From NCBI GenBank assembly GCA_016933055.1, contig JAFGBS010000009.1, positions 780,001 to 812,000 on the forward strand: a stretch of 32,000 nucleotides of DNA, in the 5' to 3' direction. This stretch comes from Promethearchaeota archaeon (lineage in GTDB: Archaea > Asgardarchaeota > Lokiarchaeia > Sigyniarchaeales > Promethearchaeaceae). This document shows, piece by piece, positions 1 to 32,000 of this stretch. Under the pieces are notes generated by a model. That model did no database searches and was not told the DNA's origin. It saw only the letters and a program-made list of their open reading frames with translations. Numbering within the stretch: position 1 is the first letter of the stretch; each line of letters begins with the position of its first letter. The position numbers and the translations under genes were made by a program.

Positions 1-12
1 GTAGAATAGATC

Positions 13-358
13 GATCCTTGGTGCGGGTTCTTGGGAGGGTAAGCGTTTTAAAACTAAAGCCGAATGCGTAGCATGAAGCATGTATATGTTGATTTTTCAC
101 CAAATTGACCGCACTTCGTACTATATACCCTCTATTCACCTAAATGTAAAATTTTTGAATATCACAGCATAGAATTTAACAAATTAAACCTATATGAGGT
201 GATACCCAAAAAGCTTACCTATATGTCAGGATGGGTAGATAAACCCTATATAGTTCAAACCTATATCTATTGTACATTCATAAGTTTAAAATATCAAATT
301 TCATTAGACTCATGCTACGCATTCACCTTTATATTTACCCTCGAACCCGAAGCAAGAA
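13..358. repeat. Long imperfect inverted repeat (arms about 13-76 and 310-358) enclosing CCTATAT direct repeats
   Basis: Perfect 15-bp IR GAATGCGTAGCATGA (62-76) / TCATGCTACGCATTC (310-324), extendable to 23/27 matches (50-76 vs 310-336). Further collinear blocks GAGGGTAA (35-42)/TTACCCTC (335-342) and CGGGTTC (24-30)/GAACCCG (343-349). CCTATAT occurs at 189, 218, 245, 260. Confidence 0.6.
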
Positions 359-550
359 CATTCATCTATCTTCATTTGATCGAGAACTGCATCGCTGAAT
401 TTATTCTGGTTTATTCGTTCCATGCTGCTTTACGATAGTCTTAATTTTACTGGTCGTTATTTACAATCTATTGGATTGTAAAAATGTCGATGACTAAAGT
501 CATACAAACGAATCAATTTCTTTTTTTAGGGATGCCTCTAATTCAGAACC

Positions 551-1153
551 ATGGATGTCTTAATTGTTCGGCACACCAAGGTAAATTCCCCCATTGATGT
601 TTTATATGGATCTCATGATGTCGAATTAGCTCCCTCATTTCTGGAGGAAGCAAAAGAAGTGAAACAGCGACTTTATCATTGGTTTCCCTTTGATATAGTA
701 TATTCATCCCCCCTTACACGTGCATTAAAATTAGCCAAATACCTTCAAGGAGATAATGTTATCATTGATGATAGATTGAGGGAAATAAATTTTGGACCGG
801 AATGGGAAATGAAAAAATGGGCGGATCTCCCCGATTTTACTGATTGGTTTCTTAACCAAGCGGTTCCTCCGAATGGAGAATCCTATGTGGACCTATCCAA
901 TCGAATTAAACAATTTTACGATGAATTATTTGAACAACGACCAGGAGAGAAGATTCTTATCACAGCCCATGCTGGAGTAATTCGTTGCACTATCTCATTA
1001 TATACAGGTGTTCCGTTGCGAAATATGTTTTACTTCCACGTAAAATATGGCGGCGCTCTTCATCTCAAATTGGAGGAATATCCTGAACAATATTATCGAG
1101 AACTTCCTTCAATTTTATTACCCAAAATAAGTGTTCACGGTTTTAATTTATAA
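551..1153 (+). CDS. Histidine phosphatase (phosphoglycerate mutase-like) family protein, alpha-ribazole phosphatase CobC-like
   Basis: N-terminal RH motif (VRHT...LYGSHDVEL), YSSPLTRA, DDRLREINFG..WE, GES, and second catalytic His in AHAGVIR. Confidence 0.85.
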   Translation: MDVLIVRHTKVNSPIDVLYGSHDVELAPSFLEEAKEVKQRLYHWFPFDIVYSSPLTRALKLAKYLQGDNVIIDDRLREINFGPEWEMKKWADLPDFTDWFLNQAVPPNGESYVDLSNRIKQFYDELFEQRPGEKILITAHAGVIRCTISLYTGVPLRNMFYFHVKYGGALHLKLEEYPEQYYRELPSILLPKISVHGFNL

Positions 1154-1175
1154 CTTTCATTATATTTAGATCTCT

Positions 1176-2039
1176 ATGAAAGAATATTTGGGTACATCAT
1201 TCCATACTAATGATTTTGGATTTATTTCGAAATTACAGAAACAATTGGAAACCGAAATCCCTGTTCTCCCTCCCGAATCCATAAAAAAATTCGGATTCAA
1301 ATATTGTAATGGCCGTATTACTCACCTTTATCTTAGTAATAAGCAACTTGAAACCATCCCAAATTCATTAGCTAATTTAACAAATCTGAAATTGTTACAT
1401 ATTCATCGAAACCATTTAGAAATTATACCCAAGTCTGTTTTGAATTTATCTAATTTAGAAGAACTTTCAATTGGGAGTAATCCCCTAAAAGAGATTCCGG
1501 ACTGGATCGGATCTTTAACTTCGCTAAAAAAATTGTACCTATTTGGATTAGAACTAAACAAATTTCCATTATTTCTTAAAGGTTTACCATTATGCCGTTT
1601 AGCATTATATAATAACCGAATTACCAAGATTCCCAACTGGATAAATACTTTGAGTTATTTGGAGGATTTGACAATTGGTAACAACAAGATAACCAAGATA
1701 CCCGAGGAACTATGCCAGCTCTCATATTTGAAAGAATTTTCAGCCTTTGGTAATACGATAACTTCGATCCCTGAATGTTTAAGTGGCTTGAAACAGCTAG
1801 AAGAACTAATTTTACATGAAAATGAAATAGTTGAACTACCTAAATCGATATCTAAACTCAAAAACTTATCGATTCTGTCATTATATGGAAATAATTTGTG
1901 CGATCTACCAGATACAGTAGTTGAATTAAAATCTTTACGAACTATCTGGCTTCATAAAAATCCGAACCTAAAATTAACTGTAGAAATCAAGTCTTGGTTA
2001 AAATATCAGGAAGACAAAGGATGTAATGTGAGGTATTGA
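1176..2039 (+). CDS. Leucine-rich repeat protein (about 9 repeats of 23 aa)
   Basis: Repeated LxxLxLxxNxLxxIPxxIxxL units, e.g. LEELSIGSNPLKEIPDWIGSLTS and LEELILHENEIVELPKSISKLKN. Confidence 0.93.
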   Translation: MKEYLGTSFHTNDFGFISKLQKQLETEIPVLPPESIKKFGFKYCNGRITHLYLSNKQLETIPNSLANLTNLKLLHIHRNHLEIIPKSVLNLSNLEELSIGSNPLKEIPDWIGSLTSLKKLYLFGLELNKFPLFLKGLPLCRLALYNNRITKIPNWINTLSYLEDLTIGNNKITKIPEELCQLSYLKEFSAFGNTITSIPECLSGLKQLEELILHENEIVELPKSISKLKNLSILSLYGNNLCDLPDTVVELKSLRTIWLHKNPNLKLTVEIKSWLKYQEDKGCNVRY

Positions 2040-2052
2040 CTGAATTCATTTC

Positions 2053-2074
2053 CTTTTTGCAATATTGCAAAAAG
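2053..2074. promoter_or_regulatory. Palindromic operator-like site 1 (TTTTGCA-N4-TGCAAAA)
   Basis: Perfect 22-bp palindrome CTTTTTGCAATATTGCAAAAAG upstream of the ABC operon; same core recurs at 2114-2135. Confidence 0.6.
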
Positions 2075-2113
2075 ATTAAATAATCCTATTAATTCAGAAG
2101 ACATAATAACTTC

Positions 2114-2135
2114 TATTTTGCAAATATGCAAAATA
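2114..2135. promoter_or_regulatory. Palindromic operator-like site 2 (TTTTGCA-N4-TGCAAAA)
   Basis: TATTTTGCA-AATA-TGCAAAATA, immediately 5' of a GGAGG Shine-Dalgarno-like motif at 2141-2145. Confidence 0.6.
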
Positions 2136-2177
2136 TTTAAGGAGGACTGAAACGCCATTCAAAATGAAGATGTCATT

Positions 2178-3158
2178 GTGGAATTTAAAAATGTCACAAA
2201 AAACTTTGGAAGTTTTACTGCTGTATCTGATCTAAACTTAAAAATTTATCGTGGAGAAATTCTGGGATATTTAGGAGAAAATGGAGCGGGAAAATCTACC
2301 ACCATGAAGATGATGGCGAATTTATTGAGACCAACTAAGGGACAAATCTATATACGGGACAATGCTGGTGAACTGGAACAACTTACATCACGGAGCAAAG
2401 ATCGTTTACTTAACAATATTGGATTTCTTATCGAAAATCCTGCTTTCTACGGGGATATGAGTCCTCGTGCAATATTAAAATATTTTGGAGAGCTTAAAGG
2501 CTATCCAAGAGATAGGATTAATGACCGAGTTGAAGAAGTAGTAGAAATGATTGGTATGACCAAGTGGATTGATGTAAAAATAAAAAATTTCAGTAAAGGC
2601 ATGCGACAGAAGATAGGCGTTGTTTCTGCCATAGTTCATAATCCTGATATCGTGGTTTTAGATGAACCGCAAACTGGTCTGGATCCCTCGGCACGTCTAC
2701 TTGTAAGAGAATTCATCATGCAGCTTAAAGATATGGGAAAAACCATTTTTCTTTCTTCGCATCTCTTGTATGAAATCAGTGAAATTGCGGATAGGATAGC
2801 AATCATTTCTCATGGAAAACTCGTAGCCATAGATACTCTTGAAAATTTAGAAGCATTGGGAAAACTTAGTGTGATTCACTTGGAACTCAGCACACCAATA
2901 GAAGAAGTACCAACTTTTATCCCCAGTATTGTCAAAACTATCCAACCCTATTTGGGTGAACAACGAAAAACTGTAGTATTTGATAACAAAACTGGTGTTA
3001 TCAAGATCCCATTTGATGGAAACCCTGAACACCAATCTATGATCTTAAAAGAATTGATTAGACAAGGTTTGGACATATTAGAGTTTAGCGTACCAAAGGC
3101 TGGATTGCTAGAAGACCTTTACATTGAATTTGTGAATAAACGTCAGGAGGAATTATAA
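2178..3158 (+). CDS. ABC-2 type (multidrug/CcmA-like) exporter ATP-binding protein
   Basis: Walker A GENGAGKST, signature FSKGMRQK, Walker B VVVLDEP, H-loop SSHLL; C-terminal extension typical of ABC-2 ATPases. Confidence 0.96.
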   Translation: MEFKNVTKNFGSFTAVSDLNLKIYRGEILGYLGENGAGKSTTMKMMANLLRPTKGQIYIRDNAGELEQLTSRSKDRLLNNIGFLIENPAFYGDMSPRAILKYFGELKGYPRDRINDRVEEVVEMIGMTKWIDVKIKNFSKGMRQKIGVVSAIVHNPDIVVLDEPQTGLDPSARLLVREFIMQLKDMGKTIFLSSHLLYEISEIADRIAIISHGKLVAIDTLENLEALGKLSVIHLELSTPIEEVPTFIPSIVKTIQPYLGEQRKTVVFDNKTGVIKIPFDGNPEHQSMILKELIRQGLDILEFSVPKAGLLEDLYIEFVNKRQEEL

Positions 3159-4039
3159 TGAGTGATAAAAATATCATTCTTGAACCTAAGAAATTTGAAG
3201 GAAGATTTTACAAAGCCTTAAGGCAAATCTGGAATACGATGAAGTTTGAATGGCAGAGGAAATGGAGTTCATTACTTGCTATGATAGGAACTGCCATACT
3301 AATATTCGTTTTAAACTTGGTAATTGAAGTACTTCAACTTAATCGTGGTGGTGAGCTTGCTGCTACAGCATCCGAATACGCTCAAAGTTATATGGGATTT
3401 ATTAGTTTGTTTATTTATATCATTGGTTGCACTTTTGTCGGTTCAATTATCGTAGAAGATTTTGAAAAATCAACTGGGAACCTCTTGTTTCCTAAAATCA
3501 CCAAAGAAAGACTACTAATTGGTAGATTTACTGCAAGATACATATACGGGTTTCTAGCATTGCTTACTTACTATACTGGTGTCACTATCATAACTTTTAT
3601 ACGATTTAGTGTAATTCCTGTCAATTTATATGCATCATTCCTTTGGGCAGCGTATTATTTACTAGCAGTATATGCATTTGTTGCCTTATTCAGTAGTTTC
3701 TTTAAAAGAACGGCTGGTTCAGTTATAGTGAGTTTACTTTCTCTATTAATTGTATTTACGATGGTACAGAGTATTTTACAATTCACAGGCATAACAATAG
3801 AACCATTGTTATTTCTAACTTATTATAGCAATATTATAACCTACACATTCAATATGCCCGAAGAACGATTTCAAGAGCTCCCGTTCGGACCTCCTAGTAA
3901 TCCAGACGCTCAAACGTTTTATCGATGGATTACACCAAATGAACTGGGTGCTGGGATCGGCTTAATGGTGTATACAGTGGTATTATTAATAGCAGCCTAT
4001 ATTATTTATGAGTTTCGTCAAAGTAAAGGAAACATGTGA
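3158..4039 (+). CDS. ABC-2 type transporter permease
   Basis: About 6 hydrophobic segments, EAA-like motif IVEDFEKSTGNLLFPKITKERLLIGRF; start overlaps the ATPase stop (TAATG). Confidence 0.9.
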   Translation: MSDKNIILEPKKFEGRFYKALRQIWNTMKFEWQRKWSSLLAMIGTAILIFVLNLVIEVLQLNRGGELAATASEYAQSYMGFISLFIYIIGCTFVGSIIVEDFEKSTGNLLFPKITKERLLIGRFTARYIYGFLALLTYYTGVTIITFIRFSVIPVNLYASFLWAAYYLLAVYAFVALFSSFFKRTAGSVIVSLLSLLIVFTMVQSILQFTGITIEPLLFLTYYSNIITYTFNMPEERFQELPFGPPSNPDAQTFYRWITPNELGAGIGLMVYTVVLLIAAYIIYEFRQSKGNM

Positions 4040-4097
4040 ATTGTTTTCCTACTTCTTTTTTCTATAATCTTATAAAAAACAAAGGTAATATGTCGAT

Positions 4098-4910
4098 ATG
4101 AAACAACATTCCCCAAGAAGACCATTTGATGATATTAAATATTCTTCTCAACTGCTGATCAGAAATTATATACCTTTTTTAAAAATGCAATTATTTGCTA
4201 TAATACTGACTTTAATCACTTTTTTTATCATCATTGGAATCGGATTTGTTTTTCGGGTTTTATTTAGGCAAGAAATTTCTGAACCCATTCGATATATAAT
4301 GCGTGTGTTTATTATCATTTTTGGTGGATTCATTACGGTATTTTTATCCACAACAAATGGTCTGGCAGTGGATATATTTGATTCTGGAGATGAATTTACA
4401 GAATTTCGAAACGCATTCAAATATTTTGGGAAATATTGGTGGCAATACCTCATAATTTCCATTATAGTTTTTGGATTTCCTAATGCATTTCAAGGGATTA
4501 TATCAGAACCTCGTATTCGAGGATTAATTCAAGATATACAATGGGACAAATTCATGTTTTACGAAGCAATTGGATTAATTTTTTCTTATGTTTGGTATAG
4601 TCTGTTTATGTGCGTTTATCCTAGTTTAACTGTGCAAGGTAATTTAAAGCATGCATTTGTGGAGAATTTCCGAATATTAAAAGTGGACGCGAAACGGGTA
4701 TTTGGAACGTGGGCTCTCTTTTTTTTACTATTTCATTTACCCATTTATGTATTTGGCTCCCTAAGCTTAATTTTACATGTCCCCCCATTCGGCATATTCT
4801 GGATATTTTTTACTTTAGTGAATCTGTTCTTGGGTACCCCTTTACAATATTTAGTAGCAACAGGAATGTATTTTAATATTAAATTTGAACGGTTTGAATC
4901 CATAGAATAA
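4098..4910 (+). CDS. Multi-pass membrane protein of unknown function, co-oriented with the ABC operon
   Basis: 270-aa ORF with about 6 hydrophobic segments; 58 bp after the permease. Confidence 0.8.
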   Translation: MKQHSPRRPFDDIKYSSQLLIRNYIPFLKMQLFAIILTLITFFIIIGIGFVFRVLFRQEISEPIRYIMRVFIIIFGGFITVFLSTTNGLAVDIFDSGDEFTEFRNAFKYFGKYWWQYLIISIIVFGFPNAFQGIISEPRIRGLIQDIQWDKFMFYEAIGLIFSYVWYSLFMCVYPSLTVQGNLKHAFVENFRILKVDAKRVFGTWALFFLLFHLPIYVFGSLSLILHVPPFGIFWIFFTLVNLFLGTPLQYLVATGMYFNIKFERFESIE

Positions 4911-4920
4911 GGAAAATAAA

Positions 4921-5274
4921 ATGCCTTCTAAGAAGAATGACAGAATCGAACTTAACTGGAAACCAGAAAAAATTGAAGAGTTAATGACGATAAAAAGTCC
5001 GGATGAAGCGATAATTCTTCTACACGAAGATAAGAAACAAATCATAGAGTTATTGATTTCAAATAATGCAATGACAATCCAACAGTTGTCTAAAGCGACA
5101 CATAAAAATCCAGGAACTATTAAAAGACACCTAAATGATTTAATCGAACACCGATATGTCTATAAAAGTGGACAAAAGCAGTCAGAATACAATGTAAAAA
5201 TGAAGTTTTACTCATGCGTTGCAAAAGAATTTAAAATTGATATTCGTATCCCAAAAGAAAAAAAAATGAATTAA
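4921..5274 (+). CDS. Winged helix-turn-helix transcriptional regulator (ArsR/HTH_20-like)
   Basis: KKQIIELLISNNAMTIQQLSKATHKNPGTIKRHLNDLIEHRYV followed by a beta-wing ending KFYSCVAK. Confidence 0.85.
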   Translation: MPSKKNDRIELNWKPEKIEELMTIKSPDEAIILLHEDKKQIIELLISNNAMTIQQLSKATHKNPGTIKRHLNDLIEHRYVYKSGQKQSEYNVKMKFYSCVAKEFKIDIRIPKEKKMN

Positions 5275-5495
5275 TCTTTTTTTACCGAAGCTAATCGGTA
5301 AAATTTCCCCTTTTTTTCTCCTTAGTACTGTGCGGTCATCTCCCTTTTCCACAAGAATCCATCCAAAATACGATTTTTACATGTTACCATCAAAATTGCT
5401 AACCAAACGCACCGCGTACAGTATAGGTACCCCTTTATACATTTGTCGTATGAAAAAAAATGAAAAGAAATGCGATTAGGTTCAACAAATGTAGA
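5275..5495 (-). mobile_element. 221-bp MITE-like non-autonomous element, copy A (TTAA direct repeats at 5271-5274 and 5496-5499)
   Basis: Reverse complement aligns end to end with 28611-28830 at about 87% identity (hand alignment); similarity stops at TTAA on both sides; imperfect 23-bp TIRs (16/23); no ORF. Strand is relative to copy B. Confidence 0.85.
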
Positions 5496-6641
5496 TTAAT
5501 CATACATTTTCTCAATTTTTACAACTTTTTTACTTAAGGGGACTGATCCATTAAAATACATATGCAGATTATGGTTCAGATTGTGGAAATCCATTTTTTT
5601 GATTTTTTCCGATTGATCCACGCTACTATATGTATTCCAAAAGAGTAGTGTTTCATTATGGAGCGTTTCTCGGTATTTTTTGATAAAATCAATCATTGCA
5701 GAAAGAGTTTTTCCGGTATAGGTAGTTTCCAGTTCCATGTTATCGATCTCCTTAATGAGATCTACAGCATACTTACCCTTATCAGTTACAATCCCATAAG
5801 TCCCGCCAAAATAATTCGTATTTATTTCTAGCCTCTGCTCTAAGGAATTTTCCGAAATTATCGGTATTGTTGAGTCATATTCTCGTAAGTATTGGTAACA
5901 TTTTTTTGCTAAAACTATAGCACGTTTCCGACTTGCAAATTGTTTTGAACTTACTGTAACTCCGATTATTTTCGATTTTAATCCTGCCAGTTCACACCCC
6001 AATAGTAAACCTGCTGTGGTTCCAGAGCTACCAGTTGTGGTGAATATATAATCTGGCTCAGGAAGAATCCCCTCATCAATTTGGTGTTTTAGTTCAAAAG
6101 CTCCATTCACAAATCCTATAGTTCCTATTTTATTACTTCCACCCGCCCAAATTAGATAAGATCGCCAATGAGTTATCATATACCAAATCATTGCCATTGC
6201 TAGACCAATTTGAGTTTTTTTATGAATTATTTTTGCATCATAATATAACTCTAAAAGCAAATTATGTCTTACATGCTCAGTTAATGGTTGATTTTGGAGA
6301 AAGACCACACTTTTTAATCCTAATTGCTTACAGAACATGGAATTAGCAACACAATGATTTGATCCGATTCCCCCCATAGTTAAGATATGCTTTTTCTTAT
6401 TTTTTAGTGCATAACCGAGAAGGAATTCAAACTTACGTGGCTTGTTCCCTCCGTATTCGGGATTTGATTTATCATCTCGTTTGATATAAATTCCATAAAA
6501 ATCAAGTTTCTTTTCTAATCCATTCAATCGATGTACCGGGGTTGGTGCATCAATTAGCGATATCCATGGAATTTTCTGTAATCCGGGATATTGTTGCATG
6601 ATATATGGTAATTCTTTTTCTTGTTTGTTCTCATTCTTCAT
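5496..6641 (-). CDS. PLP-dependent D-cysteine desulfhydrase / ACC deaminase family enzyme
   Basis: PTPVHRL...IKRDD...YGGNKPRKFEF with PLP lysine, GGIGSNH, TTGSSGTTAGL, ETTYTGK. Confidence 0.93.
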   Translation of the reverse strand: MKNENKQEKELPYIMQQYPGLQKIPWISLIDAPTPVHRLNGLEKKLDFYGIYIKRDDKSNPEYGGNKPRKFEFLLGYALKNKKKHILTMGGIGSNHCVANSMFCKQLGLKSVVFLQNQPLTEHVRHNLLLELYYDAKIIHKKTQIGLAMAMIWYMITHWRSYLIWAGGSNKIGTIGFVNGAFELKHQIDEGILPEPDYIFTTTGSSGTTAGLLLGCELAGLKSKIIGVTVSSKQFASRKRAIVLAKKCYQYLREYDSTIPIISENSLEQRLEINTNYFGGTYGIVTDKGKYAVDLIKEIDNMELETTYTGKTLSAMIDFIKKYRETLHNETLLFWNTYSSVDQSEKIKKMDFHNLNHNLHMYFNGSVPLSKKVVKIEKMYD

Positions 6642-7977
6642 TTTTACGCCAACTCGTTCCTATTACTAAATCTGCATACTTACCCATAACCTCGAGGTAA
6701 TATTGATATTCTTTGTCCGAATGAACTTTATTAACTTGGTCTCGCAATCTTTCAATTTGAAGATACCGATCCTCAGCATTATCGGGAACTATTTCATGCT
6801 GGAAAACGGGAATTAGATCTATATTTTGTATGAATGTTTTTTGTTCATTTTTACAAGAGCCTTTAGCAATTTTTATTTTAGAAATCAAGTTTAACACTAT
6901 GTGTGGATTGGATTTATTAGCTGATAAATTTCCCAAACTATAAAGAATGGGAACTATTCGGTCCGGGTCTCGATCAGTTTGATAGAATTCATAGGGTTGA
7001 ATGCAATGAGGATGATGACAGACAATTAAATCAGCACCTTTTTCTGAAAGATAATGAGCTATCTCTACTTGCCTAGGTGTGGGGAAAAATTCATATTCTA
7101 TACCCCAATGCAGGGATACCACCACTAAATCACAGCCTTTTTTCCTTAAGTTTTCAATTTGTATTTTCAGGGGACTCAAATCTGGATATATTTTAGGATT
7201 ATGAAAGGGAATATAATTTATTAAATAGGGCATATCTTCAGGCATAGGTTTGAGATTTAAACTATACGTAAAACCAACAAATCCGAATTGAATTCCCTTT
7301 ACTTCATAAATTAGTCCTGATTTCTGATTTTCAGGAGTTATATTAGTTCCAAAATGAAGGATACCGTCTTGTTCCAATCTTTTCACCGTAGTTTGATACC
7401 CTTCAAAGCCCCTATCCAAAATATGATTATTTGCGAGATGGAACAAAGAAAATTGCTTATCTCGGTGTCCTACCATTGCGAGATAGTCATCCAGAGTGGC
7501 ATTAATTTGGGGTGTTTCTTTATATTGATAAGTAGTTTGATCAATTTTCTCTAGAGTCAAAGTCGATTCCAAATTCGCAACTGAAATATCATCATCGAAG
7601 ATCTCGTGCGCTACGTTTTGGTAGAATGTGTTTCTCGAATTTCTAATGATATCATTCTTCATTAAATCTCCACAAAATGTCATAGATGCAGTATATTCGG
7701 GAATAAATTCTGAAGGGAGGAATTTTTTGGGTTTCTTCTGTTCATTCTTGAAATATTTTTCTAATCCCGAACCTTTTTGTGCGTGCACAACTGGGCGCAT
7801 AGATTTAGATACCCCATAAACTCCATTTCTAATGTTCTCGACAGTAGGATCATGGACTCTGGGATACTCGTATCTTCTGAAAAGACGAGTGAGAAACAAC
7901 AGGAGATACAGAACAGTTTTCAGATACCATGGTAGTGACAACCGTTCCCGTAAGTCTTTAGGTATTTTATTATCCAT
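6631..7977 (-). CDS. CapA/PgsA-family (poly-gamma-glutamate synthesis-like) metallophosphatase-fold protein
   Basis: Motifs CGDLM, ANLES, LANNHILD, SLHWGIEY, HHPH, YSLGN; N-terminal hydrophobic stretch. Confidence 0.9.
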   Translation of the reverse strand: MDNKIPKDLRERLSLPWYLKTVLYLLLFLTRLFRRYEYPRVHDPTVENIRNGVYGVSKSMRPVVHAQKGSGLEKYFKNEQKKPKKFLPSEFIPEYTASMTFCGDLMKNDIIRNSRNTFYQNVAHEIFDDDISVANLESTLTLEKIDQTTYQYKETPQINATLDDYLAMVGHRDKQFSLFHLANNHILDRGFEGYQTTVKRLEQDGILHFGTNITPENQKSGLIYEVKGIQFGFVGFTYSLNLKPMPEDMPYLINYIPFHNPKIYPDLSPLKIQIENLRKKGCDLVVVSLHWGIEYEFFPTPRQVEIAHYLSEKGADLIVCHHPHCIQPYEFYQTDRDPDRIVPILYSLGNLSANKSNPHIVLNLISKIKIAKGSCKNEQKTFIQNIDLIPVFQHEIVPDNAEDRYLQIERLRDQVNKVHSDKEYQYYLEVMGKYADLVIGTSWRKNEE

Positions 7978-8082
7978 TCAAAAAACCTCGAATTTAACAC
8001 AATTAGTTGGTTGGGGAACAGAAAAAAATTTAGATCATTTAATCTTTAAAATACGTAACATAGGTAATAATATCCTATCACT

Positions 8083-11000
8083 TTATTGGATATTTAGAAA
8101 CCCTATAGAAATCAGCTGTGTTTTTACGGACAATTTCCGGTAAAATTCCAATCTTTTTACATCTTCTGGCAAATCAAACTCAATTTCCGTCAAGTCCTTT
8201 TTCAAATCATCTACTTCTAAATTTAAAGATTGTATTTCTCGGATAATAGAATTATAAGCGTTTTCTTTTTCCTTCCGTCTTTCTTCATTCTTAATTTTGT
8301 ACACATTATCCCATTGTCTTTTAGTGGGCACTTTTGTTTCAATGGTCTTTAACCTCTGCTCATGAAGATGTATTTTGTTAAGAATATATTCTCGTTTATA
8401 TTGAGTCAATGCAACGGTTCTTTGGAGTTCTTTTTTAAACATTATCTCATTAAGATCATCTAATTCTTTCTTATTTCGATTAGTTGTCTTTTTAAAATAC
8501 TTTCTTGCTTTGATTTCCAAAGATTCAATATCCCCTCTATCAAGATGAGATGTTATTGAGGGAATATTGTGGTTTAAGTCTATTAATTTATAGAAATTTC
8601 GTGGTTTGGAAAGATATTTTGTCAAATATTGTAAGATAAATCCAGATTTTGTTATAATCACAGGTTTTATAATTCGTTCGATAAAGATACCACATATCTC
8701 AGTTTCAAATATGAAAACAAATAAAGGTGCATTTTCTCGGATTAATTTCTCGCATAAATCTCGTTCTAAAGGATTAGGGCCGTTATTTTTATTCAAATAG
8801 GTTTTCATATCAAGATTCATAATAGAATAAGGCTGCCCCAAATCCTCACCTTTACAATATTCCACCAACGCTTGGATCAGAGGATGTCCCAGCGCAAAGA
8901 AATCCAGTTCTTCCAGTTTTCGAGCGTTTTCAAGATTAAAAACACCGTCGAATGAGCTTCCTCGTAATCCTAACTCGTTACGTAATTCATTTTGTATATC
9001 AATTCTCACATAATCTATACTAGAAGCGTGTTTTAAGTGTGAAATCTTTCCAAAACTTTTATCTCCTTGACGAAAATGCAGAAAAAAGGTCTTAAAAAAC
9101 ACAGAAATATCCTCATCATTTAGATGACTCGCATTTTCAATAATTTCGTCCATTCCATCCATTTGAAAAGATTTTCGATCTAAAACAAAATCTTCTAATT
9201 GAGCTTGGATTTCTTCCATTTTCAGCTGTTCGTTGATAATCTCCTCCTCAAAATCATATAAACTATCATATTTTTCACTGAATACTGCTTTATTAATACT
9301 TTTTTCTAAATTGGTAATGATGGGTTCAAGATTTCCAATCGATTCGGTAAATAAATTGATTCTTTTAGCAAGGATTTCTAAGATTCGACTTTCTACTGTC
9401 CCTTTTACTAAAAAGTTGAAAATTAGAACATCATTTTCTTGCCCAATTCGATCTAATCGCCCAATTCGTTGTTCGAGTTTCATTGGATTCCAAGGGAGGT
9501 CATAATTGATCAAAACACTACAAAATTGGAAATTTCGACCCTCACCGCCTACTTCTGTAGAAACCAATACGTCTCCGTGCAATTTAAATCGTTCAACCGA
9601 TTGATCTTTTTGATCTCGATCTAAGTCCCCATGAAATTCTTCCACATCAATACCTAGTTGTTGTAAGGTATCTTTAATATAGAATAACGTTCTTTTAAAC
9701 TGGGTAAAAATTATGATTTTATGGTTCTGTTCTTGTAAATTCTTAACAATCTCCACTAACGCACTCAGTTTCGAATCTATTTCAACTCTTTTCAGTCGCT
9801 GTAAAAAATCCTGCAGCACCGTAAGATGATTAGTCAAATACTCAATCTCTTTTTGTAATAAAGCAGATTCTTCATTTAAATTCCCGGAGTATGTTGCAAT
9901 TTCATCCCAATCATCTTCTTCTAAATCAAAATAATCTTCATCTTGAAGTTCAAGAGGTATTGTTGATTGTCTTCCTTTTATCTGTTTTTTCTTTAGAACC
10001 TCATTTATTTTAGATACCCGCTTCTCTAAAGATGAGATCAATGCCTTGGGTGAGGATGTGAGTAATTTTTGGAGAACAACCATTACGAATCCCAATGCGG
10101 GGTTTTTAGAATCCACAGACTCGTTATACGTTTTGGCTAAATATAGCTGTATTTCTTTGTAAATGTCTGCCTCCTCATCTGTTTGAATCACTTCCACATT
10201 TTGGACAATTCGCCTAACAAACTTATCTGAGAATATTTTCCGTTTCCTGTTCCGAAATAAAAAATTACTTAAAAAATGATAATCTTGTAAACGTTGGATC
10301 AATTTTTTTCTTCCTAATATAGTCAGGGTCAATTTTCTTATTTTGTCATAACTGAAAGTCCGACCCAGTTTCTTATCTACCACCATATCTTCAATCAATT
10401 CTTTTAAATACTCCCTATCTTCTACTTTTTGTTCAGATGTCAAAATCTTTAAGGGAATTTTCTCTTTATTTGAAAGCATTGATTCATAATATGCATGTAC
10501 ACCGCGATAAACTAATGGTGGGTTTCCTAATATATCATGAATAAGCCCTATCATATTTTCCTTTTGAAAAAGGCTTAATGTGGGGAAAACGTGCAAATTT
10601 CTAACCAACATAGTGATGATAGGTAACTGTTTGCGTTCACTTTCAAAATCTTCAAAATTGTGAAATATATCAGGTCGTATCAACTGAAGAAGACTAAATA
10701 AGTCGAAGGAATGCAACTGGATGGGTGTTGCAGTGAGTAATAGTAGACTTCTTGCTTTTTCCCCTAATTTTCGAGCAAGATGGTATCCCAAAGTTTCTTT
10801 ATATTGACCAGAGCTTTGAATATATCTCCTTAAATGATGGGCTTCATCAAAAATAATAATATCCCAATAGAGTGAGGATAATAGCTCCCGATTTCGTTCC
10901 ATTCGGGCAAATTGCAATGAAGTGATTACGAACGGATATTCAAGGTGGGTATCTGTTCGGTATAACACATGGGGGTGATCACACCGATCGAGCTTTCGGA

Positions 11001-11859
11001 CAAATTGGGAATCAAATCTCTCTAATCGGATGGAAAACTTGTTCTGGAATTCAAATATCCATTGATTTACTAAGTTCGCAGGGGATACAATTAAAACCTT
11101 TTTTGCTAAGTTGCGAGAGATCATCTCCTTCACAAAAATACCCGCTTCAATAGTCTTTCCTAGCCCTACTTCATCAGCAAGAATATAACGGGGTGAATAT
11201 TGCATAACTAATTGATGAGCAATATAGACTTGATGAGGCAGAAGATTCAGTCTACTATTAGAGATAAATTTTAAATCACTGGAGGTGTATGTATTATATA
11301 AAAGTCGTGCAAAATATCGTAAGGCAAAAATTGTGGGATCTGATGGTAAATTTTTTAGGTAACTTTCGATTGGGGAGTGTACACGTTCTATTATTCCATT
11401 CTCTGGGAAATTTTTAGTTCTCCCGTCGTTTAATACCACGTCGTATGAAATATTTCCCAATTTTGATGGTGTATTAACTTTTTTAACAGTTCCTAGACCA
11501 GAAATCGTTCTAACAATATCAGTGACATAAAACACTTCGTGCCGTATTTCTTCAGCAGAAACCACGCGATCGTTGTATGCTCTAAATCTCACATGATACA
11601 TGAGTTTTTCATAAAATAATGTTTCTTCTGTAGAATCCTTTTCTTCATCTTCTATATCTGAACAATATTCATAGGGAGTCTTATAATCTGATATTTTTTC
11701 TATAAATCCTGTTCCATAATCAGGTTGATTGATTAATATAACCCTATTTCCCACTGCAAAAGTGTGTGAATTGCACTTCAAATTAAGACAAAGTAATGTG
11801 GAACTTAGTTTACTACCACAATACACACAGACTTGGTTTTTGCTAGCTGACTCGGTCAT
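8083..11859 (-). CDS. SNF2-family (RapA/HepA-like) ATPase with N-terminal Zn-ribbon and tandem SH3/Tudor-like domains
   Basis: LADEVGLGKT (motif I), DEAHH (II), TATP (III), IIFTQF (IV), STEVGGEGRNFQ (V), LEQRIGRLDRIGQ (VI); N-terminal CxxC-x9-CxxxxC; C-terminal charged helical region. Confidence 0.93.
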   Translation of the reverse strand: MTESASKNQVCVYCGSKLSSTLLCLNLKCNSHTFAVGNRVILINQPDYGTGFIEKISDYKTPYEYCSDIEDEEKDSTEETLFYEKLMYHVRFRAYNDRVVSAEEIRHEVFYVTDIVRTISGLGTVKKVNTPSKLGNISYDVVLNDGRTKNFPENGIIERVHSPIESYLKNLPSDPTIFALRYFARLLYNTYTSSDLKFISNSRLNLLPHQVYIAHQLVMQYSPRYILADEVGLGKTIEAGIFVKEMISRNLAKKVLIVSPANLVNQWIFEFQNKFSIRLERFDSQFVRKLDRCDHPHVLYRTDTHLEYPFVITSLQFARMERNRELLSSLYWDIIIFDEAHHLRRYIQSSGQYKETLGYHLARKLGEKARSLLLLTATPIQLHSFDLFSLLQLIRPDIFHNFEDFESERKQLPIITMLVRNLHVFPTLSLFQKENMIGLIHDILGNPPLVYRGVHAYYESMLSNKEKIPLKILTSEQKVEDREYLKELIEDMVVDKKLGRTFSYDKIRKLTLTILGRKKLIQRLQDYHFLSNFLFRNRKRKIFSDKFVRRIVQNVEVIQTDEEADIYKEIQLYLAKTYNESVDSKNPALGFVMVVLQKLLTSSPKALISSLEKRVSKINEVLKKKQIKGRQSTIPLELQDEDYFDLEEDDWDEIATYSGNLNEESALLQKEIEYLTNHLTVLQDFLQRLKRVEIDSKLSALVEIVKNLQEQNHKIIIFTQFKRTLFYIKDTLQQLGIDVEEFHGDLDRDQKDQSVERFKLHGDVLVSTEVGGEGRNFQFCSVLINYDLPWNPMKLEQRIGRLDRIGQENDVLIFNFLVKGTVESRILEILAKRINLFTESIGNLEPIITNLEKSINKAVFSEKYDSLYDFEEEIINEQLKMEEIQAQLEDFVLDRKSFQMDGMDEIIENASHLNDEDISVFFKTFFLHFRQGDKSFGKISHLKHASSIDYVRIDIQNELRNELGLRGSSFDGVFNLENARKLEELDFFALGHPLIQALVEYCKGEDLGQPYSIMNLDMKTYLNKNNGPNPLERDLCEKLIRENAPLFVFIFETEICGIFIERIIKPVIITKSGFILQYLTKYLSKPRNFYKLIDLNHNIPSITSHLDRGDIESLEIKARKYFKKTTNRNKKELDDLNEIMFKKELQRTVALTQYKREYILNKIHLHEQRLKTIETKVPTKRQWDNVYKIKNEERRKEKENAYNSIIREIQSLNLEVDDLKKDLTEIEFDLPEDVKRLEFYRKLSVKTQLISIGFLNIQ

Positions 11860-12267
11860 ATCAAAAAAAACCTAAAATTCTCATGAATTGTTACATTGAA
11901 ACTGCAAAAAACTTTATTATTAATCAATTTTCCTACCATAGTTCTCGCATGAACTTGGTTCATTTAACTACGCCAAAACTTACTTCCACACTTCTATAAA
12001 CAGTTTTAGCAGGTTATAACTTAGGTGCATCTGCCTCCCATAAGAAAATCTGGTTTACGCATTTGGTGAAACTTTATGATAGTTTTTCGTTCAAACGTTT
12101 ATCTACTCGCGGGGTAGGGTAAAATAGGGTTTGACTACAAAAAAATCAAAAAATCTTTTTTAGTGTTTACTCTTCATTCATTTATAAAAATATATCAGCA
12201 CAGTCGTATTACAATAGAATCAATTAAAATTCCAGAAGCATTACAAAATAAGGGTAAAAGCGGAAAA

Positions 12268-14004
12268 ATGGTGTATTATAATATAAGGGTGGGATTAGCG
12301 CAAATTAATCCCACTTTAGGGGACTTACCAGCAAATCGGGATAAAATAATAACATTTATTGAAAAAGCAGAAGAACTTCTTTGCGATGTAGTTCTCTTTC
12401 CAGAAATGGCTATAACGGGATATCCAGTACAAGATCTTGTCTACAAACAGGATTTTGTTGATAATAATCTTAAAGTTCTGGAGCAAATAAAAACACGCAT
12501 ACGAAAGTGCATAGCTGTGGTTGGATGTGTGACAAAAGCTGGCACAGAAAAAAGATCAACTGCCCCCTTTCATAATTCTGCAGCAATTCTCTATCCAGAT
12601 GGTCATACACAATATATCCACAAACATTTATTACCAAATTATGATGTATTTGATGAAAAACGTTATTTCAAACCCTCTAGACAATTTCCTCTCATTAAAA
12701 TTGACCAACTCCGAATTGGATTAGAAATTTGCGAAGATTTATGGGATAAACAATATTCAGTAAAAGTTACGAAAGAATTAAAGAAACGTGGAGCTAATTC
12801 CGTATTCATTATCAATGCTAGCCCCTATTATATAGAAAAACCCAAGATCCGAGAAGCTCTTGTTAAACAAGATGCGAAAAAACATAAGGTTCCTTTTGCG
12901 TATCTCAACATGGTGGGGGGACAAGATGAAATCGTATATGATGGTAGAAGTTTTATAGTTGATGATTCTGGTCGAACCATTCATCGCATGCCATCATTTA
13001 AAGAAGAATTTAATTATTTCGATCTACCCATACCGGTAAAAGAAAAATTCGTAAAAACCTCTTTAAAGTTGACCGACAGTCCAAAAACCATATATAAATC
13101 CCGGTATTTGCGTATCGATACGAATGAAGAAATTTTTAAAGCCCTAACTATGAATTTACGTGATTATTATAACAAAACCGGAATATTCAAAAAAATAGTC
13201 TTAGGATTAAGCGGGGGTATAGATTCCTCTTTTACAGCTGTAATTGCTTGCCATGCAATAGGTCCGAAAAATGTTGTAGGAATAATTATGCCCTCCCGTT
13301 ATTCCTCCGAACATAGTGTTGCTGATGCAGTTCAGTTGTGTAAGAATCTGGGAATGCAGTATATCGAAGTACCGATTAGTAAAATCCATACCATTTATGA
13401 AGCAGAAGTACGGGAACATTTTGAGGTGGAAGAATTTTCTGTAGCAGATGAAAACCTACAATCAAGAATCCGAGGAGTTTTATTAATGTATTACTCGAAT
13501 AAATTTGATGCATTGCTTGTTTCCACGGGAAACAAAAGTGAAATTGCGGTAGGATATTGCACTCTTTATGGGGATACTAACGGTGGGAAAAATATCCCCG
13601 GGGATCTATATAAAGTGCAAATTTATGAAATTGCACGTTGGATTAATGAAAATATCAAACCGGTAGGACAAAGTAAAAATGAAAAAGTCATCCCCCAAAA
13701 CACTATAGAGAAGCCACCGAGTGCAGAATTACGTCCCAATCAGACAGATCAAGATTCTCTCCCTCCTTACGAGACACTGGATGCTATATTATATGAGATG
13801 ATTGAAAACCAACAATCTATTCGGGGAATCATCAAAATGGGATTCGATCCAGATATTGTCCGGAAAGTAGAGCGTATGTATCATGCCTCCGAATATAAGA
13901 GAGCCCAATTAGCACAAACTATTAAAATTACGAGGAAAGCGTTCGGAACGGGATATCGATGGCCGGTTATTAACAAATATCACTTGACAAAAGATCAAAT
14001 TTAA
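12268..14004 (+). CDS. nadE: Glutamine-dependent NAD+ synthetase
   Basis: Nitrilase-like domain with E (FPEM), K (HKHLLP), C (EICEDLW); synthetase domain with GLSGGIDS, STGNKSE, YCTLYGD, KPPSAELRPNQTDQDSLPPY. ATG at 12268 preferred over the GTG at 12163. Confidence 0.96.
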   Translation: MVYYNIRVGLAQINPTLGDLPANRDKIITFIEKAEELLCDVVLFPEMAITGYPVQDLVYKQDFVDNNLKVLEQIKTRIRKCIAVVGCVTKAGTEKRSTAPFHNSAAILYPDGHTQYIHKHLLPNYDVFDEKRYFKPSRQFPLIKIDQLRIGLEICEDLWDKQYSVKVTKELKKRGANSVFIINASPYYIEKPKIREALVKQDAKKHKVPFAYLNMVGGQDEIVYDGRSFIVDDSGRTIHRMPSFKEEFNYFDLPIPVKEKFVKTSLKLTDSPKTIYKSRYLRIDTNEEIFKALTMNLRDYYNKTGIFKKIVLGLSGGIDSSFTAVIACHAIGPKNVVGIIMPSRYSSEHSVADAVQLCKNLGMQYIEVPISKIHTIYEAEVREHFEVEEFSVADENLQSRIRGVLLMYYSNKFDALLVSTGNKSEIAVGYCTLYGDTNGGKNIPGDLYKVQIYEIARWINENIKPVGQSKNEKVIPQNTIEKPPSAELRPNQTDQDSLPPYETLDAILYEMIENQQSIRGIIKMGFDPDIVRKVERMYHASEYKRAQLAQTIKITRKAFGTGYRWPVINKYHLTKDQI

Positions 14005-14078
14005 GTTACTTTTTAGAATCATATTTTTATCTATCGCTACTTCATAAGCTTTATTTTGGTATAACTCGAACGATAGTT

Positions 14079-15971
14079 ATGGTATTACGGTGGATCCGAA
14101 GGATAATTGGACGCCTAAGAACAAAACGGGAAAAATTTCAATATCTTTGGGATGATGAACTCGGGTACCATAAAATTATCGCATCTCGAGAATATAATTA
14201 TCTTTTGGAATTAATTGCTATACCCTTCTCCTTAATCATCATACCTTTTTTTCTTGCTTTCTATTTTCCTTACCCTGAAATTCGAGGATACGCAGGTTTA
14301 ACGGAAGGTTTTATGGCTTTTCTCTTCGGTGTGTTCGATATCGGGACTTCAAGTGGTCCGAATGGGGACATGTCCCAGAAATTCATGCGTTTCATTTCCC
14401 AACATAGATCTACCAGCCCAAAACGGGCAATCGGATATATTCAATTTTTTATATATTTCCAAATGTTTACAGGTTTAATGCAAATAACAGGCATCTCCAT
14501 TTATGTTTTTACCAGTTTAATATACAAACCGCAAGCTCATTTCGCTTGGTTTTTTCTAGTATATTCCTTAATCCAATTTCCAGGAATGCTACAAGTTTTT
14601 GAATCCAGCATTAAGTCCTTTCAGCGATTTGATCAAGCAAATCTGGTAATCTTTTTACGAGACGTATTCTGGTACCCCTTTTTCCAAATTGTACTCATGA
14701 GTATAGGAAAAGTAGTTGCAAGAAATCATCCTTATGGAGAAATGATGATACTTGGTATATTTTTCACCGCATCGTTGTACGTAGGAGATCTGTTTGCGTT
14801 TCTTTTTGGCGCTTATGTCTTCTCAAAGATACTAAAACCATTGGGATATCGAACCCGAGATTTATTCAAGAGTGATTTTATTGCTATGGGGATAGTAAAG
14901 GAAATTCTTAGTTTTATTGGGATAATTTGGATTTTCACTCAATTAATGGGAATATTCAGCCTATTAAGTCAAGTATGGATCGTTACATGGCTTGCAGCTG
15001 CTGCATCATTTAAAGGACTGGTCAATACGGGTAACGGGATTGCAAACTTGGGCTTAGGGTTTGCTCCTTCAATAAGTACAACTATGGCTCAAGTCTCAGA
15101 AGCTTATAACAACAAAAAACCAGAGTTAGCTAAGTATTATGTACAAAATGCTCTCAAATACGCGGGTTATTATGCTGTAGCTGTAATGATCCCCTTATTG
15201 ATCATCATTCCCAAGGCTTTGGATTCGATATTTGCAGTGATTCCTGGATTAGAGCTTTATGAGAAAGCAATTCAACTTCTTCCCCTACTTGTTTTTATCA
15301 AAGCGATGGACACATTTCGCCGGATCGGGATTGAATTACTCATAAATCTACATCAACGTAATAAAGTCATTGTAATGGAGAGTATTTTATATCCACTTCA
15401 ATTTCTCTTCACTTTTTTGTTTTTACGGGTATGGTATTTAGGTTGGATGGCGCTAGTTTTACCGTATTTTCTCGCATGGTTTATCCAAAATATACTTAGT
15501 TTGATATGGATCCAGAAGAAAGTGTTGAAAATTGAATACAAACGCGTATTATGGCAAGGTTTCGTGGCACCTCTTATTGCAGGAATTTTCTATGCAGGGA
15601 TATGTTTTGGAATCGTCGTATTGTGGGATCCAATTCTCCTATTTTTATGTTCTTTGATGAGTGATATCGTTGCTACTATTCTATTTGTGTTTGTATCTCT
15701 AGTCGGATTCTTTCTATTTTTTGAATTAATTTTTTATCGTCCTTTTTACGCCTTAGCGGGTGGTTGGGATACCGAAACATTAGGAACTTGGGAAAAGGCT
15801 AGGCACATCTCCCGAATATCAAACTTTCTGGTAGATTGGAAGTATAAAATTGACAATTTTTTTTCATCTAAATCCAGACTATTTAATCGTTTTCCCATTG
15901 CAAACTACAAGAAAGCGTATAAAGAGAGGGATGAGCTGATTGCAACGATGAAAAATAGACCTAAGGAATAA
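14079..15971 (+). CDS. MOP-superfamily (MATE/Wzx-like) multi-pass transporter or flippase
   Basis: 630 aa with 12-14 hydrophobic segments in two halves; assignment from topology and resemblance only. Confidence 0.65.
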   Translation: MVLRWIRRIIGRLRTKREKFQYLWDDELGYHKIIASREYNYLLELIAIPFSLIIIPFFLAFYFPYPEIRGYAGLTEGFMAFLFGVFDIGTSSGPNGDMSQKFMRFISQHRSTSPKRAIGYIQFFIYFQMFTGLMQITGISIYVFTSLIYKPQAHFAWFFLVYSLIQFPGMLQVFESSIKSFQRFDQANLVIFLRDVFWYPFFQIVLMSIGKVVARNHPYGEMMILGIFFTASLYVGDLFAFLFGAYVFSKILKPLGYRTRDLFKSDFIAMGIVKEILSFIGIIWIFTQLMGIFSLLSQVWIVTWLAAAASFKGLVNTGNGIANLGLGFAPSISTTMAQVSEAYNNKKPELAKYYVQNALKYAGYYAVAVMIPLLIIIPKALDSIFAVIPGLELYEKAIQLLPLLVFIKAMDTFRRIGIELLINLHQRNKVIVMESILYPLQFLFTFLFLRVWYLGWMALVLPYFLAWFIQNILSLIWIQKKVLKIEYKRVLWQGFVAPLIAGIFYAGICFGIVVLWDPILLFLCSLMSDIVATILFVFVSLVGFFLFFELIFYRPFYALAGGWDTETLGTWEKARHISRISNFLVDWKYKIDNFFSSKSRLFNRFPIANYKKAYKERDELIATMKNRPKE

Positions 15972-15975
15972 ATAA

Positions 15976-16422
15976 AGAATTCTCTTTACTTGCTATCACA
16001 CAAATTGCAGTGAAAATGCATTATTTTTAAACAATCTTATAAGTTCAGGTTCTGAACTATCTTCTGGATTATATTTTACAGATTATAATATCACAAGATA
16101 ACGTACCGAAACCATGTATACCTATACCTACGACAATAAGGAATATACAAACTATCTGGGTAATTATTGGCTTGATCATGAGGCATCAGATAGTAATTAT
16201 GATGGAATTGGAGAAAAAGCTGTCATTTTCACGAATTCTCATGTTTGGTACGTGGATGAATATCCATTAGTGCAGTTCTATGAAAAATATGAACTAATAG
16301 AACCTTATTTTCCACCAAAAAGAACTATTCTTGGTTATAACATGTTTTTAGTTGTTGCCATAATTGCATTTTCATTACTATTGATTCTGATGAAAAATCA
16401 TAAAATAACAAAACAAAACTAA
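15976..16422 (+). pseudogene. Remnant of a NosD/CASH beta-helix surface protein with Loki-CTERM-like anchor
   Basis: ORF 16114-16422 has GNYWLDH...DSNYDGIGE..DEYPL (NosD C-terminal pattern) and ends ILGYNMF + TM + basic tail. The same frame upstream reads CSENALFLNNLI (NosD-like) but is broken by TAA at 16099-16101; no signal peptide or body of the protein. Confidence 0.7.
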
Positions 16423-16704
16423 TCACCTAGAATTGTAATTGCGTAGAAAATAAGAGAAAAAAAAATCAAATGATCCAAGAAAAAATCGAATTTACTTTCT
16501 CGAAATAAAACTCACGATATTTATTTTACCTACTCGATAGGAATATAAGACAGATCTGTCCTACTGACTCACGACTTGGATTTCAATATGTGAAAAGTTA
16601 TGTATGAGAGAAATTCACTACCATTCGTATCTAATGAATCGTTTACAAATCTCCATTTTTTTTAATAAAAAGCATTTTAATTTGGTGCAGCTTCACAAAG
16701 AATT

Positions 16705-17508
16705 ATGGTTATTCCCACTTATTACTCTGCATTTGAGGAAGTACCTGAAGAATTTAAGACTATGTTATTTGAACGCGCAGTTCCCTACTATAAAAAGCAT
16801 GACTTTCCCTCAAACACTATTGTTTTATGCTTACATGGGTTTACAGCCGTGCCCTACGAGGTGAAGGTGATCGCAAATGCCATCTATGAAAAAGGTATAG
16901 ATATAGCAGCTCCATTGCTACCATTTCACGGATATAAGAATATTGAGGATCAAAAACGTTATTTTAATCGGATGCGGGAGGATATAATGATGGACGCAGT
17001 AAAATTGGAAATCTCTAAAGCCCGACAACATTATAAAAACGTTTTTATGTATGGACAGAGTATGGGTGGTTGTATTGCGTTATGTATGGCCGGGTTAGGA
17101 TTAGTGGATGCAGTTGCAGCGACCGCACCGGCAATTAGAATCCATCCTTTTTCTCGAGTACTCGCAACAGTTATGGCTCCTTTCAGCATTAATCAACCAA
17201 AAAAGGAACCTAGGAAATTTGATTCACCAGGATATGATTTTAATAATGCACGAGCTGCATATGAATTGATAAAACTCTCCAAATTTGCCCAAAAAAATTT
17301 GGAAAATATCACAATTCCTGTCTTTATCGCTCACAGTCATAATGACCCTACAATAAATGGTCCCATAACAGTCAAATGGATGCAACAAAAGATCAAAGGG
17401 AAGTTCACAGTAAAATGGTACGACCATTGCGAACACGTAATCCCACTAGATGTCCAAAAAGACGAAGCTTCCGCAGACATAGCTAACTTTTTTTCCAATC
17501 TACGATGA
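16705..17508 (+). CDS. Alpha/beta-hydrolase carboxylesterase (monoacylglycerol lipase-like)
   Basis: LHGFT oxyanion motif, nucleophile GQSMGG, Asp in HSHNDPTI, His in EHVI. Confidence 0.92.
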   Translation: MVIPTYYSAFEEVPEEFKTMLFERAVPYYKKHDFPSNTIVLCLHGFTAVPYEVKVIANAIYEKGIDIAAPLLPFHGYKNIEDQKRYFNRMREDIMMDAVKLEISKARQHYKNVFMYGQSMGGCIALCMAGLGLVDAVAATAPAIRIHPFSRVLATVMAPFSINQPKKEPRKFDSPGYDFNNARAAYELIKLSKFAQKNLENITIPVFIAHSHNDPTINGPITVKWMQQKIKGKFTVKWYDHCEHVIPLDVQKDEASADIANFFSNLR

Positions 17509-17653
17509 GTATGTTTCGATGAAAATTATTTAGGAATTCTCATCTTTCCTTTTTACAATTCAAACGCAAAAAACAACCCAACGGGTTTGATATTAGATTG
17601 TAATAAAAATTTAAAACCCGAAAGTATTGAATTCGAAGAAGCATGGAGTATGG

Positions 17654-18301
17654 ATGAAATCAATGGATGAGATGGATAAAGTATTGCTAACAAATCTAGA
17701 AAAAGACGCACGGATGTCATTGAAGAAACTTGCCCAAGAATTGAGTCTTAAGACCTCTACGTTGTATCATCGTCTACATAAATTAAGCGAATCAAAAACG
17801 ATAATGAATTTTTCTGTAATTGTTAATCCAGAAAAGATTGGAATTATTCTGTTTTATCTTCTAACAGTGGAATTAAACCTTTCGGATGATTCTATATCTC
17901 GTAAATTAACCGAAAACCTTGCGGAACAGTTATCGCATGATTTAAAGGAAGTGTTTTTTAGTGCGATGGGTGGTAATAATACTTTACACATGGTTGTTTC
18001 GTTTTTTAACACACAACATATGGAGGAATTCTTGCATATCTTATCAACCAATGAATATGTGAAAAATACAACCAAAGTAAAACTCAGTTTTATTCCAAAA
18101 GGTATGCGAATGTTTGATTTCAATGAAGAAAAACTGATGGAATTGATAACTGAGAAAAATGAGGAAAAAAAAATAGAAGATGAACTTGAGAGTAAAGATC
18201 TTGGGAATTCTGAAAAATTAAGGACTTCTTCTATAAATATCGTCTCAGAATTAAGAACTGAAGATAGACGTGAAGATAATGATGAGTTAATTCCCCTCTA
18301 A
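17654..18301 (+). CDS. Lrp/AsnC family transcriptional regulator with acidic C-terminal tail
   Basis: MDEMDKVLLTNLEKDARMSLKKLAQELSLKTSTLYHRLHKL HTH; ATG 17654 preceded by GGAG (17645-17648). Confidence 0.9.
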   Translation: MKSMDEMDKVLLTNLEKDARMSLKKLAQELSLKTSTLYHRLHKLSESKTIMNFSVIVNPEKIGIILFYLLTVELNLSDDSISRKLTENLAEQLSHDLKEVFFSAMGGNNTLHMVVSFFNTQHMEEFLHILSTNEYVKNTTKVKLSFIPKGMRMFDFNEEKLMELITEKNEEKKIEDELESKDLGNSEKLRTSSINIVSELRTEDRREDNDELIPL

Positions 18302-18377
18302 TGAAAATTGATACTAAAAATTGATAAGCAAAGCACTTAATTTCACATGCATTATTTTCTAGGTAGTGAAAAAGAAT

Positions 18378-19007
18378 ATGAAAATTGAATGGATCGATCA
18401 TAGTTGTTTTAAAATCAACATTTCTGGAAAAACCATATATTGTGATCCGTATAAAATCCCTAATAATCCAGAAAAAGCCGATATTATCTTGATAAGTCAT
18501 GAACATTATGATCATTACGATAAGGAATCTGTCGGTAAAATTAAGAAAAGCACTTCAAAAATCGTTTGTCCTGCATCTTGTGAAAAAATTTTAACCAACG
18601 AGAAAGCTAAAGGTATCGAACCTTTCGAGACTATTGAAATTGAGGGGATAACCATTCAAGGAGTTCCAGCATACAATCCTAATAAAAAATTCCATCCTAA
18701 AGGCAACAAATGGCTGGGGTTCATTGTGGACAATGGGGAAACGAGGATTTATCATGCGGGTGATACTGACTTTATTCCGGAAATGAAGGATCTCAAAGGT
18801 ATAAACATTGCGTTTTTACCAGTTGGTGATACCTATACCATGGATTTTCACGAAGCTATAAAAGCAGCAAATGTAATAAAACCGAATATGGTTGTTCCCA
18901 TGCATAATTGGGATAAAGATTTAAATGAATTTAAAGAATTGATGAAGAAAGATGCTCCTGATATAGGAGTGATAGTACTAAAACAAAAGAAACCTATTGA
19001 AATCTAA
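18378..19007 (+). CDS. MBL-fold metallo-hydrolase (UPF0173/Lactamase_B_3-like)
   Basis: WIDHSCF, HEHYDH (HxHxDH), YHAGDT, VPMH. Confidence 0.92.
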   Translation: MKIEWIDHSCFKINISGKTIYCDPYKIPNNPEKADIILISHEHYDHYDKESVGKIKKSTSKIVCPASCEKILTNEKAKGIEPFETIEIEGITIQGVPAYNPNKKFHPKGNKWLGFIVDNGETRIYHAGDTDFIPEMKDLKGINIAFLPVGDTYTMDFHEAIKAANVIKPNMVVPMHNWDKDLNEFKELMKKDAPDIGVIVLKQKKPIEI

Positions 19008-19025
19008 AAAAAGTATGATGATTGA

Positions 19026-19913
19026 TTATTTTTTCTCTGCTTCTTGTTTTGTTCTTTTCTCAAGCACTTCTTCAATTTTTTTCTTTTCCTCATCACCCAC
19101 AGATTGCTTAATTTCATGGAGTTGTTCAGATTGAGTTTTCATTCTTTCTGATTGGAATGCTTTTTCTCCTATGTGTTTTTCAATTGCTTTCTGTTTGTCT
19201 TCAATTCCAATATTTTGGGTGGTTTCTTTCCTTTTTAATTCTTGTTCTCTCTTCTTTTCCGCTTGAAAAGACTTTTCCCCGATATGGATTTGAATTGCTT
19301 CCTGCTTGATTTTGAAATGAATATCCCCTGTTACTTGTTTTTTTTGCAGATCTCGATCACGAATTTTTTCTGATGCAAATGCATGATCACCGACCGTTTT
19401 TTCAATTGCTTTTTGTTTGTCCTCAATACCAATCTCCTTAGTTACTATCCGCTTTTGCATTTCTCTTTCTTTAATTTGTTCCGCAGTGTAAGCTTTTTGA
19501 CCCACATTTTTTTCTATAGCTTGCTGGATTTTTTCCTTTTCTATTTTTTCGGTTACAATTTTTTTTTGGAGGTCCCGATCCTTAATTTGTCCTGCTGTAA
19601 ATGCATGGTCTCCAACGGTTTTTTCAATTGCTTTTTGTTTTTCTTCAATTTGGATGTTCTTTGTCACTTCTGCTCTTTTTAAGGCACTTTCTTTCCGCTG
19701 TTCAGCTGTAAAAGCTTTTTCCTCAATATTTTTTTCGATAGCATAACTATGTGCTTGCATTGCAACTGTTCTACGCGCTTTAGTATCATCTAACGCTTTT
19801 TTCCGTTCTTCTTTTTCCTTATCGAGTAATTTCTTAATCTCTTCCTTGTCTTTTTTCACTTGTTCGGGATCAATTTCATCTTCTTCGATCGGTTTTTCTT
19901 CTTCTTCAGTCAT
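19026..19913 (-). CDS. Highly charged helical protein with six tandem 37-aa repeats, unknown function
   Basis: 295 aa, K/E/Q-rich; residues 58-279 are six 37-aa units each starting AI(E/Q)x. Confidence 0.88.
   Translation of the reverse strand: MTEEEEKPIEEDEIDPEQVKKDKEEIKKLLDKEKEERKKALDDTKARRTVAMQAHSYAIEKNIEEKAFTAEQRKESALKRAEVTKNIQIEEKQKAIEKTVGDHAFTAGQIKDRDLQKKIVTEKIEKEKIQQAIEKNVGQKAYTAEQIKEREMQKRIVTKEIGIEDKQKAIEKTVGDHAFASEKIRDRDLQKKQVTGDIHFKIKQEAIQIHIGEKSFQAEKKREQELKRKETTQNIGIEDKQKAIEKHIGEKAFQSERMKTQSEQLHEIKQSVGDEEKKKIEEVLEKRTKQEAEKK
19077..19742 (-). repeat. Intragenic tandem repeat, 6 x 111 bp with 222-bp higher-order period
   Basis: TTTTTTCAATTGCTTTTTGTTT at 19397 and 19619 (222 bp apart); translated units 2 and 4 share AIEKTVGDHAF...DRDLQKK. 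Confidence 0.9.
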
Positions 19914-20049
19914 GGTGCTAACCCTTTTTTTTATGGTTAAATAAAAAGTGAAACCATAATATATGTTTATGCTCTAATTGGGTAGAATATTAATCCATAT
20001 AATTATACACATTGATTAAATATTGTGAAATAGAGCATCCGACAAATTT

Positions 20050-21540
20050 CTAAGCTCCAGAAGTATGATTTTCCAACATCGTTGGGATCCAAGATTCTAC
20101 CAGCAGTTTTAGAGTAAAATCGGAACTGTATACACATTTTAAAAATTTCCCCTTCTCCAAATGATTGGAATTCTCAAAAATCCTTGTTCCTTGGTCAATT
20201 AACTCGTAATAATTATTGGAATAATCTTTTAATTTCAAAATCTCATTTACAGATAAATTTTCGATATTTTTATGGGATATCCCCTCTTTTAGTTTCAATA
20301 AGTCGGACTCTAATTTTCTTCCTTTCAGTGCCCAATTTAATGCTTCAATTAGATGTGTATTTTCAAAAGCACTTGTTTTAAGATCTTCTAATACTGGACA
20401 AATGAAATCATGTGTGGAACTGGAATTAATAAATGATTGGAAAACATCGAAGAAATTATCTATATTTTTTAGTAAATTAGTTTCAAAAAGACTAATTTGT
20501 GCACAATTTGTGCTATGTTTCCAGAAATCCATATTTAAGGGAAAATGTGGATTCCATAATAATTCTCCTATGATAGGAAGAATTAGGATTTGAAGATCCA
20601 AAGGAACCCTTCCCCCTATACCCACGGTTATACCATTTTTATTAACCTGATCAAGTTCTAGATCTGAAATAGAACTCAAAATTTTTTTGTAGTCGGGGAG
20701 AAATAATCCTCCTTTAGTGCAATTCTTCACTAAATGTAATTTTTTAGTGTCTAACAGTCTAAGTTCTGTAATGTCCTTAAACTCAATTTGATGAAATTCG
20801 CATAAGTCTTGGATTTTTATCTGATTTTCTTGAGAATAGGGGAATTCTGACTTATGAACTAAGGAAATATTATTGAATTTGTATTTCATCAAAAAAGGGA
20901 CTAAGTTTGTTAGTGCCTCTATTGTAGGTTTAAAACAGTTTAAATCCACGTTGATACCTCGGAAGATCCATCCAGGGAAATCCACAATCTGCATTTCAGG
21001 TAGAGTAATAAATTCCTCAAATTTATCAAAAAGAAATAATGTGTGCTCAATAATTTGGATAATTGTTTGGATTCCATAGTAAAATCCTCGAGCTGATGAA
21101 GATATTATCCAAATCGCTCCATTTGATATATTAATATAATAACTTTCATCCAAAGGTAGAGATGATTTCAATCTTTCTGGATATAACTCGTAACAGCACT
21201 CGTTTAGAATATTTTCAAACTGACGGATATAATTTTCTATTAATACATTCAAATCTCGCTTAATTTTAGTTTCATAAATTGATTCGGGTGTTATAATGGT
21301 GAAAAAATAATTCTCTCCCCAATTTTCATCCAAGTCACTATCTCGAATGGGAATTGCATTTAAAAAAGTGTTAAAATGTTTATTGAATTTACTCGATAAT
21401 AATAGTGCATTATCTTTTATTCTGTATTTATTGAGAAAGATTGTTAATAACGAAGATAAAGTGATCCCATTCTCCTTTTGTATCTTGATATATTTTGGGG
21501 TAGGAAGAATAAAATATTTATTTTTTACCAGTAATTCCAT
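20050..21540 (-). CDS. Glycoside hydrolase family 20-like protein (domain 2 plus degenerate catalytic barrel)
   Basis: ILPTPK, DESYYINI...ARGFYYGIQTIIQI, IVDFPGWIFRGINVDL match the GH20 N-domain and first barrel strand; no HxGGDE motif found. Confidence 0.7.
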   Translation of the reverse strand: MELLVKNKYFILPTPKYIKIQKENGITLSSLLTIFLNKYRIKDNALLLSSKFNKHFNTFLNAIPIRDSDLDENWGENYFFTIITPESIYETKIKRDLNVLIENYIRQFENILNECCYELYPERLKSSLPLDESYYINISNGAIWIISSSARGFYYGIQTIIQIIEHTLFLFDKFEEFITLPEMQIVDFPGWIFRGINVDLNCFKPTIEALTNLVPFLMKYKFNNISLVHKSEFPYSQENQIKIQDLCEFHQIEFKDITELRLLDTKKLHLVKNCTKGGLFLPDYKKILSSISDLELDQVNKNGITVGIGGRVPLDLQILILPIIGELLWNPHFPLNMDFWKHSTNCAQISLFETNLLKNIDNFFDVFQSFINSSSTHDFICPVLEDLKTSAFENTHLIEALNWALKGRKLESDLLKLKEGISHKNIENLSVNEILKLKDYSNNYYELIDQGTRIFENSNHLEKGKFLKCVYSSDFTLKLLVESWIPTMLENHTSGA

Positions 21541-21605
21541 ACGGATAGGAAAAAGGGTAAAAATTTTAATTTTTTGCCATTTAGTCTTGAAATAAGGTAA
21601 AATCC

Positions 21606-22685
21606 ATGGTAAATGTGAATTTAGGTCCCCTTAAATTATCTTCTGACCTCATACTTGCTCCAATGATGGATGTAACAACACCAAGTTATATTTTAATGAT
21701 TCAGCATTATGGAGGATTGGGTTTTTATAGTATTCCCATGGTATTTGTTAATCAAATATCACAAGCACCGAAAACTGTAAAACCGGTTTTAGAATTTGCA
21801 GAAAAAAATATTCCGAGTAGTGTGCAAATATGTGGAAGCGGAAAATCGTATGAAACCATAAAAATGGCACTTGATGTGTTAAACTCCTATGATTTTTCTA
21901 TCGTAGACGTAAATGCTGGATGTCCTGCAAGGCATACATGTAATTCTGGAGGGGGAGCTTCACTAATGAAACCGCATCGCTTTCAAGATTTACAATATCT
22001 AGTTCATTCTATTGCTAAACATTCTAATAAACCAGTTTCTGTTAAGATTCGAACTGGATGGGATTCTAAAGATGGTTTAGAAGGTATTGTAAAAATGATT
22101 GAGGACGAAGGTGCCAGTTTCTTAACTATCCATGGAAGATTAGCAAAAGATGGATATTCAGGGACTGTTGATCTTGATAGTATAAAAAAAGTAAAAGAAC
22201 TATCCAATATTCCAATAGTAGGCAATGGAGACATATTTAATCATACCACTTATCATTTAATGAAAGAAATTACAAAAGTGGATGCTGTTATGATTGGTAG
22301 GGCTGTAATGGGTTTTCCTGCCACTTTTGCCGAAATTGATGCTGGTGAAAAATCTCAAAAAACTAGCATTGTAAATCATACAAGCCCTCTTTCTCATTTT
22401 TATTCTGAATTATTGGTCGATCGTGAACCTAACACCCCTAGTAAAATCCAAGAGTATTTACAAGTTCTATTAAATTCTATCGAATCCTTAGGCTCTTATT
22501 ATAATAATGATAAATTTAAATTGATTGAACTTCGGAAAAATGCAATATGGATGATGAAAGGCATGCATAACTGCGCAAAAACTAGGGAAAAACTAGGAAA
22601 AATAAAAAATATTCGTGAACTCCTTCACTATGTGCATAATTCACATTTCGTGAAAGATCTTAGTCCAAAGACAAATATGGCATAA
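21606..22685 (+). CDS. dus: tRNA-dihydrouridine synthase (DusB-like)
   Basis: LAPMMDVT, SVQICG, DVNAGCP, SVKIRTG, IHGR, VGNGDI, DAVMIGR. Confidence 0.95.
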   Translation: MVNVNLGPLKLSSDLILAPMMDVTTPSYILMIQHYGGLGFYSIPMVFVNQISQAPKTVKPVLEFAEKNIPSSVQICGSGKSYETIKMALDVLNSYDFSIVDVNAGCPARHTCNSGGGASLMKPHRFQDLQYLVHSIAKHSNKPVSVKIRTGWDSKDGLEGIVKMIEDEGASFLTIHGRLAKDGYSGTVDLDSIKKVKELSNIPIVGNGDIFNHTTYHLMKEITKVDAVMIGRAVMGFPATFAEIDAGEKSQKTSIVNHTSPLSHFYSELLVDREPNTPSKIQEYLQVLLNSIESLGSYYNNDKFKLIELRKNAIWMMKGMHNCAKTREKLGKIKNIRELLHYVHNSHFVKDLSPKTNMA

Positions 22686-23292
22686 TCTGAGCAACATCCT
22701 CTGTTAATATATAGAATTTCTGACGACCCACTTTGTAGGAATCGATTAAATATAAATTCTGCAATCGCTGACAGTGGAATGTGATAGCTTGTGGTGTTAC
22801 TCCACAAATGGATGCAATCTCTTGATGACATGAATTCGGATTTTTACTCAAATAGCTAATGATTTTCTTTGGTGTATCACGTTTGGTTGCTGCTATAACT
22901 TTTTGCCTCAGTGATTTTTGTTCGAATGGTAAATCATCATGTTCTTCAAAAATTTGAGTGGGATCTCTACCCTTGTTAGTCACAAAAAAGCATTTATATC
23001 GACCATTTTGAATGCTTTTTACTAGTCCTTTTTTCTCTAATATCGATATATGATACTGCACGACGCCTGCTTTTTTATCAAGATCACGACAGATTTTGCG
23101 AAAATGAGTTCCTTCATTTTGTTGGATATTTTCATAGATCGCATTTCTCGTGCTTTGAGTTAAAACGTCGCCAGCATCATAGCCACTTCGGGAGTATTTC
23201 TTACCACTAGTAGTTCCCGAAATTGACACCATAGACACGCCTATTAAAAGGGCAATTGTTAGATGTCGAATCAGTCTCTTCGGTGTTCTCAT
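22660..23292 (-). CDS. Double winged-HTH transcriptional regulator (COG3398-like) with N-terminal hydrophobic segment
   Basis: HTH1 RNAIYENIQQNEGTHFRKICRDL..GVVQYHISILEK; HTH2 KKIISYLSKNP..CHQEIA..PQAITFHCQRL. Confidence 0.88.
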   Translation of the reverse strand: MRTPKRLIRHLTIALLIGVSMVSISGTTSGKKYSRSGYDAGDVLTQSTRNAIYENIQQNEGTHFRKICRDLDKKAGVVQYHISILEKKGLVKSIQNGRYKCFFVTNKGRDPTQIFEEHDDLPFEQKSLRQKVIAATKRDTPKKIISYLSKNPNSCHQEIASICGVTPQAITFHCQRLQNLYLIDSYKVGRQKFYILTEDVAQIMPYLSLD

Positions 23293-23341
23293 CTTATTTC
23301 ACAGCAACGTTGAAAATGTATATTTTTATTAAATTTTAAAT

Positions 23342-23359
23342 AGATCTTAATTAAGATCT
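23342..23359. promoter_or_regulatory. 18-bp perfect palindrome upstream of the double-wHTH gene
   Basis: AGATCTTAATTAAGATCT, 50 bp upstream of the 23292 start; the CTTAATTAA core recurs at 23377-23385. Confidence 0.45.
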
Positions 23360-23435
23360 GATACAAATTATCAGTCCTTAATTAAAAGTGTAACACGTTC
23401 GAAAGAATTAGAACTTTTCCTTGATAATGAAAATT

Positions 23436-24545
23436 CTAATTTGAACTACTTGATGCAAAAAATCCTTCTATAGGTTTGTATAGGATGGTTTTTTGGAATA
23501 TATGTACATCCACGACTGCATAATTTTGAAGTATAATCCCTCGTAACTCTTTTTTTGTTTGAGTGTTCAGAATTTTACCAGAATTTGACTGAATTTTCAA
23601 ACATAGTATAGGAATTGCGTAGTTATTAGGATTGAACCGATCGGTACGTAATCGTAAACTAGATTTTAAATGATTTATAATATCAGAAAAGAATTGTTGC
23701 TTGGTGCAATATTTTGATCTAATTACCGTTGACTTCCATATGATAATTCGATCTAAATGCCTTTTTCTCTTCAAGTTGATGCGGTAACCTTTATTTTTTT
23801 CCACTTCTACGATAAAATAGCCATGAGGTAGGTTAAAATCAGATAAACAAACAGGAATATTACATCCAGGATTAAAAATCCAATTATCTATTATATACTG
23901 CTTATGGAAATGCCCTAACCCAAAATAATCTATTTTTTTCTTTAATGGAAGGAGATTGGAATATGACTGTCCAGGAATTCCTTGCATTTGCCCTTGAATT
24001 CCAAAATGATTAAGTAATATGGTAAAATCGTTGTTGGATGAAATGTTATTATCCATTCTTTCAATATACCCATCGATTTTTTCACCATAATATGAATTTC
24101 CGTAAATATTTACGGAGTTTGCAATTTGAATACTGTCTCCATTATCTTGGACATCAAGTCTTAAATTATCCAGAATCTGGATTAAATTCAAATCGGACAA
24201 CACCCTTAACCACGATATACTCTGAGTAATTCTGGTGCCCTTTGAAAATCTTCGTATATCATGATTTCCTTCTATGGTGTATATAGGTACCTTCGAGTGT
24301 GTTCTCTTATGAAAATTTTTCAAAACATCAAGAATTTGAGAAAAATAAAAAGGTAATATATCAATCGAATTAAACACATCACCCCCTAATAAGACAAAGT
24401 CTACTATTTCATCTCGAGCTACATCTAATAACTGTTTAAATGCATTTATGTAATCCATTGCACGGTAACAATTACTGAATTGAGCTTTTCCTAAATGTAA
24501 ATCACTTGCATGAACAAATTTTACGATTACTTCATCAGAACCCAT
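23436..24545 (-). CDS. mre11: Mre11/SbcD-like DNA repair metallophosphoesterase nuclease
   Basis: Five phosphoesterase motifs: SDLHLG, GGDVFN, EGNHD, NHFGI, LGHFH, followed by NPG. Confidence 0.85.
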   Translation of the reverse strand: MGSDEVIVKFVHASDLHLGKAQFSNCYRAMDYINAFKQLLDVARDEIVDFVLLGGDVFNSIDILPFYFSQILDVLKNFHKRTHSKVPIYTIEGNHDIRRFSKGTRITQSISWLRVLSDLNLIQILDNLRLDVQDNGDSIQIANSVNIYGNSYYGEKIDGYIERMDNNISSNNDFTILLNHFGIQGQMQGIPGQSYSNLLPLKKKIDYFGLGHFHKQYIIDNWIFNPGCNIPVCLSDFNLPHGYFIVEVEKNKGYRINLKRKRHLDRIIIWKSTVIRSKYCTKQQFFSDIINHLKSSLRLRTDRFNPNNYAIPILCLKIQSNSGKILNTQTKKELRGIILQNYAVVDVHIFQKTILYKPIEGFFASSSSN

Positions 24546-24637
24546 TTGTTCAGGGTAGCTCTAATCACATAAAAAACTAGATAGTGAGATTTGCTTTTAT
24601 TAATATAATTCTCATTTTATTCCCATTTGTATTTCAT

Positions 24638-26008
24638 TCAATAAAAAAAATCCTCGATGAGATCGATCACATTCTGGGAATATAGCCACGGTCCGATAAT
24701 ATCCGATAATGAAAGCCCCTCTTCGGTTAATTTAATGAAATTACCATTTTTATATGCAAGATCATTGTCTAATAAAATAATTAATTCTGGAAACTCCTTT
24801 TGCGGTTCTCCTTTGAAATATCGGCGGTATGAATCTATATCCAATCCTTTTATCTTAAGTAGGGATTTCAATATAAATCTTCGACGTTTGTCCTCTTCCG
24901 TTAGCAAAATACCATATTTTGCATAGTCAAAGTCGGAAGGATTAAAGATATAATTATGCAATATTCTCGAAATATCGAGTTGAGATACTGCATAGGGTTC
25001 AGAATAATGAATCTCTTTTGTATAAGAACGGGATCCACATCCCAATCCTATCATTCCATCCGTAATAAAAGAATAGTTATCAGTTGACAGAGATGTGTTC
25101 ACACGCATTGTATCCTTTTTTACAAATCTCCGCATAGAATCTTGGATGAATCCCGCATTCAAAAGGCGCTGTCGTCCTTTTTGATATAAAGTCATCCGTA
25201 TATCATCTTTACGTTGATTCTTAGGTTGCTCTAGTGATGATATTGGGTGGGGGTATAAAGGGTACAGATGAAATTCATCTGGTTCATAACTAATTGCCCG
25301 TTCGATTGAAATTAAGAAATCACTTTCGGTTTGATCATCAATTCCATAAACCAGATCAAAATTCACATGGGGAAATCCCATGGAAAATATTAATTCTAAT
25401 CCTTCCTCAATTGCATCTAAGGAGATGAATTGGTGTAATCGCTTAAGTTCCTTCTCCAAAAACGATTGTACTCTTAGATTAATCCGTCGAGTATGTCTCT
25501 CCAGTAAGATTTCTAAGATCTCTTCATTACAATCAGGATGCAAAGAGATTGATAAATCTGAGGTTTTTAGAGATGTGTGAAAAATCGTTTCAATAATATC
25601 TAAAACGCGATGTATTTGGTTTACATTAAGAAGAGATGGAGCTCCCCCATCGATCTCGATATACTCTATTTTAAGAGATCTTTGAAAAGAATTTAGAATG
25701 CTTTGAATTATGTTCCCTTGAATTTCCATTGAGTCTATAAATGGATTAATTACTTTTTGATTAGTTTCTAATATATTAAATGAATTGACATACCTACAAT
25801 CATGTACATCAAATGGAACATGCAATGATAAGGTTAGATGTCGCATATCTTCATTTTGCCACAAATCAGAAATATTTAGGGGAGATGGAAACTCTCGATA
25901 AGCAGTTTTAGGAGGATATGCCTCTGTGTATGCTATATATGGGTTTTGAGAATTTAATTCGTGTGCTTTGAATTTTTTAATATCCATTCTTTCCTTCTTT
26001 CTTATCAA
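24638..26008 (-). CDS. HemN-like (STM4012-type) radical SAM-fold protein with a broken CxxxCxxC motif
   Basis: AYPPKTAYR, LSLHVPF, NLRVQSF, HVNFDLVYGI.DQT, SMRRF, GLGCGSRSY; cluster motif reads DVHDCRYV. GGAGGT SD at 26015-26020, 6 nt before TTG. Confidence 0.85.
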   Translation of the reverse strand: MIRKKERMDIKKFKAHELNSQNPYIAYTEAYPPKTAYREFPSPLNISDLWQNEDMRHLTLSLHVPFDVHDCRYVNSFNILETNQKVINPFIDSMEIQGNIIQSILNSFQRSLKIEYIEIDGGAPSLLNVNQIHRVLDIIETIFHTSLKTSDLSISLHPDCNEEILEILLERHTRRINLRVQSFLEKELKRLHQFISLDAIEEGLELIFSMGFPHVNFDLVYGIDDQTESDFLISIERAISYEPDEFHLYPLYPHPISSLEQPKNQRKDDIRMTLYQKGRQRLLNAGFIQDSMRRFVKKDTMRVNTSLSTDNYSFITDGMIGLGCGSRSYTKEIHYSEPYAVSQLDISRILHNYIFNPSDFDYAKYGILLTEEDKRRRFILKSLLKIKGLDIDSYRRYFKGEPQKEFPELIILLDNDLAYKNGNFIKLTEEGLSLSDIIGPWLYSQNVIDLIEDFFY

Positions 26009-26213
26009 ATACGTACCTCCTTGATTTGTTCATAACTAAACTATCGTGATTACAGAATTTGTGCATTCTCAATTAAATATAGTTCATGAATCTCTACGGG
26101 AAATTAAATTAATCGTACTATTTTAAGAAGCTAATAAAAGCTCTTACGAATGAGGGTTCCTATATCTATAGTATAATCAAAAAATAAATATAGTATTTAT
26201 AAAACTTGGAGAT

Positions 26214-27587
26214 ATGTATTTTAAAAAAATTGATTCAGAAGGATTATCTCATTTTTCATATATACTAGGGTCGTTAAATGACGCAGTAGTTATCGATCCT
26301 AAAAGAGATATTCAAGAATATCTCGATATTTGCATAAAACAAGGTTTTTCCATCAAATATATATTCGAAACCCATCGCAATGAAGATTATATCATTGGTT
26401 CGCGGGAGTTTTCCAGACTCTTACCCAATGCTGAAATTTTTCGAGGAAATGACCTCCCCTATGAATATGGTACAACCTTAAGAGATGGACAAAGATTTAC
26501 TTTTGGAGATTGTAAAATCAAAGCAATTCATACGCCTGGACATACACTGGGACATTATTCTTATGTGGTTTATGGGGAAAACATGGAGGATCAACCCCAA
26601 TTTGTATTTACAGGGGATGCATTATTTGCGGGTGACACAGGTCGAACTGATTTTTATGGAGAACAGCGTAAATCTGAGATCTCAGGATTATTATATGATT
26701 CCATCCATCAAAAAATCCTGCCATTGGGGGATGAGGTCATTCTTTGCCCGGCACATGGATCGGGATCGGTATGCGGTTCTAAAATAGAGGAGAGATTTCC
26801 CACGACCATTGGTATAGAAAAAAAGCTAAATTCTCAGTTAAAAATGTCTCGAAATGATTTTGTGAAAAATAAAGTAGAAGAATTGCATACTTTTCCTCCA
26901 TATTTTAAAAAGATGGAAGAATTCAATTTAGGGAAAGCTCCTTATCTATATGAACGAAATTTTCCTAAACCTCTAAATCCAAAAGAAGTACAGCAATGGA
27001 TCGATAAAAGTGCTCAAATTGTGGATACTCGGAATCCCTCCGATTATGGGGGAGCACATATAAAAGGCTCCATTTGTATTTGGTTAGAAGGATTACCATC
27101 ATTTTCGGGTTGGATGTTAAATTATGAAGATCCCATCATCCTAATTCTGGAAAAAAATGAAGATGTTACTAAAGCTACTAACTATCTTTCTCGGATTGGC
27201 TTTGATAATATAGTAGGATTTCTGAACGGAGGCTTATTAAAATGGTGTGTAGCAGCTTTGCCAATTGAGCACACTGAATTGATAACAGTTCATGAACTTA
27301 AAACTTTAATCGAAACTGGTAGTGAGATAATGGTTTTGGATGTCAGATCCCAAGAAGAATGGAATGAAGGCCATCTTTCACCTGCATTTAATATATACGC
27401 CGGACAAGTTCCGGTAAATTTAGAAAAGATCCCTAAAGATACATCAATTGTTGTACATTGTTCCGTTGGACTCCGAGCTACAGTTGCTGCAAGTGCATTA
27501 GAGAACAAAGGATATAAAAAAATAAAAATTGTACTTGGTAGCTATAATGCTTGGGAAAATGCTGGATATCCCATTAAATTCGAGTAA
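26214..27587 (+). CDS. MBL-fold hydrolase fused to two rhodanese domains (persulfide dioxygenase/sulfurtransferase-like)
   Basis: ETHRNEDY, TPGHT, FTGDALF, PAHGSGSVCG; rhodanese VDTR..DYGGAHIKGS and LDVRSQEEWNEGH..VHCSVGLRA. Confidence 0.92.
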   Translation: MYFKKIDSEGLSHFSYILGSLNDAVVIDPKRDIQEYLDICIKQGFSIKYIFETHRNEDYIIGSREFSRLLPNAEIFRGNDLPYEYGTTLRDGQRFTFGDCKIKAIHTPGHTLGHYSYVVYGENMEDQPQFVFTGDALFAGDTGRTDFYGEQRKSEISGLLYDSIHQKILPLGDEVILCPAHGSGSVCGSKIEERFPTTIGIEKKLNSQLKMSRNDFVKNKVEELHTFPPYFKKMEEFNLGKAPYLYERNFPKPLNPKEVQQWIDKSAQIVDTRNPSDYGGAHIKGSICIWLEGLPSFSGWMLNYEDPIILILEKNEDVTKATNYLSRIGFDNIVGFLNGGLLKWCVAALPIEHTELITVHELKTLIETGSEIMVLDVRSQEEWNEGHLSPAFNIYAGQVPVNLEKIPKDTSIVVHCSVGLRATVAASALENKGYKKIKIVLGSYNAWENAGYPIKFE

Positions 27588-27839
27588 TTTTTTTTATCTC
27601 AACTCAAATCGTCCTCCTTCCTAGAGAGTAATAATATCTTTTGAAATAATCACTGGACAGTTTGTAAAAAAAACAAACGCAAATGAGATTAGTTATCAAA
27701 CGTGGGTTTTATATCATCTATCTTTTTTTAGCTTATGAGGAGATTTAAGGGATAAAATTACTGATAAGACTATTAGGTTGATTGATCTAATTTTATGCTA
27801 TATACTTATAAAAATGTTAAACAATTTTGGTGAAATCAA

Positions 27840-28610
27840 GTGGTTTTAGGCTTAACAAATGCACAGATCCAAACTTTTGTGATTAATGGTTCAATATTGA
27901 TTTTCATATTGATAATTGGGAGTAGTGTTCTACGAAGAAATCCCAATAGCCGATTGAATCGATCATTTTTCTTATTTTATTTTTTTGTTGCGTTTGGTTT
28001 ATTGATAAATGTGGCATATCGATTGATAAATAAGGAGATATACATGGTTTGGATGAATCGGATTACATTATTCTTTTCCACCTTTGGAATAATATTTCTC
28101 CTCTTTTTTAATATCATCATTTTTCAAAGTGAACAAGTGTTTACGAGGAAGAAACAATGGTTATATACCATATTATGGTTCATTGCTTGTTCGGGCATTC
28201 TCTGGTTAGATTTGGAAAATGGAGTCAAATGGGATTATAATCCTAATAAGCCTGGTATTGATCCACTCTATTTAAATCCCGGGTCTGCAGGGGTCCCAGT
28301 CTACAGTACATTATTCACAGTATATGCGCTCATTCTTGCTCAAGGATTATTTATTATCATCATCATTCTTGTTGCACGAATCATACGAAAATTTGGCGAT
28401 AAAAAATTACGACGAAAATATATCAGTTCCTTTGTTGCGATCATGTTATTTGATTGGATTCTTGTAGGTAACCTGATTAACAACTGGAGTATTGTCCAAG
28501 ATGCATATGCTTTCTCGCCAATGCCATTTAGCACGGTTTTCCTATATACAAGTGTATTAGTCATTCCTGCGGTCTTACTATTGTGGTATGGAATAAGAAA
28601 GAGAGATTAA
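27840..28610 (+). CDS. About 7-TM membrane protein resembling a stand-alone histidine-kinase N-terminal 7TM sensor domain
   Basis: Seven hydrophobic segments, RRNPNSRLNRSFFLF after TM1; no cytoplasmic output domain. Confidence 0.65.
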   Translation: MVLGLTNAQIQTFVINGSILIFILIIGSSVLRRNPNSRLNRSFFLFYFFVAFGLLINVAYRLINKEIYMVWMNRITLFFSTFGIIFLLFFNIIIFQSEQVFTRKKQWLYTILWFIACSGILWLDLENGVKWDYNPNKPGIDPLYLNPGSAGVPVYSTLFTVYALILAQGLFIIIIILVARIIRKFGDKKLRRKYISSFVAIMLFDWILVGNLINNWSIVQDAYAFSPMPFSTVFLYTSVLVIPAVLLLWYGIRKRD

Positions 28611-28830
28611 TCTACATTTGTTGAACCTAATCGCATTTTTTCTCATTTTTTTTCACATGACAGATGTATAAAGGGGTAACTATACTGTACAATGGACGTT
28701 TAGTTAGCAATTCTGATGATTGCATCCAAAAATCGATTTTTGGATGGATTCTAGGGGGAATGGGAGAAGACCGCACAGTACTAAGAAGAAAAAATGGAAA
28801 ATTTTACCGATTAGCTTCGGTAAAAAAAGA
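28611..28830 (+). mobile_element. 220-bp MITE-like non-autonomous element, copy B (TTAA direct repeats at 28607-28610 and 28831-28834)
   Basis: Starts TCTACATTTGTTGAACCTAATCG, ends CCGATTAGCTTCGGTAAAAAAAGA; the first 28 and last 30 nt are identical to the reverse complement of copy A. Confidence 0.85.
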
Positions 28831-28834
28831 TTAA

Positions 28835-29309
28835 CCTTATTTTCCATTCTCTAAACTTTTTTGTTTCATACTCTGATTCTGCGAACAACGAAATTCCCCC
28901 CCTCCAATTATCACTGGAACAATAAATATTATAAATTCATAAATTACGTTTAACTTTAGAAAAGATTTATTGATTTTCGCTCCTCATAACAACTTTATAT
29001 CTTTTTTTGATCTCAAATTTTTTAGAACCTCTGGGGTTTCATTTACGAACTTAACCTTTTCATGCTTCAATTTGGGATTCTGAGAAAGGACATAAATAAT
29101 TTTCCCCTCGCAATAATCAAAAAAATCTGGATATGTATGATATTCTTAATATGTCCTATTTCCTATTACTACAGCACTGATATTTTCAAGAAAATTAGCA
29201 AACCATTTGTTTTTACCCTCATTGAAAGGATCCAAAAATCGACAGATCCGTTTTCTCGAACAATATACCTATCGAGAGTACATGCAATTGATGGTATTCC
29301 TTTTACCAA
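28835..29309 (-). pseudogene. Dihydrofolate reductase-like (RibD C-terminal) pseudogene
   Basis: Reconstructed: SIACTLDRYIVRENGSVDF/LDPFNE..FANFLENISAVVIGNRTY*EY..YVLSQNP..KDIKLL*GAKINKSFLKLNVIYEFIIFIVPVIIGG/GISLF. Frameshifts in the A5 run 29234-29238 and C7 run 28896-28902; stops at 29146-29148 and 28984-28986. Confidence 0.85.
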
Positions 29310-29408
29310 AACAAACAAGGTTGGGATATAGTTTATGTTTTTTTGGTGGAAACTTAAAAAGATGAGAATTGATTAATAATGTATTACTTAAAATAAGAGA
29401 AACCTATT

Positions 29409-29843
29409 ATGCCGCGATTTGGAAGAAAAATAATTAGAGGACCTAGATTCTTAAGAGGTCCCTCAATAATAAGACCTTTTGTAAGATCCTATCCACGACG
29501 AATCTTTCGCTTAACACGAAGAATTTTATTCGGTTCATGGATTTACTTGATGATAGCCGGAAGTTCTAGACCATATAAATTATATCCTCAAGAAGTAGAA
29601 GAAATCGAGAAGCAATCAGGGAAATCTGCAGAAGATATGACAGAAGATGAACTACGCGCATCAATGAATAAGCTAAACATCGAAAACCGGGAAATTTCCG
29701 ATGAAGAATATCATCGGATCAATGAAATAAATGGAAAACCTACTTCAAATGTGAAGACAGCATTATATTGCAGTTACTGTGGATCAGAATTAGCGGATCC
29801 AAATGGAAAATATTGCAGTAATTGTGGATCTAAAGTTAACTGA
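29409..29843 (+). CDS. Small protein with Arg-rich N-terminus and C-terminal double zinc ribbon
   Basis: YCSYCG...KYCSNCGSK at the C-terminus; central acidic helical segment. Confidence 0.8.
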   Translation: MPRFGRKIIRGPRFLRGPSIIRPFVRSYPRRIFRLTRRILFGSWIYLMIAGSSRPYKLYPQEVEEIEKQSGKSAEDMTEDELRASMNKLNIENREISDEEYHRINEINGKPTSNVKTALYCSYCGSELADPNGKYCSNCGSKVN

Positions 29844-30083
29844 CTTCTAAATTTCTCTCATATTTTTTCGTACCTATCGAATGAAGAAGAATAAATGATA
29901 CCAACGGGTAGAAACGTGCAGTTCCTAGTTCCAATCTTGTTTTTTGCTTTCGAACTACGCTTTCAAGACTATCAATCAACTAACTTCAACTGTGGGATAG
30001 TTTTGAAAGTATAGGGATTGTCTATACCCTATTCGTGCCTATTATATACGTTCCTAGATCTTGATATTAAATTAAATTCTGGT

Positions 30084-31268
30084 CTATTTTTTTATACCCA
30101 TTGCAGTTTGAATAAGTTTCCCCTTCACTTGTTTTGCCAATTTCTTAGACAATATCGTAAGAGATTTCAAATCTGTTGGAAAATTTGTGAGTAATTCATA
30201 CCCGGAAGATGTTATTAATACTGTGTCGGAATGGCGGAATCCTCCCAATTCTGGCATATAGATACCAGGTTCAATACTAACAACCATGTTTTCTTCTAAC
30301 TCTGTTTTGCTTCCTCGCGCAAGATATGGTCCTTCATGATTGTCTTGACCAATTCCATGCCCCGTGCGGTGAAGGATATTGTGATTATATCCCTTTTCCA
30401 CTAAAAAGTCATAAGTCGCCTTATCCACATCATGGCAAGATACACCGGGTCGGAGCATACTTAATGCAATTTGACGAGCACTAAGCATATCATTGAAGAT
30501 TACTTTTTCTTTAGGGGTAGGTTTTGATACAAAAAAGGTCCTTTCACATTCAGCAGCATATCCATTAATCCGCAAATAGCTCATTGCTACACAAGGCCCT
30601 TTTTTGAGTACACCATATACGGGAGGAATACTATGGGGTTTGGCACTATGTGGTGCAGGCCAGTTTGCTGATAAGAATGAGCTAGCTAATGGATCATATT
30701 TTCCCGATTTAATTAGTTTTAATTGAATCTTTCTGGATAGCCCAAATAACTCCAGAACAGATACTCCATAATAGGAATTTGTCATTATCAATCTCATCAG
30801 CTCATCTGAATGGTGGGCTGTGTTTCGGATCATCTTCAACTCATTGGAACTTTTAATTAAGCGCAATCCTCCCACCATATCTATCGCTTTAAGATTGTAT
30901 TTGGATAGAAGCTGTTGCATTTCTATCCTCATCCCTGGCTCAATTCCAACCTCATTTCCCGGTTTAAGTATATCGTATAATTTTTCCCCCCATCCCTCTC
31001 CCCTAGGAGCGGGGAACTCCCAGTACGATTTCACATCGCCTATTTTTGCTTTTCTCATATGTTCTTCTTCTAATTTCGGCACGAGGAATGTAGGGCTGCC
31101 CATTGACCAAATAATAATAAAGAAAGGTCTTTCTTGGGCTTCATATGATGCTCCCGTAAGATAATAAATACTATGTGGTTCCGTTACGAGAAAGGCATCA
31201 AGATTATGCACTTTCATTTGGATTTGCAGATTTTTTAACCGTTTCGTATAATCCGCTTCTGATATCAT
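30084..31268 (-). CDS. M24 (Xaa-Pro peptidase/creatinase) fold protein with altered metal ligands
   Basis: Creatinase-type N-domain (IYYLTG), HRTGHGIG, HEGP, SIEPGIY; ATG at 31268 preferred over GTG 31307. Confidence 0.9.
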   Translation of the reverse strand: MISEADYTKRLKNLQIQMKVHNLDAFLVTEPHSIYYLTGASYEAQERPFFIIIWSMGSPTFLVPKLEEEHMRKAKIGDVKSYWEFPAPRGEGWGEKLYDILKPGNEVGIEPGMRIEMQQLLSKYNLKAIDMVGGLRLIKSSNELKMIRNTAHHSDELMRLIMTNSYYGVSVLELFGLSRKIQLKLIKSGKYDPLASSFLSANWPAPHSAKPHSIPPVYGVLKKGPCVAMSYLRINGYAAECERTFFVSKPTPKEKVIFNDMLSARQIALSMLRPGVSCHDVDKATYDFLVEKGYNHNILHRTGHGIGQDNHEGPYLARGSKTELEENMVVSIEPGIYMPELGGFRHSDTVLITSSGYELLTNFPTDLKSLTILSKKLAKQVKGKLIQTAMGIKK

Positions 31269-31356
31269 AATTATGATTTTAGTCCTTCTACTATAAATTA
31301 GTTCCACACGGAATTTGTAAAGGAACAGAAATCCAAAAAAAAAGCATATTATCCTA

Positions 31357-32000
31357 TCATTTGATATCTAATTGTTCTAAAACATGATCAGCGATGAATT
31401 TGTTTTTCTTAGTGAGATTCATCTTATCAAATTGGGACTTATCTACTCCTCTGGGAAATTTGCATAATATAATACAATCTATTAACTGATCCCCTTTTTT
31501 CAGATGACCTGGATCATATCCTGCAACTATAAATTCTTGTTCCAAAGCGATTTTTTGATTTGATACTCCTTCTATGGTTGCGGGAATACGCCATTCAATA
31601 ACATTCCACCCCTTATAGGTTTCCATAAGAGATAAGAATGCCTTTTTTTGGATCAGCCCCAGTAATTTTACGTTTCCTTTGAAATAGTCTACCTTCACTG
31701 AGAAGTTTTCTTCGGTAAGTGATGCTTCTGATAGTAGTTCTAAGGTGTCGAATTTCATTTTTTTGTTAGTTCTCCTCATGAGATCATAAAAGGATACTAT
31801 GGATGGATGATTATAGAGAACCACATTATTCGAGCGTTTTTTCCAAAAATCATTTAGAGGGACAAAAAATAACACCACAGCTTCTTTTTTTCCTGAAGTA
31901 TAGGGAACGCCCGTACTCGGATTATAATTACGTTTATCTGCATAATTATTGTAATTTGGCACAAATCCGATGGAGACACAACCAATGGTATTTGAAACCA
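31357..32000 (-). CDS. 3' part of a hypothetical protein (5' end beyond the window), weakly GNAT-like C-terminus
   Basis: The frame stays open from the called GTG at 31962 to the window edge (VSNTIGCVSIGFVPNY...). The C-terminus SNQKIALEQEFIVAGYDPGHLKKGDQLIDCIILCK resembles the end of a GNAT fold. Confidence 0.7.
   Translation of the reverse strand, partial: VSNTIGCVSIGFVPNYNNYADKRNYNPSTGVPYTSGKKEAVVLFFVPLNDFWKKRSNNVVLYNHPSIVSFYDLMRRTNKKMKFDTLELLSEASLTEENFSVKVDYFKGNVKLLGLIQKKAFLSLMETYKGWNVIEWRIPATIEGVSNQKIALEQEFIVAGYDPGHLKKGDQLIDCIILCKFPRGVDKSQFDKMNLTKKNKFIADHVLEQLDIK

Follow-up and report, generated by a model that had tools for sequence, protein, structure and literature searches.

The window analysed here, a 32,000-nucleotide stretch of a Promethearchaeota archaeon genome (G000:C17:780001-812000), carries two copies of a repeat that is very probably a non-coding, non-autonomous miniature inverted-repeat element (MITE) of about 222 bp, duplicating TA and inserted by a transposase supplied in trans. 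The genome analysed (G000) comprises 3.76 Mb in 36 contigs and is 91% complete. Its sole same-genus relative, the MAG Promethearchaeota archaeon isolate AMARA_1 (G001), is 76% complete and served as congener. Copies A (5275-5495, reverse complement) and B (28611-28830) align end to end over 221 columns without large gaps. They share 86.9% identity, and the similarity ends sharply at either border. The first-pass annotation had reported two sharply bordered copies of about 87% identity, with 23-nt ends that match at 16 of 23 positions and CTAATCG beginning 17 nt inside each end, and all of this is correct. TTAA is found on each side of both copies. In the 222-bp reading, with termini ATCT...AGAT, copy A occupies 5274-5496 on the minus strand (right end at 5274, left end at 5496; aligned with copy B and ten further copies) and copy B occupies 28610-28831 on the plus strand. 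The TA target duplications would lie at 5272-5273 and 5497-5498 for copy A, and at 28608-28609 and 28832-28833 for copy B. Copy A is located between the convergent ORFs 4921-5274 (+) and 5496-6641 (-), whose TAA stops sit inside the flanking TTAAs: the left TA together with the terminal A of the element forms the stop of the first ORF, and the right TA together with the terminal T (5496) that of the second. The TA left of copy B is part of the TAA stop of ORF 27840-28610 (+), which again sits inside the flanking TTAA.

Past mobility of the family is shown by four contrasts between filled and empty orthologous sites in G000 and G001. The sites of both window copies are empty in G001, and those of two G001 copies are empty in G000. 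At the locus of copy A on G001:C68 the aligned parts of the two flanking genes are separated by 39 bp, and the element is wholly absent. Here gene 1 finishes with ...AAT TAA, and gene 2, read from the opposite strand, has its stop in the TTA of that one TTAA. This is the empty site with interlocked stops that had been predicted from the window. At the locus of copy B on G001:C46 we found the same gene end (...RKRD followed by the stop), a single GATTAA and, directly after it, a T-rich stretch that can be aligned to the G000 right flank. The G001 copies on C55 and C136 correspond to uninterrupted sequence in G000 (C36:~88285-88421 and C17:~299660, respectively).

BLAST and nhmmer profile searches of G000 revealed nine full copies plus about four contig-end copies, with E-values down to 1e-73, far beyond chance. 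The total of 12-13 copies in 3.76 Mb is lower than the many copies per genome that had been anticipated. Partial copies are located at the start of C23, the end of C36, the start of C15, the end of C31 and both ends of C34. The congener contains three full copies and three fragments. The proposed non-coding family with inverted repeats and a target duplication is borne out. A solo 29-bp right end was detected at G000:C22:104931 (104931-104959) and another right-end fragment at G001:C28:697-740. Among the 40 relatives searched only G001 has matches, the family being absent from the 39 others, and a scan of the GTDB genomes for the element ends likewise matched only AMARA_1. Exact-pattern scans for both ends gave no match in JGI metagenome contigs and IMG/VR, and BLAST against PLSDB plasmids and phage records no match to the element.

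The imperfect 24-nt terminal inverted repeats (17/24) are kept in all copies, and one and the same subterminal box is found at equal distance from each end. The element ends begin ATCTACATTTG..., and the left terminus is written ATCTACATTTGT. In copy B, the left repeat (ATCTACATTTGTTGAACCTAATCG) is located at 28610-28633 (+), and over the initial 12 nt it is a variant of the ATCAACATCTAT terminus that the other MITE families have. The right repeat at 28808-28831 (-) comprises a GAAnCTAATCG subterminal box, a 9-bp hairpin and an A7 tract. Two T8 tracts (28636-28655, +), invariant T columns in the alignment, follow inward from the left end, and T7 tracts are present at the right end on the opposite strand. 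The T7-T8 tracts of both ends face inward and are conserved. Oligo-T is an archaeal signal for transcription termination, and these tracts are putative terminators. In the centre of copy B, self reverse matching and the alignment revealed a 24-nt palindrome around AAATCGATTT (28723-28746), which is perfect in this copy and imperfect in most others. An AATCG motif recurs in both subterminal boxes and in the central palindrome; these motifs may represent protein-binding sites. A TATA-like TATAAA box is also found within the element. As stated in the first-pass annotation, the termini are better conserved than the middle, with a mean column conservation over 12 copies of 0.95-0.98 at the ends versus 0.78-0.94. 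The terminal 51 columns are depleted of private substitutions (7 versus 75 in the other 172, p = 0.001). Selection of master copies for their mobility would account for this terminal conservation just as well as host selection.

The insertion sites resemble an A-tract, TA and a T-tract: the 20 bp left of TA are A-rich and the 20 bp right of it T-rich. A GATTAA target, remarked upon earlier, is supported only in part, namely by an enrichment of G three bases before TA (9/16 junctions). Of 15 sites, 11 are at a distance of 0-15 bp from an ORF 3' end, without bias in element orientation. The expected share of non-coding TA in such zones is 11.8% (p about 5e-8, based on crude gene calls). Since each element end has an A directly after TA, an element that inserts at the TA of a stop codon (TAA or TAG) restores a TAA, and rebuilt TAA stops are found at three gene ends in the window. 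We propose that a transposase supplied in trans would cut at the TA dinucleotide and duplicate TA. This enzyme would prefer A-tract/TA/T-tract sequence directly behind stop codons, or insertions would only survive there. Insertion into a stop-codon TA would restore TAA on both sides and the inward oligo-T tracts could substitute a displaced terminator, leaving insertions behind genes nearly neutral. The left flanks at C24:27040-27064, C2:309853-309873 and C17:157795-157817 (A-tract, GAT, TA) resemble the right end of the element (A7, GAT, TA). The target may mimic the element end, or insertions may arise beside old end remnants.

A reverse-strand frame of 49-50 codons, odd for AT-rich DNA, is open in the window at 5330-5479 (+) and 28627-28776 (-). 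Within the family it is open in 7 of 12 copies and interrupted by stops in 5, without frameshifts. Substitutions are spread evenly over its codon positions (63/61/62), giving no coding signal. The frame has no Pfam match, and a profile search of 1.8 billion proteins returned one spurious repeat protein only. A transposase remnant is thus not recognisable in this frame, which lacks both a coding signature and a homologue. At the RNA level, the consensus fold consists of a left-end stem, in which the left terminus (1-13) pairs with its own inverted near-copy at 49-60, and the 9-bp hairpin of the right end. A structured RNA was rejected, as the covariation term is 0.08 kcal/mol and compensatory changes occur at 2 of 41 predicted pairs. 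A search of Rfam 15 at a permissive threshold, a check suggested in the first-pass annotation, yielded only sub-threshold miRNA/snoRNA noise (best 19.7 bits versus gathering scores of 40-99) and no family at its gathering score.

A different possibility is that the repeat is a host-useful module, for instance a terminator acting in both directions or a small-RNA gene, that selection has retained once inserted or that recombination rather than transposition has spread. Its placement 0-15 bp behind stop codons, the conserved inward oligo-T tracts at both ends, the internal TATAAA box and the depletion of private changes in the terminal columns would all suit such a role. So would the identity of elements between the two species, which at 85-91% exceeds the 67-74% of the chromosomal flanks. 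Master-copy selection for mobility explains the conserved ends equally well, however, and such a module is at odds with the missing Rfam match and with almost no covariation. Furthermore, just 12-13 copies face about 3000 genes, the orthologous genes in the sister species do without the element, and inverted repeats together with a TA duplication are a signature of transposition. We therefore consider a host module unlikely and prefer the trans-mobilised MITE. The high inter-species identity then requires horizontal transfer or whole-element selection: judged from the sequences, either the family would have crossed between lineages after their split or the whole element would be constrained.

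The chromosomal copies in G000 are 71-93% alike and form two subfamilies. The family is probably no longer moving, because even the closest chromosomal copies are only 93% alike. The three G001 copies constitute one clade (support 0.95), are 92.7-93.2% alike and share 90-91% with the G000 copies at 785275 and 381764. A special case is C34 (L046:1-11198), a helicase-encoding contig of 11.2 kb, whose first bases are element positions 138-220 and whose last are positions 1-84, both parts having one orientation. Its element halves are identical to the halves at the C31 end and the C15 start. Two arrangements would account for this: a circle carrying one copy, with another copy in the chromosome, or an integrated 11-kb element bounded by two identical direct copies, via homologous recombination through the MITE. 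The C34 flanks around the insertion contain an 8-bp inverted repeat (TTTGGCGG...CCGCCAAA). G001:C51 shows the same order as C34, a helicase gene followed by a 400-bp stretch (86% DNA identity) and then the repeat. The 400-bp stretch (L046:10690-11114 compared with L044:6449-6850 in G001 C51) is apparently non-coding, and the adjoining helicase-like gene has only 25-47% protein identity. The stretch may be a replication origin or other cis site of a plasmid-like element, and a C34-type element is a possible vehicle of MITE spread.

That C34 begins and ends inside one copy, with halves identical to those of C31 and C15, and that helicase gene, 400-bp stretch and repeat recur in this order on G001 C51, could also mean that the repeat is a recombination or attachment module of this plasmid-like element, the chromosomal copies being sites of its integration and exit. 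We regard this as very unlikely. Each chromosomal copy is an entire 220-bp unit rather than a half-site and has inverted ends and TA repeats of its own; the copies differ mutually by 7-25%, and C34 encodes no integrase. A resident MITE copy and an assembly break at the repeat, possibly with homologous recombination between copies, explain C34.

To define the duplicated sequence, 16 left and 17 right junctions were tallied and the duplication was scored in 12 full copies. Directly outside TCT...AGA, three positions hardly vary: they read TAA in the left junctions (15, 14 and 16 of 16) and TTA in the right ones (15, 14 and 16 of 17). One base further out the sequence is variable (T in 7/16 left and A in 10/17 right junctions). 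Both-sided TTAA, taken for a direct repeat typical of the family in the first-pass annotation, is restricted to the two window copies (2/12); the other flank pairs include CTAA/TTAC (twice), ATAA/TTAT, ATAA/TTAA and AGAA/TGAG. The 2 bp outside ATCT...AGAT match in 9 of the 12 full copies (TA/TA in 8, GA/GA in 1). Two of the three copies without a matching 2-bp repeat are among the most diverged. These flanks suggest a 222-bp element ATCT...AGAT with a 2-bp duplication as the consistent reading. Ends of the form TAA...TTA without any duplication are disfavoured by the empty site of copy A: in the alignment, gene 1 stops at an identical codon position in the G001 site that lacks the element, and hence the TA predates the insertion. 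A 3-bp TAA/TTA duplication in the style of PIF/Harbinger was ruled out, as the flanks are inverted and not direct. The window alone could not distinguish TA from TTAA, since both readings predict the same empty site for copies A and B. The least likely explanation of all is a TTAA-specific element with TCT...AGA termini and a 4-bp TTAA duplication, moved by a piggyBac-like or other TTAA-cutting enzyme: as in piggyBac-type transposons, both window copies are TTAA-flanked and both G001 empty sites have one TTAA, and TTAA occurs in 7/16 left and 6/17 right flanks, but at a decay of no more than ~10% per site a true TTAA duplication should persist in most copies, and the genome contains no piggyBac-type domain (a weak test, the model having matched no control genome).

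The termini of the TA-duplicating MITE, initially matched to no familiar IS family, have counterparts in the same genome. G000 harbours larger (300-450 bp) modular MITE families with TA directly outside the terminus ATCAACATCTAT, also written TAATCAACATCTAT. The left end of the 222-bp family is a variant of this terminus and, in its oldest copy (C2:179154), matches ATCAACATCTAT exactly. Counts of the pattern TAATCWACATYTRT are 38 in G000 and 4 in G001, versus 1 for the reversed control in each case, and stay at the background level across 79 further genomes of the order. The larger families resemble the 222-bp family in the TA flank, the ATCWACATYTRT-form terminus, the confinement to the genus and the lack of a transposase, whereas their interior is unrelated (no cross-match in BLAST or nhmmer). 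The 222-bp family is shorter, with another right end, subterminal CTAATCG boxes and fewer copies. A single enzyme lineage probably served all these families, as their termini suggest. It would most likely recognise the ATCWACATYTRT terminus common to them and, judged by the TA duplication, would most likely be a DDE transposase of the IS630/Tc1-mariner type. Positions 1-188 of the window (G000:C17:779823-780188) are the end of a modular MITE copy of ~366 bp with the terminus TAATCAACATCTAT, and another copy of this ~366-bp family is located just beyond the window end (C17:812647-813031).

No transposase for the element is encoded in the window, as had been noted, and profile searches detected none in either assembly. 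Eight Pfam models (DDE_3, DDE_Tnp_4, piggyBac, mariner, TnpB, rve, IS1595 and Y1) gave no match in G000; four of them, run at genus scope, also covered G001. PF13358 (DDE_3, IS630) has no match in either genome of the genus, while five control genomes match, and PF01797 and PF07282 are absent while controls match. PF01359 and the piggyBac models also gave no match, but none in any control genome either, and are therefore weak tests. The ORFs of nine small contigs including C34 (C14 and three other small contigs were left out) encode an integrase, a helicase-like protein, RadA and others, but no transposase. The search for a longer element with the ends of the 222-bp family, recommended in the first-pass annotation as a way to the transposase, found none; ORFs between inward-facing terminus matches are ordinary genes. 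As G000 is 91% and G001 76% complete, the absence of a transposase is not proven. Many accepted MITE families are orphans, so that the missing autonomous partner lowers only the claim of current mobility. A rather improbable extension is that several orphan TA-flanked families with the ATCWACATYTRT terminus were or still are moved by a transposase outside the tested models, either of a new family or encoded on an extrachromosomal element that escaped assembly, for example one of the C34-type helicase plasmid lineage, and that the 222-bp family was shaped for harmlessness by TAA rebuilding and two-way oligo-T terminators.

DDE_Tnp_1 (PF01609) matched two IS elements, one intact (G001:C33) and the other decayed (G000:C8), with ends (CAGTTCCCAATG...) that are unrelated to the MITE. 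The former (L040:1289-2715) is a 1.4-kb element of the IS4/IS5 type with an intact 421-aa DDE_Tnp_1 transposase and 23-bp inverted repeats (CAGTTCCCAATG...). The latter (G000:C8:3190-3495, L041) is a remnant with four stop codons. It adjoins the gene of a 418-aa tyrosine integrase (L047:6134-7390; Phage_integrase, SAM-like and arm-binding domains) on the same 7.7-kb contig.

MITEs with a TA duplication that derive from IS630/Tc1-mariner elements include Sulfolobus SM1, cyanobacterial Nezha, pneumococcal RUP and plant Stowaway. The 222-bp family is like them a short non-coding element with terminal inverted repeats and a 2-bp TA duplication, found at AT-rich, roughly symmetric, intergenic targets and with presence or absence at orthologous sites. 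It differs from them in that the genus has no DDE_3 gene, one copy is flanked by GA/GA, the inverted repeats match at 17/24 positions and the ATCT... termini match no tested family. The transposase not found, the unrelated ends of the only DDE_Tnp_1 elements, the 85-91% identity of elements between species whose chromosomal flanks share 67-74%, the three of 12 copies without a matching 2-bp repeat, the modest match of the inverted repeats and the GA/GA copy, unusual for IS630/Tc1-mariner, count against the preferred explanation. A palindromic element derived from IS200/IS605 was excluded by the inverted repeats, the 2-bp duplication and the absence of PF01797 and PF07282. Terminator-like or promoter-like signals are also carried by Correia-type bacterial repeats. 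The SPRITE repeat (PMC10969869) resembles the family as a small repeat at gene ends with such signals. Unlike SPRITE and Correia repeats, to which it has no sequence relationship, the 222-bp family has archaeal-type oligo-T tracts of putative function.

The archaeal MITEs compiled in a 2024 review come only from Sulfolobus, Halobacterium, Haloquadratum, Desulfurococcus and a few others (PMC10969869). In an archaeal IS survey of 2026, Asgard genomes average 8.5 IS each, and MITEs receive scarcely any mention (PMC13343696). In the searchable literature, we found no paper that combines Asgard archaea with miniature inverted-repeat elements. The 222-bp family is an ordinary kind of element in a little-studied, Loki-type Asgard host. 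Since MITEs are little documented in archaea, a well-delimited Asgard family with proven empty sites is a useful annotation, and the family can serve as a marker for strain and species comparison. Placement at stop-codon TAs together with stop-rebuilding ends shows how insertions can be tolerated in a compact genome. Knowledge of transposition as such is not changed, unless the missing enzyme proves to be new.

In the likely source run, contigs carry the occupied site and none joins the flanks across the element. A second sample, described as 'hot springs metagenome' in its record, has identical flanks with the junctions outside coverage and is silent on polymorphism. The two metatranscriptome runs of the source study contain next to none of the words of the stretch, one of them placing no contig on it, and are silent on expression. 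Many contig ends of G000 (e.g. C2:1-89, the C5 end, C18, C25, C27 and C36:1-87) have 87-bp overlaps, as expected of a k=87 assembly graph. MITE copies account for several contig breaks in this assembly. Indeed, the end of C24 and the start of C9 overlap exactly inside one MITE copy, and the two contigs can be joined.

Follow-up and report, generated by a model that had tools for sequence, protein, structure and literature searches.

A predicted helical repeat protein family of Lokiarchaeia with unit lengths quantised at 35 or 37 residues, and its possible role as a periodic scaffold

A gene on the minus strand of the window (the whole 32,000-nucleotide stretch of DNA analysed here) encodes P0001, a highly charged protein containing six 37-residue units, whose relatives in other Lokiarchaeia carry the same kind of array, mostly with units of 35 residues. 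In the reading that we favour, with a probability of roughly 0.45, P0001 is an elongated helical scaffold that would show one docking patch per ~5.2-5.5 nm, the spacing of the patches being under selection. The first-pass annotation of this DNA had proposed a filament ruler or other polymer-templating protein. Its general form, a periodic binder or scaffold, is still plausible, but the argument by which it singled out actin, that 37 helical residues cover the ~55 Å between actin subunits, was not supported.

The gene and its repeat array

The gene, its parts and two flanking elements lie at the following positions of the window.

19026..19913, minus strand: whole gene for the K/E-rich helical repeat protein P0001, 295 aa, stop codon counted in (open reading frame list and translation)
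19743..19913, minus strand: N-terminal head, residues 1-57 (aligns with the conserved family head)
19077..19742, minus strand: array of six gapless 37-residue units, residues 58-279 (translation, Tandem Repeats Finder and unit-core HMM)
19026..19076, minus strand: K/E-rich C-terminal tail, residues 280-295, plus the stop codon (translation)
19938..19947, minus strand: A/T-rich TATA-box-like element TTTTTATTTA, 25-34 nt upstream of the ATG (read off the sequence)
19006..19012, minus strand: seven-T run, 14 nt past the stop codon (read off the sequence)

P0001 is extremely hydrophilic (GRAVY -1.33), with 19% Lys, 18% Glu, 3.4% Gly, 47% charged residues and a net charge of about +2. There are no Cys or Trp residues, and the two prolines of the protein both fall within its N-terminal 16 residues; the repeats are accordingly free of Pro, Cys and Trp, as first reported. 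The head opens with acidic residues and runs on into a conserved helix rich in Lys and Glu (P-E-Q-V-K-K-D-K-E-E-I-K-K-L-L...), and the tail is similar to the conserved family tail (...E-K-I-E-x-E-I-E-K-I-E-K-K-K). Upstream of the ATG, TTTTTATTTA is a plausible archaeal signal with a putative promoter role, and the seven-T run beyond the stop codon is a possible archaeal terminator. The sequencing runs listed as carrying the locus comprise one DNA run, from a sediment metagenome that may be the sample of origin, and no RNA run; the protein is presumably produced.

Residues 58-279 parse without gaps into six units of 37 residues, and the translation splits into the very strings quoted at first reading. 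Each unit contains the core A-I-E-K-x-I/V-G-E/D-K/H-A-F. Tandem Repeats Finder reports a 222-bp period (2 x 37 codons) at 19338-19742 with a score of 479, and self-identity of the protein rises at lags of 37 and 74 residues to 0.34 and 0.36, as compared to ~0.12-0.15 at other lags. A unit-core HMM built solely from the 35-residue relatives places the six cores at intervals of 37, 37, 37, 37 and 37 residues. The ABAB higher-order pattern described in the first-pass annotation is real but modest, because alternate units (pairs 1/3, 2/4 and 1/5) share 67-69% DNA identity while neighbouring units share 59%. Over all unit pairs, DNA identity ranges from 50 to 69% with no indels. Divergence of this extent without a single indel marks the array as old, neither a recent duplication nor an assembly artefact. 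The same annotation had called attention to a repeated 14-codon block and deduced selection on the protein sequence from it. The block, KQKAIEKTVGDHAF, begins at residues 92 and 166, with its copies 222 bp apart, and the copies differ at four nucleotides, of which four are synonymous and none non-synonymous. Purifying selection on the protein sequence follows from these differences, and the deduction was sound.

Relatives and unit length

Used as the sole query against 61 related genomes, its own included, P0001 found homologues in 41, with a best per-genome E of 1.4e-25 and matches that span the head, the units and the tail. We label the taxonomic families of these genomes f1 (the family of G000, the genome of P0001), f3 (a sister family) and f4 (another family); the homologues occur in 38/42 genomes of f3, 2/4 of f4 and 0/13 of the others in f1. 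Searched across the class, a family profile gave 110/135 for f3, 2/4 for f4, 0/13 for the other f1 genomes and 0/8 for f2 and f5-f7 together. Within its own family the repeat protein is thus found in one of 14 genomes, namely G000, and the 13 negative genomes include three single-contig genomes. The lack of a match in G001, a genome of the same genus, carries no information, as the contig there ends beside the expected locus, within the orthologue of the neighbouring GH20-like gene (G001:C124:77-1186). Assemblies often break in or right beside the repeat gene, as at this contig and at L051, L057, L061 and L063-L066, and calls of absence in draft genomes are therefore unreliable.

A phmmer search over 1.8 billion representatives returned nine weak matches, every one of them to this family or its fragments, including an 80-aa fragment, 86% identical, on a 556-bp contig. 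A word-indexed homologue search yielded no match for P0001 and four for the family profile, nearly empty results that arise because K/E-rich words swamp the index. Named records with relatives are metagenome-assembled genomes of Promethearchaeota/Promethearchaeia, confirming that the host is a Loki-type Asgard archaeon. Judged by these matches, P0001 is a divergent member of an apparently Asgard-only family confined to Lokiarchaeia (Promethearchaeia), and there to part of one order. We found no published description of the repeat family in the literature on archaeal 35-residue repeats or on Asgard actin-binding repeats and nebulin.

Searches of P0001 against Pfam, NCBIfam and PDB sequences gave nothing meaningful; a match to a known repeat family of unrelated function, which the first-pass annotation had named as adverse to its idea, was not seen. 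Scattered Pfam matches did appear among 23 relatives, for example to Entericidin and UBA_SIK3. Entericidin (12/23, best E 5.9e-10) was set aside as presumably reflecting short motif matches summed over the repeats, which presumably come from the linker/core segment of the P-D-I-E-K-T-G-E-A-I-S-K-S type; UBA_SIK3 (7/23) was likewise taken as a repeat-summed short-motif artefact.

In members of the family, 3-12 units lie between a head at the N terminus and a K/E-rich tail, both of them conserved. The head is a helix of the P-E-E-I-E-K-Q-K-K-I-V...Y-K-K-E-K-E-E-R type; in many genomes matches begin at P0001 residues 4-14, and the family alignment has invariant or near-invariant columns within residues 17-52. 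The core common to the units is A-I-x3-I/V-x-E-K-A-F. Among 175 units of 35 residues from 19 orthologues, conservation reaches 98% at I2, 99% at K9, 99% at F/Y11, 100% at R/K17 and 95% at E18, and the linker holds a Pro-Asp pair (positions 28-29) and turns at a Gly-x-Gly (32-34). Units of one protein are only ~50% identical to each other. Compared with the 35-residue Lokiarchaeia relatives (L002-L032), P0001 is homologous across head, units and tail at 33-40% identity, and the unit core, the predicted long helices and the varying copy number are common to both. It differs in its 37-residue units, in the loss of the linker Pro-Asp and Gly-x-Gly, in an array of just six units whose higher-order repeat spans two units instead of three, and in lying outside the conserved DUF362 and 250-aa-gene neighbourhood, in a different taxonomic family.

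Applied to all sequences gathered, the unit-core HMM measured 330 core-to-core intervals, of which 311 are 35 residues long, 15 are 37 (19 were counted, 15 once duplicate records were dropped), three are 32 and one is 36. Besides P0001, the 37-residue members are L047, L048 and one f3 genus (L058), and the distinct 37-residue intervals come from P0001 and two other loci; their spacing makes 37 residues a second length class of the family. L047, a metagenomic contig, has at least nine units of 37 residues with a 3 x 37 super-repeat and lies behind the usual upstream gene. P0007, a syntenic orthologue, mixes spacings of 35, 32 and 36, and the f4 forms keep the head and first units and then continue with a different repeat. 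The first-pass annotation had proposed to check whether the 37-residue period is invariant among orthologues and had named a variable unit length as refuting its idea, and a variable unit length is what this census shows; a tight constraint on unit length is nonetheless visible in the quantised spacings. In an alignment of unit consensus sequences, the two extra residues of the 37-residue unit map to the linker, between positions 26 and 30 of the 35-residue unit.

More than 300 intervals without indels, at ~50% unit divergence and with near-invariant positions, argue for a functional constraint on spacing or helical phase, and a module length held at 35 or 37 over so many intervals clearly points to an interaction that depends on spacing. 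Duplication of units as arrays grow, rather than selection, could in part explain why unit length is uniform inside an array. What the P0001 locus adds is the 37-residue length class and a member found in a second taxonomic family and away from the neighbourhood that is conserved elsewhere; it extends the family beyond the lineage dominated by the 35-residue form, and its analysis supplies a wider census of unit lengths. A whole array can switch unit length by two linker residues, and any model of a partner must allow for that.

Two further observations concern the coding sequences. The start codon of most 35-residue orthologues appears to be TTG (L003-L020; e.g. L005:1492, L007:1492 and L014:2265) where P0001, L002 and L013 carry ATG, an unusually large share of TTG starts within the repeat family, with the start position itself conserved. 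The reading frame at L047:450-1631 has one in-frame stop after 152 codons, beyond which six or more further units of the array follow with no change of frame. At the 3.6x coverage of this contig, the stop could reflect a sequencing error, recoding or a pseudogene. The matches of G036, G053, G070 and G078 contain in-frame TAA stops as well.

Predicted helices and possible roles

With the family alignment as input, AlphaFold2 (AF2) predicts two long helices for P0001, at residues 16-159 and 166-294 (mean pLDDT 74, pTM 0.26). Confidence peaks in the N-terminal head (pLDDT 93-95), where the hydrophobic moment is also highest. The 35-residue orthologue L002 is predicted to form equally long helices despite its prolines (pLDDT 68, pTM 0.20). 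Confidence in the predicted rod of P0001 is moderate and its pTM low, and AF2 also draws long lone helices for disordered charged sequences. Helix-helix packing is absent from both models, so the compact solenoid that would have spoken against the first reading was not seen; in line with that reading, the monomer predictions are of long, near-continuous helices. Against an alpha-solenoid of the TPR, PPR, TALE or similar kind stand the unpacked models, a Foldseek search of the PDB that gave no match for the predicted model, and a family-profile match to a designer PPR at no better than E 0.45. The other PDB matches of the family profile are likewise at noise level (designed antiparallel helix bundles, E ~0.008; ApoA-IV, E 0.014).

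Residues of opposite charge are enriched at i+3 and i+4 (z ~2-4; 2.2-3.0 in the comparison with ER/K helices), as expected of helix-stabilising salt bridges. The hydrophobic moment of the repeats is low (mean 0.19), and the strongest hydrophobicity harmonic of P0001 is at 4.64 residues (37/8), those at 3.5-3.7 being weak; the low moment and the non-dominant alpha-helical harmonic leave no obvious single binding face. P0001 resembles the ER/K single alpha-helix (SAH) in its high content of Glu, Lys and Arg, its i+3/i+4 charge pairs and its predicted lone helix. It departs from an SAH in that every unit combines a conserved hydrophobic/aromatic motif with an exact length, neither of which an SAH spacer requires. 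Classic SAH domains have a charged fraction above 47%, and P0001, at 47%, lies below them.

In the reading that we favour, P0001 would be a cytoplasmic, highly charged alpha-helical rod whose ~280 helical residues would span ~40 nm if straight. Each unit would consist of a conserved patch (A-I-x3-I/V-x-E-K-A-F plus R17/E18), a charged helix rich in salt bridges and a short linker, so that the same putative docking surface would recur every ~5.2-5.5 nm between the conserved head and tail. If these patches are binding sites, as we infer, the protein could act as a multivalent lateral scaffold or spacer, its units docking at evenly spaced sites along a periodic partner, and it would be this partner that makes the spacing important. 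Such a partner might be some filament or lattice, or else other copies of the repeat protein. Varying copy number (3-12 units) between a conserved head and tail is as expected for a multivalent protein of adjustable length. Since whole arrays are built on one unit length or the other, 35 residues or 37, any partner lattice would have to accommodate a ~6% change in spacing. The partner, once found, could reveal a new structural system in the cells of Lokiarchaeia.

Composition alone would account for the repeats if P0001 were a disordered hydrophilic protectant or entropic spacer of the LEA or hydrophilin kind. The extreme hydrophilicity, the lack of Cys and Trp, the low-confidence ESM Atlas model (pLDDT 0.58) and the lack of a fold match agree with such a protein. 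The ESM Atlas gave no usable feature matches, and its structure rows had TM no higher than 0.34. More than 300 indel-free intervals and near-invariant positions are not expected of it, and Pfam scans of the family found no LEA family. Hydrophilins are defined by Gly above ~6%, and the 3.4% of P0001 falls short of this. We consider a disordered protectant very unlikely.

The spacing could also be set from within, by a self-assembling coiled coil or filament former in which two or more chains align laterally, either in register or offset by a whole number of units. Such pairing needs equal length of all units in one array and lets that length vary between lineages, and the array-wide switch between 35 and 37 residues fits an internal register constraint of this sort at least as well as it fits a fixed external lattice. 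Thirty-five residues make five heptads, the 3.5 and 7.0 hydrophobicity harmonics are the strongest in several 35-residue orthologues, and the only PDB profile matches, weak as they are, are to designed antiparallel helix bundles of similar unit length (E ~0.008). The heptads themselves are poor: in a register anchored on I2 of the 35-residue relatives, the invariant K9 as well as Q16 and R23 land at core position 'a', and Pro and Gly-x-Gly occur in every unit. P0001 lacks a continuous heptad pattern with hydrophobic a and d positions, its 3.5-3.7 harmonics are weak, and a GRAVY of -1.33 with 47% charge is adverse to a coiled coil. A two-copy complex prediction for P0001 scored 0.00, which gives no verdict and weighs neither for nor against a homodimer. 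On balance, we regard self-assembly through paired chains as unlikely. Tropomyosin (PF00261) and other coiled coils of two strands are comparable in their long, unbroken helix and their quasi-repeats of ~39 residues for each actin subunit, but the likeness is limited in the same way: the repeat family has no continuous heptad core, places charged residues at would-be core positions and has no match to the Pfam family.

An analogy can also be drawn with exchangeable apolipoproteins (ApoA-IV, PDB 3s84) and GvpC, the outer protein of gas vesicles, all of them proteins with tandem helical repeats along a surface, which the 35-residue relatives resemble further in being punctuated by Pro. The profile match to ApoA-IV (E 0.014) is at noise level and does not keep register (22-mer versus 35-mer), and the hydrophobic moment of the repeats is low. 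The gas vesicle shell protein GvpA (PF00741), with which GvpC co-occurs, gave no signal in G000 and four f3 genomes; the control genomes likewise gave no signal.

An external filament of actin was the specific partner suggested by the first-pass annotation. In such a case P0001 would bind the sides of Lokiactin filaments in the manner of nebulin or tropomyosin, each of its units matching a single actin subunit of the strand. The in situ rise of Lokiactin is 27.9 Å per subunit, or 55.8 Å along one strand (PMC9834061), and 37 residues at 1.5 Å each give 55.5 Å. The premise that a Loki-type Asgard host encodes actin was correct, as G000 has three actin-family genes, including a Lokiactin gene at C6:299695-300807. 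The simple repeats of nebulin (PF00880) offer an analogy of design, with ~35-residue units, one conserved motif in each, super-repeats and varying copy number in an elongated helical molecule, and the strict unit length of P0001 adds to this resemblance. The analogy stops at design: P0001 is a far shorter protein, its motif differs from SDxxYK, and the Nebulin profile has no match in P0001 at E <= 10 and none in 23 family members at E <= 0.1. Scans of P0001 and 23 relatives also found no Tropomyosin or other actin-binding Pfam family, and no GvpC, LEA or apolipoprotein family.

The match to 55 Å carries little weight, because adjustment of the linker would fit almost any unit of 33-40 residues. 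It moreover fails for the majority of the family, whose 35 residues would cover 52.5 Å if helical, unless the linker stretches, and units of 32, 36 and 37 residues are found besides. All three actin-family genes of G000 lie on contigs other than that of P0001, with no gene linkage. The range of the family is far narrower than that of Lokiactin, covering part of one order and missing from 13/13 other f1 genomes, and Lokiactin is described among the most conserved Asgard signature proteins (PMC9834061). There is no positive evidence for an actin link in sequence, gene context or phyletic range. We therefore see little chance that P0001 binds the sides of Lokiactin filaments. The broader proposal by analogy, that the family would be an archaeal counterpart of nebulin or tropomyosin, stabilising or spacing Lokiactin or another Asgard polymer over a length of filament set by copy number, is to our minds a long shot. 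If true, filament-decorating ruler proteins would predate eukaryogenesis.

Gene neighbourhood

The P0001 gene is flanked by genes for an MBL-fold hydrolase and a GH20b-like protein, and nearby are AsnC-type and other HTH regulators, a Dus gene and a phosphoesterase gene. None of these neighbours in the window points to a function. The GH20b-like gene (20050-21540, minus strand, 496 aa) matches the small domain 2 of GH20 (PF02838) and not the catalytic domain, and of five genomes of the family the same-genus one alone has an orthologue. At 14079-15971 on the plus strand lies a 630-aa open reading frame with no Pfam family at E <= 0.001.

Gene order in f3 runs through ABC transporters, PadR, DUF362, a 250-aa gene, the repeat gene, a convergent 165-aa gene and a radical SAM gene. 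Because this entire large block is conserved, adjacency within it says little about function. The 250-aa gene of G000 is 427 kb from the repeat gene. The convergent 165-aa gene adjoins the repeat gene both in f3 and at the irregular orthologue P0007 (L021:9001-9504 and L049:3939-4433, both minus strand), and its product has a sub-threshold match to the first longin domain of FUZ/MON1/HPS1 (E 0.013).
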